This document shows positions 1 through 64,000 of a DNA stretch of 64,000 bases, one piece after another. The position numbers and the translations under genes are program-made. This stretch comes from Ilumatobacteraceae bacterium (GTDB taxonomy: Bacteria; Actinomycetota; Acidimicrobiia; Acidimicrobiales; Ilumatobacteraceae), in contig JAULYE010000010.1 in NCBI GenBank assembly GCA_032118015.1, forward strand, positions 5,113 through 69,112. The letters are read 5' to 3'. Below the pieces are notes generated by a model, which saw only the letters and a list, made by a program, of their open reading frames with translations, did not search any database and was not told the DNA's origin. Each line of letters starts with the position of its first letter. Positions within the stretch are counted from its first letter, which is position 1.

Positions 1-1054
1 CATCGGTAATCCGGGTCCCGGGCTCGAGATATGCGAACGGTCCGATGTGCGCATCGTCTCCGATGACAGCCTCGACGGCCACGGTCGAGTCCACCGTGGT
101 GCGCTGTCCCACTTGGCAGTCGACCAGCCTGGTGTTCGGTCCGATCTCGGATCCTGATCCGATGACGGTTCGGCCCTGCAAGATGGTGCCGGGCAGCAGT
201 GACACGTCCTGGCCGATCTCGACGTCGATATCGATGAAGGTTTGGTGGGGATCGAACATCGTCACACCGTTGAGCAGCCAACGCCGGTTCGTGCGCGACC
301 GTAACTCCTGCTCGGCAAGTGCCAATTGCCAGCGATCGTTGACGCCTTGGGTCTCCTCGATGTCGGCACGCACTGCACCGATGCGATGGCCCATGCCGGC
401 GAGTACAGAGATGACATCGGTGAGGTAGTACTCGGCTTGGGAATTCTGCGGCGAGACATGGCGCAGCGCCGGACCGAGAAGATCGCGGCGAAACGCATAG
501 ATCGACGTATTGATCTCGTGGATCTCGAGTTCCTCACGGGAGGCATCGCGGTGCTCCACGATGCGTACGACACGACCGTCTTTCGCTCGTACGACGCGCC
601 CGTACCCAGTGGCATCATCCATGTGTGACACGAGGACTGTCGCAGCAAGGGCATTCGATTCGTGATGAGTGACGAGATCGTCGATGGTCTCTTTGCGCAA
701 CAGCGGAGTGTCTCCGGGGACAACAACGATCGTCGAGGTGTCGTCGATCTCGTCCTCGACGAGTTCGTCGAGTCGGGCAAGCCCGACGCTCACGGCATCG
801 CCAGTACCGCGCTGAACCCGCTGCTCGGCGAAGCGGATGTCACGACGGTCGGACAGATCGCTCGAGATGCGAGCCGTCACCTGATCGGCACCATGTCCGA
901 CGACCACGATCGTCTGCGTGGGCTGCACGGCATCGAGGGCATGGATCACGTGCAACACCATCGGGCGACCACAGATGGGATGCAGGGGTTTGGGGCGTTG
1001 CGAACGCATCCGAGTCCCCTCTCCAGCAGCCAGAACAATGGCATACAGCGGCAT
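1..1054 (-). CDS. glmU: GlmU, bifunctional GlcNAc-1-P uridyltransferase / GlcN-1-P acetyltransferase (N-terminal ~350 aa; C-terminus runs off the left edge)
   Basis: Absent from the ORF track because there is no stop in the window. Reverse translation from ATG at 1054 gives MPLYAIVLAAGEGTRMRSQRPKPLHPICGRPMV... (LAAGxGTRM motif). Towards nt 1 it continues into hexapeptide left-handed beta-helix repeats (IGSGSEIGPNTRLVDCQVG...). Confidence 0.9.
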   Translation of the reverse strand, partial: MPLYAIVLAAGEGTRMRSQRPKPLHPICGRPMVLHVIHALDAVQPTQTIVVVGHGADQVTARISSDLSDRRDIRFAEQRVQRGTGDAVSVGLARLDELVEDEIDDTSTIVVVPGDTPLLRKETIDDLVTHHESNALAATVLVSHMDDATGYGRVVRAKDGRVVRIVEHRDASREELEIHEINTSIYAFRRDLLGPALRHVSPQNSQAEYYLTDVISVLAGMGHRIGAVRADIEETQGVNDRWQLALAEQELRSRTNRRWLLNGVTMFDPHQTFIDIDVEIGQDVSLLPGTILQGRTVIGSGSEIGPNTRLVDCQVGQRTTVDSTVAVEAVIGDDAHIGPFAYLEPGTRITD

Positions 1055-1094
1055 CGCGATCTCCGTTCGGCGGGGCTTTGACTGGTTGTGTCTG

Positions 1095-1165
1095 CTCCGG
1101 GGAGAGGGCTCGAACCCCTATTCGCGGAATCAAAATCCGCTGTCCTACCATTGGACGACCCCGGA
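1095..1165 (-). tRNA. tRNA-Gln (anticodon UUG)
   Basis: Reverse strand TCCGGGGTCGTCCAATGGTAGGACAGCGGATTTTGATTCCGCGAATAGGGGTTCGAGCCCTCTCCCCGGAG folds as a cloverleaf. Acceptor is TCCGGGG/CCCCGGA, anticodon stem GCGGA/TCCGC, loop TTTTGAT, T-loop TTCGAGC. CCA is not encoded. Confidence 0.85.
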
Positions 1166-1285
1166 ATGGGCGACGACCGAGAGGTGGGACCACCTCTGCG
1201 CTCGTTCTGACGCCTCAAACCTATCGGCGTTGGGACTCACGCCTGCGACTCGCTAGCGTGGGGAGCCTGTCATTGGAGAGGTCCT

Positions 1286-1378
1286 ATGGGTTCGTTGATC
1301 AAGAAGCGTCGTAAGCGGATGCGCAAGAAGAAGCACAAGAAGATGCTCCGACGCACCCGTCACCAGCGTCGCAAGTAG
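1286..1378 (+). CDS. Actinobacterial small ribosomal protein bS22 (30 aa, extremely basic)
   Basis: ATG at 1286 to TAG at 1376-1378 gives MGSLIKKRRKRMRKKKHKKMLRRTRHQRRK. This closely matches the conserved MGSVIKKRRKRM.KKKH.K.LRRTR.QRR peptide of mycobacterial bS22. It is too short for the ORF track. Confidence 0.8.
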   Translation: MGSLIKKRRKRMRKKKHKKMLRRTRHQRRK

Positions 1379-1429
1379 TCGTCCACGGCGTGTTGCCGGG
1401 TGCAATCGCGTCCATCTCGACGGTCGTGA

Positions 1430-3190
1430 TCATGAGTTCGTGCTCATGAGTTCGTGCTCAGTGCCTCGCGTGACGACGACGAGCACTTGTGCGTCGGCAA
1501 GCGCATCGCTCAGCCTCGAGTGATCGCCGGGAACGAACCACGTCGCTCCACTTCCAGCAAGTGTCGGCCGGAGACCGCACGCATCCTGAATGCGGTCTCG
1601 CCAAAGAGCCAAACGTGGCTCGACGTGAATCGCAGCCGGCTCGAGATCATTGCCGTTGTCTCCTGTCGGACCGCCGAGTTCGTCCCAGGCCGCGTAGACC
1701 GCCGGTGTGCTGACTCGCAGCGGCGGAATGATCAAGGTGAACGTTCGGTCCTCATGAGGCAGAGCCTGCACGATCTCACCGATGCCGCTGACGGCGGCCC
1801 GTCCGCCGTGAACACAAAATGGCACATCGGCGCCGATCGCCGCGCTGGCGATCACATCGTCTGAAGTCATACGTCCTGCCCAGCGAAAGATCGCGGCTGC
1901 ATCGGTCGAGCCTCCGCCGAGACCGCCGCCATGAGGGATGTTCTTGGTCACCGTGACATGCGCGGTGCGCCCGAGGAACCTGAGGGCTCGGTGCACGAGA
2001 TTCGTCTCGTCGACATCGATGCCCTCGGCATAGGGACCCTCGATGGCAAGGTGAATCGAGTCGGATGATTCAGATGACGGAGCTGTCGAATCCGATCCGG
2101 GCCGACTTGGCGTCGAGAGATCTGAACGTTCAGCACCTCGTCGCCCACGAATATGGATGTCATCGCACAGATCAAGGCTGACCATCTCGGCATCGATGAG
2201 GTGATATCCATCTGCTCGCACACCTGTGACACGCAGCGACAACGTCAATTTTGCTGGGGCCTCGATCACAACGTGTTCATCATGAACGTCATGAACGTCA
2301 TGAACATCATGAACATCATGAACGTCATGAACGTCATGTTCATCATGAACATCGTCTTCACGTCGTTCTGAACGACCCTCGATGCTCGTCACCAATCGAC
2401 CCCAGGCCTGAACGTCGAGTTCTTCTGGCCGTGCAGTTGGCGCGATACCCGCACGTTCGAAGTCGCCTGTGTCGGCGATGCCGGCCAAGGAACGGCGCAG
2501 CATCTTGCGGCGTTGGCCGAATGCGGTGCGCACGAGCGCGAACAGCGGTCGCGGGTCGACGTCGACAGGGGGTGAATGTCGTCGGGTGATCTCGATGATC
2601 GACGATGTGACCTTGGGTTGGGGCAAGAACACAGTTGGCGGCACATCGCCGAGAATCCGCGCCGTCGCCCAGTAGGCAACCTTGACGCTGACTGCCCCAT
2701 AGTCGGGCGAGCCTGCACCAGCGGCGAGCCGCAGCGCAACTTCGCGTTGCACCATGACGACGAAACGCGAGATCGCAGGCACGTCGTCGAGGAGGTCGGC
2801 GATCAAGGGTGTTGCCACGTTGTAGGGCAAGTTGGCGACCACCACAGCTGTGCGGCCCGTCGGAATCAGTGATTCCCAGTCGATGTCACGTGCATCGGCT
2901 TCGATGACGGTGACATTGGCCCGATCGGCGACAACTGTGCGCAACACGGGGGCAATGCCGTGATCAATTTCGATTGCGATCACATCGGCGCCGGTGTCAG
3001 CCAGAGCCAGTGTCAGCGATCCGAGTCCCGCTCCGATTTCGATCACGAGGTCGTTGGGTCCAACATGTGCCAATCGTGCGATACGTCGCACCGTGTTCGG
3101 ATCCACCACGAAGTTCTGACCGAATGAGCGCCGGGGTGACAACCCTGATTCGGCGAGGAGTCGAGTGATCTCCTGTCGGGAATGCGTCAC
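1430..3190 (-). CDS. rsmA-ispE: In-frame fusion of 16S rRNA dimethyladenosine transferase RsmA/KsgA (N-terminal) and 4-diphosphocytidyl-2-C-methyl-D-erythritol kinase IspE (C-terminal)
   Basis: ORF 1430..3259. The likely start is GTG at 3190 (VTHSRQEITRLL...) because the upstream gene ends at 3213. RsmA motifs: FGQNFVVD, EIGAGLGSLT, VVANLPYNV. After an (HDV)n linker, IspE motifs follow: APAKLTLSLRVTGVRADGYHLI, NIPHGGGLGGGSTDAAA, LAGSGATWF. There is no stop codon between the two halves. Confidence 0.8.
   Translation of the reverse strand: MTHSRQEITRLLAESGLSPRRSFGQNFVVDPNTVRRIARLAHVGPNDLVIEIGAGLGSLTLALADTGADVIAIEIDHGIAPVLRTVVADRANVTVIEADARDIDWESLIPTGRTAVVVANLPYNVATPLIADLLDDVPAISRFVVMVQREVALRLAAGAGSPDYGAVSVKVAYWATARILGDVPPTVFLPQPKVTSSIIEITRRHSPPVDVDPRPLFALVRTAFGQRRKMLRRSLAGIADTGDFERAGIAPTARPEELDVQAWGRLVTSIEGRSERREDDVHDEHDVHDVHDVHDVHDVHDVHDEHVVIEAPAKLTLSLRVTGVRADGYHLIDAEMVSLDLCDDIHIRGRRGAERSDLSTPSRPGSDSTAPSSESSDSIHLAIEGPYAEGIDVDETNLVHRALRFLGRTAHVTVTKNIPHGGGLGGGSTDAAAIFRWAGRMTSDDVIASAAIGADVPFCVHGGRAAVSGIGEIVQALPHEDRTFTLIIPPLRVSTPAVYAAWDELGGPTGDNGNDLEPAAIHVEPRLALWRDRIQDACGLRPTLAGSGATWFVPGDHSRLSDALADAQVLVVVTRGTEHELMSTNS
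1431..1458. repeat. 14-bp tandem duplication (catgagttcgtgct x2) at the ispE stop codon
   Basis: Direct reading: 1431-1444 is identical to 1445-1458. The unit is not a multiple of 3, and the second copy supplies the TGA stop. Confidence 0.9.
2272..2352. repeat. 9-bp tandem repeat (catgaacgt/catgaacat, about 9 units) encoding the (HDV)n linker
   Basis: Direct reading of 2272-2352. It translates on the minus strand as DDVHDEHDVHDVHDVHDVHDVHDVHDEH. Confidence 0.95.
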
Positions 3191-3212
3191 GTGTCGAGCC
3201 TGACGAACACGT

Positions 3213-3686
3213 TCAGAAAATGATGTCCACGGGCAACGGAGCATCCACGAGATCGGCAATCTCGAGAAACAGATCGGTGTGGATCACGATCGAAATGCCA
3301 GCGGCCAATGATTGGATGGACACGTTTTCGCACTTCACCGTACGTCCATTGTTCAGATTGCGAACTTCGATCTTGGCCCCGATGAGCGCCAGGGGAGTCG
3401 CACACGGTCGCAGACCGAACGTCTGGGGCCAGCGAATGAAGGACGCAATGCCCTTGGCGATCACATCTTCTGGTGGAGCCGGAACGTTCACCGTGATGAT
3501 GTCGGGCACGACGGAACTTCCCTGCACGGGCAGGAATGCCGGTGCTGCAGGCTCGTCTTGGGAGGCAACGGGTCTCGGGGTGGTTTGATCCGAGTCCGAG
3601 CCGCCGCCGAACAGCGCGAGTGGAAGCACGAGCACGGTCAGCGCGATGGCGACCACGAGGCGGCGGCGTTCGGCGATCGTCAACAT
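3213..3686 (-). CDS. Membrane-anchored secreted protein with an RlpA-like double-psi beta-barrel C-terminal domain (occupies the rpfB/yabE slot)
   Basis: Start taken at Met43 of ORF 3213..3812 (MLTIAERRRLVVAIALTVLVLPLALFGG = N-terminal TM), because tatD ends at 3700. The C-terminus LIGAKIEVRNLNNGRTVKCENV...IVIHTDLFLEIADL resembles an RlpA/DPBB fold. The domain call is tentative. Confidence 0.5.
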   Translation of the reverse strand: MLTIAERRRLVVAIALTVLVLPLALFGGGSDSDQTTPRPVASQDEPAAPAFLPVQGSSVVPDIITVNVPAPPEDVIAKGIASFIRWPQTFGLRPCATPLALIGAKIEVRNLNNGRTVKCENVSIQSLAAGISIVIHTDLFLEIADLVDAPLPVDIIF

Positions 3687-3699
3687 TGTTGTCGTCAGG

Positions 3700-4521
3700 C
3701 TATGAACCGAGTCCTGGAAAGGCAATGCGGGCATTGTTCGATGTGAGATGTGCGACGCCGCTGGGCTCGGAGTTGCGCAATCGGGCGATGTGGGCACCGA
3801 CGAGAGCGACATTTTCCGGTCGATTCGGCTGGCCGCGCTTGGGAACCGGGGCGAGATACGGGCTGTCGGTCTCGACGAGAAGGCGGTTCTCGGGGCACAT
3901 CACGGCAGCTTCGGCAACGTCAGTCGCGCTCTTGAACGTCACGATGCCCGAGAAACTCAAGAATGCACCAAGATCGAGGCAGCGCCGTGCTTCTTCGGGG
4001 CCTCCGGTGAAGCAGTGGAAGATGGTGCGCTCGGGCACACCCTCGGCGATCAGCACATCGAACGTGTCGTCCCAGGCATCACGGGTGTGGATGATCAGGG
4101 GTAGGTCGAGGTCGTGGGCGATCGCGATCTGCTCTGCGAAGGCGATTTTTTGTACGTCACGCGGCGAGTGGTCGTAGTAGTAGTCGAGGCCGGCTTCACC
4201 GACAGCGATCACTTTCTTCCACGACAACAGATCACGGATCGAGTCCACGCCAAGCGAAGCTTCATGTGGATGTAGCCCGACGGATGCCCACACGTTGTCA
4301 TGGGCAGAAGCAACTTCGATGGCACGCTGTGATGAGGCGCGATCGCAGCCGACGGTGATGAATGCAGTCACTCCTGCTGCGTGTGCTGCGTCGAGAACCT
4401 CGTCGACTGCTCCCATGTCGAGATCGCGCTCACGTGTCGCATCGATCCCTGTCTGGATAGCCGCGCGAGCCGGTTCGCTCGAAACTCGATAATCGAGATG
4501 ACAGTGCGTGTCGGTCCACAT
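3700..4521 (-). CDS. tatD: TatD-family metal-dependent hydrolase (DNase)
   Basis: MWTDTHCHLDY... N-terminus, with HPHEA, GEAGLDYYY and IHTRDA motifs. Position between metG and rsmA matches other Actinobacteria and Firmicutes. Confidence 0.9.
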   Translation of the reverse strand: MWTDTHCHLDYRVSSEPARAAIQTGIDATRERDLDMGAVDEVLDAAHAAGVTAFITVGCDRASSQRAIEVASAHDNVWASVGLHPHEASLGVDSIRDLLSWKKVIAVGEAGLDYYYDHSPRDVQKIAFAEQIAIAHDLDLPLIIHTRDAWDDTFDVLIAEGVPERTIFHCFTGGPEEARRCLDLGAFLSFSGIVTFKSATDVAEAAVMCPENRLLVETDSPYLAPVPKRGQPNRPENVALVGAHIARLRNSEPSGVAHLTSNNARIAFPGLGS

Positions 4522-4526
4522 GATTT

Positions 4527-4571
4527 AGATATTCACAGTCGAGATATTCACAGTCGAGATCTTGACCTGAT
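4527..4571. repeat. 15-bp tandem repeat (agatattcacagtcg x2 plus a degenerate third unit) filling the metG-tatD intergenic gap
   Basis: 4527-4541 is identical to 4542-4556. 4557-4571 is a diverged copy (agatcttgacctgat). Confidence 0.85.
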
Positions 4572-6233
4572 TCACGACACCTGACGTCGCGGAAACAACG
4601 GTTCACCCTTGTCGAGAGGGTGCCCGCCCGTGAATTGACCCCATGTCGCGGCATCGGGCAGACGCTGATCAGCGACGTTGCCCCTCATCCCGATGCGTTC
4701 CCACACGGTTTGTGCTGTCATCGGAATCGCCGGTGACACGAGAATGGCAACGATCCGCAGTGCTTCGAGAGCATCGCCCATGACAGCGTCGACGTGTGCG
4801 CCGGGTTCGGCCTTCCATGGTTCCTTTGTCTCGAGATATGCGTTCGTCGCCCGAATCAACTGCCAGGTCGCTTCGAGTGCTCGACTCGGCTGGACATCGG
4901 CCCAACGTGCCATCGTCTCGGTGACGCTGTCGCTCGCGGCTCGAGCAAGCGGACTGTCCGCACGTGGTGACGGAGCTATGCCATTGCACTTCTTTCCGAC
5001 AACCGTTGTGACGCGGCTCAGCAAATTGCCGAGATTGTTGGCCAGATCCGCGTTGAACCGTCCGATCAGTCCTTCATAGGTGAAGTCACCGTCTGCTCCG
5101 TATGGAGTCTCTGCCAGGACGTAGTAGCGGAAGCCGTCGAGTCCGATGTCGTCGATCAATTCGAGCGGGTTGACAACATTGCCGGTGGTCTTGGACATCT
5201 TCTCGCCACCGACGAGCAGCCACCCACCGACAGCCCATCCGCGTGGCGGTTCGATACCAGCCGACATCAGCATTGCTGGCCAGTACACACAGTGGAAGCG
5301 GATGATGTCCTTGCCGATCAGGTGATAGTCGACCGGCCACAGCGACTCGAATCGCTCGTCGTCGGTGCCATATCCGATAGCAGTGATGTAATTGGCGAGT
5401 GCATCGAACCACACGTATGTGATGTGCTTTTCATCCCACGGCAGGGGGATGCCCCAGGAGAAACTGGTGCGGCTGATGCTGAAGTCGAGCAGGCCCTGTT
5501 TGATGAAGCCGATGACTTCGTTCATGCGATAGTCGGGAACGATGCTCGTGGGGTGGTCTGCGTACCACTGCAGCAATCGGTTCCCGTACCGAGACAGGCG
5601 GAAGAAGTAGTTCTCCTCTTCGACGTGATCGACGGGCTTTTTGTGAATCGGGCAGTTGCCCTCGACGAGGTCGTCATCGACGTAGTACGCCTCACATGCC
5701 ACGCAGTACAAACCGCGATAGGTGTCGAGTTCGATGTCGCCGGCGTCGTAACAGGCTTGCAGAAGCTTCTGAACGCCGAGACGATGCCGTTGTTCAGTGG
5801 TGCGAATGAAGTCGTCGTTGCTGATGTTCAACTTCGACCAGGCGTCTGCGAAGAGCGGAGCAATCGAGTCGGCAAAGGACTGCGGGTCCATACCCGCGGC
5901 ATCGGCAGCCTGTTGGATCTTCAGGCCGTGTTCATCGGTGCCAGTGAGGAAGTGCACAGTTTCCCCGAGTAGCCGGTGCCAGCGGGCAAGAGCGTCACCG
6001 ACGATCGTCGTGTAGGCGTGGCCGAGGTGAGGTTTGGCATTGACGTAATAAATAGGTGTCGTCGCGTAGAACGTGCCGCGAGTCGTCGAGTGTTCGGTCG
6101 ACTGAGTCGTCGAGTGTTCGGTCGACTGAGTCGTCGAGTGTGCTTCGTCACTGGTCACCCGGAGCAGGCTACGACCTCGGGGCAAGAGGCACAGGGATGA
6201 ATTCGCGCTGAAACGCTGCGTTTTGCTAGCCAA
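4572..6233 (-). CDS. metG: Methionyl-tRNA synthetase with an N-terminal repeat extension
   Basis: TPIYYVNAKPHLGHAYT (HIGH-type) and KMSKTTGNVV (KMSKS) motifs. The start is ATG at 6233 or GTG at 6158. Both lie upstream of the STEHSTTQ repeats, which contain no start codon. Confidence 0.9.
   Translation of the reverse strand: MASKTQRFSANSSLCLLPRGRSLLRVTSDEAHSTTQSTEHSTTQSTEHSTTRGTFYATTPIYYVNAKPHLGHAYTTIVGDALARWHRLLGETVHFLTGTDEHGLKIQQAADAAGMDPQSFADSIAPLFADAWSKLNISNDDFIRTTEQRHRLGVQKLLQACYDAGDIELDTYRGLYCVACEAYYVDDDLVEGNCPIHKKPVDHVEEENYFFRLSRYGNRLLQWYADHPTSIVPDYRMNEVIGFIKQGLLDFSISRTSFSWGIPLPWDEKHITYVWFDALANYITAIGYGTDDERFESLWPVDYHLIGKDIIRFHCVYWPAMLMSAGIEPPRGWAVGGWLLVGGEKMSKTTGNVVNPLELIDDIGLDGFRYYVLAETPYGADGDFTYEGLIGRFNADLANNLGNLLSRVTTVVGKKCNGIAPSPRADSPLARAASDSVTETMARWADVQPSRALEATWQLIRATNAYLETKEPWKAEPGAHVDAVMGDALEALRIVAILVSPAIPMTAQTVWERIGMRGNVADQRLPDAATWGQFTGGHPLDKGEPLFPRRQVS
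6081..6143. repeat. 24-bp in-frame tandem repeat (2 full units plus a partial one) inside the metG 5' end
   Basis: agtcgtcgagtgttcggtcgactg at 6081-6104 and 6105-6128, with a partial unit at 6129-6143. It encodes QSTEHSTT QSTEHSTT on the minus strand. Confidence 0.9.
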
Positions 6234-6238
6234 GGTGC

Positions 6239-7150
6239 ATGGGTTCTCGGCCTGCTGACTTCGATTTCGACCGCTCGACGCAGGTCGTTCGCCGTGGGAT
6301 GTCGGCGGGACCAGGGCTTCGTGATCCTGGAGTCACGTCGTTCGATGTCACGTCGTTCGATGTCACGTCGTTCGATGTCACGTCGTTTGATGTAATAGTC
6401 CACGACGGCTGGGACATCATGGGTAACGCCAACGGCGGATACGTGATGGCGATCATTGCTCGGGCTCTCACCGAGGTCACGGGGCGACCCGACTGCATCA
6501 CCGTGACTTGTCATTACCTTGCGCCGTGTCCCGCAGGTCCCGCAGTGGTGGAAGTCGTGCCGGTGCGTGCCGGTCGTCGATTCGCAACTGCGACTGCGAC
6601 CATGTGGCGCGAAGTGGACGGAGTACGCAAAGTCATCGCCCAAGTGATGGCGACGATGGGTGATCTGGAGAAGGACCCTGGCGGTCCGACATCCATGGCC
6701 GGGGGACCGTCTCCCATCCCGTCGTATGAGGAATGTCTGAGTTTTGGTGGGCCGAACGATGCAGCGTCGCCTGCTCTGCACACTCGTTTGGCGACTCGAT
6801 TTCATCCCGACGATGTCGGGTTCCGTGATGGGCATCGCAGTGGGCGGGGATTGATCCGCGGCTGGTTTGCATTTCGTGATGATCGTCCGATCGATGCGCT
6901 TGCGCTGTTGTTGGCCAGCGATGCGTTTCCACCAGCGGTGTTCAATCTGGATGTTGCGACCAACTGGGTGCCGACGGTCGAGTTGACCGTGCACGTACGT
7001 GCCATTCCCGCACCTGGACCGGTGCAGTGCTCGTTCGAGACGCGGTATCTCCAGAACGGTTTGCTCGACGAAGATGGCGAGATCTGGGACTCGGGCGGAG
7101 TGCTGGTTGCCCAGAGCCGACAGCTGGCACTGGCCCCGCGCGCTGGTTGA
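6239..7150 (+). CDS. Thioesterase-like superfamily protein (TesB/4HBT_3-like acyl-CoA thioesterase) with a (VTSFD)4 insert
   Basis: ADFDFDRSTQV...WDIMGNANGGYVMAIIARAL is typical of the N-terminus of double hot-dog thioesterase-like proteins. Length is 303 aa. Confidence 0.6.
   Translation: MGSRPADFDFDRSTQVVRRGMSAGPGLRDPGVTSFDVTSFDVTSFDVTSFDVIVHDGWDIMGNANGGYVMAIIARALTEVTGRPDCITVTCHYLAPCPAGPAVVEVVPVRAGRRFATATATMWREVDGVRKVIAQVMATMGDLEKDPGGPTSMAGGPSPIPSYEECLSFGGPNDAASPALHTRLATRFHPDDVGFRDGHRSGRGLIRGWFAFRDDRPIDALALLLASDAFPPAVFNLDVATNWVPTVELTVHVRAIPAPGPVQCSFETRYLQNGLLDEDGEIWDSGGVLVAQSRQLALAPRAG
6332..6391. repeat. 15-bp in-frame tandem repeat x4 (gtcacgtcgttcgat) encoding VTSFD x4
   Basis: Units at 6332, 6347, 6362 and 6377. 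The last unit has one substitution. Confidence 0.95.
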
Positions 7151-7274
7151 CGGCCTACGGGATGATGCCGAGACAGACCATCTGACGGTGTTCTGACGTT
7201 TGGTCGCTCGTCGTTGCGATGCCGAAATGTAAGTCTCGGTTCTGAGATCTCGCCAGTGTCCTGGTGCCGTGTCG

Positions 7275-8609
7275 TCACACGGATATGTGATTCGGCGGTC
7301 GGGCATCGAGTTGGCGTGAGCCGGCTCTGAGTTTCAGTGTCCAGCCGCCTTCGTGGGCGGCGTGATGATGCCGGGAACACAGCGGAACCATGTTTGCAAG
7401 GTCGGTCGGTCCGCCGGTTTCCCAGTACTCGATGTGGTGGATCTGGCAGGCGTGAAACGCAACTGCACATCCATCGAACGCACACGTGTCGTGCGTTGCT
7501 TCGAGAGCTCGACGCTGGCTCGCCGAGGCGAGTCGTTGGGATCGGCCGATGTCGAGGGGCATTCCGGCACCGTTCAGTACCAACGGAATGATGTTTGCAT
7601 CACAGGCGATGCGGCGGATCGTTTCGACGGGCAGATCGGCTCCGAAGGCTGTGCGGTGAGTCGACGATGCTGACAGTCCGGATGTGAGTGTCTCGAGGTC
7701 GATGTGCACGATCACATCGGCTCGGCAGGAACCACCTGTCCGCGCTGTGCCAGATCGTGAGGGTGATGTGCGTCCGCCGGGCCGGGAGCAGCCATCGAGA
7801 TCGTCGGCACTATCACCGGCGTGATCGTCAGTGACGAGTGCGACCAGCGCGTGTGCCCGACGGAAATCGTTGGCATCCACCCAGGGATGATGCACGACAG
7901 GCACATCTCGGTCACCCGAGTGGAACATGGTCTCCACCTGGGCGTGCAGCCGAGACTGCAACACAGCCCCGATTTCCGGATCGAAGGATCCGCGCACGTT
8001 CACCATTCCGGCCGCGTCGTTCCAGATCTTCAGATACGTCGATCGACGTTGATCTTCGAATACGGACAGCCCGCCGTCGGTGACGACACTCTTGGCTGCC
8101 TTGTTCACGGCATCAGCGAATGCGGGAACCGACATCTCACCAGCTACCTCCACCAAACCAGGCACCAGACCCATGAACGCGTCCCGTGATTCTCCGGCGA
8201 TCTTCAACCCGCGTGAGATCGCATCCACATGCCCAGCCGACAGATCACCTGCCGTCAATGCATCCCCGACAATCGGCGCGTCATCGATGACGTTCACGCG
8301 TTTGAGCACATCCAACGCCTCGCGCCTGGTCATGCCACCATGAGCAACGAGCTCGACCTCGGGAATGCTTCGCTCATGCGTGCCGACTTCTCTCGTGGAT
8401 TCCTCGATCCGACGGACAATGTCCACCACACGCCCGTCCAACGCCGAGCGCATCCGTCGAGCGTCTGCTAGCTCAATGCGCAGCTCTGGGAGCGTCAAGG
8501 AGTCCACGTCACGAAACTCCGGCAATCCGAACACAGCCGACAACGATTCACTGACCGACATCACACACCCCCTCCAACATGCTGGAAGACCAACCGTCAC
8601 CGGGTCCAT
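7275..8609 (-). mobile_element. DUF222 + HNH endonuclease protein (mycobacterial REP13E12-type repeat-element gene)
   Basis: The C-terminus CAFDGCAVAFHACQIHHIEYWETGGPTDLANMVPLCSRHHHAAHEGGW is an HNH nuclease motif. The long helical N-terminal region is DUF222-like. The real start is possibly Met17 (nt 8561, MSVSESLSAVFG). Confidence 0.8.
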
Positions 8610-8657
8610 TGCGAGAACTCATGGACCGAAACGACCGAAGTCGTGCCCCAACCCTGG

Positions 8658-8681
8658 CTAGGGGGTGTGGCAGAGTTTCGA
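8658..8681. repeat. 24-bp direct repeat, copy 1 (ctagggggtgtggcagagtttcga), upstream of the DUF222/HNH gene
   Basis: Identical to 9061-9084. Both copies lie just 5' (minus sense) of a DUF222-type N-terminus. Confidence 0.9.
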
Positions 8682-8801
8682 TGGAATCACCACGACCACC
8701 CGAAACAGATGTACTCAATCTGAATTGGTGAGAGACGGTCATGCCTTGGTGTGGGAGCACCGACCCTGGCCGCGGCGACGTGCGCCGATAAATCTCGGAA
8801 A

Positions 8802-9047
8802 TCATGTCGAACTCTTCTGGCCGAGACCGCAAGCGGGGCGCTTGCTTGTTGCACCGCCATCTCCATCGGTATCGCCATCGGATGTGACATGCGCAGCCAA
8901 CTCTTCGGTGATTGCCTTGTCGAGCAAGTCCAGTTCGGCCCGAGCTCGATGCAGATCGAACAGGCACGAGAGAAGTTCGGGGAGGGAATTGGTGGCACGA
9001 AGCAGGCTCTCGGGAACGGACAACGTGACCATTGCTGATGTACTCAT
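8802..9047 (-). pseudogene. Truncated DUF222 N-terminal remnant (81 codons)
   Basis: MSTSAMVTLSVPESLLRATNSLPELLSCLFDLHRARAELDLLDKAI... parallels the N-terminus of the full-length neighbour (LPELRIELADARRMRSALDGRVVD). It is preceded by the same 24-bp repeat and has no HNH part. Confidence 0.55.
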
Positions 9048-9060
9048 GCGTCAACCGTGC

Positions 9061-9084
9061 CTAGGGGGTGTGGCAGAGTTTCGA
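9061..9084. repeat. 24-bp direct repeat, copy 2
   Basis: Identical to 8658-8681. Confidence 0.9.
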
Positions 9085-9117
9085 GCCATTCGCCCCACTT
9101 TCAGGAATCTCCGACTT

Positions 9118-9951
9118 TCAGGATTCTTTTGCCAGATCCAGAACTCGGGTATAGACGTCCTTCACCACGAGATCGAATTCATCTGCGGCGATCTTGGCGA
9201 TGTCCTTTGTGCGCAACCCGGATGCGATCAGCTCGCGCAAACGAGCATCGATCTGGGAGTCCGTTGCAGGCTCGGCAGGTGGCGCACCTTCGAGCACGAT
9301 GACGAACTCGCCCTTGGGTTCGTGTGCTGTGAGATGTTCACGCGCTTGCCCGAGAGTGCCCCGCCACACATCCTCGTGCATCTTGGTCAACTCACGACAC
9401 AGTGCAACACGACGCGTCGGTCCACATGCCGAGACGAGATCGTCGATGGTGCGCACGATGCGATGCGGCGCCTCGTACATCACCACGGTGTACAGGTGGC
9501 GCGCGATCACGGAGAGTTGCGTCGAACGCTCCTGGCCGCGCCGTTCGAGGAAACCTTCGAACACGAACTTGTCAGCGGGCAGCCCGCTGATGACGAGAGC
9601 CATGATCAGCGCAGCTGGACCGGGAACAGATGACACGGTGAAGCCACTGTCGATCGCTGCTCGCACGAGCCTGAGACCGGGATCGCTGATCCCTGGTGTG
9701 CCTGCATCGCTCACGAGGCACACCGTGCGCCCGTCACGCAGAGCATCGAGAACTCGAGGGATCGCGTCGTGCTCGGCATGTTCATCGACGCGCATCAAGG
9801 TTGCGTCGATACCAAGGTTGTGCAACATGAGACCTGTGCGGCGCGTATCTTCACAGCACACGAGATCGGCTTGGGCGAGGGCGTCACGAGCACGGGAGGA
9901 CAGATCACCCATGTTGCCGATCGGCGTGGCGACGAGAATCAGCGAACTCAT
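9118..9951 (-). CDS. rsmI: 16S rRNA (cytidine1402-2'-O)-methyltransferase RsmI
   Basis: MSSLILVATPIGNMGDLSSRARDALAQADLVCCEDTRRTG is the canonical RsmI N-terminus (tetrapyrrole-methylase fold). Confidence 0.9.
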   Translation of the reverse strand: MSSLILVATPIGNMGDLSSRARDALAQADLVCCEDTRRTGLMLHNLGIDATLMRVDEHAEHDAIPRVLDALRDGRTVCLVSDAGTPGISDPGLRLVRAAIDSGFTVSSVPGPAALIMALVISGLPADKFVFEGFLERRGQERSTQLSVIARHLYTVVMYEAPHRIVRTIDDLVSACGPTRRVALCRELTKMHEDVWRGTLGQAREHLTAHEPKGEFVIVLEGAPPAEPATDSQIDARLRELIASGLRTKDIAKIAADEFDLVVKDVYTRVLDLAKES

Positions 9952-9994
9952 GCGACGTTCACCGCATCGCTCACAACATCTCGCGCATCATGAC

Positions 9995-10384
9995 TCACGA
10001 GCCGGACACATCTGCTGTTCGCACCTCGACGATGTCGCCGACCCGCAATCCCCAGCGATCGAAGGAGCCACGGTGAGCCTCGACGACGGTGGATGCACGC
10101 AACACAGGAGTGCCGACGACGAAGCGGCTCATGGAAGTCTTTTTGAGCACAACTCCTTCTGCATCGAGATACGCCACATCGAGAGGGAATCGGACGCCGA
10201 TCGTGTGAATCCAGTTGCAATCAGGAATGACCAACGCTCCGTCGAAGTCCGTGCGCCCGATCAGCCCATGTCGTTTTTCGCGGCGCGAGACGGCGACCTC
10301 TGCACTGGCCAACACGCGACCGGCACATACCAGCCACGCATGATTCGAGTCACCGTGTCGAGGAGTATTGGTGGCTGCATCCAT
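9995..10384 (-). CDS. DUF192 domain protein
   Basis: REKRHGLIGRTDFDGALVIPDCNWIHTIGVRFPLDVAYLD matches the DUF192 pattern. Confidence 0.65.
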   Translation of the reverse strand: MDAATNTPRHGDSNHAWLVCAGRVLASAEVAVSRREKRHGLIGRTDFDGALVIPDCNWIHTIGVRFPLDVAYLDAEGVVLKKTSMSRFVVGTPVLRASTVVEAHRGSFDRWGLRVGDIVEVRTADVSGS

Positions 10385-10444
10385 GTCCGTATCGACGTCC
10401 TCTCAGTAGTTCTCAGACTCGATTGTTCTCGGGCTTGATCGTTC

Positions 10445-11533
10445 TCAGACGTTGAACCGGAATTCCATCACATCGCCATCCACGGGGTGGTACTCCTTGC
10501 CTTCGACGCGAATCTTGCCGACGTCTTTGGCCTTGGTCCATGAGCCGAGATCGAGGAGTTCGTCCCAGTGAATGACTTCGGCCTTGATGAACCCGCGCTG
10601 GAAGTCACTGTGAATGCGTCCGGCACATTCGGGGGCCGTCGAACCTGCATGGAACGTCCAGGCGCGGGACTCTTTTTCGCCGGTGGTGAAATACGTGCGC
10701 AGTCCGAGCAAGTGGTACGCGCTGCGAACCATGCGGAACAGTGCGCCTTCGCCGAGACCGAAGCCCTCGAGCATCTCGGCTCGTTCGACTGGGTCGGAGA
10801 TGGTGGCTGCTTCGGCTTCGAGTTGCACGCACATGCCGATGACTTCGACGTTCGATCCCGCCGACGAGAATTCGTCACGCACTCGTTGCTCGACTGCAGG
10901 GATCCTGTCGAGTTCGTTCTCACCGACGTTGACGACAGCCAGCACCGGTCGGTTGGTCAACAAGAAGTAGGGCTTGAGCACCTCACGCAGGTCGTCGCTG
11001 AGGCCAGCTCGGTAGATGGGAAGTCCCTGGCCGAGTGCATCACTCGCTGCTTGCAGGGCTTCCAGTTCGCCGGCTGCGGTCTTGTCGAGTTTGGCCTGGC
11101 GCGTTGCCTGAGTGAGGCGCTTGTCAATGGTTTCGAGATCGGCGAGAGCCAATTCGATTTCGACCACGCGGAGATGTTCGAGGGGATCGGACGGTCCCGG
11201 CACGTCATCGTCCTCGAAGGCGCGCAGCACGAACACGATGGCGTCGACTTCGCGAATGTTTGCCAGGAACTTGTTGCCGAGACCTTCGCCCTTGCTGGCG
11301 CCCTCGACGAGTCCGCCGATGTCGACGACCTGCACCGAGGCATGGACGATGTTCTTCGATTTCGACATTTCGCCGAGGCGATCGAGGCGATCATCGGGCA
11401 CCTTGGCGACTCCGACATTGGGGTCCTTGGTGGCAAAGGCATAGGGAGCAGCGAGTGCGCCCCCGCCGGTGAGAGCGTTGTACAGCGAACTCTTGCCCGC
11501 GTTGGGGAGACCGACCAGGCCGAAGCGTTCCAT
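10445..11533 (-). CDS. ychF: Ribosome-binding ATPase YchF
   Basis: GLVGLPNAGKSSLYNALT P-loop, a TGS-like C-terminal end ...GKEYHPVDGDVMEFRFNV, 362 aa. Confidence 0.95.
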   Translation of the reverse strand: MERFGLVGLPNAGKSSLYNALTGGGALAAPYAFATKDPNVGVAKVPDDRLDRLGEMSKSKNIVHASVQVVDIGGLVEGASKGEGLGNKFLANIREVDAIVFVLRAFEDDDVPGPSDPLEHLRVVEIELALADLETIDKRLTQATRQAKLDKTAAGELEALQAASDALGQGLPIYRAGLSDDLREVLKPYFLLTNRPVLAVVNVGENELDRIPAVEQRVRDEFSSAGSNVEVIGMCVQLEAEAATISDPVERAEMLEGFGLGEGALFRMVRSAYHLLGLRTYFTTGEKESRAWTFHAGSTAPECAGRIHSDFQRGFIKAEVIHWDELLDLGSWTKAKDVGKIRVEGKEYHPVDGDVMEFRFNV

Positions 11534-11758
11534 GAGGACGCCAGGCTACCAATGCGCAACTCGGTGGCCGTTTGAGCACACTGCCCGGGTGCCCATTCAG
11601 GCAGATATTCATGGGCACTTGTAACCGACTGGGCGAACGTCAGAAGTGCCCGGTCTTTCCCGGCTCGGACCATGAACCGAGTGCCACCATGACGATCGCT
11701 TTCGAATGGAAGCGGAGTCGCACATGAGCAGGCGATTCTCGACGAGAGGTGAATGGCG

Positions 11759-12655
11759 ATGTTTGGGCAACAACGACGTGGTGGATCTTTGGCGTTGGCG
11801 ACGTCGGTGCTTTTCGTTCTTGGTCTTGGTCTCGCCACAGAGTCACCGGGGCCGGTGTCGGCGGCAGGGACGTGCAGTGCGGCTCCCTACTTGGCACAAG
11901 GTGCATCGACGAGTGTTGCCAACGTGCTCGTGACCGCCACCGTCAACACGGCGAAGTCCGTCGGTGGTCAGCCCACCTATTACCTGCATCAATCGGTTCC
12001 GGCCTCGACAACACCTGCTCTCGATACGACGTGGACGTTCTCGCCAGGCATCTCCGAAGTCCAGTTCACAACCATTTTTCACGCTGATGGCAGTTCGCCT
12101 GAGAACTATGCCTTCACTGCAAAGAACTCATCGGGTGGAACCGTGCGCACCTTCGACATCACCGACGTGGACGGCAGCTTTCGGTATGCGTTTTCTGCTC
12201 CCGTCACCGAGATCGTGACCACCTACACCCCGACGTCGGGCATATTTGGCTCGTACTTGATCATGAGCCTGTCATCGGAGCCGGGTGCGTGCGGCGCGGT
12301 CGACCGTCCGGCAACTGTTCGAGCTCCCTCTGGCACCATGACGGCCGGAGCAACGCCTCCGACACTCACGGCAACTGCGTTCGTGACAGGACCCAATCCG
12401 GAGACGCCGGTGACGTTCATGACTGCGCCAACGTGCGGTCTGGAAGATGGTCTCGGCAACCCGGTCGTGCTCTCGAGATCGACGCCGGTGGGAACGTACG
12501 TCGTCGTCTGTGTCGGTGGCACGGCGACGGGTTTCGAATTGCTCACTTACCTCGACGGAGTGTTCGCGGTGGAGGAATACCGGCGGGGCTTTCCAGAGGA
12601 CTACCTGGAGCGTCGTTTGGCTGCCGAAGCCTCGCTTCTTCCCGATACGCGCTGA
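11759..12655 (+). CDS. Secreted protein A1 with a C-terminal MBG-like module, ending ...LLPDTR-stop
   Basis: Signal peptide MFGQQRRGGSLALATSVLFVLGLGLATESPGPVSAAG. The start at the second ATG is conserved with paralog A2. The C-terminal block TCGLEDGLGNPVVLSRSTPVGTYVVVCVGGTATGFELLTYLDG resembles an MBG domain. The last codons are gat acg cgc tga. Confidence 0.75.
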   Translation: MFGQQRRGGSLALATSVLFVLGLGLATESPGPVSAAGTCSAAPYLAQGASTSVANVLVTATVNTAKSVGGQPTYYLHQSVPASTTPALDTTWTFSPGISEVQFTTIFHADGSSPENYAFTAKNSSGGTVRTFDITDVDGSFRYAFSAPVTEIVTTYTPTSGIFGSYLIMSLSSEPGACGAVDRPATVRAPSGTMTAGATPPTLTATAFVTGPNPETPVTFMTAPTCGLEDGLGNPVVLSRSTPVGTYVVVCVGGTATGFELLTYLDGVFAVEEYRRGFPEDYLERRLAAEASLLPDTR

Positions 12656-12889
12656 ACCCCGTTCCTGATACCTCATCCGGGGTCATGGCGAGGATCGTTG
12701 GTTCGGGGACGACCGTACATTCGAGGTGGTCCTTGAACACGTCGTCGATCGGGGCCCTCAAGCGGATTGGTTTACGCCGGGCAATCGCATATTGGATGCT
12801 TGGAGTGCCATTGCCGGCCATGATACAGTTCAGTAGACGTGTGGTAAGGCGCAATTGAGCAGGCGCCCGTCGACAAGAGGTGAGTGACG

Positions 12890-13807
12890 ATGTTCGGGCA
12901 ACGACGACGTGGCGCGTCTTTTATTGTGACGACCTTGATGACCGTGGGCCTGGTGGCCGTCACGGGAGAGTCAGGGCCGGTGTCGGCCGCTGACGAGGGC
13001 GAGGTTTTGCGGTGCACCCCAGTGGTGTATCTCGCTCAGGGAACATCGGTGACAGTCGAGGGCGTTACGGTCACCGCCACACTAAATACGGCACGTGAAA
13101 GTGTGGCCGGAGCCATCAACCCGTACGCGTATTTCTTGGGAGCCCTGTTTGAGCCGGTTGGGTTCGTGGGCTGGCCGGCATCCTTCGAGACGTCCTGGGA
13201 GTTCGATCCACCGATTCCCGCTGTGCGGTTCGAGACGCAATATCACACTGACGGGATAGGAGAGACGTTCACCTTGACTGCGAGAAACTCGAATCTCGCG
13301 AGCCCTCAGATTTGGACGACCGCGATCGTCGATCAGAACACGACCGTTCAAACCGTATTCTCGTCACCTGCGGACAAGATCGATGCGAGGTTCTCGCCGG
13401 AAGTTGGTCAGTTCGCCTCGTATCTCATCATGTGCATTCCCATCCGATCGGCGACCGTGCAAGCGCCGTCCGGCTCCATGGTCACGGGCGAACAACTGCC
13501 GTCACTCGTTGCGACCGCTTTCGTGACACCAGGGATTGTGTCCACAGCAGCTAACACACCAGTGACATTCGATCAGGAGCCAACGTGCGGTCTGGAAGAT
13601 GGTCTCGGCAACTCGGTCGTGCTCTCGAGCTCGACACCCGCGGGGACATACGCCGTCGTCTGTGTCGGTGGCACGGCGACGGGTTTCGAATTACTCACTT
13701 ACCTCGACGGAGTGTTCGTGGTAGAGGAGTACCGGCGGGGCTTTCCAGAGGACTACCTCGAGCGTCGTTTGGCTGCCGAGGCCTCGCTTCTTCCTGACAC
13801 GCATTGA
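12890..13807 (+). CDS. Secreted protein A2 (tandem paralog of A1), ending ...LLPDTH-stop
   Basis: Signal peptide MFGQRRRGASFIVTTLMTVGLVAVTGESGPVSAA. The last ~80 aa are nearly identical to A1. The last codons are gac acg cat tga. Confidence 0.75.
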   Translation: MFGQRRRGASFIVTTLMTVGLVAVTGESGPVSAADEGEVLRCTPVVYLAQGTSVTVEGVTVTATLNTARESVAGAINPYAYFLGALFEPVGFVGWPASFETSWEFDPPIPAVRFETQYHTDGIGETFTLTARNSNLASPQIWTTAIVDQNTTVQTVFSSPADKIDARFSPEVGQFASYLIMCIPIRSATVQAPSGSMVTGEQLPSLVATAFVTPGIVSTAANTPVTFDQEPTCGLEDGLGNSVVLSSSTPAGTYAVVCVGGTATGFELLTYLDGVFVVEEYRRGFPEDYLERRLAAEASLLPDTH

Positions 13808-13883
13808 TCGAAAACGCCACCTGATTTCCGAAGCCAATCGAGCCTTCAGATGGGCGGGAAAGCCCGCTGTCATGTAAATCGCG

Positions 13884-14906
13884 ATGGGTGTGGTCCCACT
13901 GGCGCTGATCGGCGGAGTTCTCGGCGGATCGCAGACAGCCGGCGCAGGTGCCGCCGTCTTCGGCGTCGACTACTTCATATCCGCGCCGCTGGTACAGGGG
14001 TCGTACGTATCGTTGACGTCTGAATTTATCCAGGAAACATTTGATGGCTATGGCTATGGCTCGGGCCCGTGCCCCAGCTCGTTGGCTAGCGGAGCAATCA
14101 CGGTGACCGCCGGCGTGTGCACAGTCAGCGCATTAAACGAGTACGGGGGAGCGAGTTCCACAGGTGCAACTGCCAACGTGGATGACGCTGGCTGGAACTA
14201 TGCCACGACTGGAGGCACTGGACTGATCGAGTTCACGATGTCGGCTCCACAGAGGTACCTCGGATTTTGGTGGAGTGCTGGTTCGGCCTCGAACGCTGTG
14301 ACGTTCTACAGCGGTGAAACGGAGATCTTGAGTTTGACCACTGCTGAAGTCTTCGCCCTGTTCGGCAGTGCCCCCACGAACCAGGCCACGTACACGGTGG
14401 ACGACGTATCAACTGTTGATGCCATTGACCCGAGCATCGAAGCCACAAACGGATCGGCGTATTTCAAGCATCATTACTTCGGGAATCCACGCGGATACTC
14501 CACGACCTCTCCAACGTGGGCTCAATGGAACTTGCACACCTTGGCAAGATCGGAGCCGTTCGTCTACCTCCACATTTTCAGCAAGGGTGGTCTCTACTTC
14601 GACCGCGTGGTCTTTTCGGGTGGTGGATTCGAATTCGACAACTTCGTCGTCTCGCCGTTGGCCCAGACGCCGAATGGCTCTCTCGTGCCTGTGGGAGGTG
14701 TGGAGGGCACGCCTCCTCCAGACTTCGAACCAGATAGTCGTCCGCGCACTCCGTCGATCGATCTGGATCACTACCTCGTGCGGACGGAGTTGCCTGACAC
14801 CGGCGCTGAGTCTGGTGCCGTTGCGTGGATCGGGGCGTGCCTCGTGCTTGGCGGAGGTGCCATCACGGTCAGGGTTCGTCGATCAAGGGTGCGCCTGACA
14901 GCTTGA
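13884..14906 (+). CDS. LPDTG cell-wall-anchored surface protein, family B member 1
   Basis: The C-terminus TELPDTGAESGAVAWIGACLVLGGGAITVRVRRSRVRLTA is a tripartite sortase signal. Conserved blocks are shared with 19929..20984 and 25746..26699. An in-frame TAA lies at 13875, so the start cannot be further upstream. The signal peptide is weak. Confidence 0.75.
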   Translation: MGVVPLALIGGVLGGSQTAGAGAAVFGVDYFISAPLVQGSYVSLTSEFIQETFDGYGYGSGPCPSSLASGAITVTAGVCTVSALNEYGGASSTGATANVDDAGWNYATTGGTGLIEFTMSAPQRYLGFWWSAGSASNAVTFYSGETEILSLTTAEVFALFGSAPTNQATYTVDDVSTVDAIDPSIEATNGSAYFKHHYFGNPRGYSTTSPTWAQWNLHTLARSEPFVYLHIFSKGGLYFDRVVFSGGGFEFDNFVVSPLAQTPNGSLVPVGGVEGTPPPDFEPDSRPRTPSIDLDHYLVRTELPDTGAESGAVAWIGACLVLGGGAITVRVRRSRVRLTA

Positions 14907-15073
14907 TTGCCCGATCGGGCACATGTCAACGCAACTCCTGCCTGATCATCTGAACTGTTGCCGACAAGACGCCCATCCGCAATCGACCCTCCTACGGTTG
15001 GTCGTGTCGGAAACAGGTTCGCATCGTCGAATCAAGAGCAGAGGATTTCTTTGTGGTGCGTCATTCGAAATCG

Positions 15074-16351
15074 ATGGTCGAGAAGTTGGTAATCAGAGTG
15101 TGTATCGGGGTGGCGGCGGGGTCGGTGCTCGGTCTCGTGGCGCTCGAGAGTCCACTGAGTGCGGCTGGCACTCTTGAGGATTTCGAGTCCGATAGCGAGG
15201 GTGGATATCCAGCGAATTGGACCGTTGTTCAAGAACGTGTCGTTCTCGGTGAAACGTCGCTGGCAGGTTGTACATCGATCGATCAGGCGTCGTACGACAC
15301 CTTGGACAATCTCGATGATCCGTGGCGTTTCTTGTGGAGCCCTGAGAGACCTGGCATCGATAGGTCGCCGACTTTCGGCACGCTCGGTTCTGGTACGCAC
15401 GACGAGTACGGATACTTCCGCGAATGGTTCGCTCCCGGTGAATCGAGTCAGTACCTCGTTGATGGAAGCATTCAGTCCTGGTGGTATGACGGTTACTACG
15501 GCTTCGGTCCAGAGGACGACTATCCGAACAACTTCGACCAACTCACCGTCGATCAACGCGTCGACCTTTTGGTGATGCAGGCCGAGTACCTCAACGACCA
15601 GCCAGCGGATCCTCAATGGAGTACCTACGAGGATCGGTACGACGTCATGGTGCTCGACGGCACCGGCTACGGCATCGGATGGAACAGCCAGGTTCTACAG
15701 CTGTACAGCTGGACGGACTCCTACGAAGGCCATGTCATCCACGGCCCGGCGGTCGTCAGCACTGGTGTCTTCAATGTGACGACCGAGGCAACCGTGAGCT
15801 TCAAGTTTTCGGCGTCACGCGACATGGACTATTTCCACGTCTATGGATATCTCCAGGACATCAATGACTGCACGAAGCAGTATCCCGTCCTGGATGCCAC
15901 CGGAGAAAGTCTTGGTTGGTCGACGTTTACGGCCGATGTGCCAACCGGGGAATATCGCTTCGTCTTCGTTGGCGGCACGTATGACGGCACCTGGGGACAG
16001 TTGGGTGGCGCCTTGCTCTGGATCGACGACATTGGATGTGTCGGGCTGGATGGTGGTTCATGTGCAGTCGTCACCTGCGACGCAGATCCAAACGGTCTGA
16101 GCGACTGCACACCTGAGCCGATTGGACCCGGACTCGAGATCGACGAGATCGAGTTCCTCCCCAATGAAAGTGGACCGACGCGTCCGATCCAGTGGATTCA
16201 GGACGCCCTCGCTGCTGAGACAGTCGAGGAATTGCCTTCGACTGGATCGAATACGAACCTGGTGTCATTAGCCGGAGCACTGACAATTCTCGGCGCAGGG
16301 ATAATGGTGCTGCGCCGTCGTCAGACGATCACAGCGTCCTCACGACGATGA
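15074..16351 (+). CDS. LPSTG cell-wall-anchored surface protein (possible lectin/MAM-like jelly-roll domain)
   Basis: Signal peptide MVEKLVIRVCIGVAAGSVLGLVALESPLSAAG (ATG 15074; GTG 15053 is an alternative). The C-terminus is EELPSTGSNTNLVSLAGALTILGAGIMVLRRRQ. The domain guess from YRFVFVGGTYDGTWGQLGGALLWIDDI is tentative. Confidence 0.7.
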   Translation: MVEKLVIRVCIGVAAGSVLGLVALESPLSAAGTLEDFESDSEGGYPANWTVVQERVVLGETSLAGCTSIDQASYDTLDNLDDPWRFLWSPERPGIDRSPTFGTLGSGTHDEYGYFREWFAPGESSQYLVDGSIQSWWYDGYYGFGPEDDYPNNFDQLTVDQRVDLLVMQAEYLNDQPADPQWSTYEDRYDVMVLDGTGYGIGWNSQVLQLYSWTDSYEGHVIHGPAVVSTGVFNVTTEATVSFKFSASRDMDYFHVYGYLQDINDCTKQYPVLDATGESLGWSTFTADVPTGEYRFVFVGGTYDGTWGQLGGALLWIDDIGCVGLDGGSCAVVTCDADPNGLSDCTPEPIGPGLEIDEIEFLPNESGPTRPIQWIQDALAAETVEELPSTGSNTNLVSLAGALTILGAGIMVLRRRQTITASSRR

Positions 16352-16407
16352 GATCTGGGCGCCAGGATGCCCGGCGCCCAGATACTCGTTTTCCAGGAAT
16401 GCGTCTT

Positions 16408-16902
16408 TCAGCTACAGGGCTTGGAGGCGAGTTCGCCGCCGAGCGCATTCTGCAGAGCTGACAAGATCTCGTCGATCTCCGTCGACTTGTCTGCAGTTGA
16501 CTCGGACAAAGAAAAGGCGCTTGCGGCCCACGTGTCACCGCGCAAATAGCGGATTTCGCCAAGGTGTGAGTCGCTCGTGCACATGATCTCGCTGTCGATC
16601 TCAGATTCGAGAGTCTCGGCATCGGCCCATACGTACGCACTGACTCCGATGGAGGAGAAGGTGTTGCAGATGGCGCGCTCAGCACTGGTCATCGCCATGG
16701 ACTCCGGCTGACAGGTGTAGTCGTTGGCTTCGATCGCCTCGGTCACGTTGCCGAGGACCCCGTCGAACGTCTGCTCGCCGGAGTCGCCGCCGCCAGCCGC
16801 ATCGCTTCCTGACTGGTCCGATGATCCGCCTCCACACGATGTGAGAAGAACGGCTGCTGCTGATAGGGCTAGGAAGGTATGTCGTTGATTTGTCACGGGC
16901 AT
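16408..16902 (-). CDS. Lipoprotein, unknown function
   Basis: Start at Met36 of ORF 16408..17007: MPVTNQRHTFLALSAAAVLLTSCGGGSSD, with lipobox LLTSC. The upstream gene ends at 16952. Confidence 0.65.
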   Translation of the reverse strand: MPVTNQRHTFLALSAAAVLLTSCGGGSSDQSGSDAAGGGDSGEQTFDGVLGNVTEAIEANDYTCQPESMAMTSAERAICNTFSSIGVSAYVWADAETLESEIDSEIMCTSDSHLGEIRYLRGDTWAASAFSLSESTADKSTEIDEILSALQNALGGELASKPCS

Positions 16903-16951
16903 GAAAAATAGTTCATCGGCACATTCGGTTCGTGGATGGCTTGGATGTGGG

Positions 16952-17806
16952 TCAGCGGCAGACGTTGCGCGTGTGTCCGACACCGTCGAGCGTCGACACG
17001 AGGACATCCCCCGGCTTCAAGAACGTCGGCGGCTTGTGCGACATGCCAACTCCACCTGGCGTGCCGGTGTAGATCACATCACCAGGGAGAAGTTCGACGA
17101 TCGTCGACAGGTACGAAATGATCGTCGGCACATCGAAGATCAAGTCGTCGGTGAGCGTGTCTTGCACCGTCTCACCGTTGAGCGTCATCGACAGATGCAT
17201 GCGATCGCGATTGGCGAGATCTGCTGCGTCCATGAGCCAGGGCCCGAATGGCGAGTAACCCCGACGGCTCTTACCGAGGTTGAACTGCGGCGGTTGCGTG
17301 GCGAACTGCAGAGTTCGATCGGAGATGTCTTGACCGACGGCCACGCCGGCGACGTGATCCCACGCCGAAGCGGCGGGAATATCGCGCCCACCAGTCGCGA
17401 TCACGGCGACGAGTTCGACTTCCCAGTCCACTGTCTGTGAACCGAGCGTGATGTCGGCGTTCGGTGCAGCGATCGAACTGGTGAACTTGGTGAACGTCAA
17501 TGGACTCGCCGGAATCGGCATACCGGATTCCTCGGCGTGTGTGCGGTAGTTGAGGCCGATCCCGAACACTTGATACGGCATGGGTGATGGTGCACCGAGT
17601 AGCGACGCATCGATCGATGGTGCCGTGTCGAACGCGCTCGATGGGAGTGATGCGCTGAACGCGCGGAGTGCGTCCCACCGTGCGAAGGCGTCCATCGGTT
17701 CGGGAGAGAATGCTTCGTTGGACGCCGTCTCGAGATCGACGTACCGGGTGCCGTCATCGCTCACGAGAACTGCGCGCCCACCGATGTTCGCGTAGCGAAG
17801 AGTCAT
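16952..17806 (-). CDS. Fumarylacetoacetate hydrolase (FAH) family protein
   Basis: Start at MTLRYANIGG (ATG 17806, ATGA overlap with the MFS stop). Motifs: GIGLNYRTHAEE, DWEVELVAVI, PGDVIYTGTPGGVG. Confidence 0.85.
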   Translation of the reverse strand: MTLRYANIGGRAVLVSDDGTRYVDLETASNEAFSPEPMDAFARWDALRAFSASLPSSAFDTAPSIDASLLGAPSPMPYQVFGIGLNYRTHAEESGMPIPASPLTFTKFTSSIAAPNADITLGSQTVDWEVELVAVIATGGRDIPAASAWDHVAGVAVGQDISDRTLQFATQPPQFNLGKSRRGYSPFGPWLMDAADLANRDRMHLSMTLNGETVQDTLTDDLIFDVPTIISYLSTIVELLPGDVIYTGTPGGVGMSHKPPTFLKPGDVLVSTLDGVGHTRNVCR

Positions 17807-19083
17807 ACGTCGGACTGTACCAGTGCCGATTTTGGAGAAAGCTTGTGAGTAATCGGTCGGTCTCGGTTTTCGCTTCGTGACATGAACAAGAAGGCGAGCG
17901 CACTCAAGGCGCTGACAGTTGCACAGACAGCAATGATCACTCGACCATTCGTCGGATCGAATGTCAGCAAACCGATGAGGAGACCGACGAGGAAGAGAAG
18001 ATTGTGGTTGACGTCGTAGAGAGCGAACTCGCGGCCGCCTGCTCCGGGGATTGCATTCGACTGCACAGTTGCGTCGGAACACAGCCGAATGTTCTGGAAG
18101 ACGAATGTGCTGAAACCGAATCCCAGCAGGTATGCAATTCGCGTGTCGACGATCACCATCAGTGTGAACATGATCGCCGTACTGGTGAATGCGAGGAGGG
18201 TCATCATCCGTCGACTGAAATGCTCATTGACCCATTCGGCGGTGTTGGTGCCGATGAAGGTTCCCAGTCCACTCGCGCCCATCACGGCCGCGAAAGCGAC
18301 GGCCGAATTCGCGTTGGATCCGTCACCGATCAGAGCAACACAGGCGAGTACCACTCCGAGAAGAAGACGATTGAGGCCAGTTGCTGTCATGGCGTAGCGA
18401 AGTTTTGGGACTCGCAAGTGTTCGAGCACTTCGCTCCATCGAGCAATGGTGTGTTCACGCCCACCACCAGTCGACCCGGCAATCGTTCGGATCCACAACG
18501 CTGACATTGCATGTCCGATAGCGACGATCACGAAACCTGTGGGTCCGATCAACCACAACAGTGCGACACCACACCCACCTCCGACCACACCGGCCACCGT
18601 TCCCACTGTCAAGCTCGCTGAGTCTGCGGCTACCAGTTCGTGGTTACGAACCAGGTGGCGAATGGACGCAAGACGCGCTGTGTATAGAACCTTCGAAGTG
18701 CACAACGACACCGCCCAGATGACGAACATGACCGGATCGACATCGAAAAGCGCAGCAAACAGAAGTCCGAGGACGAGGACGACTCGCAACATCTGCCCGT
18801 GGAACATGATCCCTCGTCGAGTGAAGCGATCAGCCATGAATCCGCTCAATGGTCCGGCCAACAAAATGGGAAGAGCTGAGGTCGCGACCATCGTTGCAAT
18901 CTGCGACGTCGCAGGTCCCTTCGGGGTGAGGAACAAGACGAGACCAGCCAGGATGACCGTGCCTGCGGCGTCGCTGGCCTGAGAGGTGAATTGGGACAGA
19001 AGCAGCCGCCTGAAGTCGGAGTAGCGCAGGAGATCGCGACGTCGGACATGCAGAGCATTGTCTGAGCGAGTCAGTGTCGGCAT
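17803..19083 (-). CDS. MFS transporter
   Basis: About 12 hydrophobic segments. The N-terminus LRYSDFRRLLLSQFTSQASDAAG is typical of the enterobactin-exporter-like MFS subfamily. Start taken at Met36 (MPTLTRSD). Confidence 0.8.
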   Translation of the reverse strand: MPTLTRSDNALHVRRRDLLRYSDFRRLLLSQFTSQASDAAGTVILAGLVLFLTPKGPATSQIATMVATSALPILLAGPLSGFMADRFTRRGIMFHGQMLRVVLVLGLLFAALFDVDPVMFVIWAVSLCTSKVLYTARLASIRHLVRNHELVAADSASLTVGTVAGVVGGGCGVALLWLIGPTGFVIVAIGHAMSALWIRTIAGSTGGGREHTIARWSEVLEHLRVPKLRYAMTATGLNRLLLGVVLACVALIGDGSNANSAVAFAAVMGASGLGTFIGTNTAEWVNEHFSRRMMTLLAFTSTAIMFTLMVIVDTRIAYLLGFGFSTFVFQNIRLCSDATVQSNAIPGAGGREFALYDVNHNLLFLVGLLIGLLTFDPTNGRVIIAVCATVSALSALAFLFMSRSENRDRPITHKLSPKSALVQSDV

Positions 19084-19263
19084 CGGGAATTCGTCCACGC
19101 AGACACTCTCCCCAATGGAAATGACGGTGTTGGAAGGTTGCGGTGAACTTTGGCTGAACTTTGACCAGGACCGAGACCTATGAGGCACCTTGTAGGGCGA
19201 GCTTCACCGTTTGGCGATCATCAACCTGCCGCGTCTCCACGAGCGCGACAACAGCGCCGCCGG

Positions 19264-19821
19264 TCAGAGAGTGTCGGGCAGTGCGGAGGTTTCGGATCGA
19301 TCGCGCAGGACGAAGTTCGGTACTTCGATGTCGGGCATCGTGTCGAAGTACCGAACCCTGATCGACGTGCTGCACAACACCGATTGTGGGTTCTCCGATG
19401 GGTCATCGCTCGTCGAGGTGTAGGCCACGTTGATGGTGTAGCCGTCGCCGTCTTCGAGGGGCAGTGAGACGCCGAGGAAGAACTCGAGTGTGTCTTCGAG
19501 ATCGAAGCGAGAGACATCAGCGGTTGTTTCGATGTTGACTGGAGTGAAACCACCGGCCAATTCCTGCCACGGTTCGGAGTCACGAGAGATCCATTGCCAC
19601 ATCGCAGCTGGTGCCACCCATCCAGATGCGGAACCGGAGAAGGTTGCGATGGGCTCGAACCGATTCTGGTCGCCGGCGAGAAGGACGAAACCAGGTTCGT
19701 AGGAGATGTCGCATGTTCCCCCCGAACCAGCCGATGCACTAGAGGTACCGAAGGTGAGTGACGCGAGGGCGATCGCTGCGGCGGACAGCGCACGTGTTCG
19801 GATTGGGTGATTGTGATGCAT
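19264..19821 (-). CDS. Secreted 185-aa protein of unknown function, ending ...ALPDTL-stop
   Basis: Signal peptide MHHNHPIRTRALSAAAIALASLTFGTSSASAGSGG. The last codons on the minus strand are ctg ccc gac act ctc tga. Confidence 0.7.
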   Translation of the reverse strand: MHHNHPIRTRALSAAAIALASLTFGTSSASAGSGGTCDISYEPGFVLLAGDQNRFEPIATFSGSASGWVAPAAMWQWISRDSEPWQELAGGFTPVNIETTADVSRFDLEDTLEFFLGVSLPLEDGDGYTINVAYTSTSDDPSENPQSVLCSTSIRVRYFDTMPDIEVPNFVLRDRSETSALPDTL

Positions 19822-19928
19822 GAGAATTCCCTAAAGTCGGACTGAATAGATACGTCACAGAGAGTAGATCAATCGGGTCTCAGTAGCGCAGTTTTTTAGG
19901 AACATTGTTGGTTTATGGTGAGGACATT

Positions 19929-20984
19929 GTGAGCGGAACAGCAGTTAAGCGCGTCCTATTTTTCGTTGTCCCCCTCCTCACGGTCGGTGGCACCCTTGGC
20001 GGGTCATCGGGGGTGAGCGCCGGAGTGTCCGAGTACGGCGTGGACTACTACATCTCACCACCACTCGTTCAGGGATCGTACGTGCCTGGGCAATCCGAGG
20101 ACTTCAACGATTTTGATACCGCGGCTACTTGTCCGCCGACGATTGCCAATGGAGAGATCGCCGTGACGGGTGCGTGCAAAACTCTGATAGCGGATGGATC
20201 CGGAGGAGCAACTGCGGAAGCAATAGATCCGACTCCCACAGTGGGCGCACCAGGTTCGGATTACGCAAGCACAGACTCTGGGGGAGAGATCACCTTCATC
20301 ATGCCCGAGGCTCAGCGTTATCTGGGTTTCTGGTGGAGCGCAGGTTCCGGCGGCAACATTGTTCGATTCTTTGACGGGGACAACGAGGTGCTCTCGTTGA
20401 ACACCGATGACCTAACGGCTCTTCTCGGGTTAGCGCCAACCAGTGTCGGTGACTTCGGATCGACAGGATTTATCGAGTCCCTGGATACGGCCTCGACCTA
20501 CGTCAGACATCACTATTTTGGTAATCCGCGCGGTGTGTTGGCCAGCGCGGCTGGCAGCCCACCGGTGATGACGGCAGCGCTGTGGGAGGGGAACACAACC
20601 AATTACGTGCCCGTCCCTGGCGGAACCATTTACTCGGAACCCTTCGTCTACCTTCATGTCCTCGGACAGGGAAACTTGAGCTTCGACCGGGTGACCTTTT
20701 CCGGCTTCGGCTTCGAATTCGACAACTTCGTGGTGTCGCCGTTCAGTCAAACACCACAGGGCTCATTGGTTCTTGCTGGTTCCGCCGCCGGAACGCCGCC
20801 GCCGGACTTCGAGCCGCCAGCTGGTGGCGGTCGCACACCGTCGATCGATCTCGGTCATTATCTCGAACGCTCTGAGTTGCCCAACACGGGCCGCCGCAAC
20901 ATGAGTCTCGAGTGGATGGCAGCAACGTTCGTTGCAATCGGAACGATTCTCTTGGGTGCACAGCGACGCATACGTCGCGTGTGA
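19929..20984 (+). CDS. LPNTG cell-wall-anchored surface protein, family B member 2
   Basis: GTG 19929 gives (M)SGTAVKRVLFFVVPLLTVGGTLGG, preceded by ggtgagga. The C-terminus is SELPNTGRRNMSLEWMAATFVAIGTILLGAQRRIRRV. It shares the GVDYYISPPLVQGSYV, QRYLGFWWSAGSGGN, HHYFGNPRG and FEFDNFVVSP blocks. Confidence 0.8.
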   Translation: MSGTAVKRVLFFVVPLLTVGGTLGGSSGVSAGVSEYGVDYYISPPLVQGSYVPGQSEDFNDFDTAATCPPTIANGEIAVTGACKTLIADGSGGATAEAIDPTPTVGAPGSDYASTDSGGEITFIMPEAQRYLGFWWSAGSGGNIVRFFDGDNEVLSLNTDDLTALLGLAPTSVGDFGSTGFIESLDTASTYVRHHYFGNPRGVLASAAGSPPVMTAALWEGNTTNYVPVPGGTIYSEPFVYLHVLGQGNLSFDRVTFSGFGFEFDNFVVSPFSQTPQGSLVLAGSAAGTPPPDFEPPAGGGRTPSIDLGHYLERSELPNTGRRNMSLEWMAATFVAIGTILLGAQRRIRRV

Positions 20985-21163
20985 AAGCTCTCGGTACATC
21001 GTTGACGTTCGCTGTTGTTTCTCGCATGTGACCGAAAGGACACCAGGAGTCGGCACCGAAAGGTCACCTGTTGTTCACTGTGCACCTACTGTCATGGCAT
21101 CGGCATTCGCCGATTCATGACACGACGTTTCGATCCCGAATCGTCCGTTCACAGGAGGAATCA

Positions 21164-21733
21164 ATGCGTAAGCGTTCAATATCCCTCGCCCTGCTTGCAG
21201 CAGGATCGTTGATCTTCACAGCGTGTGGAGAGGACCCGGCCAACACAGCGACCACCCAAGCCCCGGCTGAGGAAAATGGCGAAGCCGAAGCAGGGGGCGA
21301 CATCATTGCTGTCGCCACGGCTGCCGGATCTTTCAACACTCTTGCTGCGGCTCTCGAAGCGGCTGGTCTGATCGAAACCCTTCAGGGTGAAGGTCCATTC
21401 ACAGTGTTCGCACCGACAGATGAAGCGTTCGCTGCACTGCCTGAAGGTCTTCTCGATGCCCTGCTGCTCCCCGAAAATGTGGAGATTCTCACGGCCATCT
21501 TGCTGTTCCATGTGATCTCCGGATCTGAAGTCACTTCCGACATGGTGGCTGCTGGTGATGTCGAGATGGCAAGTGGTGCCATGGCAACGATCGTCGTCGA
21601 TGGCGAGACCATCACGATCGCCGGTGCGCCAATCACAGCGGTGGACGTTCAGGCGTCCAATGGCGTCATTCACGTCCTCAGCAGTGTCATGGTGCCAGCT
21701 GACGTCGACGTCGCAGCACTTCTTGCTGGCTGA
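21164..21733 (+). CDS. Fasciclin (FAS1) domain lipoprotein
   Basis: aggagg SD, then MRKRSISLALLAAGSLIFTACGEDP (lipobox). FAS1 motifs [17 protein letters not shown] and NGVIHVLSSVMVP. Confidence 0.9.
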   Translation: MRKRSISLALLAAGSLIFTACGEDPANTATTQAPAEENGEAEAGGDIIAVATAAGSFNTLAAALEAAGLIETLQGEGPFTVFAPTDEAFAALPEGLLDALLLPENVEILTAILLFHVISGSEVTSDMVAAGDVEMASGAMATIVVDGETITIAGAPITAVDVQASNGVIHVLSSVMVPADVDVAALLAG

Positions 21734-21799
21734 TTTCCTGACGCAGTCACCCAGTGCAATCTGATAGTTGGGGCGAGGTCTTCGGACTTCGCCCCAACT
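21711..21799. repeat. 89-bp direct repeat, copy 1 (last 23 nt of the fasciclin gene plus its terminator)
   Basis: tcgcagcacttcttgctggctgatttcctgacgcagtcac[c]cagtgcaatctgatagttggggcgaggtcttcggacttcgccccaact. It is repeated at 22492-22580 with a single mismatch. Confidence 0.95.
21766..21799 (+). terminator. Stem-loop terminator of the fasciclin gene (15-bp stem with one G.U pair, TTCG loop)
   Basis: agttggggcgaggtc-ttcg-gacttcgccccaact, located 33 nt after the stop codon. No U-tract, as is common in Actinobacteria. Confidence 0.7.
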
Positions 21800-21833
21800 C
21801 GTTGTCCGGTGCTAGTGCACTTGGTCCATGATG

Positions 21834-22283
21834 TCAGGGGAGATTTTGCAAGTCGTCATGATCTTTGGGCCGTCCACTCGCTTGCTTGTTGACCTTGAGA
21901 TCGTTCAATGAAATAACGGGAACCAGTAATCCACTGATTATCCGAGATTCGGAACGTCCGTAACAAGCATCGAATGTGACTCCATCGATGTCCATGAGAA
22001 TCTCGATGCGAATTGGTGCTTCACCCATTCGAACGATGCGGTCAGGGTCTTCGAACAGTGGAGGAGTCAGATCTGGAGTGTCGAACCCAAATTCACGTAG
22101 ACACGCAACAATTCGTTCAGCGTTGGTGCGATTTCTTGCAACCCAGATGTCCAAATCTGCAGTGGCGCGCGGGTAGCCATGAAGTGCAACTGCAAACCCT
22201 CCGACGAGGAGATATTCAACGTTGTGGTCGTTGAGTAATTTCAAGAACTCGGAGAAGTCTTGAGGAAACTCGATCTTGTCCAT
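21834..22283 (-). CDS. Nucleotidyltransferase-fold protein (MNT/AbiEii-like; putative toxin-antitoxin or defence component)
   Basis: FSEFLKLLNDHNVEYLLVGGFAVALHGYPRATADLDIWV is the classic GG...HG..R.T.D.D minimal NTase motif. Confidence 0.7.
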   Translation of the reverse strand: MDKIEFPQDFSEFLKLLNDHNVEYLLVGGFAVALHGYPRATADLDIWVARNRTNAERIVACLREFGFDTPDLTPPLFEDPDRIVRMGEAPIRIEILMDIDGVTFDACYGRSESRIISGLLVPVISLNDLKVNKQASGRPKDHDDLQNLP

Positions 22284-22416
22284 AGTTCATCCTGACCAGT
22301 TCAAGAACGTGTTGAAGACGGGCTTCGGGGGCCTGAGTTGACCAGTACGCCTTATCCAATTCGGTGGCTTCTTGGTGAGTGGCCGAAATGTGCAGCGTTT
22401 TCTCCATCGAGCCCAA
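22216..22416 (-). CDS. Small partner protein of the NTase (66 aa)
   Basis: MGSMEKTLHISATHQEATELDKAYWSTQAPEARLQHVLELVR...RLLRVLEI. It lies immediately upstream of the NTase and overlaps it by 68 nt out of frame. The call is uncertain. Confidence 0.4.
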   Translation of the reverse strand: MGSMEKTLHISATHQEATELDKAYWSTQAPEARLQHVLELVRMNYGQDRVSSRLLRVLEITQRPQR

Positions 22417-22491
22417 ATTCTACCGATCGATGCGAAGAGTTGGAGATAAGACTCCCGTGCTCCTTGGCCCGACTACCCAACGCAATCGTGA

Positions 22492-22580
22492 TCGCAGCAC
22501 TTCTTGCTGGCTGATTTCCTGACGCAGTCACTCAGTGCAATCTGATAGTTGGGGCGAGGTCTTCGGACTTCGCCCCAACT
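22492..22580. repeat. 89-bp direct repeat, copy 2 (orphan fasciclin 3' end plus terminator hairpin at 22547-22580)
   Basis: Identical to 21711-21799 except for one c-to-t change. Confidence 0.95.
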
Positions 22581-22732
22581 ATCTCACCTTCGTTGCGGAG
22601 GCAGTACGCGAGATTCTCCGCCTATCATGAAAAAATGCAAAGACTGAAGAGTTTCATCGCCCCAGTCGTCGTTATCGCCGTCGCCACTGCCGTCTTCATA
22701 GCTAGTGCAGTTCGACTTTGACGTGAGTCGGT

Positions 22733-22957
22733 TTATTTCTTTTCGTCCGGCAAATTATCGATGCCATTACCGATTGCCATGAATGTTGGAGCCCAGAGCC
22801 CAACGAAAATTCCAAAGCGCTCTCCTGATGCTTGAACCTCGCCGTTATCTGTTCCGCCCTGAGTGAACCAGATGACGATGCTCGCAATAACCGACAGGAA
22901 TCCAAGCGCATAGGAAAGATTCGCGCTGTAGCCCCATGATTTCAATTTCCTCAACAT
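22733..22957 (-). CDS. Small two-TM membrane protein (74 aa)
   Basis: A strong aaggag SD lies 5 nt before ATG 22957. MLRKLKSWGYSANLSYALGFLSVIASIVIWF...FGIFVGLWAPTFMAIGNG. It is divergent from the GNAT-AAA gene. Confidence 0.6.
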   Translation of the reverse strand: MLRKLKSWGYSANLSYALGFLSVIASIVIWFTQGGTDNGEVQASGERFGIFVGLWAPTFMAIGNGIDNLPDEKK

Positions 22958-23161
22958 ACGTACTCCTTGTTGCAAATTGAAATGAGCTTTTGCCCACGTG
23001 CGAATTGTCCCACACAGTCAAAGAACCTCACGGGATGCTGGGCGGCGTCCCGGCACGTCCCATTCCTTTGCGTGACTCGATCATTGACAAAGGTTGGAGT
23101 CATCACCAGACTCGAGGCACATCAGAGGCGTCTCGGCCAAAAGGTCGGTAAGAATACAACT

Positions 23162-24430
23162 ATGAGCGTCGTCATTCGGGATCTGCTTCTCACAGACATC
23201 GGCCCTGCTGTGCGTCTCCTGGAGGAATGTCGAAATCTGGCTGATACGAAACCGGCAGATATCGCACAATTCGTGAATGACGTTTCCTCTGGCGCACCAG
23301 GAGTCGTCGCGGTTCTCGGTGAAAAGATCGTGGGAATCATCCAAGCTCGCACCGTCGCTGACGATGCCTGGATCAACGTTGTTGTTATCGATAGTTCCTG
23401 GCGTCATCAAGGACTGGGTTCCAAGATGCTGCAAAGGCTCGAAGAAAAGTTGATGCATCTGGGTGTACGGAAAATCTCTGCTTTGCTGTCGAATTCCCAA
23501 GCAGGAGAAACCGCTTTGGTGAATCGTGGTTTCACCTCCACTCACGATCTCGTGCTGTACGAGAAGTTGGAGCCGATTGCTCCGACTGCGATGCGTATCG
23601 TCGATCAATATGGCGGGGAGATTCTGCCGACAACGCTTTGGGACCGTGTTGCTGGAATGCATGAGGAAAAACGGGTCATTGATGGGCGTGTAGTGGCGCC
23701 CTTGGCCGATCCAACGACTGCTGAGAAAGTGGGAGTCAAGGCTCCAGCAACTGTCTTGCTTTTTGGCCCTCCGGGCACTGGCAAGACAACTTTTGCCAAA
23801 GCCATTGCGGGTCGTCTTGGGTGGCCATTTATTGAACTACTGCCGTCCAAATTGGAAAGCGGAAGTGACTCGATGTCGTCGGAACTTCGAACTGCCATCA
23901 GTGATCTTCTCCAGTTGGATCACGCGGTTGTCTTCATCGATGAATTCGATGAGATCGCCTCGGCCAGGGAACACAATCCAACAACAAAAGGGGTGGTGAA
24001 CGAATTATTGAAAATGATTCCTCTCTATCGATCCACCCCGGGACACTTGTTGGTCTGTGCCACGAATTTCGTAGGAGACATTGACTCGGCTGTGTTGCGT
24101 CCGGGCAGATTTGACTTGGTGATCCCGATCGGCCCGCCCGATCTCGTGGCGCGACGTGCATTGTGGAACGCTGCCCTTTCGTCGCTGGACCACCGTGGCG
24201 TCGAAATTGAAAAGCTCGCGCTTCAAACCGAGGGTTACACACCTGGTGATGTGGAATTGGCGGCCCAAAGGGCTGCAGCTGCTGCCTTTGACCGCATTCG
24301 AGAAGGTGCTGAGCCTCCGCATATTTCCGCAGACGATCTTGATGCGGCTATCGCCCGTACTCGAGCCTCGGTGACGAGTGAAATTCGCCAACGATTCAGC
24401 GAAGAGGCCGATCGATTCGCTCGGGTGTGA
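23162..24430 (+). CDS. GNAT acetyltransferase / AAA+ ATPase fusion protein
   Basis: Start at ATG 23162 (MSVVIRDLL). GNAT motif A is WRHQGLGSKMLQRLEEKL. The AAA+ part has Walker A LLFGPPGTGKTT, Walker B AVVFIDEFDE, NFVGDIDSAVLRPGRFD (second region of homology with Arg finger) and a C-terminal helical lid. Confidence 0.8.
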   Translation: MSVVIRDLLLTDIGPAVRLLEECRNLADTKPADIAQFVNDVSSGAPGVVAVLGEKIVGIIQARTVADDAWINVVVIDSSWRHQGLGSKMLQRLEEKLMHLGVRKISALLSNSQAGETALVNRGFTSTHDLVLYEKLEPIAPTAMRIVDQYGGEILPTTLWDRVAGMHEEKRVIDGRVVAPLADPTTAEKVGVKAPATVLLFGPPGTGKTTFAKAIAGRLGWPFIELLPSKLESGSDSMSSELRTAISDLLQLDHAVVFIDEFDEIASAREHNPTTKGVVNELLKMIPLYRSTPGHLLVCATNFVGDIDSAVLRPGRFDLVIPIGPPDLVARRALWNAALSSLDHRGVEIEKLALQTEGYTPGDVELAAQRAAAAAFDRIREGAEPPHISADDLDAAIARTRASVTSEIRQRFSEEADRFARV

Positions 24431-24495
24431 ATGTCTCAAGGGTTTGATCTCAGCGAGTTCCTCAGTCGTCGGACCGACCTCGAGTCCCGCGTCAC

Positions 24496-24837
24496 GGCGA
24501 GCCGGCCAACACGGCCACCACCGAAGTCACGATAGAAGACAGTGACTCCAGCGAGGAGTTGGGCGACATCGTTTCCGTCGCATCTGCTGCTGGCTCGTTC
24601 TCGACCTTGGCTGCGGCTCTCGAAGCTGCCGGTCTCATTGAGACCCTTCAAGGTGAAGGTCCTTTCACCGTGTTCGCACCCACGGATGAGGCATTCGCTG
24701 CCCTTCCCGATGGGTTGCTCGACGCCCTGCTCCTCCCGGAGAACGTTGAAGTTTTGAAGTCCATCTTGCTGTTCCACGTGATCAGCTCGGTCATGGTTCC
24801 GTCCGATGTGGATGTGGCTGCGCTGCTTGCTGGCTGA
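24496..24837 (+). pseudogene. Fasciclin paralog remnant (no signal peptide or lipobox; ~58-aa internal deletion)
   Basis: [11 protein letters not shown]...[53 protein letters not shown] aligns with 21164..21733. An in-frame TGA lies upstream at 24445. The sequence jumps from LLFHVIS directly to [16 protein letters not shown]. Confidence 0.7.
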
Positions 24838-24865
24838 TTCCAGACGAAAATCGATCAATTCGAAA

Positions 24866-24899
24866 AGTGGGGGTGAGGCTTGCGGGCTTCACCCCCACT
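24866..24899 (+). terminator. Terminator hairpin, variant B copy 1 (14-bp stem with one G.U pair)
   Basis: agtgggggtgaggc-ttgcgg-gcttcacccccact. It has the same architecture as the 21766 hairpin and is repeated at 26817-26850. Confidence 0.7.
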
Positions 24900-24989
24900 C
24901 GTTTGTGGGAGCGAAAGAAAAAGTTTTCCGCTGGGGCCTCTCTTTCGAATTCACCGCTCACGCCTATTCTGTTATCGGTGGATCAAACA

Positions 24990-25583
24990 GTGACAAGTCG
25001 CAAACGATCTCGGGAACCAGAGACGATGGAAAGGATTCTCATCAGCGCCCGCAAAGAGATTGCGGCGAAGGGAATTCTCGGTCTTCGTGTCGCCGATGTT
25101 GCAGAGGGAGCATTTTCCTCTGTGACTCAGATCTACCGCTACTTCGGTGATCGAAACGGACTCTTGGCCCGCGTACTCGGCGATTGGTACGAGGAGTCCC
25201 TTGATCAGAGTCTGACCACTATCCAGAAGCGACTCGACGTAATCGAAAACGTGACGATCGATGACATTGCTGATGCGCTACCCAGTCCGACCGAGGATTG
25301 GGTACGCGTTCACAGTGGCATGCGGCTTCAGATTCTTGCGACATCTGTGACCAATTCAGCGCTTCAGGAACGCCTGAAGGCAATCGCCAGCGTCCATTTG
25401 CTTCGATGGAACGAGTACATCGAACGCGTGGCATCGAGGCTTGGTGACGAAGAAGAGTTGGATGATCGAGTGTTCACGATCATGATCGCGATGCAGATGC
25501 CGTACTACCGGTTCCTACTCGATGACGGCGGTTTCAGTGAATCGGAGTACCGCGATTTTTTACGACAGAAGTTGCGCCGCTGA
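24990..25583 (+). CDS. TetR-family transcriptional regulator
   Basis: SRKRSREPETMERILISARKEIAAKGILGLRVADVAEGAFSSVTQIYRYFGDRNGLL is a TetR N-terminal HTH. The start is GTG 24990 or ATG 25026. Confidence 0.8.
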   Translation: MTSRKRSREPETMERILISARKEIAAKGILGLRVADVAEGAFSSVTQIYRYFGDRNGLLARVLGDWYEESLDQSLTTIQKRLDVIENVTIDDIADALPSPTEDWVRVHSGMRLQILATSVTNSALQERLKAIASVHLLRWNEYIERVASRLGDEEELDDRVFTIMIAMQMPYYRFLLDDGGFSESEYRDFLRQKLRR

Positions 25584-25622
25584 CGCAGGCGCGCTTGGTG
25601 AGTTGATTGTGATGAACTGAAG

Positions 25623-25650
25623 CTTGCGGAAGAAAATTTTCTTCCGCAAG
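25623..25650. promoter_or_regulatory. Perfect 28-bp palindrome (cttgcggaagaaaa/ttttcttccgcaag): candidate TetR operator or bidirectional terminator
   Basis: Verified base by base. It lies 40 nt after the TetR stop and 96 nt before the LPNTG gene start. Confidence 0.5.
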
Positions 25651-25745
25651 TCGGTCATTGTCTCTTTGTTCCCGAGCACATAAACAGGTGGGGCTCACAA
25701 TGTGCATGGCTCTTACGCCCATTACCGAAAGTTGAAGGAACAATC

Positions 25746-26699
25746 ATGAGTTTTCGTCTTCGTGCAGGTACTGCGGCATCCACGGTCGTGTTGGTGGCTG
25801 CCGCCGCTCTGGCACAGGCTGCCCCAGCTGGTGCCATCGGCGCGGTCTTCGGACTCGACTACTACATCAGCGCGCCATTGGTCCAAGGAACACACGTATC
25901 AGGCGGAGTTAAGGAAAATTTCAACTCCTTGGTATCGTGCAGCGGCTCGATCGGAACGGGCAGTGCAATTGCGGTTTCCGGAGATTGCGTGCTGGAGAGT
26001 TCTGCGAATCAATTCGGTGGGGCCGTAACGGACAGCGCGACCCCAACGGCTGGAGGCAGCGGTTCAGCTTTCCCAATTGCTGACAATGATCCAGGAACCA
26101 CCTTCACTCTTTCTGGACCGCAGTGTTATCTCGGCTTTTACTGGACTGCCGGCTCGGGTGGCAACACCGTTGAGTTCTTCAGTGACGGGGAACTGGTTCT
26201 CTCTTTCAACAGTGATCAAATTATTGCAATCCTCAATCCAAGTGAAGTAGCAACACTCGTGTCAGTAGGTGGCACGACGTATCAGAAGGCACTTTGGTAC
26301 GGCAATCCCCGCGGTCACTCGGATATCGATTCCAATGGAATACCCGACGGAACCTCAACCCTCAACGATGGCGAGCCTTATGTCTACCTCAACGTTTATG
26401 GTAAGGGTGGTTTGACGTTCAACTCGGTTCGGTTCTCTGGCCCCAACTTCGAATTCGACAATCTTGCGTTCTCTTCTTCGTGCGAGACGCCCCCGAGTTC
26501 GAGTGTCTATCTTGGCTACGTTGGAGAAGGCGAACCTGAGTCGCCGAACTTGCGGATTAATCCAGACTACCTCACACGAACGACCGAGGAACTTCCGAAC
26601 ACCGGGGCCTCATCAAATACTCTTAACTGGGTCGCTTTGGCCCTCGCCGGAGGAGGCATTTCTCTCCTAAGGATTCGACGAAGACTTGCCGAGTACTGA
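25746..26699 (+). CDS. LPNTG cell-wall-anchored surface protein, family B member 3
   Basis: Signal peptide MSFRLRAGTAASTVVLVAAAALAQAAPAGA. Blocks: GLDYYISAPLVQGTHV, CYLGFYWTAGSGGN, WYGNPRG, EPYVYLN, FEFDNLAFS. The C-terminus is EELPNTGASSNTLNWVALALAGGGISLLRIRRRL. Confidence 0.8.
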   Translation: MSFRLRAGTAASTVVLVAAAALAQAAPAGAIGAVFGLDYYISAPLVQGTHVSGGVKENFNSLVSCSGSIGTGSAIAVSGDCVLESSANQFGGAVTDSATPTAGGSGSAFPIADNDPGTTFTLSGPQCYLGFYWTAGSGGNTVEFFSDGELVLSFNSDQIIAILNPSEVATLVSVGGTTYQKALWYGNPRGHSDIDSNGIPDGTSTLNDGEPYVYLNVYGKGGLTFNSVRFSGPNFEFDNLAFSSSCETPPSSSVYLGYVGEGEPESPNLRINPDYLTRTTEELPNTGASSNTLNWVALALAGGGISLLRIRRRLAEY

Positions 26700-26710
26700 T
26701 CTTTAGAACT

Positions 26711-26788
26711 TCCAACGGCGTGATCCACGTGATCAGCTCGGTCATGGTTCCGTCTGATGTGGATGTGGCTGCTCTTCTTGCTGGCTGA
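26711..26788 (+). pseudogene. Orphan fasciclin 3' fragment ([25 protein letters not shown]-stop)
   Basis: Matches the last 25 codons of the fasciclin genes. It is followed by hairpin B copy 2. Confidence 0.8.
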
Positions 26789-26816
26789 TTCCAGAAGAAG
26801 ATCGAAATCCTCTAAA

Positions 26817-26850
26817 AGTGGGGGTGAGGCTTGCGGGCTTCACCCCCACT
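26817..26850 (+). terminator. Terminator hairpin, variant B copy 2
   Basis: Identical to 24866-24899. Confidence 0.7.
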
Positions 26851-26895
26851 GCATTTTCTGAAGACGGCGCCCGAATTGACTGTCAGACTGTCGCC

Positions 26896-27387
26896 ATGAG
26901 CGTCGTGATTCGAGATTTACTGTCGACCGATATCAGCCCCGCTGTGCGGCTGTTGGAAGAGTGTCGATCCCTACCTGATACGAAACCGGCCGATTTCGCC
27001 CAATTCGTGAGCGATGTGTCATCTGGTGCTCCAGGTGTCGTCGCGGTCGACGCGGCCTAGCGCCACAAAGGAATCGGCTCGGCGATGCTGCAGCGTCTGG
27101 AAGAAAAGTTGATGCATCTGGGTGTACGGAAAATCTCTGCTTTGCTGTCGAATTCCCAAGCAGGAGAAACCGCTTTGGTGAATCGTGGTTTCACCTCCAC
27201 TCACGATCTCGTGCTGTACGAGAAGTTCGAGCCCATTGCTCCGACTGCGATGCGTATCGTCGATCAATATGGTGGCGAGATTCTGTCGGCCGATCTGTGG
27301 GATCGGGTAGCTGGCATGCACGAAGAAAAGAGAATCATCGACGGGCGTGTCGTAGCGCCACTCGCCGACCCGAACAAAGCAGAATAA
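26896..27387 (+). pseudogene. Decayed GNAT/linker half of a second GNAT-AAA+ gene
   Basis: MSVVIRDLLSTDISPAVRLLEEC... parallels copy 1. It has a ~26-codon deletion, an in-frame TAG (27058-27060) before RHKGIGSAMLQRLEEKL, and an in-frame TAA (27385-27387) where copy 1 has Lys. Confidence 0.75.
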
Positions 27388-27393
27388 GTCGGT

Positions 27394-28089
27394 GTGAAGG
27401 CCCCGGCGACGGTGCTGCTCTTTGGCCCTCCAGGAGCCGGGAAGACGACCTTCGCCAAAGCAATAGCCGGCCGTCTGGGATGGCCGTTCATCGAGTTGCT
27501 GCCGTCCAAATTGGAGAGCGGAAGTGATTCGATGTCTTCGGAGTTGCGCACGGCAATGAACGACTTGTTGCAACTGGATCGTGCTGTCGTCTTCATCGAC
27601 GAGTTCGACGAAATCGCATCGGCCAGAGAACGCAACCCCACGACCAAAGGAGTGGTCAACGAATTGCTGAAGATGATTCCGGCGTATCGATCTGCGCCGG
27701 GACATCTCTTGGTGTGCGCCACGAATTTCGTCGGCGAAATCGACTCGGCTGTGTTGCGTCCGGGCAGATTTGACTTGGTGATTCCGATCGGTCCGCCCGA
27801 TCTGACAGCCCGGATTGCTCTGTGGGAAGCAGCGCTCTCACGCCTCGATCAACGCGGAGTCGACATCGACAATCTGGCGAGGAACACCGAGGGTTACACA
27901 CCTGGTGACGTCGAGCTGGCTGCCCAACGAGCAGCAGCTGCCGCATTCGATCGGATTCGCGAAGGGGCAGGACCCTCTTACGTCTCAGCTGACGACCTCG
28001 ACAGGGCGATCGGGCGCACCCGGGCATCGGTCACCAGTGACATTCGCCAGCGGTTCGCCGACGAAGCAGATCGCTTCGCCCGCGTCTAG
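27394..28089 (+). CDS. AAA+ ATPase module of the second copy (possibly still expressed from GTG 27394)
   Basis: Intact Walker A (GPPGAGKTT), Walker B (VVFIDEFDE) and RPGRFD. Most differences from copy 1 appear to be synonymous (by eye). Confidence 0.55.
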   Translation: MKAPATVLLFGPPGAGKTTFAKAIAGRLGWPFIELLPSKLESGSDSMSSELRTAMNDLLQLDRAVVFIDEFDEIASARERNPTTKGVVNELLKMIPAYRSAPGHLLVCATNFVGEIDSAVLRPGRFDLVIPIGPPDLTARIALWEAALSRLDQRGVDIDNLARNTEGYTPGDVELAAQRAAAAAFDRIREGAGPSYVSADDLDRAIGRTRASVTSDIRQRFADEADRFARV

Positions 28090-28193
28090 ACCTCTGAAAC
28101 CAGTGCTTCGGGCAATGGGGAGCCTCTTGTAACCTTGCCGATGGACGTGCCTCATGTGTTTGTGGATTCCGCACCACATTGCGCACCATCCCC

Positions 28194-28266
28194 GCCTCCG
28201 TAGCTCAGTGGATAGAGCAACGGTTTCCTAAACCGCAGGTCGCAAGTTCGATTCTTGCCGGGGGCG
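28194..28266 (+). tRNA. tRNA-Arg (anticodon CCU)
   Basis: GCCTCCG-TA-GCTC-AGTGGATA-GAGC-A-ACGGT-TTCCTAA-ACCGC-AGGTC-GCAAG-TTCGATT-CTTGC-CGGGGGC-G. Cloverleaf with T33, anticodon CCT and A37. CCA is not encoded. Confidence 0.85.
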
Positions 28267-28576
28267 CCGCAGAACACCTTGATACCGCAGGTTTTCTTGG
28301 ATGCGCCATCTCGTGCTGACATCAGTTGTCTGCCGAGTTCTGTATCCATTTCTAGATGAGCCGTGGATGATCATCTACCTCACGTCATGGAGGCAGCTCA
28401 CCTTCTCGCGCCAGCAAACTTCATGCATGTGATTTGAAATTGCGAACGACCACACCGGAATGATTGGTGACATCTGTATGTGGTATTGAAGAGTTCCGAC
28501 GGTAGACCAGTAAGTGGCAACTGTTAGGTGGGTGGTTCTGGCGGATCACGCAGTATTGAGGTGGGAGCACCCTTTC

Positions 28577-31500
28577 ATGTTTATTTGGCTATTGGGGCAA
28601 AGAGGTTCTGGGCATAGGTCGATCATCGTGGGAGCGCCTGCGCGATTGCTTGCCGTCGTGCTCTTGGGCGTTGCGCTGATCCAGGTCTTTGCAAGCGACG
28701 AAGTTGCAGGGGATACGCACTGCGATCTCACCGTTGGTGAGATCGTTGACGTGGACAGCCCCGTACTCGACACCATTCAAAAAGCGATCGATGCAGCTCA
28801 GCCCGGTAACACCGTGTGCATTCCTGCGGGCTCGTATACCGAGAACATCGTCGTCGCAAAGCAGATCACTCTCACAGGAAGCGAAATAGCGGATGATCCA
28901 ACGACAATCAATTCTGGATCTGCCGGAATACCGGTCGTCACCGTCTCAGGGACCGGTAGCCCCGAGGGTGGTCGTCTCGAAATCAGTCACGTGACAGTCA
29001 CTGGCGCACTGGGTACGACGAATATTGGCGCTGGAATTCTCGTCAGTTCGCCTTCAGATCAGACGGGGCTGTCGTTCACCTCTGTGACTTCGACTGGCAA
29101 CGAAGGTGCGGGTATTGCCTTCAATGGCACGCCGTCCATATCTGATGTCGTGATGGACGACGTCACTTCATCCCTAAATGGCGAAGCGGGGATTCGCATC
29201 GCGTCTTCAATTTTGTCCTTCAATGGCCTGACCGTGAACAACTCCACCATCTCCTCAAACGGACACAATGGATTCAGCTTCAACCCGAGTGGATCCAACG
29301 TCGTGGGGACGAATTTCACGTTCACGGACAGCACATTTGAACTGAACAACACCAAGGGAGTGGTCAACTCTCATGATTTGTCGTTCTTCGGCTTCAATGG
29401 AAATGCCACACTCGACACAGTCTCTGTCACTACGGCGAGCGGGACTCCTGCGCATGGCGGATATGGAGTTGTCTTCCTCGGCAAGACTCCCTTCACTGCA
29501 GCAGGCAGTATCCGTCTCGAGAACGTCACCGTAAACGGGGCAGTAGGAAAGGGAGCACTCACATTTCAGCGATACACGGACCTTGCGTCCGTCGTGATGG
29601 TTGACGTGGATGTATCGGGAACCGTGGCCCCTTGGGGCCAGGTGATCGTCGATCACACTGGAGTGACTCCTCTCGACCTCGGCACTACCACAACGAAGAG
29701 CATCGTTCTCTGGAAAAGCGGAGGTGTCGACGCGACCGAAGTCAATCTCCTGACTGCAGCTGGAACCCCGCTCAATCGAAGCTCGCTCGCCGATGGATTC
29801 GATGCCGAAGATCAGATCGGTCACGCTGTTGACTTGGTGGGGCTCGGATTGGTGCGTTGGAAAGAGTCAACCCTCTTCGTCACACCATCGAGCTTCGCCG
29901 CTCCCTCGTCGACATCAGCCAGTATTCAACGCGCGATCAACATCTCAGTTGCTGGGGACACAGTGAATGTTGAAGCGGGTGTGTACCCCGAGGGAATGGT
30001 GAACCTCGACAAGGAGGGACTGACACTTCGAGGAGCTCAGTGGGGCGTTGACGCATTTACCCGAGGGCCATCTGGGATACCAGACAACGAGACGATCCTC
30101 AGTAATTCAGGCAGAATTTTCGACTTGAATGCACCGAACATAACTATTGATGGCTTCGTCTTTTCCAATCTCGGCAACAGAGCATTGGACAGCTATTCGT
30201 ACATAGACGGATTGACGATCAAAAACACCATTTTTGTCGTCACAAGTAACAGTTCTGACAGTGGTGCAATTCAATTCGGTGGTGGAAGTGGAAGCAGTGG
30301 GCCGTACACGGCGAATTATTTCACCTTCGAGCGAAATTATCTCACGGGAACAGGAAGCGGCCCTGTGCTCTACCTCGGACATCAGATGTCCGGTGGAACG
30401 ATCAAGGGCAATGTGTTCAACAGTCGGAGACTCACGTTCGGTCCATTCGGGCAGCCCGACGGTTGGGTCATCGAAGGCAACACTTTTGATGGGAATGTTG
30501 CGGGGGTTGCTTCAATAGCCCCCGGTGGAGCTTCCGGTACCTATGTCGGTTATGGGTTCAACGCTCAATTCGGTGATGCAGTATTCCGAAATAATGTCGT
30601 GTCGAAGATGTATCTCGGCATCGGCCAAATCAGCCTCGTTGATGGTCAAATTATTGGCAACACTTTCGAAGACAACTACGCGGGGGCATTCCAACTCTGG
30701 GGCGGTGAATACGAGTCCCCAGTTTCCCGTGATGTGCTCATCGCCAACAATCTCTTCTCGTACAACGGCACTGACAATACGTCGGATGATGCCGGGTTCT
30801 TATCGCAGGGATTCCGTCTTCGTCCTGGCTGTGATGTGGCTGAACCGTGCTCCGACCCAACGACCCCAAACGCGGCGTTGATTCAAGTTTTCCAAAATCG
30901 ATTCATCGATTTGAATCAAAGCGGTGGCAAGACCCAAGTTTGGGCTGTGCGTAACAATTATCCTGGCGTCGTCGACGCAGAGTTCAATTATTGGGGCTCA
31001 GATGTTGTGACTGTTCTCGAGTCGAAGGTTGGTAAGGGAAGTTCCGACGCGGGCTCGGGGGCGGGTGACGTGTTCCCATGGATTTCGTCGTACACACCTG
31101 ATCCGACCAAGGTAGGTCAGCCAGGATTCTGGCCGATTGATATCCAATCGCGCAGCTTGATCACCGCAGGAGAAGGGGATGAGTCGGTGAGTGGCGATCC
31201 CAGCCTTGGATCGCCGTCGATCTCTTTCGGCTCGGCCCTCGCTGGACCAATCTCGGTGACGTTCTCCTCCATTGTCGCGACACCCGAGACAGCCCTTCTC
31301 TTCGAAAGCCCTCCGTTCAACATGAGCACCGCTGTGCTTGTCGACATATCGATCGACGGGGATGCCGAGCCTCCCTACAAAATTTGTCTCGCACGGTCCG
31401 ACGACTTTGACACGATCTGGCACTTCGAGGATGATGCATGGGTCAACATCACTGACGCAGTTCAGGGCCCCGATGGTTTCCTCTGTGGGACTACAGGGAC

Positions 31501-31612
31501 GTTGTCCCCATTCGCAGTAGCGGAGGCTCTGCCTCCGGAACCAGAGGGACCGGGTTCGAGACCGCCATCTTTTGACTTTGAACTTCCTTTGCTGTTGCCA
31601 GACACGCGCTGA
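28577..31612 (+). CDS. Large secreted right-handed parallel beta-helix (PbH1/pectate-lyase-fold) protein, ending ...LLLPDTR-stop
   Basis: Signal-like MFIWLLGQRGSGHRSIIVGAPARLLAVVLLGVALIQVFASDE (ATG 28577; GTG 28514 is an alternative). There are many N/G/T-rich approximately 22-residue beta-helix coils (ITLTGS..., NGEAGIRIASS..., ISSNGHNGFSF...). The last codons are gac acg cgc tga. Confidence 0.7.
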   Translation: MFIWLLGQRGSGHRSIIVGAPARLLAVVLLGVALIQVFASDEVAGDTHCDLTVGEIVDVDSPVLDTIQKAIDAAQPGNTVCIPAGSYTENIVVAKQITLTGSEIADDPTTINSGSAGIPVVTVSGTGSPEGGRLEISHVTVTGALGTTNIGAGILVSSPSDQTGLSFTSVTSTGNEGAGIAFNGTPSISDVVMDDVTSSLNGEAGIRIASSILSFNGLTVNNSTISSNGHNGFSFNPSGSNVVGTNFTFTDSTFELNNTKGVVNSHDLSFFGFNGNATLDTVSVTTASGTPAHGGYGVVFLGKTPFTAAGSIRLENVTVNGAVGKGALTFQRYTDLASVVMVDVDVSGTVAPWGQVIVDHTGVTPLDLGTTTTKSIVLWKSGGVDATEVNLLTAAGTPLNRSSLADGFDAEDQIGHAVDLVGLGLVRWKESTLFVTPSSFAAPSSTSASIQRAINISVAGDTVNVEAGVYPEGMVNLDKEGLTLRGAQWGVDAFTRGPSGIPDNETILSNSGRIFDLNAPNITIDGFVFSNLGNRALDSYSYIDGLTIKNTIFVVTSNSSDSGAIQFGGGSGSSGPYTANYFTFERNYLTGTGSGPVLYLGHQMSGGTIKGNVFNSRRLTFGPFGQPDGWVIEGNTFDGNVAGVASIAPGGASGTYVGYGFNAQFGDAVFRNNVVSKMYLGIGQISLVDGQIIGNTFEDNYAGAFQLWGGEYESPVSRDVLIANNLFSYNGTDNTSDDAGFLSQGFRLRPGCDVAEPCSDPTTPNAALIQVFQNRFIDLNQSGGKTQVWAVRNNYPGVVDAEFNYWGSDVVTVLESKVGKGSSDAGSGAGDVFPWISSYTPDPTKVGQPGFWPIDIQSRSLITAGEGDESVSGDPSLGSPSISFGSALAGPISVTFSSIVATPETALLFESPPFNMSTAVLVDISIDGDAEPPYKICLARSDDFDTIWHFEDDAWVNITDAVQGPDGFLCGTTGTLSPFAVAEALPPEPEGPGSRPPSFDFELPLLLPDTR

Positions 31613-31995
31613 GAGTTCATCGCTGACGGTGGCATCGGTTGTGCCGGCGTGTGAATGGCCCTCGACCACGTCGTCAGAGAACCGAGCAGAGACACATTGC
31701 GCTTGAAGATCGAGCAGCTGTTTCACGGTCATGATGCCGTTTCCGGGTTCGAGGAGGAAACGGTCGATCAGCCGTCCTCGTGGAGTGAAACCCAGCATGA
31801 TTTGATCCGGGTCACGTCGACTATCGGTGTATTCCTGAGAATGCTTATATGGGGATGCCTATATGGTGTGAAGCGGGCCTAGGGTTTCCGGACCATTGTC
31901 AGAGTTCCTGTGATGTCTCCAGCCGGAATCGAGCGCGTTTCCTGCCCGAATCGGGCCAGCTCTCTTGCCGGAAGCACGTTGGCAGGAACTTCCAC

Positions 31996-32025
31996 TTGAC
32001 AAACCGATACCTAACCGATTAATGA
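31996..32025 (+). promoter_or_regulatory. Candidate sigma-70-type promoter (TTGACA - 18 nt - TAATGA) overlapping the direct repeat AACCGAT..AACCGAT
   Basis: TTGACA at 31996-32001 and taatga at 32020-32025. This is about 47 nt upstream of the cupin gene start, which has an aggagggg SD. Confidence 0.35.
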
Positions 32026-32071
32026 TTAAGTCCTTAGCGGTTTCGGCCGATGTCACATCAGGAGGGGTTCC

Positions 32072-32548
32072 GTGGCCAGGTTCACCAAAGAGCAGTTCGA
32101 GCTCCACACGCAGCGATTGAGCGAAAAGCCCATGGATTGGGGCACGTTTCGCAAACAGGGCGAGTACAAGCGGGAATACGACCGCCCGCACGTGCGAATG
32201 GTCGGTGGCAGTGTCACCCAAGTTCATAACGAAGAGGGATGTGTCCCGGCCGAGGGATTCACCCTGTCGCTGATGATGATGCCGCCGGGAAGCGTCGCCC
32301 CGGCTCACGCTCATGAGGTGGAAGAGGTGTTCTTTTGCCTTCAGGGTCAACTGGTCGCGTTCTGGGAGGACGAGGACGGCACTGTGCTCGAAACCACGCT
32401 CTACCCGAACGACCTCAATCACAGCCCTCCGGGGATCCTTCATGGTCTGCGCAACGATTCGCAGGCTGATGCCTTGGTCCAGGTGATCATCGGGACGGGT
32501 CGGCCACTGCCACCCACCTATATCGATCCCAAACTGGCCAACCTCTGA
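32072..32548 (+). CDS. Cupin domain protein
   Basis: PPGSVAPAHAHEVEEVFFCLQG...PPGILHGLRN is the two-motif cupin signature. Confidence 0.75.
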   Translation: MARFTKEQFELHTQRLSEKPMDWGTFRKQGEYKREYDRPHVRMVGGSVTQVHNEEGCVPAEGFTLSLMMMPPGSVAPAHAHEVEEVFFCLQGQLVAFWEDEDGTVLETTLYPNDLNHSPPGILHGLRNDSQADALVQVIIGTGRPLPPTYIDPKLANL

Positions 32549-32565
32549 GACCGGTCCGTCGTCCG

Positions 32566-33315
32566 TTGTATCTGTCCGACTTCTCATCCAATGGGATCGC
32601 CCAGCGCGTGCGTGCCGGGTCGGTGGGTGTGATCGTGCCTCTCGGTGCCACCGAACAGCATGGCCCACACCTGCCGCTCGACGTCGATTCGACCATCGCC
32701 GTCGCCGTGGCATCGGCGGTCGCAGAACGACTCGGCGCGGCGGGTCATGACTGCATGGTTGCGCCCGTTCTGCCCTTTGGTGACAGCGCACATCACGAGT
32801 CATTCGCCGGCTCTGTGTCCTTGCGGCGACAAGTTGTCGCCGATGTGTTGCACGACCTGTGTGAGTCCTTCTTGCGGACGCCATTCGCGTGGGTGGCTCT
32901 GATCACCGGACATGCAGGCAATTGCTGGGCAATGCGCGACGTCGCTTCTCGACACGCCAATGGCCGGGTCATCTCTGTGGACGACTGGCCAGCAATGCGG
33001 TCAGCCATCCATGATGTCGCTCGTACCGATCTCGGACTCGATCCTGAATACGTGGGCACACATGCCGGACATTTCGAGACCAGCATCATGTTGCACCTGC
33101 GACCCGAGTCCGTGGACATGACAGTGGCTGAGGCTGGTGCGATTGGAGATCCGAATGTTCTCGGAACCCGATTGCGTGACGAAGGGATGCGTACGGTGTC
33201 GCCCAACGGGGTCATCGGTGACCCCACCGAGGCGACAGAGGAAGCCGGAAAGAAGTACCTCGAAGCTTTGATCGGTTACAACACCGCAACGATCCGCATG
33301 TGGCTCACATCATGA
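32566..33315 (+). CDS. Creatininase-family amidohydrolase
   Basis: VIVPLGATEQHGPHLPLDVDS, PVLPFGDSAHH, TGHAGN and THAGHFETS motifs. TTG start. Confidence 0.8.
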   Translation: MYLSDFSSNGIAQRVRAGSVGVIVPLGATEQHGPHLPLDVDSTIAVAVASAVAERLGAAGHDCMVAPVLPFGDSAHHESFAGSVSLRRQVVADVLHDLCESFLRTPFAWVALITGHAGNCWAMRDVASRHANGRVISVDDWPAMRSAIHDVARTDLGLDPEYVGTHAGHFETSIMLHLRPESVDMTVAEAGAIGDPNVLGTRLRDEGMRTVSPNGVIGDPTEATEEAGKKYLEALIGYNTATIRMWLTS

Positions 33316-34313
33316 AGCGATTGGGCGCGCTGAACGTGGGCAAGCTACTCGAAGCGAGTTTCGCGCCGGTGGTCATCGTTGTGTTGACCATCTATATGTG
33401 GCTCACGAGTCCGGTCTTCATGACCTCTGTCAACATCACCAACATTTTGTTGCAGGTGTCGATCCTGGCCATCGTCTCGTTCGGCATGACGTTCGTGATC
33501 ATTGCCGGTCAACTCGATCTGTCTCAGGGGTCTGCCAATGCCCTCATCGGAGTCATCGCCGCGGACGTGATGGTTCGATCGGACAACATCTTCGTTGGCA
33601 TCTTGGTTGGCATCGCACTCGGTGTCGGTGTCGGACTCTTCAACGGATACGTCACGGCGTATCTGAAGGTGCCCTCGTTCATCACGACTCTGGGTGTGCT
33701 GGTCATGGCCCGCGGTCTCGCTCGCGAGGTCACGGCTGGAAACACAGTGGGTGGACTGCAGGAGTCCTTCACCGACTTCATGTCGAAGGAATTGCTCGGC
33801 CTCGGGATGCCGGTTCTCATCGCCGTGGTGTGGGGTGTCGTGATGCACGTCTTGCTCAGTCGCACTCAATTCGGGCTCCACGTGTTCAGTGTCGGTGGTA
33901 ATCCGGAGGCCTCTCACCGCGCAGGAATCAACGTCAAGCGGGTTCTGCTCGCAGTATTCGTCGTCAGCGGAATCTCGATTGCAGTGTCGGGTCTCACGCT
34001 CCTCGGTCGAGTGCGCGCCGGTCAGCCAAATGCATCCACCCTTCTCGAACTGTACGCCGTCGCCGCTGTGATCCTTGGTGGGACACGACTCACCGGTGGC
34101 AAGGGATCGATCCCACGCACAGCAGCAGGTGTGCTTCTCATCGGTCTCATCCAGAACTCCTTGAATCTGAAGAACGTCTCGTCGAATTACCAGCAGGTGG
34201 TTCTCGGCTTGGTGTTCATTCTCGCCATGACGACTGAGTCATTCGGTAATCAGGTTCGAGAAATCGCCCGCCGTCTTCGCAATTGGAGATCCGGCGGACA
34301 ACCAGTGTCGTAA
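33312..34313 (+). CDS. ABC sugar-type transporter permease (RbsC/FrcC-like)
   Basis: ATGA overlap with the upstream stop. MKRLGALNVGKLLE...NITNILLQVSILAIVSFGMTFVIIAGQLDLS is typical of BPD_transp_2 permeases. Confidence 0.85.
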   Translation: MKRLGALNVGKLLEASFAPVVIVVLTIYMWLTSPVFMTSVNITNILLQVSILAIVSFGMTFVIIAGQLDLSQGSANALIGVIAADVMVRSDNIFVGILVGIALGVGVGLFNGYVTAYLKVPSFITTLGVLVMARGLAREVTAGNTVGGLQESFTDFMSKELLGLGMPVLIAVVWGVVMHVLLSRTQFGLHVFSVGGNPEASHRAGINVKRVLLAVFVVSGISIAVSGLTLLGRVRAGQPNASTLLELYAVAAVILGGTRLTGGKGSIPRTAAGVLLIGLIQNSLNLKNVSSNYQQVVLGLVFILAMTTESFGNQVREIARRLRNWRSGGQPVS

Positions 34314-34360
34314 GAAGATTTCTCTTACGGCAGCACCACACACACCTTGACAACGGGGGA

Positions 34361-35383
34361 ATGATGAAAACACGCAAATTGGGTATCGCGGCTGCGGCCG
34401 CGGCCATGCTCTTCGGAGTGACCGCATGTGGAAGTGATGACGGCTCGACGTCGTCTGACGCTTCGAGTGCGCCCACCGAAGAGACAAGTGGCGACTGTGC
34501 CGAGACGTACCAGGTTGGCTGGGCCAACCTCGACGCCGGCATTTTGTACTACCGGGATCTCGAGGCGGGACTCCAGGAATTCGCTGACGCGAACTGCTGG
34601 GAACTCGTCGCTACCGACGCTGCATACGACATCCCGAAGCAAATTGCCCAGATCGAAGACATGATCGTCAAGGGCGTCGATCTCATCATCGCCGCTCCTG
34701 GTGATCGTGACGCTCTGGTGGCCGTGTACGAAAAGGCCAATGAAGCGGGTGTTCCGATGCTGTCGACGGGCAACAACCTGGCCGATGGCAACGAGGCTCT
34801 CGAAATCGGTTTCGTCGGCACCGACTGGGAGGTCGAAGGCGTTCGCCAGACGGAATGGATGGTTTCCAAGCTCTCCGATGGTGACAAAGTCGCTCGAATC
34901 GGTGGCGTGGGTGCCACTCAGTACGTCCAGAAGCGCAAGGCTGGCTTCGAGGCGGTCATGGCCGAGAATCCGGGCATCGAAGTCGTGTTCAATCAGGACG
35001 CGAACGGCTTCAACCAGGAAGAGGGACTGCGTCTTGCACAGGATGCGCTCACAGCAAATCCCGATCTGAAGGCCATTTGGGCCGACAGTGACGCCCTCGC
35101 ACTCGGCGCAGTCCAGGCTCTCAATGAGCGTGGCCTCAGCCAGGCGGACGTTCTCGTACTGGGTAGCGACGGCGAGCCGATCGCTTTCGATCAGATTCGC
35201 TCTGGCGAAGGCGTCGACTACACCATTGCCCTTCGTGGATTGCAGTGGGGTCGTCTCACCGCAGAGGTCGCGCATGCGTACCTGACCACGGGTGCCACGG
35301 GATACGAGTACTTCATTCAGGCACCGACCGAGGGTGTCAGCGCTGACAACATCGCCGACCGCACCAACGAGGACCTTCGCTGA
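34361..35383 (+). CDS. Periplasmic-binding-protein-type sugar-binding lipoprotein
   Basis: MMKTRKLGIAAAAAAMLFGVTACGSDDG (lipobox). Peripla_BP_4-like body (VDLIIAAPGD, VPMLSTGN). Confidence 0.8.
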   Translation: MMKTRKLGIAAAAAAMLFGVTACGSDDGSTSSDASSAPTEETSGDCAETYQVGWANLDAGILYYRDLEAGLQEFADANCWELVATDAAYDIPKQIAQIEDMIVKGVDLIIAAPGDRDALVAVYEKANEAGVPMLSTGNNLADGNEALEIGFVGTDWEVEGVRQTEWMVSKLSDGDKVARIGGVGATQYVQKRKAGFEAVMAENPGIEVVFNQDANGFNQEEGLRLAQDALTANPDLKAIWADSDALALGAVQALNERGLSQADVLVLGSDGEPIAFDQIRSGEGVDYTIALRGLQWGRLTAEVAHAYLTTGATGYEYFIQAPTEGVSADNIADRTNEDLR

Positions 35384-35401
35384 GAAGGATGTGAGCTGAA
35401 C

Positions 35402-37021
35402 GTGTCTGGGAACAAGTACCAAAACACCGATGTGTTGATCATTGGTGCCGGGGCGTCGGGCGGCGTTGTCGCCCGACGCCTCTCCCAGGCAGGTCTCAGC
35501 GTGCGCATCCTCGAGCAAGGGCAGTGGCCCGACCGTGGAGCGTTCCGCGGCGCCGAGGATGACTGGGAACTCACATATCGCAAGCAATGGTCTGCCGATC
35601 CGTGTATTCGTCAGCGACCAGAGGACTATCCGATCAACTCCGACGATGCCGACATCACACCGCTGATGTTCAACGGTGTCGGAGGCGGAACAATCATCTA
35701 CAACGGCACGTGGCCGCGAATGCTGCCGTCGGATTTCCGAACGCGGTCTCTCGACGGCGTCGGCGACGATTGGCCTGTCACATACGACGAACTCAAACCG
35801 TTCTACGACCGGACCGATGCCGATTTCGGCGTGTCCGGTCTTGGGGGAGATCCGTTCTTCCCCGACGACATCGACTATCCGTTGCCGCCGCTGCCGCTGG
35901 GCAAGGCGGGCCGCAAGGTTGCAGAGGGTCACAACCAGCTCGGATGGCACTGGTGGTTGGAGCCCAATGCCATCCTTTCACGGGCCTACAACGGACGCCG
36001 GCCGTGCGTGCAGCGAGGAACATGCACCTCTGGATGCGGAGAAGGCGCGAAAGCATCCACCGATCTCACTCACTTTCCGCAGGCCATCGACGATGGAGCC
36101 GAACTCGTCACCGGCGCACGAGTCGTGCGCATCGAACACGACGCCAAGGGCCTCGCTACTGGCGCAACGTATCTCACATCCGATGGAGCGGAGCATTTCG
36201 CTGGCGCGAGCATTGTGATCCTTGCAGCCAACGCGATCGGCACGCCACGACTGTTACTCATGTCCGCATCGAACGCGTTTCCTGATGGGCTGGCCAATCG
36301 GTCGGGCCTCGTCGGCAAGCGACTGATGATGCACACGTTCTCTGTCGTGACTGGATACTTCGAGGAATCCCTCGGAACGTGGCAGGGTCACTTTGGAGCG
36401 AGCATCACCTCCTATGAGTTCTACGAAACCGACCCCAAGCGCGGGTTCGCCCGTGGAGCGAAGTGGGCGTTGTCGCCTGTGGGTGGTCCGCTCGGGCACG
36501 TGTTGCCCCAACGTGCGGGTCAAGCAGTGTGGGGTCCTGCCCATCACGTCGACATGCTCGAGCGGTTCGGAAGAGGGGCTTCATGGGCGATCTTCGGAGA
36601 GGACCTTCCCGAAGAGACCAACTTCGTGTCCCTCGATCCGTCGCTCACTGACAGCAGCGGTCTGCCTGCGCCCAAGGTGACCTACACATTGGCAAAGAAC
36701 TCGATCGACCTCACACACTTCCACGTCGACCGTGCAGTCGAATCAATGGAAGCAGCGGGCGCACGCGCCGTCACCAGCGACGTACTTCTGCCACATTCGG
36801 GATGGCACTTGATGGGCACAGCTCGTATGGGCGACGATCCCAAGACGTCGGTGGTCAACCGTTGGTCGCAGAGCCACGACGTCGCCAATCTGTTCATTGT
36901 CGACGCCAGCCAGTTCGTGACCTCGAGTGGTGTCAACCCGACGAGCACCATTGCCGCCCTCGCATTGCGCGCTGCTGATCACATCGTGTCCTCTCGATCA
37001 GAGATCCAGGTGCCGGCATGA
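35402..37021 (+). CDS. GMC-family FAD-dependent oxidoreductase (gluconate 2-dehydrogenase flavoprotein-like)
   Basis: DVLIIGAGASGGVVARRLSQAGLSVRILEQG (FAD Rossmann). The C-terminus HLMGTARMGDDPKTSVVN...NLFIVDASQFVTS. Confidence 0.85.
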   Translation: MSGNKYQNTDVLIIGAGASGGVVARRLSQAGLSVRILEQGQWPDRGAFRGAEDDWELTYRKQWSADPCIRQRPEDYPINSDDADITPLMFNGVGGGTIIYNGTWPRMLPSDFRTRSLDGVGDDWPVTYDELKPFYDRTDADFGVSGLGGDPFFPDDIDYPLPPLPLGKAGRKVAEGHNQLGWHWWLEPNAILSRAYNGRRPCVQRGTCTSGCGEGAKASTDLTHFPQAIDDGAELVTGARVVRIEHDAKGLATGATYLTSDGAEHFAGASIVILAANAIGTPRLLLMSASNAFPDGLANRSGLVGKRLMMHTFSVVTGYFEESLGTWQGHFGASITSYEFYETDPKRGFARGAKWALSPVGGPLGHVLPQRAGQAVWGPAHHVDMLERFGRGASWAIFGEDLPEETNFVSLDPSLTDSSGLPAPKVTYTLAKNSIDLTHFHVDRAVESMEAAGARAVTSDVLLPHSGWHLMGTARMGDDPKTSVVNRWSQSHDVANLFIVDASQFVTSSGVNPTSTIAALALRAADHIVSSRSEIQVPA

Positions 37022-37428
37022 GTTCTGCACTGATGTCTCGCCTTCTCGATATTGCAGAGCGTCTCGTTCCGACCACCGACACGATGGTCGGAGCCGGAAG
37101 TGTTCCTGAGGCGGAGAAGTTCATCAAGCGTGCGCTCGAGTCGCGTCCCGATCTCGGCGACGGTCTCGAGGACGCAGTCGGTGAGTGCACCGACCAGGTG
37201 ATCGATGCTGCGGTGCGTGGCGAGTCCATCGATTCACAGGCCTTCGAACAGGTCGCAACATTGGTGATCGGCGCTTACTACATGAATCCCGTCGCCCGAC
37301 GCCAGATCGGATATCCGGGTCAGCTCGCTCTCGAGTACGACCCGATGGAGTACGTCACGTGGGTCGACGAAGGCCTACTTGACCAGGTGATGAGCCGGGG
37401 CCCCCGGTTTCGAGAGGTGACTCAATGA
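37018..37428 (+). CDS. Gluconate 2-dehydrogenase subunit 3-like small subunit
   Basis: 136 aa, ATGA-coupled to the GMC gene. The IGAYYMNPVARRQIGYPG motif resembles that family. Tentative call. Confidence 0.5.
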   Translation: MSSALMSRLLDIAERLVPTTDTMVGAGSVPEAEKFIKRALESRPDLGDGLEDAVGECTDQVIDAAVRGESIDSQAFEQVATLVIGAYYMNPVARRQIGYPGQLALEYDPMEYVTWVDEGLLDQVMSRGPRFREVTQ

Positions 37429-38549
37429 AAAGCAGTCGTTCCGTCGTGCTGACGGACTATGCCCTTGGCCCGTCGGTGGTCGAGTTGGAAGTGCCTGCGC
37501 TGCGACCGGGTGAAATCCTCGTCGAGGTCAGTGCCGCCACGGTTTGTGGTACCGACGTGCACATCGCCACAGGGAACTTCCCGCAGTTGGCAACCCTCCC
37601 TTTGGTCATGGGCCATGAGGGAACGGGCATTGTCGTTGCCACGAGTGGCCGTACCGTCGACGTCAATGGACGCAACTTGGATATCGGATCCTCGATCGTC
37701 TGGGCGCATCCGTGGTGCGGTCACTGCTTCAGCTGTGCGATTGCTGAGGAGCCGACGATCTGTGAGAACACTGCCGGGTATGGCTGGGGACCTTCGCCTC
37801 GGGGGAGTTTGAACGGCACGTTTTCGGAGTACTTCATCGTCTCTCCAGAGTCCAAGGTTTTGCGCGTCTCGGATCGTCTCGACCCGGCCTTGGTATCGTC
37901 AGCGACGTGTGCATTGCGCACCGTGATGCATGCTTTGACGCGCATCCCGCGCATCCGCTTCAGCGATCATGTCGTCGTTCTCGGCTCGGGTCCCGTGGGC
38001 TTGTATGCCGCTGCGGTCGCGGCTGCCAGTGGGGCAGCTGGTGTGCACATGATCGGAGGACCGTCCGAGCGTTTGACGATTACCGATGACTGGGGTCTGA
38101 CCACATGCTTTGACATCTTCTCCTCGACACATGAGGAACGGATGGCCGAAATCCTCGACCGAACCGGTGGACGCGGTGCCGATGTGGTCATCGAATGTGC
38201 AGGTCCAGCAGTGGCCTTCAATGAAGGCCTCGACGTACTGCGACGCGGCGGTTCCTATCTCATTTTAGGACAGGCCCATCGTGAAACGGTTCCGGTGAAC
38301 ACAACGGGACTCAAGGTGCGCCAGCAGAACGTGGTGACGTCGCTGTCAGCTGAGATCGTCCACTTCCACGAAGCCATGGCCTTTCTCGAGCGCTATGCCG
38401 AGAGATTCAGTCTCGCTCGGATGGTCGACACCCATGCGTTCTCACTCGATGACGTTTCTTCGGCACTTGGCGTCATGAAGTCCGGCGAAGCGATGAAGCC
38501 AGTGATCGATCCCAGAAACAACTCCCCTCGCAAAGGAACACCCTCGTGA
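37425..38549 (+). CDS. Zn-dependent alcohol dehydrogenase (MDR family)
   Basis: CGTDVHI, GHEGTGIVV, CGHCFSC (structural Zn), LGSGPVGL (NAD). Confidence 0.85.
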   Translation: MKSSRSVVLTDYALGPSVVELEVPALRPGEILVEVSAATVCGTDVHIATGNFPQLATLPLVMGHEGTGIVVATSGRTVDVNGRNLDIGSSIVWAHPWCGHCFSCAIAEEPTICENTAGYGWGPSPRGSLNGTFSEYFIVSPESKVLRVSDRLDPALVSSATCALRTVMHALTRIPRIRFSDHVVVLGSGPVGLYAAAVAAASGAAGVHMIGGPSERLTITDDWGLTTCFDIFSSTHEERMAEILDRTGGRGADVVIECAGPAVAFNEGLDVLRRGGSYLILGQAHRETVPVNTTGLKVRQQNVVTSLSAEIVHFHEAMAFLERYAERFSLARMVDTHAFSLDDVSSALGVMKSGEAMKPVIDPRNNSPRKGTPS

Positions 38550-40030
38550 ACGATCTGTCAACCCTCGGCATTCAGAGCTCGTACGGCATCCAGATCGGTC
38601 ATGCTGAACGTGCCGGCAGCGGTGGCACCATGCCGGTCTACGACCCGAGTACTGGACAGCAGGTGTCGCAAGTTCCTATCGCCTCAGCACAAGATGTCGA
38701 CGATGCGGTCTCGGCGGCCAAGTCGGCCTTCCCGTCGTGGCGGGCGTTGAGTGTGGCCGAACGCGGCGACTACTTGCGCCGGCTCGCCGACGCCATGCGC
38801 GCCAACCGGGATCGGCTCGCAGCGATCGATGCACTCGATAGTGGGAATCCCTACGAGGCGATGAAGCGGGATCTCGATTACGCCGCTCAGTCTCTCGACT
38901 ACTTCGCTGGCATCGCCCGCGAACTTGGAGGACGCACACTGTCGGCTTCGCCGGACGGGCTGCACATGACGTTGACCGAGCCCTACGGCGTCGTGGCGCG
39001 CATCATTCCTTTCAACCATCCGCTGATGTTCAGCGCCTATCACATCGCTGCACCTCTGGTGGCGGGCAACACGGTGGTGCTCAAGGCCCCTGATCAGACG
39101 CCGATCGCACCACTCGAGTTCGGTCGACTAGCGAGCACCATCCTCCCAGATGGAGTGCTCTCGGTTCTCACTGGTGATGGACGGACCACGGGGGAGGCGG
39201 TCGTTGCCCATCCCGATATTCGTCGCATCGGTTTCACTGGCCGACGCGAGACGGGCTTGCGAGTGATCGAAGCTGCAGCTCAGAGCGGACATCTGAAGAA
39301 CGTCACAGTTGAGCTTGGCGGAAAGAATCCGATGATCGTGTTCCCGGACGCAGATCCCGCTTTCGTTGCAGAGCAGGCCGTTGCAGCGATGAACTTCGAG
39401 TCCTCTCAAGGCCAGAGTTGTGGTTCCACCTCCCGACTGCTCGTGCACGAATCATTGCGTGCCGAAGTCGTCGAGGCGCTGCACGCCCGCATGAGTTCGA
39501 TCATCGTCGGACCGGCTCTCGCGCCGACGACGACAATGGGACCACTCGTTTCGAGTGCCCAGGCCGAACGGGTCATGGAATTCATCGAAGAGGGTCGACG
39601 CACGGCTCGGCTGGTGCTCGGAGGAGGCCGCACTGATGCGGTTCGGGAACATGGCGGCTACTACGTGGCGCCCACACTCTTCGACGACGTGACTCCAGAT
39701 CATCTCATTGCGCGCGAGGAGATTTTCGGACCCGTGCTGTCTGTGATGTCCTGGAAGAAGTTCGACGATGTGATGACGATCGCCAACCACACCAACTACG
39801 GACTCACGGCCAACGTCATCACCAACAACTACGGCTGGGCGCTCGATGCTGCCCGCAAGGTGGAAGCTGGGTGCGTCTGGATCAACGGGCGCGGTCAGCA
39901 CTACCTGGATACTCCGTTCGGCGGCTACAAAGACAGCGGCCTCGGATCTGAAGGATCCATGGAGTCCTTGCGGAGTTACACCCGAACCAAGGCTTTGCAC
40001 ATGCTCAATATCACCCCCTATCAGGATTGA
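38546..40030 (+). CDS. NAD(P)-dependent aldehyde dehydrogenase
   Basis: VTVELGGKNP, ESSQGQSCGSTSRL (catalytic Cys), EEIFGPV, 494 aa. Confidence 0.9.
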   Translation: MNDLSTLGIQSSYGIQIGHAERAGSGGTMPVYDPSTGQQVSQVPIASAQDVDDAVSAAKSAFPSWRALSVAERGDYLRRLADAMRANRDRLAAIDALDSGNPYEAMKRDLDYAAQSLDYFAGIARELGGRTLSASPDGLHMTLTEPYGVVARIIPFNHPLMFSAYHIAAPLVAGNTVVLKAPDQTPIAPLEFGRLASTILPDGVLSVLTGDGRTTGEAVVAHPDIRRIGFTGRRETGLRVIEAAAQSGHLKNVTVELGGKNPMIVFPDADPAFVAEQAVAAMNFESSQGQSCGSTSRLLVHESLRAEVVEALHARMSSIIVGPALAPTTTMGPLVSSAQAERVMEFIEEGRRTARLVLGGGRTDAVREHGGYYVAPTLFDDVTPDHLIAREEIFGPVLSVMSWKKFDDVMTIANHTNYGLTANVITNNYGWALDAARKVEAGCVWINGRGQHYLDTPFGGYKDSGLGSEGSMESLRSYTRTKALHMLNITPYQD

Positions 40031-40045
40031 ACAGGAGACAGTTAC

Positions 40046-40768
40046 ATGACCACCATTGATGTCACAAGCGCAGAGGTCCTCGCTGCCAAGCAAGACGTTG
40101 CCGATGCCACGCGCATCTTGGCCCGAGAAAAGTTGATCGGTCCATTCGGACATCCGAGCGTGCGTATCGCTGGCACGAACCTCGTTGCCATCTTGGGAGA
40201 CACGCACTTTGCGGTGAAGTTGTTGACAGAGGTCGGGCCTGAAGACGTCGCGATCATCGACATGGACGGAGAGCCACTCGATCCGTCGATCAGCGGACCG
40301 GGAGAGCGTTTCATCCACACCGAGATCTACAAGGCTCGACCCGACGTCAATGCGATCGTTCACGCTCACCCGGCTAACTGCATTGCCTTCAGCGTGTCGG
40401 ATCGCCCGTTGCAGCCGCTGTGGCACCTTTGCACCGAGGTGTCCCAGGGTGTTCCAGTGCACATGAAGTCGATCCAGATCGACACCCCTGAGCTAGCCGC
40501 CGACCTCGCCGCCACGATGGGCTACCGCCCCTTCGTCTTGTTGCACGGGCACGGCAGTGTCGCTGTGGGCGATTGCATGGCGACGGCCTGCGTCCGCCAG
40601 ATCAGCCTCGAGCGGGCGGCCAAACTGCAAGCCACGGTCGACGCCATGGGTGGTAGCACCCCGATCGCAGCTGATGAGATCAAGTCCGATGGGCTGAGTG
40701 TGGGTCTCACGCAGGAAGAAATCAACGCGCAGTGGGATTACTGGCGTCTCGAGATTTCGCGCCTGTGA
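40046..40768 (+). CDS. Class II aldolase/adducin family protein
   Basis: GHPSVRI...ERFIHTEIYKARPDVNAIVHAHP...LLHGHGSV. Confidence 0.8.
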   Translation: MTTIDVTSAEVLAAKQDVADATRILAREKLIGPFGHPSVRIAGTNLVAILGDTHFAVKLLTEVGPEDVAIIDMDGEPLDPSISGPGERFIHTEIYKARPDVNAIVHAHPANCIAFSVSDRPLQPLWHLCTEVSQGVPVHMKSIQIDTPELAADLAATMGYRPFVLLHGHGSVAVGDCMATACVRQISLERAAKLQATVDAMGGSTPIAADEIKSDGLSVGLTQEEINAQWDYWRLEISRL

Positions 40769-40787
40769 TCGACTCAAGGCCCACTTC

Positions 40788-41633
40788 GTGAAACCTGCGC
40801 CACTCCATTTCGTGCGAGCGTCGAGTTACGACGACGTGTGGCGTGCTTTCGCGGAGTCCGGCGGGGACGCGAAGGTGATCGCTGGGGGTCAGAGTTTGGT
40901 CGCGCTCCTCAATTTGCGTTTGGCAACTCCGGGAACGGTGGTCGACGTGAGTGGAATCGATGATCTTCGCCACATGTCCGTATCGCCGTCGGAGATCCGA
41001 ATCGGAGCGATGGTGGCTCAGTGGACCGTTGAGCATGATCCGGAGATTCAGCAGATTCTGCCGGTCCTGTCCCGAGCGGTGTCACATATCGGTCATCCTC
41101 AGATTCGCAGTCGGGGAACTGTGGGCGGAAACGTCGCCCACGCAGATCCTTCATCGGAATTGCCCGCGCTCATGGTCGTCATGGAGGCAACGATGGAAGT
41201 TCTGGGACCGAGTGGACTACGGAGGGTTCCCGCTGCGGATTTCTTCTTGGGCCCGTATACGACAGCTCTCGACGATGATGAAATCCTTGTGCACATCGTG
41301 ATCGGTCGTGAGGCGATCGAGCGACGGTACGGTTTCCATGAGATTGCCCGATGCCGTGGGGCGTTCGCCATGACTGGAGCTGTGGGGTCGATGAAACGTG
41401 GACCGGAGAGTCTTCGTCTTGCGTTGTTCGGTGTGGCGTCGGCACCGGTGCAGATCGATCTCGGATCACTCGACGTGATGTCGGCGTGGCCCACCGAGGA
41501 ATTCGATCGTCTGCTGTCTGGACATTTCGCCGAGATGCTGGCACCCAATGACGACTTCCAGGCAACAGCAGATCAGCGCCGGTCGTATGCGGTGGTGTGC
41601 ACGAAGAAGGTGCTGCATGAACTTCTCGGCTGA
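40788..41633 (+). CDS. FAD-binding medium subunit of a xanthine dehydrogenase/CoxM-type molybdoenzyme
   Basis: GTG 40788. KVIAGGQSLVALLNLRLATP, IRSRGTVGGNVAHADP. Confidence 0.8.
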   Translation: MKPAPLHFVRASSYDDVWRAFAESGGDAKVIAGGQSLVALLNLRLATPGTVVDVSGIDDLRHMSVSPSEIRIGAMVAQWTVEHDPEIQQILPVLSRAVSHIGHPQIRSRGTVGGNVAHADPSSELPALMVVMEATMEVLGPSGLRRVPAADFFLGPYTTALDDDEILVHIVIGREAIERRYGFHEIARCRGAFAMTGAVGSMKRGPESLRLALFGVASAPVQIDLGSLDVMSAWPTEEFDRLLSGHFAEMLAPNDDFQATADQRRSYAVVCTKKVLHELLG

Positions 41634-42111
41634 AACTGACATGCATCTCGATGTCGAAGTGACCGTCAATGGCGTTCGTGTTCGGCGCAGCATCGATGCC
41701 CGTATGCTGTTGATCGATTTTCTTCGCGTCGAACTCGGTCTCACTGGCACGCACAACGGCTGTTCGTACGGCGTGTGCGGAGCCTGCTCAGTCCTTGTGG
41801 ACGGAGTGCCGGCGCGGTCGTGTTTGGCTTTGGCCGTACAACTCGACGGAGCGACGATCGAGACCATCGAGTCTGTGTCACAAACTCAGCGCGGCTCGGA
41901 GATTTTGGAAACCTTCAGTCGATGTCGCGGACTGCAGTGCGGGTTCTGCACACCGGGCATCGTCATGAGTCTCGTCGAACTCGATCGACGATCCCCGTCC
42001 CCATCACCCGATGAGATCGAGGACACGATTGACGGACACTTGTGTCGATGTACGGGATATGTCGCCATCAAACGTGCGGCACATGAGATTTTGGGAGACG
42101 TCGAGCCATGA
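41617..42111 (+). CDS. [2Fe-2S]-binding small subunit (CoxS-type)
   Basis: GCSYGVCGACSVLVDG and CGFCTPGIVMS...CRCTGY cysteine clusters. Confidence 0.9.
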   Translation: MNFSAETDMHLDVEVTVNGVRVRRSIDARMLLIDFLRVELGLTGTHNGCSYGVCGACSVLVDGVPARSCLALAVQLDGATIETIESVSQTQRGSEILETFSRCRGLQCGFCTPGIVMSLVELDRRSPSPSPDEIEDTIDGHLCRCTGYVAIKRAAHEILGDVEP

Positions 42112-44435
42112 GGTTCGTACGCCGAGAGGACGATCGACTCCTTACCGGTCAGGGTCGATTCCTGGACGACATCGAGGGGCCGAATCAGGTGCACGTTCGT
42201 TTCGTGCGTTCCCAGGTGGCACACGGTCGCCTCGATCTCGTCGATGTCGAGCAGGCTCGGGCACTTCGCGGCGTGTTCGCAGTGTGGACCGGTCCCGACA
42301 TCATCGACCAGGTGCGCCCACTTGGTCCGTCCAAGGCAGATGGCGGCGTCTTCGAAGATCCGCTGTTCGCAGTCTTGGGACCCGAGGCAGGATTCATTCG
42401 CCACGCTCTGCGACCCATCCTCGCAGTGGACACCGTGCGGTATGTCGGCGAGCCGATTGTGGCGATCGCTGCGTGCGACCCGTACGTAGCAGAGGATGCT
42501 GCAGCGCTTGTCGATGTGATCATCGATGAACTACCCGCTCTGAGTGACCCGTTCGCAGCCCTGGCCGATGATGCGGTGCGACTCTACGACTGGCCGGACA
42601 ATGTCTGTCTCGATCTCAAGGTGTCGACAGGTGACGTGAACACCGCCTTCGCGATGGCTGCGCATCGCACGCGGCGAACACTGCATTCGGCGCGGTTGTC
42701 GTGCAGCCCACTCGAAGGGCGTGGTGTGGTGGCGATTCCGGATGCCGTTGGTGGGGGCATCACCGTCTATTCATCCACCCAGATTCCACACATGGTGCGT
42801 GATGCCATTGCTGACGGACTCGGCTGGCCCCAGCACAGTGTGCGTGTCGTCGCCCCTGATGTGGGTGGCGGATTCGGTGCCAAAGCAATTCCCTACCCTG
42901 AAGAACTCTTCGTTCCGTGGGTGGCACGAACCTTGGGCCGGCCTGCGAAGTGGGTCGAGGATCGCTACGAACATTTCGTGAGTGCCATTGGTTCGCGCGA
43001 TCAGATCCACGACATCGAGATCGCGCTCGACCGTGACGGCACAATTCTCGGTGTTCGGGATCATTTCGTCAGTGATGTTGGCGCGTTCAGTCCGCTCGGA
43101 GTGGTGCAGCCGTACAACACGGCAGCGCACCTGGCCGGCTGTTACCGGGTACCAAATCTTTCGATTCATATGACGTCGGTGGTGACGAACAAGCCACCGT
43201 TGTCTCCGTATCGCGGTGCCGGCCGACCTGAGGCAGTGTTCGCGATGGAGCGCATCATCGACATTGCCTGTCGCGAGCACGGTTTCGATCCCTCAGATGT
43301 GCGTCGGTCCAACGCGATCACCCGGGACGAGATCCCCTACTCAGTGGGAATTCCGTACCGAGATGGGCGACCTATCGTGTACGACTCGGGTGACTTCGCC
43401 GGATGTCTCGGCACGGCACTCGATCTCGCAGCGGTGGAATCGGATCCGCAGCCCAATCGAGGACGACCCGTGGGGTTCGGCATTGCGTGTTACGTGGAGG
43501 GAACGGGAATCGGTCCCTTCGAAAGTGCTGAGATCGACATGCTTGAGGATGGAACGGTGATCGTCGCGACCGGAGCTTGTTCGCAGGGACAATCTCATGA
43601 GACGGTTTTTGCGCGTCTGGCTGCCGACGTCCTTGGTATATCCGCTGATCGCGTGATCCTGGTCGGGGGCGATACCGCGGCGACATCGTTCGGTTGGGGG
43701 ACGTTGGCCTCGCGCAGTGCGGTGAATGCGGGTAGTGCGATTCGTCGCGCAAGTGAGAACATCGCGCGCCAGGTGACCGACGAGCTGTGCTCGCTGTGGG
43801 AAGTTGCACCAGAGGACATCGTGTTCGCTGACAACCGCGTGTCAGTTGCTGGTACTCCCAGTATCTCGATGTCATGGGTCGATGTGATCGCGCGATTCTC
43901 ACCCAAGTTCGGCACTCCCGACGCCACTCGAAACGGATTGTCAGCTTCGGCTCATTTCGTGCCCGAGACGGTGACGTTCGCAAATGGAGCACATGTCGCA
44001 AAGGTGGCGGTGGACACCGAGACTGGACAGGTGGAGATCCTCGACTACGTCGTGGTTCACGACTGCGGTCCTCTTTTAGATGAAGAGGTCGTGAATGGTC
44101 AGATCGAAGGCGGAGTGGCCCAAGGTCTCGGAGCTGCGTTATTTGAAGACTTGGCCTACGACGACAACGCGCAACCACTCAACCCGAACTTCATCGACTA
44201 CATCCTTCCCCCTGCCTCTGAGATGCCCGACGTGCGAATCCATCATGTGGAGACGCGCAGTCCACTCAATCCGCTCGGTATCAAAGGTGTGGGGGAGGCG
44301 GGCACGATCCCCGTAGCTGCAGCGGTCCTCAATGCGATCGATCACGCCCTGAGGGACCAAGGAGTCGAAGTGCACCGCACTCCTGCGAGTCCGAAGATGA
44401 TCACAGCACTTCTAGCGAAGGGACGACAATCATGA
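42108..44435 (+). CDS. Molybdopterin-binding large subunit (form-II CoxL / xanthine dehydrogenase family)
   Basis: RREDDRLLTGQGRFLDD N-terminus. The active-site loop is PYRGAGRPEA (AYRGAGR type, not the AYxCSFR of true CO dehydrogenases). GVGEAGT is present near the C-terminus. Confidence 0.85.
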   Translation: MRFVRREDDRLLTGQGRFLDDIEGPNQVHVRFVRSQVAHGRLDLVDVEQARALRGVFAVWTGPDIIDQVRPLGPSKADGGVFEDPLFAVLGPEAGFIRHALRPILAVDTVRYVGEPIVAIAACDPYVAEDAAALVDVIIDELPALSDPFAALADDAVRLYDWPDNVCLDLKVSTGDVNTAFAMAAHRTRRTLHSARLSCSPLEGRGVVAIPDAVGGGITVYSSTQIPHMVRDAIADGLGWPQHSVRVVAPDVGGGFGAKAIPYPEELFVPWVARTLGRPAKWVEDRYEHFVSAIGSRDQIHDIEIALDRDGTILGVRDHFVSDVGAFSPLGVVQPYNTAAHLAGCYRVPNLSIHMTSVVTNKPPLSPYRGAGRPEAVFAMERIIDIACREHGFDPSDVRRSNAITRDEIPYSVGIPYRDGRPIVYDSGDFAGCLGTALDLAAVESDPQPNRGRPVGFGIACYVEGTGIGPFESAEIDMLEDGTVIVATGACSQGQSHETVFARLAADVLGISADRVILVGGDTAATSFGWGTLASRSAVNAGSAIRRASENIARQVTDELCSLWEVAPEDIVFADNRVSVAGTPSISMSWVDVIARFSPKFGTPDATRNGLSASAHFVPETVTFANGAHVAKVAVDTETGQVEILDYVVVHDCGPLLDEEVVNGQIEGGVAQGLGAALFEDLAYDDNAQPLNPNFIDYILPPASEMPDVRIHHVETRSPLNPLGIKGVGEAGTIPVAAAVLNAIDHALRDQGVEVHRTPASPKMITALLAKGRQS

Positions 44436-45193
44436 CCGACCATGCAACACTCGAAGTGAGGAATCTGTCGAAGAACTATGGTGGCATCTTCGCTCTTGCT
44501 GACGTCTCTTTGTCGTTCCGCGCGGGCGAAGTCACCGCGATCGTGGGTGACAACGGTGCGGGGAAGTCGACGCTTCTCAAGGCCATGTGCGGAGCGCTCA
44601 CCCCCGACACGGGGAAGATCATCGTGGAGGGCCGCGAATTCGAATTCCGAGGTCCCAATGATGCTCGTCAGGCCGGCATCGAGACGGTGCATCAGGACCT
44701 GGCCCTTGCCAACAATTTGTCGGTGGCGCAGAACATGTTCCTCGGGCGTGAGGAAGTTACTGGATTCTGGCCATTCAAGTTCTTGAAGACGCGATCAATG
44801 AACCAGAAGGCGTATGAGACGATCAATGGTCTGTCTGTCAACGTTCCCTCACCCCAGGCTGTTGTCGAGGAATTGAGTGGCGGACAACGACAGGCCATTG
44901 CGATCGCGCGCGCGACCACCTGGGGCAATTACGTCGTTCTGATGGATGAGCCAACCGCAGCGCTTGGAGTCACCGAGACAGCTCGCGTCGAGCAGCTGAT
45001 CGCGACCTTGCGCGATCGGGGTCTGTGCGTGGTCATCGTCAGCCACGACCTGGGCCAGGTCGTTCGGGTCTCCGATCGCGTCGCTGTCATGAGACAAGGT
45101 CGTCTTGCAGCCCATTTGTTGACGTCTCAGACCTCTGGAGACGAAATACTTGCTCTCATCACCGGACTCAAAGAAGAATCCAGGCGTGGATAG
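44432..45193 (+). CDS. Single-NBD sugar ABC transporter ATP-binding protein (FrcA-like)
   Basis: GDNGAGKST Walker A, LSGGQRQ signature, VLMDEPTAALG Walker B, 253 aa. Confidence 0.85.
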   Translation: MTDHATLEVRNLSKNYGGIFALADVSLSFRAGEVTAIVGDNGAGKSTLLKAMCGALTPDTGKIIVEGREFEFRGPNDARQAGIETVHQDLALANNLSVAQNMFLGREEVTGFWPFKFLKTRSMNQKAYETINGLSVNVPSPQAVVEELSGGQRQAIAIARATTWGNYVVLMDEPTAALGVTETARVEQLIATLRDRGLCVVIVSHDLGQVVRVSDRVAVMRQGRLAAHLLTSQTSGDEILALITGLKEESRRG

Positions 45194-45725
45194 TCACCTG
45201 AATCACATCACCAATCCCCGAGTAGATGCAGTCGACCGAATCGTCGACGGCTGGGTCCGGCAGGTGCCGGACTTCGATTCCGGTCCCATCCAAGTGCTCG
45301 GTCGTCTCAATCGTGTGGCGCGACTGCTGGACAACAACTTGCGGTCCTTCTTCCAAGTTCATGGACTGGGGATCGGTGACTACGACTTGATGGCTGCACT
45401 GTTCCGTATGGGCCCCCCGTACATGGCTCGGCCTTCATCGATCGCTCGCACTTCACTGCTCACCTCTGCCGGCGTCACGTTGCGAGTCGACCGCATGGTC
45501 AAAATGGGTATGGTCAAGCGTGTCGACGACCTCGATGATCGTCGCGGTGTGTACGTCCAGCTCACTGACGAAGGCGTAGATGTGGTCGGTCGTGTGGCCT
45601 TGATCAACAGGGAACGTCAGCGGCGCATGTTGAACTCGTTGACACCCGAGGAGTCCGCCATCCTCGAATCTGCGTTCCGCAAGCTCGAGCAATCACTCGT
45701 GAGTCCTGGTTGGCCCGATCAATGA
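45186..45725 (+). CDS. MarR-family transcriptional regulator
   Basis: GDYDLMAALFRMGPPYMARPSSIARTSLLTSAGVTLRVDRMVKMGMVKRVDDLDDRRGVYVQLTDEG is a winged HTH. GTG 45186 overlaps the upstream stop. Confidence 0.8.
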   Translation: MDSHLNHITNPRVDAVDRIVDGWVRQVPDFDSGPIQVLGRLNRVARLLDNNLRSFFQVHGLGIGDYDLMAALFRMGPPYMARPSSIARTSLLTSAGVTLRVDRMVKMGMVKRVDDLDDRRGVYVQLTDEGVDVVGRVALINRERQRRMLNSLTPEESAILESAFRKLEQSLVSPGWPDQ

Positions 45726-46525
45726 CGACAACGTCAGCGAACCATTCCCATCGAGTCGGCCTGATCGGATCGGGTGCTCTTGGCAACCTGATTCAAGGGC
45801 AGCTCGAAACTGGTGCGGTTCCTGGAGTCACATTGACCTCGGTGTTCAGCCTCGAGCTGGGCTCACTCGATCATGTGCTGGAGAATTGCGACATCGTCGT
45901 CGAGGCAGCTGGCCAAGCTGCTCTTCGAGCCCATGGCCCCGCGATCGTGGCCTCAGGTCGGACGCTGGTGGCACTCAGCAACGGGGTGCTGGCAGATGAC
46001 GAGATGGCACGCGTCTTGACGTCTGGTCCCGGCAGATTCGTTCCGAGTGCTGGTGCCATCGGCGGATTCGATCTGATCGATGCGTTGAGAATTTCTGGAC
46101 AGCTCACCGACGTCTCGTTGCACACCGTCAAGTCTCCGCCGAGTCTCGTTCAGCAGTGGATGAGCGATGACGAACGTGCCGTTCTCGAGGCAGGTTCCAC
46201 CTTCGTCAACGTGTTCACCGGTAGTGCCCGTGATGCAACGCGCCTGTTCCCCGCCAACGCCAATGTGGCGGCAACGCTGGGTGTGCGCTCGATCGGCCTC
46301 GACCGGACACGGGTCATCATCGATGCGGATCCGCAGGCGCCCAGCACGCGCCATACCGTCGTTCTCGAGTCGACGCTCGGCCGATACGAGTTGACGTTCG
46401 CCAACACGCCGTCGATCTCGAATCCGAAGTCGAGCGAACTGGCAGCGTTCTCCGTTCTGCACGATCTCCAACAGTTGACCGCCCCCAATGTCGTGATGTG
46501 TGAGCCTCCAGGAGTGAATCGATGA
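45722..46525 (+). CDS. Aspartate dehydrogenase (NadX)-like NAD-binding protein
   Basis: RVGLIGSGALGN, DIVVEAAGQAALR, SAGAIGGFDLIDA. ATGA coupling at both ends. Confidence 0.65.
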   Translation: MTTTSANHSHRVGLIGSGALGNLIQGQLETGAVPGVTLTSVFSLELGSLDHVLENCDIVVEAAGQAALRAHGPAIVASGRTLVALSNGVLADDEMARVLTSGPGRFVPSAGAIGGFDLIDALRISGQLTDVSLHTVKSPPSLVQQWMSDDERAVLEAGSTFVNVFTGSARDATRLFPANANVAATLGVRSIGLDRTRVIIDADPQAPSTRHTVVLESTLGRYELTFANTPSISNPKSSELAAFSVLHDLQQLTAPNVVMCEPPGVNR

Positions 46526-48801
46526 GCCTTCTCGGTCGTGCCGTGACCCGTGTGGAAGATCATCGCTTCCTCACCGGTCGTGGTCGTTATGTCTACAACA
46601 CACCGAGCGCTGATACGACGACGTATTGGCTCTCGTTCGTGCGTTCTCCCGTGGCTCATGGTCGACTTCTCGGTATCGATGTGTCAGCGGCTCTCGACGT
46701 GGATGGGGTGATCGAGGTCATCACCGGTAGCGACGTCGATCTGCCACCGATTCCTCCGGTGTTCGGCAGTCTCACTCATCCATTGATGGTGCGCCCGATC
46801 GTGGCCACTGACCGGGTGCGCTTCGTCGGGGAGATCATTGCGGTCGTTGTGGCAACGAGTGAATCGGCTGCGGTGGATGGAGCCAATGTCGTCATCGAAG
46901 ACATCGATCCATTGGATGTGGTGATCGACCCAATGGATGCCGTGTCGTCGTCGGTTCATCTGTTCGAAGGTGCAGGCACCAACGTCACCTATTCCGGATC
47001 GCTTTCGTCGACAGGAGTGGACGAATCAACAGACTTGTTCGCCGGATGCGATGTGGTCGTGGAGCAAGTCATCGTCAATCAACGCCTCGCTCCGTGCCCT
47101 CTGGAACCCCGTGCCGCTGTCGTCGTGCCCGAGGGAGAGCGTCTGCACTGTTATCTCACCACGCAAACACCCCAGTTGGCCCGCGACACGATTGCCACCC
47201 AGTTGATGGTGTCGGTCGACATGATTCACGTGATTGCAGGCCCCGACGTGGGTGGAGGGTTCGGACCCAAGGACGGCTGGTATCCCGAGGACATCCTGAC
47301 TGCCTGGGTTGCTCGTCGTCACGGCCGGACGACCCGTTGGCACGAGACGCGTTCGGAGAGCATGCTCGGTCTGTATCACGGACGGGCGCAGGTACAGACA
47401 CTGCGCATCGGAGGCAGTCGTGAAGGTGATGTCCAGGCCTACGAGATGGTCATCGTTCAGGATGCAGGCGCGTATCCGAGTCTTGGTGCGTGGTTGCCGG
47501 ATCTCACGATGATGATGGCTCCAGGAACGTACGACATCCCTCGGGTGCGCACGCGGTCGCAATCAGTGGTGACCAATTCGACGCCCGTCAATGCCTACCG
47601 AGGTGCGGGTCGTCCCGAAGCCACAGCTGCGATCGAGCGCATGATCGATCTGTTCTCCCGGCGTATCGGCCTCGATTCGATCGATGTGCGCCGTCGCAAT
47701 CTGATCGCTCCATTCGCGTCGGCGCGTCCCAATGCCATGGGGACGATCTACGACTCAGGTGACTATCCAGCTGCGCTCGAGGCTCTTGTGCAACACGTCG
47801 ACATCGCATCATTGCGCGCAGATCAAGATCGACGGCGAGCGTCGGGGGATCCTGTCCAACTGGGCATTGGCATCAGCACCTATGTCGAGGTCACGGGCGG
47901 TCCCTCAGCGGGGAGCGAGCACGCTCGCGTGTCTCTTGGTGCCGACGGCTCGGTGACCGTCTTCACTGGTACATCCCCACATGGGCAGGGTCACGAGACG
48001 TCATGGGCGATGTTGGCTGCGAGCGAACTCGGCGTGGACATGTCGAGTGTGACTGTCATGCACGGTGACACCGATCTCGTTCCCGAGGGTGTGGGAACGT
48101 ACGGATCGCGTTCTTTGCAGTTAGGAGGGAGCGCGGTTGTCAAAGTGAGTCGGGATCTGATCGACGAAGCCAAGCGCATCGCGGCCCGCCATTTCGAAGC
48201 GGCTGAAGGGGATATCGAATTCGATGTCGACAGGGCGATGTTCCACGTTGCGGGAACGCCATCGAAGACATTGTCGTGGACCGATGTCGCTACGGTTGCA
48301 GATGCGCCTGTCACGTCGTACGGCAAGTACGAAGCAGCGAGTCCTACATTCCCCTCCGGAGCGCACTTGGCCGTTGTCGAGGTGGATGTGGAGACGGGGC
48401 ACACTCGACTGCAGAGATTCATCTCCGCCGACGATGCAGGCCGCATTATCAACCCGTTGATCGCTCACGGTCAACGCCATGGGGGCATTGCTCAGGGCAT
48501 TGCACAGGCCCTTTTCGAGGAGTTCTCGTATGACGATTTCGGGAATCCCCAAGGTGGCAACTTGGCTGAGTACGCGTTTCCGAGTGCTGCAGAAATGCCC
48601 CTTTTCGAATTGCTCGACGTCACGACGTCCACAGATGCCAATGTGATCGGCGTCAAAGGCATTGGCGAATCGGGCACGATCGGCTCGACGCCGGCAGTGC
48701 ACAACGCCGTTCTCGATGCGCTTGCCCATCTCGGGGTAGATCACATCGACATGCCTTTGACGCCGTTCAAAGTCTGGTCTGCTGTTCACCAGATGTCATA
48801 G
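46522..48801 (+). CDS. Second molybdopterin-binding large subunit (form-II CoxL-like)
   Basis: RVEDHRFLTGRGRYV, NAYRGAGRPEATAAIE, GIGESGTIGS. No cognate S or M subunit genes are adjacent. Confidence 0.85.
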   Translation: MSLLGRAVTRVEDHRFLTGRGRYVYNTPSADTTTYWLSFVRSPVAHGRLLGIDVSAALDVDGVIEVITGSDVDLPPIPPVFGSLTHPLMVRPIVATDRVRFVGEIIAVVVATSESAAVDGANVVIEDIDPLDVVIDPMDAVSSSVHLFEGAGTNVTYSGSLSSTGVDESTDLFAGCDVVVEQVIVNQRLAPCPLEPRAAVVVPEGERLHCYLTTQTPQLARDTIATQLMVSVDMIHVIAGPDVGGGFGPKDGWYPEDILTAWVARRHGRTTRWHETRSESMLGLYHGRAQVQTLRIGGSREGDVQAYEMVIVQDAGAYPSLGAWLPDLTMMMAPGTYDIPRVRTRSQSVVTNSTPVNAYRGAGRPEATAAIERMIDLFSRRIGLDSIDVRRRNLIAPFASARPNAMGTIYDSGDYPAALEALVQHVDIASLRADQDRRRASGDPVQLGIGISTYVEVTGGPSAGSEHARVSLGADGSVTVFTGTSPHGQGHETSWAMLAASELGVDMSSVTVMHGDTDLVPEGVGTYGSRSLQLGGSAVVKVSRDLIDEAKRIAARHFEAAEGDIEFDVDRAMFHVAGTPSKTLSWTDVATVADAPVTSYGKYEAASPTFPSGAHLAVVEVDVETGHTRLQRFISADDAGRIINPLIAHGQRHGGIAQGIAQALFEEFSYDDFGNPQGGNLAEYAFPSAAEMPLFELLDVTTSTDANVIGVKGIGESGTIGSTPAVHNAVLDALAHLGVDHIDMPLTPFKVWSAVHQMS

Positions 48802-48878
48802 TCATTACGTCATAATCATCACGTCATAATCATCACGTCATAATCATCACGTCATAATCGTTACGTCATAGTCATTCG
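48795..48878. repeat. 14-bp tandem repeat x6 (gtcataatcatcac consensus) starting inside the stop codon of the molybdoenzyme gene
   Basis: Units at 48795, 48809, 48823, 48837, 48851 and 48865. The three inner units are identical and the outer units are symmetric variants (gtcatagtcatt...). Confidence 0.95.
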
Positions 48879-48922
48879 CATATCGGACTCAATCCGATCA
48901 TCATCACAGAGAGGTTTTAGTC

Positions 48923-49522
48923 ATGGAGAAACTGCACAACGAATTCATCGTCCACCGTGACATCCGCACCGCCTTCGAGGTCCTCACCGATCTCGAAGCT
49001 ATTGCCCCGTGCTTGCCGGGTGCAACCCTCGAAGGTCGTGAGGGCGACAATTTCATCGGCTCAGTGAAAGTGAAGTTGGGGGCGATTGCTGTCAATTTCG
49101 GAGGAACCGTCCACATCGTCGAGAAGAACGAGAGTGACTACACCGTCTCGTTGTTAGCCAAGGGACGCGAGAAGAGCGGTCGTGGTATGGCTGAAGCGGC
49201 TATCGCTGCACGTCTCGAGGAGATGTCTGCCACCGAGACCAGGGTCGTGGTGGACACGGATTTGAAGATCATGGGCAAAATCGCTCAGTTCGGCCGAGGA
49301 ATCATCAACGATGTCAGCAAACAGTTGATCGATCAGTTCGCTGGAAACCTGGATCGCCTGATGTCGGCGCCGTCCGAAGCCGGAGAGGAAGTCGCTGCCG
49401 CTCCGGCCCAGGAGAACGTTCTCGAATTGGGATCACTGCTGTCTGGTGTCTTGCTCAAGCGCCTCGTGCCAGTTGCGGTAGCCATTGCTGCGGTGATCGT
49501 GGTGCTGGTCCTCGTTCTCTGA
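48923..49522 (+). CDS. CoxG-family SRPBCC protein with a C-terminal TM helix
   Basis: FEVLTDLEAIAPCLPGATLEGREGDNFIGSVKVKLGAIAVNFGGT is a CoxG signature. The hydrophobic tail is LVPVAVAIAAVIVVLVLVL. Confidence 0.8.
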   Translation: MEKLHNEFIVHRDIRTAFEVLTDLEAIAPCLPGATLEGREGDNFIGSVKVKLGAIAVNFGGTVHIVEKNESDYTVSLLAKGREKSGRGMAEAAIAARLEEMSATETRVVVDTDLKIMGKIAQFGRGIINDVSKQLIDQFAGNLDRLMSAPSEAGEEVAAAPAQENVLELGSLLSGVLLKRLVPVAVAIAAVIVVLVLVL

Positions 49523-49719
49523 TCGGACCCAAGGCATTTCGTCACGAGACTCGTGGCTATGTCGCGCATCTTGTCACGTAGCGCCATCGAGGAGGTGATC
49601 GACGATGAGAGTCCTGGTCCCTCTGGCCGCAGCGATTCATGACTGGTAAGTCAGCAAAACGAATGTTCATGTTCATGTTCATGGCAATTCCTATGGCTAG
49701 GTCAAGATCGGTTCCCTGA

Positions 49720-50556
49720 TCAACTCTGCCGGTACAAAGATGCCGGCAACACCACCGGCGGTTTCGACGTGTTGTCGCAGTCGAGCCGGTGTGGAAACTG
49801 CGAACAGTACCCCCTGGTCTGCGCTCGGTCTTTTCGCAGCAGGGTCATCTCCAGCACCTGGGGAATCTCCATCCCGTTGCTGACGACGTTTCTGCCGTCA
49901 TTGTTGGGGTGGAGATGCACACACACGAAGTCCTCAAGGAGTCGACTCAGAACGGGTGCACGCAGATGGAACTGCTGCCAATAGTGGAGCGAATCGAGTG
50001 CGTGCAATTCGACGACGATGATCCGGAATCTCAGCAAGTTGCGGTGAGAGATATTGGCCAAGGCCAGCCACTCGGCACCTTCGATGTCCATCTGGAGGAT
50101 GAAGTCATCTTCGGACGGAGACACCGATGAGTCGATCCACGAGTCGAGGGAAATGAATTCATCGGTATCGACCAGACCGATGTACTTGTCGAGAAAATTG
50201 AAATTCGGATTGTCCGATGAGGGCCCCTCCACCGAGCGATCAGCCATGAACACACGCATCCCGCGTCGAGCACAATCTTCTTCGAAGGCCGAGACATCAC
50301 CCACTCCGGGGGAGAAACACGTCGTAATGCCTACAAGATCATCGGGCACCAAATACCCACCGTCACCCTCTGGTCCGAGCCGGATGAGTGGATATTGCGT
50401 TTCGACTGGGTGCAAGGAGTGCAGCAGAGATGACAGCGCGCCCTGCCCAGAGGCATGAATTTTGACGTATCCGAAGCGAATGACGAGGGGATGGATCAGC
50501 CATCGCCCCAGTCGAACCTTGACGAATCGCGGCAACCATCGGATAGGTCGTGTCAC
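49720..50556 (-). CDS. FkbM-family methyltransferase-like protein
   Basis: LQMDIEGAEWLALANIS resembles the FkbM K.D.EG.E motif. Lower-GC gene. Confidence 0.5.
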   Translation of the reverse strand: MTRPIRWLPRFVKVRLGRWLIHPLVIRFGYVKIHASGQGALSSLLHSLHPVETQYPLIRLGPEGDGGYLVPDDLVGITTCFSPGVGDVSAFEEDCARRGMRVFMADRSVEGPSSDNPNFNFLDKYIGLVDTDEFISLDSWIDSSVSPSEDDFILQMDIEGAEWLALANISHRNLLRFRIIVVELHALDSLHYWQQFHLRAPVLSRLLEDFVCVHLHPNNDGRNVVSNGMEIPQVLEMTLLRKDRAQTRGYCSQFPHRLDCDNTSKPPVVLPASLYRQS

Positions 50557-50580
50557 GAAAATCTCTCTCGGCTGTCGACG

Positions 50581-51141
50581 TCAGCGATTCATGAACGCGT
50601 CGACAGCGACACCGATGGCTGCCCCAACACGCATGTCGAGAGCATCATCCTCGACACGAATCTCGTACGTGTCCTTGATCTTGAAGTTCGCCCGGTTGAC
50701 ATGACCGACCTGGTTGCCATTCGCGTCGAGGATGCTGAACTGCACACGGAAGAGCCACGGAATATCTGCCACGAGTCCGATGACGCGGCGGGCAATCGCT
50801 TTGGCCTGACTGGTTTCAGTGACTGTCCATTGTCCGCTCGGCGTCTCGACACGGTAGGTCGAACGTCCCAGTGACGACTTGAAATCCTTAGTCATCACCC
50901 CGAGAGAGACACCGCTGCCATCGGTGATGTCATATGTGGCAGCGAGCTCGACGATGCTGCGCGCCTTGATGGTGAACCAGGTGCTCGTGTCATCAGGTCC
51001 TGTGCACGTGACTTCCTCTTTCAACTTCATACGGGCCTGTTGGATGGTGCCGAGCGGTGTGTCTTGGCCGTCGATGCGCGACAGATGCCAGATGTTCTTG
51101 ATCACCGTCAGTTTTTGTGCGAGCTGCAGCGTGTAGGTCAT
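50581..51141 (-). CDS. LURP-one-related / scramblase-like (tubby C-terminal-like fold) protein
   Basis: Start taken at MTYTLQ (ATG 51141; 51165 is an alternative). The C-terminus KIKDTYEIRVEDDALDMRVGAAIGVAVDAF matches the LOR-family end pattern. Tentative call. Confidence 0.45.
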   Translation of the reverse strand: MTYTLQLAQKLTVIKNIWHLSRIDGQDTPLGTIQQARMKLKEEVTCTGPDDTSTWFTIKARSIVELAATYDITDGSGVSLGVMTKDFKSSLGRSTYRVETPSGQWTVTETSQAKAIARRVIGLVADIPWLFRVQFSILDANGNQVGHVNRANFKIKDTYEIRVEDDALDMRVGAAIGVAVDAFMNR

Positions 51142-51256
51142 GGTCCGAGTGTAGGGAACGATCATCGACTGTGAGGGGCGAGTCGATGGGTCGATCGCTG
51201 GTCCTTCAAAGTCATCTCTGAGGGAGTTTGGGGCATAAAGGCCGAATATCCTTGCG

Positions 51257-52879
51257 ATGATGAAAGGTCGAGTGATTGCACTGTGGCTCGATGGGTTCGA
51301 CATGGATCGGGCCGATGCGTGGCAACTACCGAATCTGGCCCGTCTGGCTCAGCAAGGAGCCGTGGCAACTCTGCACAACGGGACGGCGCATTACACGGGT
51401 CTGACAGGTGAGCATCTGTCGACGGGATTGGATCCGACAGATGCCCGCCGTGAGAGTGGCATTCACTTCGATCCTCAGACCTACGAATGCATCCAGGACG
51501 GAGTTGTACACAAGCCCATGATTGGTGGTGTTCCCACCGTCATCTTCGACGTGTGTTACTTCGACTTGGACAAAACGGGCAACGAAGTTGTGGGCATCAC
51601 CGACTGGGGTGCGCACGATCCCGGAGGTCCATGCCAGTCCAGGCCCGGGACTTTGGCCGAAGAGATCCACGAGCGATTCGGAGTGGACCCTGCTCGAGCA
51701 TGGATCTATGTCACTCCATGGGCATCGCGTGCAGCGTGCACACAGATGGGTCGTGCATTGAGCCAAGCAGTGGGTATCCGCAGTCGGATCGCACAGTGGC
51801 TGCTGACCGAACGATTCACCGATTGGAAACTGGCTGTCATTGGCTTTTCTGAATCACACAGCGCAAGCGAGGGACTGTTCCACGGTGCTGACGCAACGTC
51901 TCCATGGGCTCGTCTGAGATCAGCGCCCCAGGCTGGCAAAGCTCTGCGTTCGGTGTATGCCGCAGTCGATCGAGAAGTTGGGGAGATCGTCAACGCATTC
52001 CCGAATGACACAGTGGTTCTGTTCTCTATGCACGGCATGGGACTGAACAACAGTGACGCGCCGAGCATGGTGCTTTTGGGAGATCTCCTGGCCAGGTGGT
52101 GTGATATTCCTCACAAGCCGGTCAGGTCATTCCCGCTCGACCGTCGCGGTATACCGAAATTGTTATCGTCGCAATCATGGGTGTCGGAAATTCTTGGCGC
52201 ACATAGCAGCGGTCGAGTACCAAGTCTGCGGCGTGTGGCGAGGTCGGTCCGCCGACGCTTGCCCAAGCGTGTGCAGCATCTCATCGCCCGTGTGCGTCGA
52301 CAGGCGGTCACTGGCACGCGTCCCGTCAGGCCGAATCTGAAACCGGGACAGTTGTCGCTCGACTGGATGCCGATCATGCGATTGCGAAATCAATGGTCGG
52401 GTATGAAGGCGTTCGCTGTGCCGTCGTTCTATGACGGACGGATACGCCTCAACGTGCAGGGTCGTGAGGCCCACGGAGTCGTGAACGTGGACGAGTACGA
52501 CGCAGTGATTGACGAGATCGAGACGTTGATCATGGCGTGTACGGAATCGCGCACCGGCAAGTCGGTGGTGAGAAAGATCGAGCGCCGCACCGGCGATCCA
52601 CTGCAACGAGCCAATGACGATGTCGATCTCATTGTGTATTGGGCTGACGATGTGCTTGGGTTCTCTCACCCTGATCTCGGTGTCATCGGCCCGGTTCCGC
52701 CGCGCCGCACCGGTGGTCACGTCAGTCCGATCGGGAGGTGTGTCATCGTTGGACCGGACACAAAGCCCACGAGCCTCGGCATGTGGAGCTCGTTTGATGT
52801 GATGCCGACCATCCTGGGTCTCGCGGGAGTAACAGTGACGACTCCGATATCCGGCAATGTCAAACTGCCTGTGGGATGA
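51257..52879 (+). CDS. Alkaline-phosphatase-superfamily protein (type I phosphodiesterase / nucleotide pyrophosphatase-like)
   Basis: VIALWLDGFDMD N-terminus, FSESHSASEG, LFSMHGM, GGHVSPIG. Family call made by eye. Confidence 0.5.
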   Translation: MMKGRVIALWLDGFDMDRADAWQLPNLARLAQQGAVATLHNGTAHYTGLTGEHLSTGLDPTDARRESGIHFDPQTYECIQDGVVHKPMIGGVPTVIFDVCYFDLDKTGNEVVGITDWGAHDPGGPCQSRPGTLAEEIHERFGVDPARAWIYVTPWASRAACTQMGRALSQAVGIRSRIAQWLLTERFTDWKLAVIGFSESHSASEGLFHGADATSPWARLRSAPQAGKALRSVYAAVDREVGEIVNAFPNDTVVLFSMHGMGLNNSDAPSMVLLGDLLARWCDIPHKPVRSFPLDRRGIPKLLSSQSWVSEILGAHSSGRVPSLRRVARSVRRRLPKRVQHLIARVRRQAVTGTRPVRPNLKPGQLSLDWMPIMRLRNQWSGMKAFAVPSFYDGRIRLNVQGREAHGVVNVDEYDAVIDEIETLIMACTESRTGKSVVRKIERRTGDPLQRANDDVDLIVYWADDVLGFSHPDLGVIGPVPPRRTGGHVSPIGRCVIVGPDTKPTSLGMWSSFDVMPTILGLAGVTVTTPISGNVKLPVG

Positions 52880-53805
52880 CATCACCGTTACGTTCTGCTC
52901 AACCAATCGCAGGTGGACGACCGATGGCCTCTGTCGTGATCCCTGTGCACAATGGCGCGGCAACGATCGGTCTGCAACTCAATGCACTCCTGGCACAGGA
53001 TGTCGCGACCTCATGGGAGATCGTGATTGCTGACAATGGCTCTACGGATGGCACCCGTTCTGTCGTCGAGTCACATCGGATCACGAACAGGGTTCCCATC
53101 CGCATCGTCGAGGCCTCTCAGGTTCGTGGCGCCAATCATGCTCGAAATCGTGGTGTCGAGGAAGCGCGAGCGGATGTGATCGTTTTCTGTGACTGTGATG
53201 ACGAGGTGCGCCCAGGCTGGCTTGCTGCACATATCGACGCCTTGTCAATCACCCGCAGTGCCATCACTGCAGGGCCCGTCGTGATCGATCGGATCAACAG
53301 TCTGCAGGCACAACGTCAGTCCAACGGACTCGTTGCTCCGGGTATTGCCGGCGATGTGCAGTTCGGTTGGGGTGCAAACTTCGGCTTTCATCGCAGCGTC
53401 TGGGAGCGCTGCGGACGATTTGACCCGGATTTCCTCTACGGGTTCGATGAGATCGAATTCATGGTGCGGGCACAGAGATCTGGTGCGCAGTTCGTCTGGC
53501 TCGAAGACGCCATCGTCGACTACAGGATTCCGAGTTCTGTGTGGAACGTGATCCGGAAATACTTTCGACAGGGTCAGATGTATCCACGCATCACCACTCT
53601 GCATCCAGATGTCTTCACGCCTCTGACGCTGTGGGGTGCGCTGATGAATGTACGTCGCGCAGGCGTGCGCATTGTCAAATCGGTGCTCCGGGCTCGACGT
53701 CATAACGCAATTGCAACGTTTGCTTACCACTACGGGATCTTTGTTGGGATCCTTGGTTCACGAATTCGACGCCGAACACGGCACAAGCTTTTACCACGTC
53801 ACTGA
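52876..53805 (+). CDS. Family 2 glycosyltransferase
   Basis: ASVVIPVHNGAATIGLQLNALLAQ...EIVIADNGSTDGT...VIVFCDCDDEV (DxD). Confidence 0.85.
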   Translation: MTSPLRSAQPIAGGRPMASVVIPVHNGAATIGLQLNALLAQDVATSWEIVIADNGSTDGTRSVVESHRITNRVPIRIVEASQVRGANHARNRGVEEARADVIVFCDCDDEVRPGWLAAHIDALSITRSAITAGPVVIDRINSLQAQRQSNGLVAPGIAGDVQFGWGANFGFHRSVWERCGRFDPDFLYGFDEIEFMVRAQRSGAQFVWLEDAIVDYRIPSSVWNVIRKYFRQGQMYPRITTLHPDVFTPLTLWGALMNVRRAGVRIVKSVLRARRHNAIATFAYHYGIFVGILGSRIRRRTRHKLLPRH

Positions 53806-53824
53806 TAGTTGAGTGTGAAGCGCA

Positions 53825-55939
53825 TCAGCTCGGCGTGATGAACGACCACACGCCGCCACCTGCATCAGTTCGACCAGTTGCGTTGACGGCTCGAACCTGC
53901 CAGTAGTAGCGAGTGTTGGCGCGTAACACAGGTGTGGTGTAATAGGTGCCTGTCACGCTCGTCCATGATCGGCAGCGGCTCGATGTCGACAGGCATACTT
54001 CATAGCGGTCTGCGTACGGCGAGGCATCCCATTCGAGTGTGTAGGTCGGTCCATTGAGGGTTGTCGCAGCAGCGATCGGCACAGACTTGCTGAACACGCC
54101 CGGCATCGGAGGAGTGAATCGCAGTGACACTGTGGTCGAGACCGTTCCGCCACCCGCATCCATCAGGGTGACCGTGACAGGGAACGTCCCAAAGACGGTG
54201 GGAACACCACGAATGGCATTTCCCACCAACGTGAGTCCGTCGGGAAGCGCTGTCGAGGTCCATGTGTATGGCTGCACACCACCACGACCCGACAGGGACA
54301 GAGCGAAGTTCGTCATCGCTCGCTGGGGTCGCGGTGCTCGAACAGATAGTGACGGTAATGAGACGCGCATCGACCATGTGCTACCAGCGTTGGCGAGTGT
54401 CGTACCGACGGAGTTGCCCGCGCGCACCTGCCAGTAGTAGCGGCTGTTGTTGCGCAGAAGGGGTGTCACGTAGCTGGTGTCGGTGACTCGCACCCACGAC
54501 GAACAACGCGATGAGGTCGCGAAGCACACCTCATACCATTGAGCACCCGTCGAGGCATTCCAAGTCAACGTGACTCGGGATTGGGAGACCGTTGCGCCGC
54601 TCGATGCCGGGTTTGTCTTGCCGAAGGCTGCTGGCGGGGTCGGTGGCGGCGGCGGAAGCGTCTCGGTGGGAACGACGAGAAGTTTGTTTGGTGAATTCGT
54701 TCCCGCATTCGTGACGAGACCAGTCGAGGCACTCGTGGTCAACGACTGGACGATCTGTGCTGGGGTTGCCGTGGGATTGGCGCCAAGGATGAGAGCTACG
54801 ACACCGGCCACATGTGGTGATGCCATCGACGTTCCGCTCAGCGTCTCTGTTGCAGTCGCTGAGTAGGGGTAGGCCGCTTCGATGGCCTGTCCGGGCGCAA
54901 AGATATCGACACACGATCCGTAGTTCGAGAAACCGGTACGTGCATCTGACGAGGTTGTCGCTCCAACTGCCACTGCTAGGGCAGATGACGATGGTGTGTA
55001 CTCGCAGGCGTCGTCATTTTCGTTTCCTGCGGCCACGACGACTGTCACACCAGAGGCGACCAAGTTATTGATCGCAGTGTCGAGGATCTCGCTCGTTCCT
55101 TCTGCTCCCAAACTCATGTTGACGACAGACGGACCAGAGGCCTGTGATGCAATCCAGTTGAGACCGGCGACGACATCAGAGAGGTATCCGCCGCCGCCAC
55201 AGCCGAGAACACGCACGGGCACGAGCGTTGCCAACTTGGCAACTCCCCATGTGGTACCTGCAGCGGAACTCGCAACGTGTGTGCCATGGCCGTTGCAGTC
55301 ATTGGTTCCCCAACCGTCGTACACAGTCGTGAACCCGGACGCCATGCGATTGGCGAAATCGACGTGCCATCCGTAGATGCCAGTGTCGACGATGTACACA
55401 TCCACACCCTCACCTGCGGTGTCCGGGTAGGTGAAACTCGAGTTCAAGGGCAGATTCGGCTGATCGATACGGTCGAGGTTCCACGGGGGACTGGATTGGG
55501 AGGCAGCCACGGTGAACATGCGGTTGGGTTCGACGGCCAGGACGCTCGGATCCTGGGCGATCTCGATCGCCTCTGTTGCGGTGGCTTCAACGGTGAGGGC
55601 GGGCACGACGTCGGTGAAGACCTCCGTCACCTCCACGTCGTCGACAACCACGAGTTCACGGGTTTCAGCGGCGACGTTCGTGCCCGGTTCGTAGAGAACC
55701 ACATATTCGGACGTCGCAGTCGGACCGACCTCGGGAGCCGGTTCCGGGGGAAGCGTGGTGTCGAGCGGGGGCGCTGATGAAGCGACGGGCGCGACCGTGG
55801 ACTCGGTGACGTTAGGGGATTCGACGAGGACAGAGGTCTCTGTCGGGGTCGATGTGTCCGTCGGGACAGCAGCCGAGGCCATCTGGGGAACGAACATCAT
55901 GATGGCTAGCGCCGGAATCGCCCAGTGTGACCTTTTCAT
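53825..55939 (-). CDS. Secreted S8 (subtilisin-family) serine peptidase with an I9-like propeptide and a C-terminal Fn3-like / Ig-like extension
   Basis: Signal peptide MKRSHWAIPALAIMMFVPQMASA. Catalytic triad contexts are YIVDTGI, HGTHVASS and SGTSMASPHVAG. The C-terminus carries two copies of a ...YEVC..TSSRC.SW..VT...Y.TP.LR.N.RYYWQVRA module flanking an Ig-like segment (YTWTSTALPDGLTL). Confidence 0.9.
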   Translation of the reverse strand: MKRSHWAIPALAIMMFVPQMASAAVPTDTSTPTETSVLVESPNVTESTVAPVASSAPPLDTTLPPEPAPEVGPTATSEYVVLYEPGTNVAAETRELVVVDDVEVTEVFTDVVPALTVEATATEAIEIAQDPSVLAVEPNRMFTVAASQSSPPWNLDRIDQPNLPLNSSFTYPDTAGEGVDVYIVDTGIYGWHVDFANRMASGFTTVYDGWGTNDCNGHGTHVASSAAGTTWGVAKLATLVPVRVLGCGGGGYLSDVVAGLNWIASQASGPSVVNMSLGAEGTSEILDTAINNLVASGVTVVVAAGNENDDACEYTPSSSALAVAVGATTSSDARTGFSNYGSCVDIFAPGQAIEAAYPYSATATETLSGTSMASPHVAGVVALILGANPTATPAQIVQSLTTSASTGLVTNAGTNSPNKLLVVPTETLPPPPPTPPAAFGKTNPASSGATVSQSRVTLTWNASTGAQWYEVCFATSSRCSSWVRVTDTSYVTPLLRNNSRYYWQVRAGNSVGTTLANAGSTWSMRVSLPSLSVRAPRPQRAMTNFALSLSGRGGVQPYTWTSTALPDGLTLVGNAIRGVPTVFGTFPVTVTLMDAGGGTVSTTVSLRFTPPMPGVFSKSVPIAAATTLNGPTYTLEWDASPYADRYEVCLSTSSRCRSWTSVTGTYYTTPVLRANTRYYWQVRAVNATGRTDAGGGVWSFITPS

Positions 55940-56060
55940 GGACCGAAGCCTATTCCTTGAAGTCGGTCATAACGATATGACAAGCGTCCAATTTCGACAG
56001 TCTCTGACCAGGCTCGGAGACCGCTGACGGTTCGCTCGGGGTTCCGCCCTCAGAGGCCTG

Positions 56061-56597
56061 TCACCGGGTGAGGCGTTGCCGCAGGATCAAAAGTTGCCTG
56101 CGGAGCATGATCCCGTCGCCTGGTCCGAGTAGGCAACGGTCGACAGCGGCGCCGCCGGGCACGGATACCCGCGAGCGCATCCGGGTCACCAGGCGTGTGC
56201 CGGCCGGATCGTCCCACAACTCATAGGCGAGAGTGAAACACAGGCGATGTGCCAAACGGCCCTTCGGTACGACGCGCAACACGAACGCCCGTGGCGGCTC
56301 GACAATCACGGCTTCGAAGTCGATCGGCCCACCGGGTACGGAGGATCCGCTGTGGACGTCCTGCCATTCGGGGTTGATCGTGCGAGCGCTCCGACGGCCC
56401 AGGTTGTCAATCCAGTCGTAGCTGTACCAGCCGGCCCGGCCGAACCCCATCTGGCGAATCCACGGGAAGACGTCCTGGGCAGGTGCAGGCAACGTGATGC
56501 AGCGGGTCGCAACAACACGCGCATCAGGGCACAGGTCGTCGCCGACTACAGGCCCTGCGATCTCGTCGGGCGTCGCGCCCCAGTGCTGGAGAATCAC
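56061..56597 (-). CDS. SRPBCC-family (polyketide cyclase/dehydrase-like) protein
   Basis: APAQDVFPWIRQMGFGRAGWYSYDWIDNLG pattern. 4-nt overlap with the upstream gene. Confidence 0.6.
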   Translation of the reverse strand: MILQHWGATPDEIAGPVVGDDLCPDARVVATRCITLPAPAQDVFPWIRQMGFGRAGWYSYDWIDNLGRRSARTINPEWQDVHSGSSVPGGPIDFEAVIVEPPRAFVLRVVPKGRLAHRLCFTLAYELWDDPAGTRLVTRMRSRVSVPGGAAVDRCLLGPGDGIMLRRQLLILRQRLTR

Positions 56598-57109
56598 GCG
56601 GACTGATCCAGGGAGCGATCAGCTGTTCGCGGCCATATCAGCCACAGAATCCACGCGGCCATCACGCCACGCACAGTCCAGGCCAAGGTGCGCACCAAGT
56701 TCGCCGTCATCAGGCGATCGTGCACGGCGGCATCGTAACCATCGGCGAGGTCACCGTGCGCCGGAGCAGACCAGAATCCGCTGATCACGAGGACGACGGC
56801 CATTGCCGCGGCACCAATCAGCACAGGTATCTGCAGGTCATGGCGCCCTCCGAGGAAGGCCAACCACATCAGAGCCAACAGAGTGAGACCTTCGATGAGC
56901 CAGGGCACAGCCAGAAGCGGTCCGATGCGGTCGACGTGCGCTGCCTGGTACTGCGCATAGGTGTCGGCGCCGACTTCAGCGAACAGCGGGTAGTGAACCG
57001 TGTGGATGGTCCAGATCATCCCGACCATGAACCATGTCGCCACCACGTGGGTTATGACGAGGATTCGTTCCTGGGCAGGAGAGATCTGGACAGGAGAACG
57101 TGACCTCAT
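56594..57109 (-). CDS. DUF1772-like integral membrane protein
   Basis: Start at ATG 57109 (MRSRSPVQ). There are four TM segments. VHYPLFAEVGADTYAQYQAAH resembles the DUF1772 / anthrone-oxygenase family. Confidence 0.55.
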   Translation of the reverse strand: MRSRSPVQISPAQERILVITHVVATWFMVGMIWTIHTVHYPLFAEVGADTYAQYQAAHVDRIGPLLAVPWLIEGLTLLALMWLAFLGGRHDLQIPVLIGAAAMAVVLVISGFWSAPAHGDLADGYDAAVHDRLMTANLVRTLAWTVRGVMAAWILWLIWPRTADRSLDQSA

Positions 57110-57125
57110 GGGGCAGAGTTGAACG

Positions 57126-57160
57126 TCGACATGGTGAGAATCGACATGGTGATCATCGAT
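57126..57160. repeat. 15-bp tandem repeat (tcgacatggtgagaa / tcgacatggtgatca plus a partial unit) in an intergenic gap
   Basis: tcgacatggtga occurs at 57126 and 57141, followed by tcgat. Confidence 0.8.
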
Positions 57161-57234
57161 TCCTTCGGTGCGGCTCATCAGCGACAGCGTAGGTTTGTCG
57201 TCGACAGCCAAAACAACTGCCGAGGCCCGAGCTG

Positions 57235-58233
57235 TCAGCGGCTTTCGATGGCTTCGATGGCCAAGTTGGTTAGTGTCGTGTCGTCGAGATCCCGAGGACC
57301 GCAGGCCGCAACCACGGCGCTTCGTCCGTCGAAGTCGACGTAGGCCGTGCGACCGCACGGGTACACACCGATCGAGTGGCGGGCACCATCGACGATCACT
57401 GGCTGTGTCGTGACGTCACCAGGCTCGGCGAGTCGGGCGGTGAGGACACGATTGGCCACAGTGTTCGAGAACACGTCGACCCACAAGAAAGCATCTTCAC
57501 CTTCGAGATTTTGAGGGGAGGGTTCGTAGTTGATGGTCCACTGACAATTGCCATCGTCGTATGTCAGAGCGACAACAGAGTCGTACTGTTCGATCGGGAA
57601 ACCATAAGAGCTTGCGATCGACGCGTTGGGCAGAAGATCCGAGCACCCGTCCTCGTCGGTCAGCGGAAACACTCCGCATTTCACACCGTCGGCTCGAAAG
57701 CGTGGAGTCTCGCCGGCTAGGCGGGCAAAGTACGTGCTGCCGAGAAGGTCGGTGAGGTTGGCAGAAGCCGACGCCAGACTCTCCGGGTTGGTGTCGGGCT
57801 GCAATACATCCGCGAGGCGCGAGTTTTCGTCCATCTCGAATATCCGCAATTGTTCGATGACGACATCCGAATAGCCCATGGTGCTCTTCAGCTGCTGCTC
57901 ACCGAGATCGAAGTTGTCCTTCAGCAACTCGAGCAGCAGCTTGGTTTCAGATGGGGCAACTCCGATGAGAAGGTCGAGAGTGGCGGCCAGGCTCGGCGAA
58001 AGATGCAGGATCAAGTTGGCGAATGTTCCTTCGCGCAAGCCCGCGAATTGCGCGCCGGCAATGTCGCCCATCATCGTTCCCATACCGTCGCAGTAGGCCT
58101 CATTCACGCCGTCATCGGAGTACGACCGAATGATGCCCAATGTTGCGGCGACCGCCGCCAATGTTGCAACCACGGCAACAGCGACCCTGCGACGGTGGTT
58201 GTTGGACCCAGGTGTCGTTGATGTGGGGGTCAT
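57235..58233 (-). CDS. N-terminally membrane-anchored extracytoplasmic protein, unknown function
   Basis: NNHRRRVAVAVVATLAAVAATLGII signal anchor. ATGA-coupled to the giant upstream gene. Confidence 0.6.
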   Translation of the reverse strand: MTPTSTTPGSNNHRRRVAVAVVATLAAVAATLGIIRSYSDDGVNEAYCDGMGTMMGDIAGAQFAGLREGTFANLILHLSPSLAATLDLLIGVAPSETKLLLELLKDNFDLGEQQLKSTMGYSDVVIEQLRIFEMDENSRLADVLQPDTNPESLASASANLTDLLGSTYFARLAGETPRFRADGVKCGVFPLTDEDGCSDLLPNASIASSYGFPIEQYDSVVALTYDDGNCQWTINYEPSPQNLEGEDAFLWVDVFSNTVANRVLTARLAEPGDVTTQPVIVDGARHSIGVYPCGRTAYVDFDGRSAVVAACGPRDLDDTTLTNLAIEAIESR

Positions 58234-61200
58234 GATTCAGTGACGGGCGCGCAGGGGAATGGGGTACGGGCACAGTAGGTCTGCACGCCATCGACGCCGT
58301 TCTGGCGAACCCAGTTGGAAAAGCGCGGCCGCTGCGCCTCGACACGAGCCCAGGCGATGTTGACCATCTCATCGAACGACTTGCGCATGTAGTACTCGTC
58401 GCCTTGAGGCCCGGTCGAAATGTCGCTCAACTTGAGTGGCAGTCCAACGTCGTTCCCATCTTTGTCGAGACCTGGCGTGGAGAGTGGATTCTCACGACAC
58501 TCGATCGAGATGTTGGGAACGATGTTGCTTTCGAGGGCGAGCGCTGCGAGAAGTTGCTCAGTGTTCAACGACTCGTAGGTGGGAAGCTCGGCGCAGTCGA
58601 ACAACACCACGACGAGGTTCTCAATGTCCGTCAGGACAGTGTTCTTCCCAATGCTGAATTCACGCTCCACGAATTTGTAGAAGGTGTCGTCGCCCGGACC
58701 TCCGGAGATTTCGCCACCGGCAGCGGTGCCAGAGACGATCTTGTCGTCACCACCACCACCACTGATCTTGTTATTGCCCTGGAACGAGACGAGCTCGTCA
58801 TCACCTTCGCCACCGTCCATCTCGTCATCTCCATCACCGCTGTCGATGCGGTCGGCACCGTCGCCGCCATTGACCTTGTCGCCGCCAGCACCCGAGGACA
58901 CGATGTCGTCTCCGCCACCGGTGTTGATCTCCTTGCCACCTTCTGGGACATCGACAATGTCGTCGTTGTCGGTGGTTTCGATGACTTCCAGCTCGCCATC
59001 TTGTTGTTCAGCAGGCGTACTGGCGACTTCTACAAGCACTCCACCACCAGGCAGGGTGGTCGTGGTCGACGTCGTCGTGGGCGACGGCGCCAAACCAGGC
59101 TCCGTCGTTGTCGGAGCAGACGTCGTCGGTGCTGTCGTCGGGGAACTCGTGGTCGACGTCACCGTCGGAGTCACCGTCAACGTTCCAGCGACGAACGTGA
59201 TCGTGTAGTTGGTCGACGTCGGCCCTGTCGCCGAACAGGTGATCTGGTAAGTCCCGGCAGCAGCATCTGCACCAACGGTCGAACACGCCACTCCAGAAAT
59301 CAGAGCAGGATCCACGCCTGTGACTGTGAAGTCGAGGAAGGGGTTCGGGGAACCCTGTGGGCGCCTGTAGGAGTCGGCTCGGATCGTCACCGGCACGGGT
59401 GTGATGGTCAACGTGCCGGGGCGGTACTCGACTCTTTTGTAGTTGACGCTCGTCTGACCGCTACACACGATCTGGTTGGCGTACGTGCCAATCGGGGTGG
59501 TGCGCGATGCGCCGGTACAACGTAGGGTTCCGTTCATATTGGCCGAAAGGTTCTCGACCTCACCCACGAGTTGCGTCGGGAAAGCGGTCGAGACGGTGCC
59601 GTAACTACGCGTCACAGGCTCTGCTACAACGCGCATACGCCGGGTGATGATCAGCGTTTGGTCAGTCTTCGGCGAGTTGTTGGAACGATCTGAAATGACC
59701 TCGATGTTGAAGGGGATCGACTCTGGAATGAGATCCGATCGATGCAACGTACGAACGACCAGCGTGCGGGTCACGACTCCTGAGCCAGTGCCATCTTCAG
59801 TGGGGACGATGATGTCGACGAGGTCGGAGTTGGGGGCTTGGCCATCGACGTTGAATCTGTATTCGATTCCCTCATCCAATTTGTCTAGAAGTCCAGAGCC
59901 GGTGACACGCAGGGTCACCGTTGCAGCCGCACGTGGTGACGTGTTTTGGAGAACCACATCGAATTCGCGCTCGACGTATTCAGGTGCTGCGCCAGTTGTG
60001 CCTGGCTCAGCGGGGTCCTTGAACAGCTCGACCGTACGGGTGGTGCGACCAGAAATCTCCACGAGAGGGGGGCAGAGGCGCTCGAAGACTTTTGACGAGA
60101 TGGACACGGCCCCAGCGTCGGTAGCTCGTGTCAGTGTGGCCTTGTAATAACGATCACGGTCGGTTTCAGTCACCGGCCAGGTGATCTGACCAAGACCGTC
60201 TGCGACAACGGGGACATTGTCATGGAGAACGACTTCGTCGTTGCCACTCCACGATGAATAGACCGACAATAGATACGTCGCTCCAGGAAGGAGATTCCAA
60301 GCTTCGACGACCGGATCACAGACTTTGGGGCTGTTGCTCGGCTGCATCCACAGGATCTCCGAATCGTAGAAGTCACGCATCTGGAGGACACCCCGGCTGT
60401 CCTTGGCCACGTTGGCCGTCACCGTTGCGGTCGTCTTGGTCGAGCCAACAGTCAGCTCGACGGTGAAGGTGTCCGTTGTGGCGGTGTTGCCCGAACCCCT
60501 GCCATCGTGGGTGTACGTCAAGTTACGTCCAGATGTCGTGGCGTCACCCGCCTTGGCTCCTGAAGCACGTAGTGACCACCCGTCCTCACAGAGGCTCTTG
60601 CCGTCGATAGTGGAAGGAAGGATTTCCACGGTCGCAGAACCAGCAAAATCGACGTTGAAACTGAGATTGGAGATGGTCGGGACGGAACACGTGGGAGCCA
60701 CGTCGATCGTGATGCTCACCGACTTGGTGACCGATGCACCAGTGCGCGAGTCAGTGACGGTGTAGCTGAAAGTGACGGTCTTGGTTGCGGTCACCGACTC
60801 AGAGGGGCGGAACTCGAGATTACGGGAATTACTGGCATTCACCTGAACGGCCCCGTCAGCGCCAGACCAGTTGTGGGTCACTGAAACGGTGGCGCCAGTC
60901 GGCACCTTCAGATCCTTTGCGATGTCGATATCGAAGACACCATCGATCGCAACGGAACCGGAGATGTCAGAGGCCTCGAGGTCGTCAGCGAGGACGTCGA
61001 CAGTGCGGCTCGTGGCGGTACCGAGGTTGTAGTTCCCACTTTCGTTGTTGGGCCTGGAAATCGAGATAGTGAACGACGTGTCAGCAGCAGCGAACGTCGT
61101 GTTTTCACAGGTGGTGGCCGTGAACGTGACCTGACTCTGACCGTTCGGAATGGTGACGGCACCACCGGAGACATTGTCCAGTTTTGCGACAGCGCTACCC

Positions 61201-61907
61201 GTGCAGTTTCCGCTCAAACCGCCGACGTTCACCTTGGCTGAGGCTGTGAGTGTGCGCGATGCCTTCACCGTGAACGTGATGGTGTTGCCGGTCAAGTCGC
61301 CTTCGTTGACCGAGCTCCCCGATGCTTCGAGAGTAATGACCGGAGTAGGTGGCAATGTGGTGGTTGTCGTCGTCGTGGTGGGTGCGACAGTTGTGGTGGT
61401 AGTCGTCGTCGTGGTAGTCGTTGTTGTGGTGGTCGTTGTCGGTGGCGCAACGTCATCGTTGGTGATCGTGAACGTTGCTGATGACCCTGCGGTGTACGAG
61501 TCGTTGTTCTTTGCCGTCACTGCGATGGTGATGGTCTCATCGGACTCGACGACCGAGTCATCGCAGATGGTGAGGTTGAATGGACGAGAAGTGTGATTGT
61601 CGAAGGTCACCGATCCAGGTGTGATGTAGTCGACACCGGAGGTGCACGAAGAGCCTCCGGTTGCGCCGCTGACCGAAAGGGTGACGTCGGCTGTGATGGC
61701 GGCCGCAGCCGTCAAGGTGAATGTTCGGGTGCCCGCACTTGCTTCAGATGCAGAGTTTCCCGAAGGACTGACACTGACAGCCGGGTCTCCCGCTTTCGCA
61801 TCGACCGAGACGACATCGCCGACCCACAGAGTCGTGACAGCCATCGCCGCAATCACGCTCGATGCAATTGTTCGCTTCCGCCGAATACTCGCCACTGGAT
61901 GATTCAC
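58230..61907 (-). CDS. 1225-aa secreted multidomain surface protein (Calx-beta-like, poly-Thr linker, Ig/cadherin-like, MBG domains, RTX Ca2+-binding nonapeptides)
   Basis: Signal peptide (GTG) NHPVASIRRKRTIASSVIAAMAVTTLWV. Calx-beta-like: GVDYITPGSVTFDNHTSRPFNLTICDDSVVESDETITIAV. T15 run. MBG-like: YG...GTYANQIVCSG...YRPGTLTITP and GTYQITCSATG...FVAGTLTVTP. RTX: GGGDDIVSSGAGGDKVNGGDGADRIDSGDGDDEMDGGEGDDEL. Confidence 0.85.
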   Translation of the reverse strand: MNHPVASIRRKRTIASSVIAAMAVTTLWVGDVVSVDAKAGDPAVSVSPSGNSASEASAGTRTFTLTAAAAITADVTLSVSGATGGSSCTSGVDYITPGSVTFDNHTSRPFNLTICDDSVVESDETITIAVTAKNNDSYTAGSSATFTITNDDVAPPTTTTTTTTTTTTTTTTTVAPTTTTTTTTLPPTPVITLEASGSSVNEGDLTGNTITFTVKASRTLTASAKVNVGGLSGNCTGSAVAKLDNVSGGAVTIPNGQSQVTFTATTCENTTFAAADTSFTISISRPNNESGNYNLGTATSRTVDVLADDLEASDISGSVAIDGVFDIDIAKDLKVPTGATVSVTHNWSGADGAVQVNASNSRNLEFRPSESVTATKTVTFSYTVTDSRTGASVTKSVSITIDVAPTCSVPTISNLSFNVDFAGSATVEILPSTIDGKSLCEDGWSLRASGAKAGDATTSGRNLTYTHDGRGSGNTATTDTFTVELTVGSTKTTATVTANVAKDSRGVLQMRDFYDSEILWMQPSNSPKVCDPVVEAWNLLPGATYLLSVYSSWSGNDEVVLHDNVPVVADGLGQITWPVTETDRDRYYKATLTRATDAGAVSISSKVFERLCPPLVEISGRTTRTVELFKDPAEPGTTGAAPEYVEREFDVVLQNTSPRAAATVTLRVTGSGLLDKLDEGIEYRFNVDGQAPNSDLVDIIVPTEDGTGSGVVTRTLVVRTLHRSDLIPESIPFNIEVISDRSNNSPKTDQTLIITRRMRVVAEPVTRSYGTVSTAFPTQLVGEVENLSANMNGTLRCTGASRTTPIGTYANQIVCSGQTSVNYKRVEYRPGTLTITPVPVTIRADSYRRPQGSPNPFLDFTVTGVDPALISGVACSTVGADAAAGTYQITCSATGPTSTNYTITFVAGTLTVTPTVTSTTSSPTTAPTTSAPTTTEPGLAPSPTTTSTTTTLPGGGVLVEVASTPAEQQDGELEVIETTDNDDIVDVPEGGKEINTGGGDDIVSSGAGGDKVNGGDGADRIDSGDGDDEMDGGEGDDELVSFQGNNKISGGGGDDKIVSGTAAGGEISGGPGDDTFYKFVEREFSIGKNTVLTDIENLVVVLFDCAELPTYESLNTEQLLAALALESNIVPNISIECRENPLSTPGLDKDGNDVGLPLKLSDISTGPQGDEYYMRKSFDEMVNIAWARVEAQRPRFSNWVRQNGVDGVQTYCARTPFPCAPVTES

Positions 61908-62221
61908 ATTCCCACCTTTTAGCGGTGGAGAGAGCTCGCCCTCCCATTCGCTATGACAAACTCTTCCAGTGGATTGTACGGACGGTTCATCTTGCTATTT
62001 TCCTGACATAATCGTGATCGGCGTAACGTTTTAGTACTCAACAGGCAGTGTCGATGGTGGTCGTCAGTTCGACAACGACGCTTTGGATGTGTGGAATAAG
62101 GGAATAGTGCGGTTCCCGACCAGGCAATCGGAAGGAGAACCCTGAGCTCCTAACTGTGCAACATACATAATGATGGAAGAAATTTTCATGAAATGTACAT
62201 TCGGGCACCTTCATAGACCCC

Positions 62222-63469
62222 TCAGGCAGGGTCGATGCGCTTGAGACCACCGTCGAGCGACAGCGTGTACAACTCGCCATCGGGACCCTCAGCGAAGGAC
62301 GTCAGCACATTGCCCTTCTCGGTGATGGTCAGCCGTTGCAGTCCGTCATTGCCCATCGCATGAATCGGCCCGGTCATGTCACCAACGAGCAAGGCGCCAC
62401 GCAACTGTGGAATGTTCATTCCGTGATACACGTACCCGGCGATGATCGCGATCCAGCCTGGATGTTCGAACTGGTACAGCGGTTCGGTGAACGTCAGATC
62501 CCGCCCGCCCGGTGAACGGCGACCAAATCCTTCCATGAAGTACCAGCCGAAATTCTGGCCACTCGTGCCGGGAGGAATGCGATTCAATTCCTCCCAATTG
62601 TTCTCGCCGACATCGCCGATGTAGATCTCTCCGTTCGCACGGTTCAACGTGAAGCGATGCGGCTGACGCAAACCTTTGGCGAACAGCTCGGGCCGCTTGT
62701 CTGGATCGTTCACGAAGGGATTGTCCGCCGGCACCGTGTAGCCGTCGCTATCAGCGTTGGGAGTAATGCGCAGAATGCCGCCGAGCAGTGACTGATAATC
62801 CTGTGAGGTGCGACCGGCGTTGCCGCCACCATCGCCGAAGGACGCGTACAGCGTGCCGGCATCGTCGAACACCAGCATGCCTGCTTTGTGACTGAGACCG
62901 GGCTGTTCAGCGAACAGCACCTCACGTCGTGACGCTGGATCGGGCATGCCGTCGACGATCGCAAACGACACGATGTGGCTGTCGTTGTTCAAGTCGGTGA
63001 AGTTGAGGAACACGCGGCCGTCGATCGGGTTGACGGCGATGCCGAGCATGCCGCGCTCGGATCCGTAGACGAACGGCGACACTTCGGCCGTGAGGTCGAG
63101 CACCAGTTCCGATGTCGAGAAATCCTGCGGTGCGCGATACACGTGCCCGTCCTGGGTGATGAGGTAGAAGAACTGCGCCTTCTGACTCCAGGCCATGCCG
63201 AGGAGATGTTCGATCTGCAGCAGCGGCGTGAGAGTCAACTGCAGATCAGCGAGCTGCGCGATCGGCGGCAGGGGAATGTCCTCAGGGACGGGCAGCACTC
63301 CCGAGGGCTCGGTCGTTGTAGTCGTTGTCTCGGGTGCTGCCGTGGTCGACGGGGCGATGGTGGTCGTCGTGAGTGCGACCGTCGTGGTCGACTCGGTGGC
63401 TGCTCCTCCACCGCATGCGGGCAATGCAAGCAACGCTGCCATGATCAAAGCGAACGGTGATCGACGCAT
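62222..63469 (-). CDS. PQQ-dependent sugar (glucose/sorbosone) dehydrogenase-like beta-propeller lipoprotein
   Basis: MRRSPFALIMAALLALPACGGG lipobox. GMLGIAVNP, SFGDGGG, GLRQPHRFTLNRANGEIYIGDVGENNWEELN, QNFGWYFMEG. Confidence 0.8.
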   Translation of the reverse strand: MRRSPFALIMAALLALPACGGGAATESTTTVALTTTTIAPSTTAAPETTTTTTEPSGVLPVPEDIPLPPIAQLADLQLTLTPLLQIEHLLGMAWSQKAQFFYLITQDGHVYRAPQDFSTSELVLDLTAEVSPFVYGSERGMLGIAVNPIDGRVFLNFTDLNNDSHIVSFAIVDGMPDPASRREVLFAEQPGLSHKAGMLVFDDAGTLYASFGDGGGNAGRTSQDYQSLLGGILRITPNADSDGYTVPADNPFVNDPDKRPELFAKGLRQPHRFTLNRANGEIYIGDVGENNWEELNRIPPGTSGQNFGWYFMEGFGRRSPGGRDLTFTEPLYQFEHPGWIAIIAGYVYHGMNIPQLRGALLVGDMTGPIHAMGNDGLQRLTITEKGNVLTSFAEGPDGELYTLSLDGGLKRIDPA

Positions 63470-63571
63470 GTTCTGTGCCTCCAGGTGTTGTCGACACTGT
63501 ACTTCGGGCCCAAGATGACACCTCTAGGCTGAGCGCTGGAGTCGATGGGTGGGTCGACGAAAGGGGAGAAC

Positions 63572-64000
63572 GTGCAGATCGAGGATGCGTTGAGCAGAAT
63601 CCGCGACCGCTCAGCTCGTGTGGCCGTGGTCGGTCAGGGCTACGTCGGCCTGCCGGTGGCAATGCGCGCTGCACATGTGGGCTTTGATGTGCTCGGCTAC
63701 GACGCGTCGCCGGAACGTGTGAAATCCCTGCAAGCCGGTTCGAGTTATATCGGCGATGTCTCCGATACCGAACTGCAGGCGGCGCTCGATCGCGGATACA
63801 CCGCGACCTCTGATCCGACCGACCTTGTGGGATTCGATGTTGCGGTGATTTCAGTGCCGACACCGCTGCGTGACGGTCTTCCCGATCTTGGCTACATCGA
63901 AGCTGCTGGCCGTGACCTGGCGGCGCATCTGCGTCCAGGAGCGTGTGTGATTCTCGAATCCACCACCTATCCAGGCACGACGACAGAACTGCTCGGCCCA
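63572..64000 (+). CDS. Nucleotide-sugar dehydrogenase (UDP-glucose/GDP-mannose dehydrogenase family), N-terminal part; runs off the right edge
   Basis: aaaggggag SD, then GTG 63572. VQIEDALSRIRDRSARVAVVGQGYVGLPVAMRAAHVGFDVLGYD...VISVPTPL...ESTTYPGTT. Absent from the ORF track because there is no stop in the window. Confidence 0.8.
   Translation, partial: MQIEDALSRIRDRSARVAVVGQGYVGLPVAMRAAHVGFDVLGYDASPERVKSLQAGSSYIGDVSDTELQAALDRGYTATSDPTDLVGFDVAVISVPTPLRDGLPDLGYIEAAGRDLAAHLRPGACVILESTTYPGTTTELLGP

What the first reader, a model, noticed from the sequence alone, without database searches (positions are those of the whole stretch)
22733..24430. GNAT acetyltransferase fused to a classical AAA+ ATPase, divergently paired with a 2-TM micro-protein
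One polypeptide (23162-24430) combines an N-terminal GNAT domain (motif A RHQGLGSKML), a ~70-aa linker and a CDC48/FtsH-type AAA+ module. The AAA+ module has Walker A and B, RPGRFD, and a helical lid. I do not recognise this fusion as a characterised system. It sits on an AT-rich cassette, has a second decaying copy 3.7 kb away, and faces a small membrane protein with a strong SD (22733-22957). Context and architecture would fit a stress or phage-defence effector, or a substrate-acetylating unfoldase. This is speculation.
Basis: inference. Interest (0 to 1): 0.6.

Follow-up and report, generated by a model that had tools for sequence, protein, structure and literature searches.

The report
Acetyltransferase fused to AAA ring ATPase
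The gene is a real fusion of an acetyl-CoA-type acetyltransferase domain to a Cdc48-like ATP-driven ring motor; it belongs to an unstudied, patchily distributed family of stand-alone genes found across Actinobacteria, and nothing ties it to phage defence or firmly to the small membrane protein next to it.

Summary
Window 23162-24430 (+) encodes a 422-aa protein with a complete YpeA-like GNAT domain (residues 1-135, motif A RHQGLG), a short disordered linker of about 20 aa (not about 70), and one classical AAA module of the Cdc48/PAN/FtsH branch. Walker A and B, sensor 1 and both SRH arginines are intact.

It is not a one-off. It belongs to a roughly 420-aa family that PGAP already names [quoted passage not shown]. 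The family occurs in about 5% of Actinomycetota species, on chromosomes and large plasmids, and I found no paper on it.

Eighty-four loci share no conserved neighbour and show no enrichment for defence genes. The IetA and TRIP13 hits are generic AAA similarity.

The 2-TM micro-protein is real and has a strong SD. In relatives it lies downstream on the same strand, and it often occurs without the fusion. Both genes are cargo of a hypervariable fasciclin...tRNA-Arg(CCU) locus.

The "decaying copy" is an old paralogue (78% nt identity, dS above 1.4, dN/dS 0.05) that was broken recently.

My best reading is an ATP-driven protein remodeller whose substrate-facing N-domain binds acetyl-CoA and probably acetylates. 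The mechanism is inferred, not shown.

The parts
23162..24430 (+). GNAT-AAA fusion gene, 422 aa (P0001)
   Evidence: full-length homologues of 422 aa with the same start
23162..23566 (+). YpeA-like GNAT domain, residues 1-135; motif A R81-H-Q-G84-L-G86 at 23402-23419
   Evidence: A profile of the N-domains matches PDB 2pdo (YpeA) at E 3.8e-18 over positions 4-133. Pfam Acetyltransf_1/7/10. Motif A is canonical in 78 of 85 members.
23567..23626 (+). Flexible linker, residues about 136-155
   Evidence: AF2 pLDDT is below 50 for residues 133-139, and this is the lowest 10-residue block of the model. The length of this stretch varies in alignment A1.
23627..24430 (+). Single classical AAA module with helical lid and C-terminal helix (residues 156-422). 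Walker A 23765-23788; pore loop 1 P-S-K-L-E-S 23843-23860; Walker B 23930-23947; SRH arginines R313/R316 24098-24109; invariant F412 and penultimate R421.
22733..22957 (-). 74-aa small membrane protein with two hydrophobic stretches, divergent from the fusion gene here
22963..22968 (-). Shine-Dalgarno AAGGAG, 5 nt before the micro-protein ATG
26896..28089 (+). Second GNAT-AAA copy, a pseudogene: deletion of about 25 codons in the GNAT core, TAG at the Trp80 codon, TAA before the AAA part. The AAA part 27394-28089 is still an open frame.
28194..28268 (+). tRNA-Arg(CCU), the anchor of the variable locus
   Evidence: The same tRNA lies next to the fusion gene in G003 and in L016, and next to the micro gene in L108/L109.
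22492..22583 (+). Left boundary repeat of the cassette: fasciclin-gene 3' end plus a GC-rich hairpin; 99% identical to 21711-21799
24499..24899 (+). Right boundary: internally deleted fasciclin remnant plus hairpin (24866-24899)

Best explanation
The gene encodes a stand-alone member of an uncharacterised, Actinomycetota-wide family. A YpeA-like, acetyl-CoA-binding GNAT domain takes the place that substrate- or adaptor-binding N-domains hold in Cdc48, PAN and FtsH. A short flexible linker joins it to a single, hydrolysis-competent classical AAA module.

The most likely working model is this. The protein assembles into a ring, presumably a hexamer, with the GNAT domains forming a crown over the pore entrance. 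ATP hydrolysis grips or partly unfolds a protein substrate. The GNAT crown recognises that substrate and probably acetylates it, or its newly exposed N-terminus or lysines.

It is an accessory function that is transferred laterally and often lost. It is not housekeeping and not a recognisable phage-defence system.

What is shown: the domain identities, the conservation of motifs, the distribution, the lack of a partner gene, and purifying selection. What is inferred: ring assembly, a protein substrate, and the coupling of acetylation to remodelling.

The neighbouring 2-TM micro-protein is best read as fellow cargo of the same hypervariable fasciclin...tRNA-Arg locus, not as an obligate partner.
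For: Domains.

Family-wide invariance in 85 of 85 members: Walker A, Walker B D260/E261, sensor-1 N302, R313, R316, F412 and R421. These point to a working ATPase with inter-subunit arginine fingers, and so to an oligomeric ring. Motif A [RQ]xxGx[GA] is kept in 78 of 85.

The AAA part aligns end to end with VAT/p97 D2, including the lead-in and the C-terminal helix.

dN/dS is 0.05 between the two window copies.

Distribution: 15 of 297 high-quality Actinomycetota genomes and 12 of 204 genera; 4 of 25 species of the window's own genus; 22 actinobacterial plasmid records with at least 80% coverage. In the tree, Acidimicrobiia separate from Actinomycetes, but Streptomyces falls in three clades and Tsukamurella sits among Micrococcales. 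That is old vertical inheritance plus lateral transfer.

No conserved neighbour: the largest neighbour cluster covers 9 of 84 loci, and the nearest-neighbour genes differ in strand and size from locus to locus.
Against: No biochemical or genetic data exist for any member, and YpeA itself has no known substrate.

Pore loop 1 is P-S-[RK]-L-A without an aromatic residue (L231 in 84 of 85). This resembles the KLAG loop of p97 D1 (my knowledge), which is the weaker, non-threading ring, so full unfolding is uncertain.

The Tyr in helix alpha4 that serves as general acid in many GNATs has no counterpart in the family profile; residue 119 is always L or F.

The GNAT half is much less conserved than the AAA half: only R81 is invariant in alignment A2. 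Seven of 85 members have lost motif A.

The relative orientation of the two domains is not well defined in the model (pTM 0.63).
Confidence: 0.45

Rival explanations
1. Acetyl-CoA sensor. The GNAT domain binds acetyl-CoA or CoA only as a ligand and gates the AAA motor according to metabolic state. No acetyl group is transferred.
For: The alpha4 tyrosine is missing from the family profile. The GNAT half evolves much faster than the AAA half. Seven of 85 members lack motif A yet keep a perfect AAA module. One plasmid copy sits directly after aceA-aceB, the glyoxylate shunt, which is acetyl-CoA metabolism.
Against: Motif A and the full GNAT fold are kept in 92% of members. Many active GNATs work without that tyrosine (established knowledge of the superfamily). 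The aceAB context is a single case.
Confidence: 0.2
2. Phage-defence or abortive-infection effector: a single-gene or IetA-like system that senses infection and inactivates a target by acetylation or unfolding.
For: PADLOC IetA models hit at 8e-29 and TRIP13 at 1e-13. The gene is accessory and patchy, sits in a low-GC variable locus next to a tRNA, has an NTase-type pair nearby, and occurs on plasmids.
Against: The hits cover only the AAA module and are weaker than the generic Cdc48 (1.6e-37) and PAN hits. IteA scores 90 bits against a cutoff of 510. No IetS-like protease and no HORMA or CD-NTase partner is present. No PADLOC model matches the GNAT half. Among 136 nearest neighbours there are only single PADLOC hits, several of them generic. 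The class-level split in the tree indicates an old cellular gene.
Confidence: 0.08
3. Two-gene module with the 2-TM micro-protein. The small membrane protein tethers or regulates the GNAT-AAA ring at the membrane, by analogy with FtsH.
For: Within the genus the micro gene is found in exactly the 4 genomes that carry the fusion, and only as a weak hit (E 2.4e-4) in 1 of 21 others. It lies 59-141 nt downstream on the same strand in L009, L011 and L022, and a 34%-identical relative does so in L019/L020. This holds even where the fusion proteins are only 54% identical.
Against: All micro homologues sampled on 4 long contigs (58-91% identical) lack the fusion within 4 kb. G028 has the micro gene but no fusion. 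In G003 the two genes are on different contigs. None of about 75 family loci outside Ilumatobacteraceae has a comparable small membrane ORF downstream. L108/L109 show the same fasciclin...tRNA-Arg locus carrying the micro gene without the fusion, so a shared locus explains the co-occurrence. In the window the pair is inverted relative to the other loci.
Confidence: 0.12
4. Small-molecule acetyltransferase (antibiotic, polyamine or metabolite) in which the AAA module serves only as an oligomerisation or regulatory scaffold.
For: The GNAT profile also matches aminoglycoside, phosphinothricin and diamine acetyltransferases at E 1e-4 to 1e-6. The family occurs on plasmids of soil actinobacteria. 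Neighbours are often transporters or MarR/TetR regulators.
Against: Complete conservation of every ATP-hydrolysis and arginine-finger residue, together with dN/dS of 0.02 in the AAA part, argues for an active motor and against a scaffold. The best GNAT matches are YpeA, followed by N-terminal and ribosomal-protein acetyltransferases.
Confidence: 0.1

Closest known systems
Cdc48/p97/VAT (D2 ring) and the proteasomal ATPase PAN
   Same: Classical AAA clade. There is an end-to-end alignment of residues 157-420 with VAT D2 (E about 1e-56 per domain). Foldseek's top hits are p97, with TM about 0.55 over the AAA part. The family shares Walker A/B, sensor 1, the SRH with two arginines, AAA_lid_3, and a substrate-handling N-domain placed before the ring.
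   Different: This protein has one AAA module, not two. It has no Cdc48 double-psi barrel N-domain and no coiled-coil/OB ring. It scores 129 bits against the TIGR01243 cutoff of 803 and 117 against 500 for PAN. Pore loop 1 carries Leu instead of an aromatic residue. The C-terminus is A-R-hydrophobic, not HbYX.
YpeA (E. coli/Shigella mini-GNAT; PDB 2pdo, 4qus, 4qvt)
   Same: Full-length match of the N-domain, positions 4-133 against 4-134, at E 3.8e-18. The R-G-R-G-I-A/G motif A is the same. NCBIfam PRK03624 is the best GNAT model.
   Different: YpeA is a free-standing protein of about 141 aa with no known substrate. The Tyr in its alpha4 helix has no counterpart here.
TmcA/NAT10 (ATP-dependent RNA cytidine acetyltransferase) and Pat/PatZ-type protein acetyltransferases
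   Same: They set the precedent for a GNAT fused to a nucleotide-using domain, where the second domain presents or regulates the macromolecular substrate (my knowledge of these enzymes; not tested here).
   Different: Their partner domains are a helicase-type P-loop (TmcA) or an acyl-CoA-synthetase-like domain (Pat), not a classical AAA ring. No sequence relationship was detected.
IetA/IteA (AAA ATPase of the IetAS anti-phage system) and the CBASS-associated TRIP13
   Same: Single-ring AAA ATPases. PADLOC IetA models match residues 187-375 at 8e-29.
   Different: NCBIfam IteA scores 90 bits against a cutoff of 510. No IetS protease or HORMA/CD-NTase gene is nearby. IetA and TRIP13 have no GNAT domain.

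Membership tests
GNAT superfamily (Pfam clan Acetyltrans; PF00583) | Score above the Pfam gathering cutoff and a full alpha/beta GNAT fold | tested here: met
   40.8 bits against a cutoff of 20.7. The profile matches YpeA over its whole length at E 3.8e-18. AF2 gives beta1-alpha1-alpha2-beta2-beta3-beta4-alpha3-beta5-alpha4 with pLDDT of about 77-94.
GNAT superfamily | Acetyl-CoA pyrophosphate-binding motif A, Q/R-x-x-G-x-G/A | tested here: met
   R81-H-Q-G84-L-G86 in the window protein; canonical in 78 of 85 family members.
GNAT superfamily | Actual acetyl-CoA binding and acetyl transfer | not testable with these tools
   This needs biochemistry. The alpha4 Tyr of YpeA/RimI is absent, which neither proves nor excludes activity.
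Classical AAA (PF00004 plus AAA_lid_3) | Walker A, Walker B DE, sensor-1 Asn, second region of homology with two Arg, helical lid | tested here: met
   97.3 bits against 21.2; lid 27.6 against 27.2. All of these residues are invariant in 85 of 85 members.
Classical AAA | Aromatic-hydrophobic-Gly pore loop 1 of threading unfoldases | tested here: not met
   The aligned position reads K/R-L-A/E-x, with Leu in 84 of 85 members and no aromatic residue.
CDC48 family (TIGR01243) | N-domain plus two tandem AAA modules; score at or above 802 bits | tested here: not met
   129 bits; a single AAA module.
FtsH (TIGR01241) | N-terminal TM helices plus a C-terminal M41 zinc protease | tested here: not met
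   110 bits against a cutoff of 600. There is no TM segment and no protease domain. The true FtsH is elsewhere in the genome (C119).
Proteasome-activating nucleotidase (PAN/ARC) | Coiled-coil and OB N-domains; C-terminal HbYX tail | tested here: not met
   117 bits against a cutoff of 500. The N-domain is a GNAT. The tail is A-R-[LVFI], with an invariant penultimate Arg and no Tyr.
IetAS / IteA anti-phage ATPase | Equivalog-level score and an adjacent IetS serine protease | tested here: not met
   90.5 bits against a cutoff of 510. No protease neighbour is present here or in the 84 related loci.
PGAP architecture 'bifunctional GNAT family N-acetyltransferase/ATP-binding protein' | About 420 aa, N-terminal GNAT plus C-terminal AAA, full-length alignment | tested here: met
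   Homologues carrying this name align over 99-100% of the query. 85 members of 415-441 aa were collected.

The most novel reading that the evidence does not exclude
The family is a new enzyme class, an 'acetylating unfoldase'. A hexameric AAA motor feeds a gripped polypeptide past six GNAT active sites, so that acetylation of otherwise buried lysines or of an N-terminus depends on ATP. This would be a bacterial writer counterpart to the eukaryotic AAA-bromodomain readers ATAD2/Yta7. The invariant C-terminal A-R-hydrophobic tail would be a docking signal for a still unknown partner.
Probability: 0.2. Interest if true: 0.75.

Novelty: new variant of a known kind. Interest (0 to 1): 0.4.

Why it matters
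In AAA+ machines the N-domain normally only recruits substrates or adaptors. Here a catalytic acyltransferase sits in that position in an otherwise canonical Cdc48-like motor. Purifying selection on it is strong (dN/dS 0.05), and it occurs in roughly one actinobacterial species in twenty, including Streptomyces, Rhodococcus and Arthrobacter strains that can be cultured and manipulated.

If acetylation is coupled to ATP-driven remodelling, that would be a new way of writing protein acetylation in bacteria. It would also give the orphan YpeA-type GNATs a first functional context. If the domain is only a ligand sensor, the protein would link acetyl-CoA status to protein remodelling.

The practical result of this check is narrower. 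The family is real and already named generically in RefSeq. It has no partner gene and no defence signature.

Tried and rejected
1. Defence-system membership. PADLOC and NCBIfam scans of the protein and its three neighbours gave only generic AAA similarity. PADLOC on 136 nearest neighbours of family members gave single hits.

2. Search for a conserved operon partner. All-against-all clustering of ORFs within 5 kb of 84 loci, a listing of the nearest neighbours and a Pfam census found none.

3. A generic small membrane ORF downstream of family members outside Ilumatobacteraceae. None was found.

4. The micro-protein as an obligate partner. Rejected from contexts on long contigs.

5. AAA-only relatives (269-363 aa) as a clue from alternative N-domains. 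Pfam showed only AAA and a marginal DUF4032 hit; these are probably fragments.

6. Phage-borne copies. None: phage hits cover at most 62% of the query and are FtsH-like or generic AAA.

7. Literature. No paper has 'N-terminal GNAT' together with AAA and ATPase. The GNAT/AAA+/fusion search returned unrelated papers.

9. The full-length fold search found no PDB entry that combines both domains. Alignments of 250-266 columns had rmsd 2.5-4.1; the longer ones had rmsd 6-17.
Full report
**1. What is there**

The frame 23162-24430 (+) gives a 422-aa protein, P0001. The longer frame that starts at TTG 22967 is not used, because thousands of homologues start at the same MSVVIRD-type N-terminus and are 422 aa long.

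Pfam finds GNAT models on residues about 42-127, the classical AAA domain on 198-323 and AAA_lid_3 on 347-387. All score above their curated cutoffs.

A profile of the N-terminal 145 residues of 15 family members matches the small E. coli/Shigella acetyltransferase YpeA (PDB 2pdo) over its whole length, at E 3.8e-18. The next matches are other mini-GNATs, N-terminal acetyltransferases and RimI.

A profile of the whole family matches the AAA rings of VAT, p97 and Cdc48, with D2 scoring best (about 1e-56 per domain). The D2 alignment starts at residue 157, so the 'W-D-x-x-x-G-M...K...P...G' lead-in belongs to the AAA module. The real linker is therefore about 20 residues, not about 70.

In the AlphaFold model (mean pLDDT 87, pTM 0.63) only residues 133-139 fall below pLDDT 50. 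Foldseek returns p97/Cdc48/Rpt chains.

**2. The family**

The protein has thousands of metagenomic homologues of the same length and architecture. One source name is 'bifunctional GNAT family N-acetyltransferase/ATP-binding protein [Acidimicrobiia]'.

A library-wide HMMER search shows some 20 full-length clusters at the 50% level, down to 32% identity.

In species-representative genomes the best 80 loci are all Actinomycetota. They include Ilumatobacteraceae, Acidimicrobiaceae, Streptomyces, Kitasatospora, Embleya, Nonomuraea, Arthrobacter, Pseudarthrobacter, Cryobacterium, Agromyces, Microbacterium, Leucobacter, Tsukamurella, Mycobacteriaceae, Nanopelagicales and Miltoncostaeaceae.

Prevalence figures:
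- 15 of 297 high-quality genomes sampled evenly over the phylum, and 12 of 204 genera.
- Only 4 of 25 species in the window's own genus.
- Twenty-two large actinobacterial plasmids carry a full-length copy, including Rhodococcus opacus B4 pROB01, Rhodococcus sp. DK17, Streptomyces linear plasmids, Saccharopolyspora and Paenarthrobacter. RefSeq annotates them with the name above or simply as GNAT.
- No phage record holds the fusion.

A maximum-likelihood tree separates Acidimicrobiia from Actinomycetes with full support. Within Actinomycetes, however, Streptomyces appears in three clades, Tsukamurella sits among Micrococcales, and one Arthrobacter strain has two distant copies. So this is an old actinobacterial gene that is frequently lost and sometimes moved laterally. 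It is neither housekeeping nor purely mobile.

**3. Conservation**

In 85 members the following are invariant: Walker A GPPGTGK, Walker B D260-E261, A-T-N302, D308, R313, G315-R316-F317, F412 and the penultimate R421. The protein always ends A/G-R-hydrophobic. The acetyl-CoA motif A [RQ]xxGx[GA] is intact in 78 of 85.

Two departures from the textbook matter for mechanism.
- Pore loop 1 reads P-S-[RK]-L-A with Leu in 84 of 85 members. It has no aromatic residue and resembles the K-L-A-G of p97 D1 (my knowledge).
- The alpha4 tyrosine of YpeA/RimI has no counterpart in the family.

Outside R81, the GNAT half is far more variable than the AAA half.

**4. Context**

No gene is conserved next to the family.
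- Clustering all ORFs within 5 kb of 84 loci gives a largest cluster of 9 loci, which is lineage-specific synteny.
- Neighbours differ in strand, distance and size.
- The 136 nearest neighbours carry 135 different Pfam families, the commonest in five proteins.
- PADLOC hits among them are single and partly generic.

For the protein itself, PADLOC gives IetA (8e-29) and TRIP13, but only over the AAA part and more weakly than the Cdc48 and PAN models. NCBIfam IteA scores 90 bits against a cutoff of 510. The defence reading therefore has no positive support beyond the gene being accessory.

**5. The micro-protein**

The 74-aa ORF 22733-22957 (-) has AAGGAG 5 nt before its ATG and two hydrophobic stretches. 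It belongs to a family of 637 clusters, all 'hypothetical' and without a Pfam domain. These come from freshwater Actinobacteria and also some Chloroflexota MAGs.

For a functional link:
- Within the genus its strong homologues occur in exactly the four genomes that have the fusion.
- In G010, G016 and L022 it lies 59-141 nt downstream of the fusion on the same strand, and a 34%-identical relative does so in L019/L020.

Against a functional link:
- In G003 the two genes are on different contigs, and the micro gene there sits between tyrosine-recombinase fragments.
- G028 has the micro gene without the fusion.
- Micro homologues sampled on four long metagenome contigs all lack the fusion within 4 kb.
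- No family locus outside Ilumatobacteraceae has a comparable downstream ORF.
- L108/L109 show fasciclin - superoxide dismutase - micro gene - tRNA-Arg(CCU), the same locus as in the window but without the fusion.

The fusion gene itself is next to this tRNA in G003 and in L016, in different orientations. The simplest reading is that both genes are alternative cargo of one hypervariable locus. The divergent arrangement in the window is a local rearrangement. I keep a functional pairing at about 12%.

**6. The local mosaic and the second copy**

The fusion/micro cassette (22581-24498) is bounded by copies of the 3' end of a fasciclin gene plus a GC-rich hairpin. Four such copies lie at 21656-21799, 22492-22583, 24760-24899 and 26711-26850. 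GC falls from about 0.60 to 0.51-0.55 across 21-31 kb.

Copy 2 (26896-28089) abuts tRNA-Arg. It has lost about 25 codons spanning GNAT strand beta4 up to motif A, and it has a TAG and a TAA.

The two copies are only 78% identical in DNA. Synonymous sites are saturated (dS 1.5 overall, above 3 in the AAA part), and dN/dS is 0.05, or 0.02 in the AAA part. They are thus old paralogues or separately acquired alleles that both evolved under strong constraint, and copy 2 was disrupted only recently.

**7. Mechanism**

Shown: a complete, probably acetyl-CoA-binding GNAT; a complete ATPase with trans-acting arginines, which implies an oligomeric ring; a flexible tether between them; strong purifying selection; and no partner gene.

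Inferred: a hexamer with a crown of GNAT domains where Cdc48, PAN and FtsH place their substrate-binding N-domains. The GNAT would then act on, or select, the macromolecule that the ring grips.

I put about 45% on this 'remodeller with an acetylating or acetyl-CoA-binding N-domain acting on proteins'. Within that, true coupling of acetylation to unfolding, which is the novel case, gets about 20%.

The rivals are a pure acetyl-CoA sensor (20%), a module with the micro-protein (12%), a small-molecule acetyltransferase (10%) and phage defence (8%). The non-aromatic pore loop and the missing tyrosine are the main reasons for caution.

**8. Novelty and verdict**

The architecture is already present, generically named, in RefSeq. 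It is common enough that it is not a discovery of this window. I found no paper or solved structure that describes it.

It is a new variant of a known kind: a classical AAA ATPase with an enzyme as N-domain. Interest is moderate at 0.4. The protein is experimentally tractable in Rhodococcus, Streptomyces and Arthrobacter, but it has no genomic clue to its substrate.

Noticed in passing
window 21656-21799, 22492-22583, 24760-24899, 26711-26850: Four copies of the 3' end of a fasciclin gene plus a GC-rich hairpin (AGTTGGGGCGAGG...CCCCAACT or its variant) delimit cassettes between the intact fasciclin gene (21071-21733) and tRNA-Arg. One pair of copies is 99% identical over 89 nt.
   Followed up: partly
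window 21834-22416 (-): A 149-aa nucleotidyltransferase (DUF2204 / Aminoglyc_resit-like) and an overlapping 66-aa upstream ORF sit exactly between the two 99%-identical 89-nt repeats. This looks like an inserted toxin-antitoxin-type pair. There is no PADLOC or NCBIfam hit.
   Followed up: partly
L108 1699-5878 and L109 862-5041: Related freshwater contigs carry fasciclin - Fe/Mn superoxide dismutase - micro-protein - about 1.5 kb without a called gene - tRNA-Arg(CCU, 94% identical to the window's). This shows that the fasciclin...tRNA-Arg interval is a hypervariable locus with changing cargo.
   Followed up: partly
L102 (G003:C9) 641-2328: In G003 the micro-protein gene lies between two partial tyrosine-recombinase C-terminal fragments (...HDLRKFNATV..GVDIKTAQVRLGH...). 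That points to integrase-mediated shuffling of this small gene.
   Followed up: no
window 27394-28089 (+): The AAA-only remnant of copy 2 is an intact 231-aa frame that starts with GTG and keeps all ATPase motifs (Walker A reads GPPGAGKT). dN/dS against copy 1 is 0.02. It might still be expressed as a GNAT-less subunit.
   Followed up: partly
window 19905-20984 and 25746-26699 (+): Two paralogous secreted proteins with an LPNTG sortase signal flank the mosaic. Neither has a Pfam family for its main domain; only a weak Gram_pos_anchor hit was found for one.
   Followed up: no
L117 (Paenarthrobacter ureafaciens plasmid pADNL1) 3443-8299: On this conjugative plasmid the GNAT-AAA gene directly follows aceA-aceB (isocitrate lyase and malate synthase) on the same strand. 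This is a single case that links the family to acetyl-CoA metabolism.
   Followed up: no
P0372, P0383 (micro-protein homologues): Homologues of the 74-aa membrane protein at 58-61% identity are annotated in Chloroflexota MAGs from lakes. That suggests exchange of this small gene between phyla in freshwater communities.
   Followed up: no
L019/L020 9363-10485: Downstream of the fusion gene here are two small hydrophobic ORFs (64 aa, distantly like the micro-protein, and 52 aa) followed by two DoxX-family membrane proteins. Upstream is an alternative oxidase.
   Followed up: no
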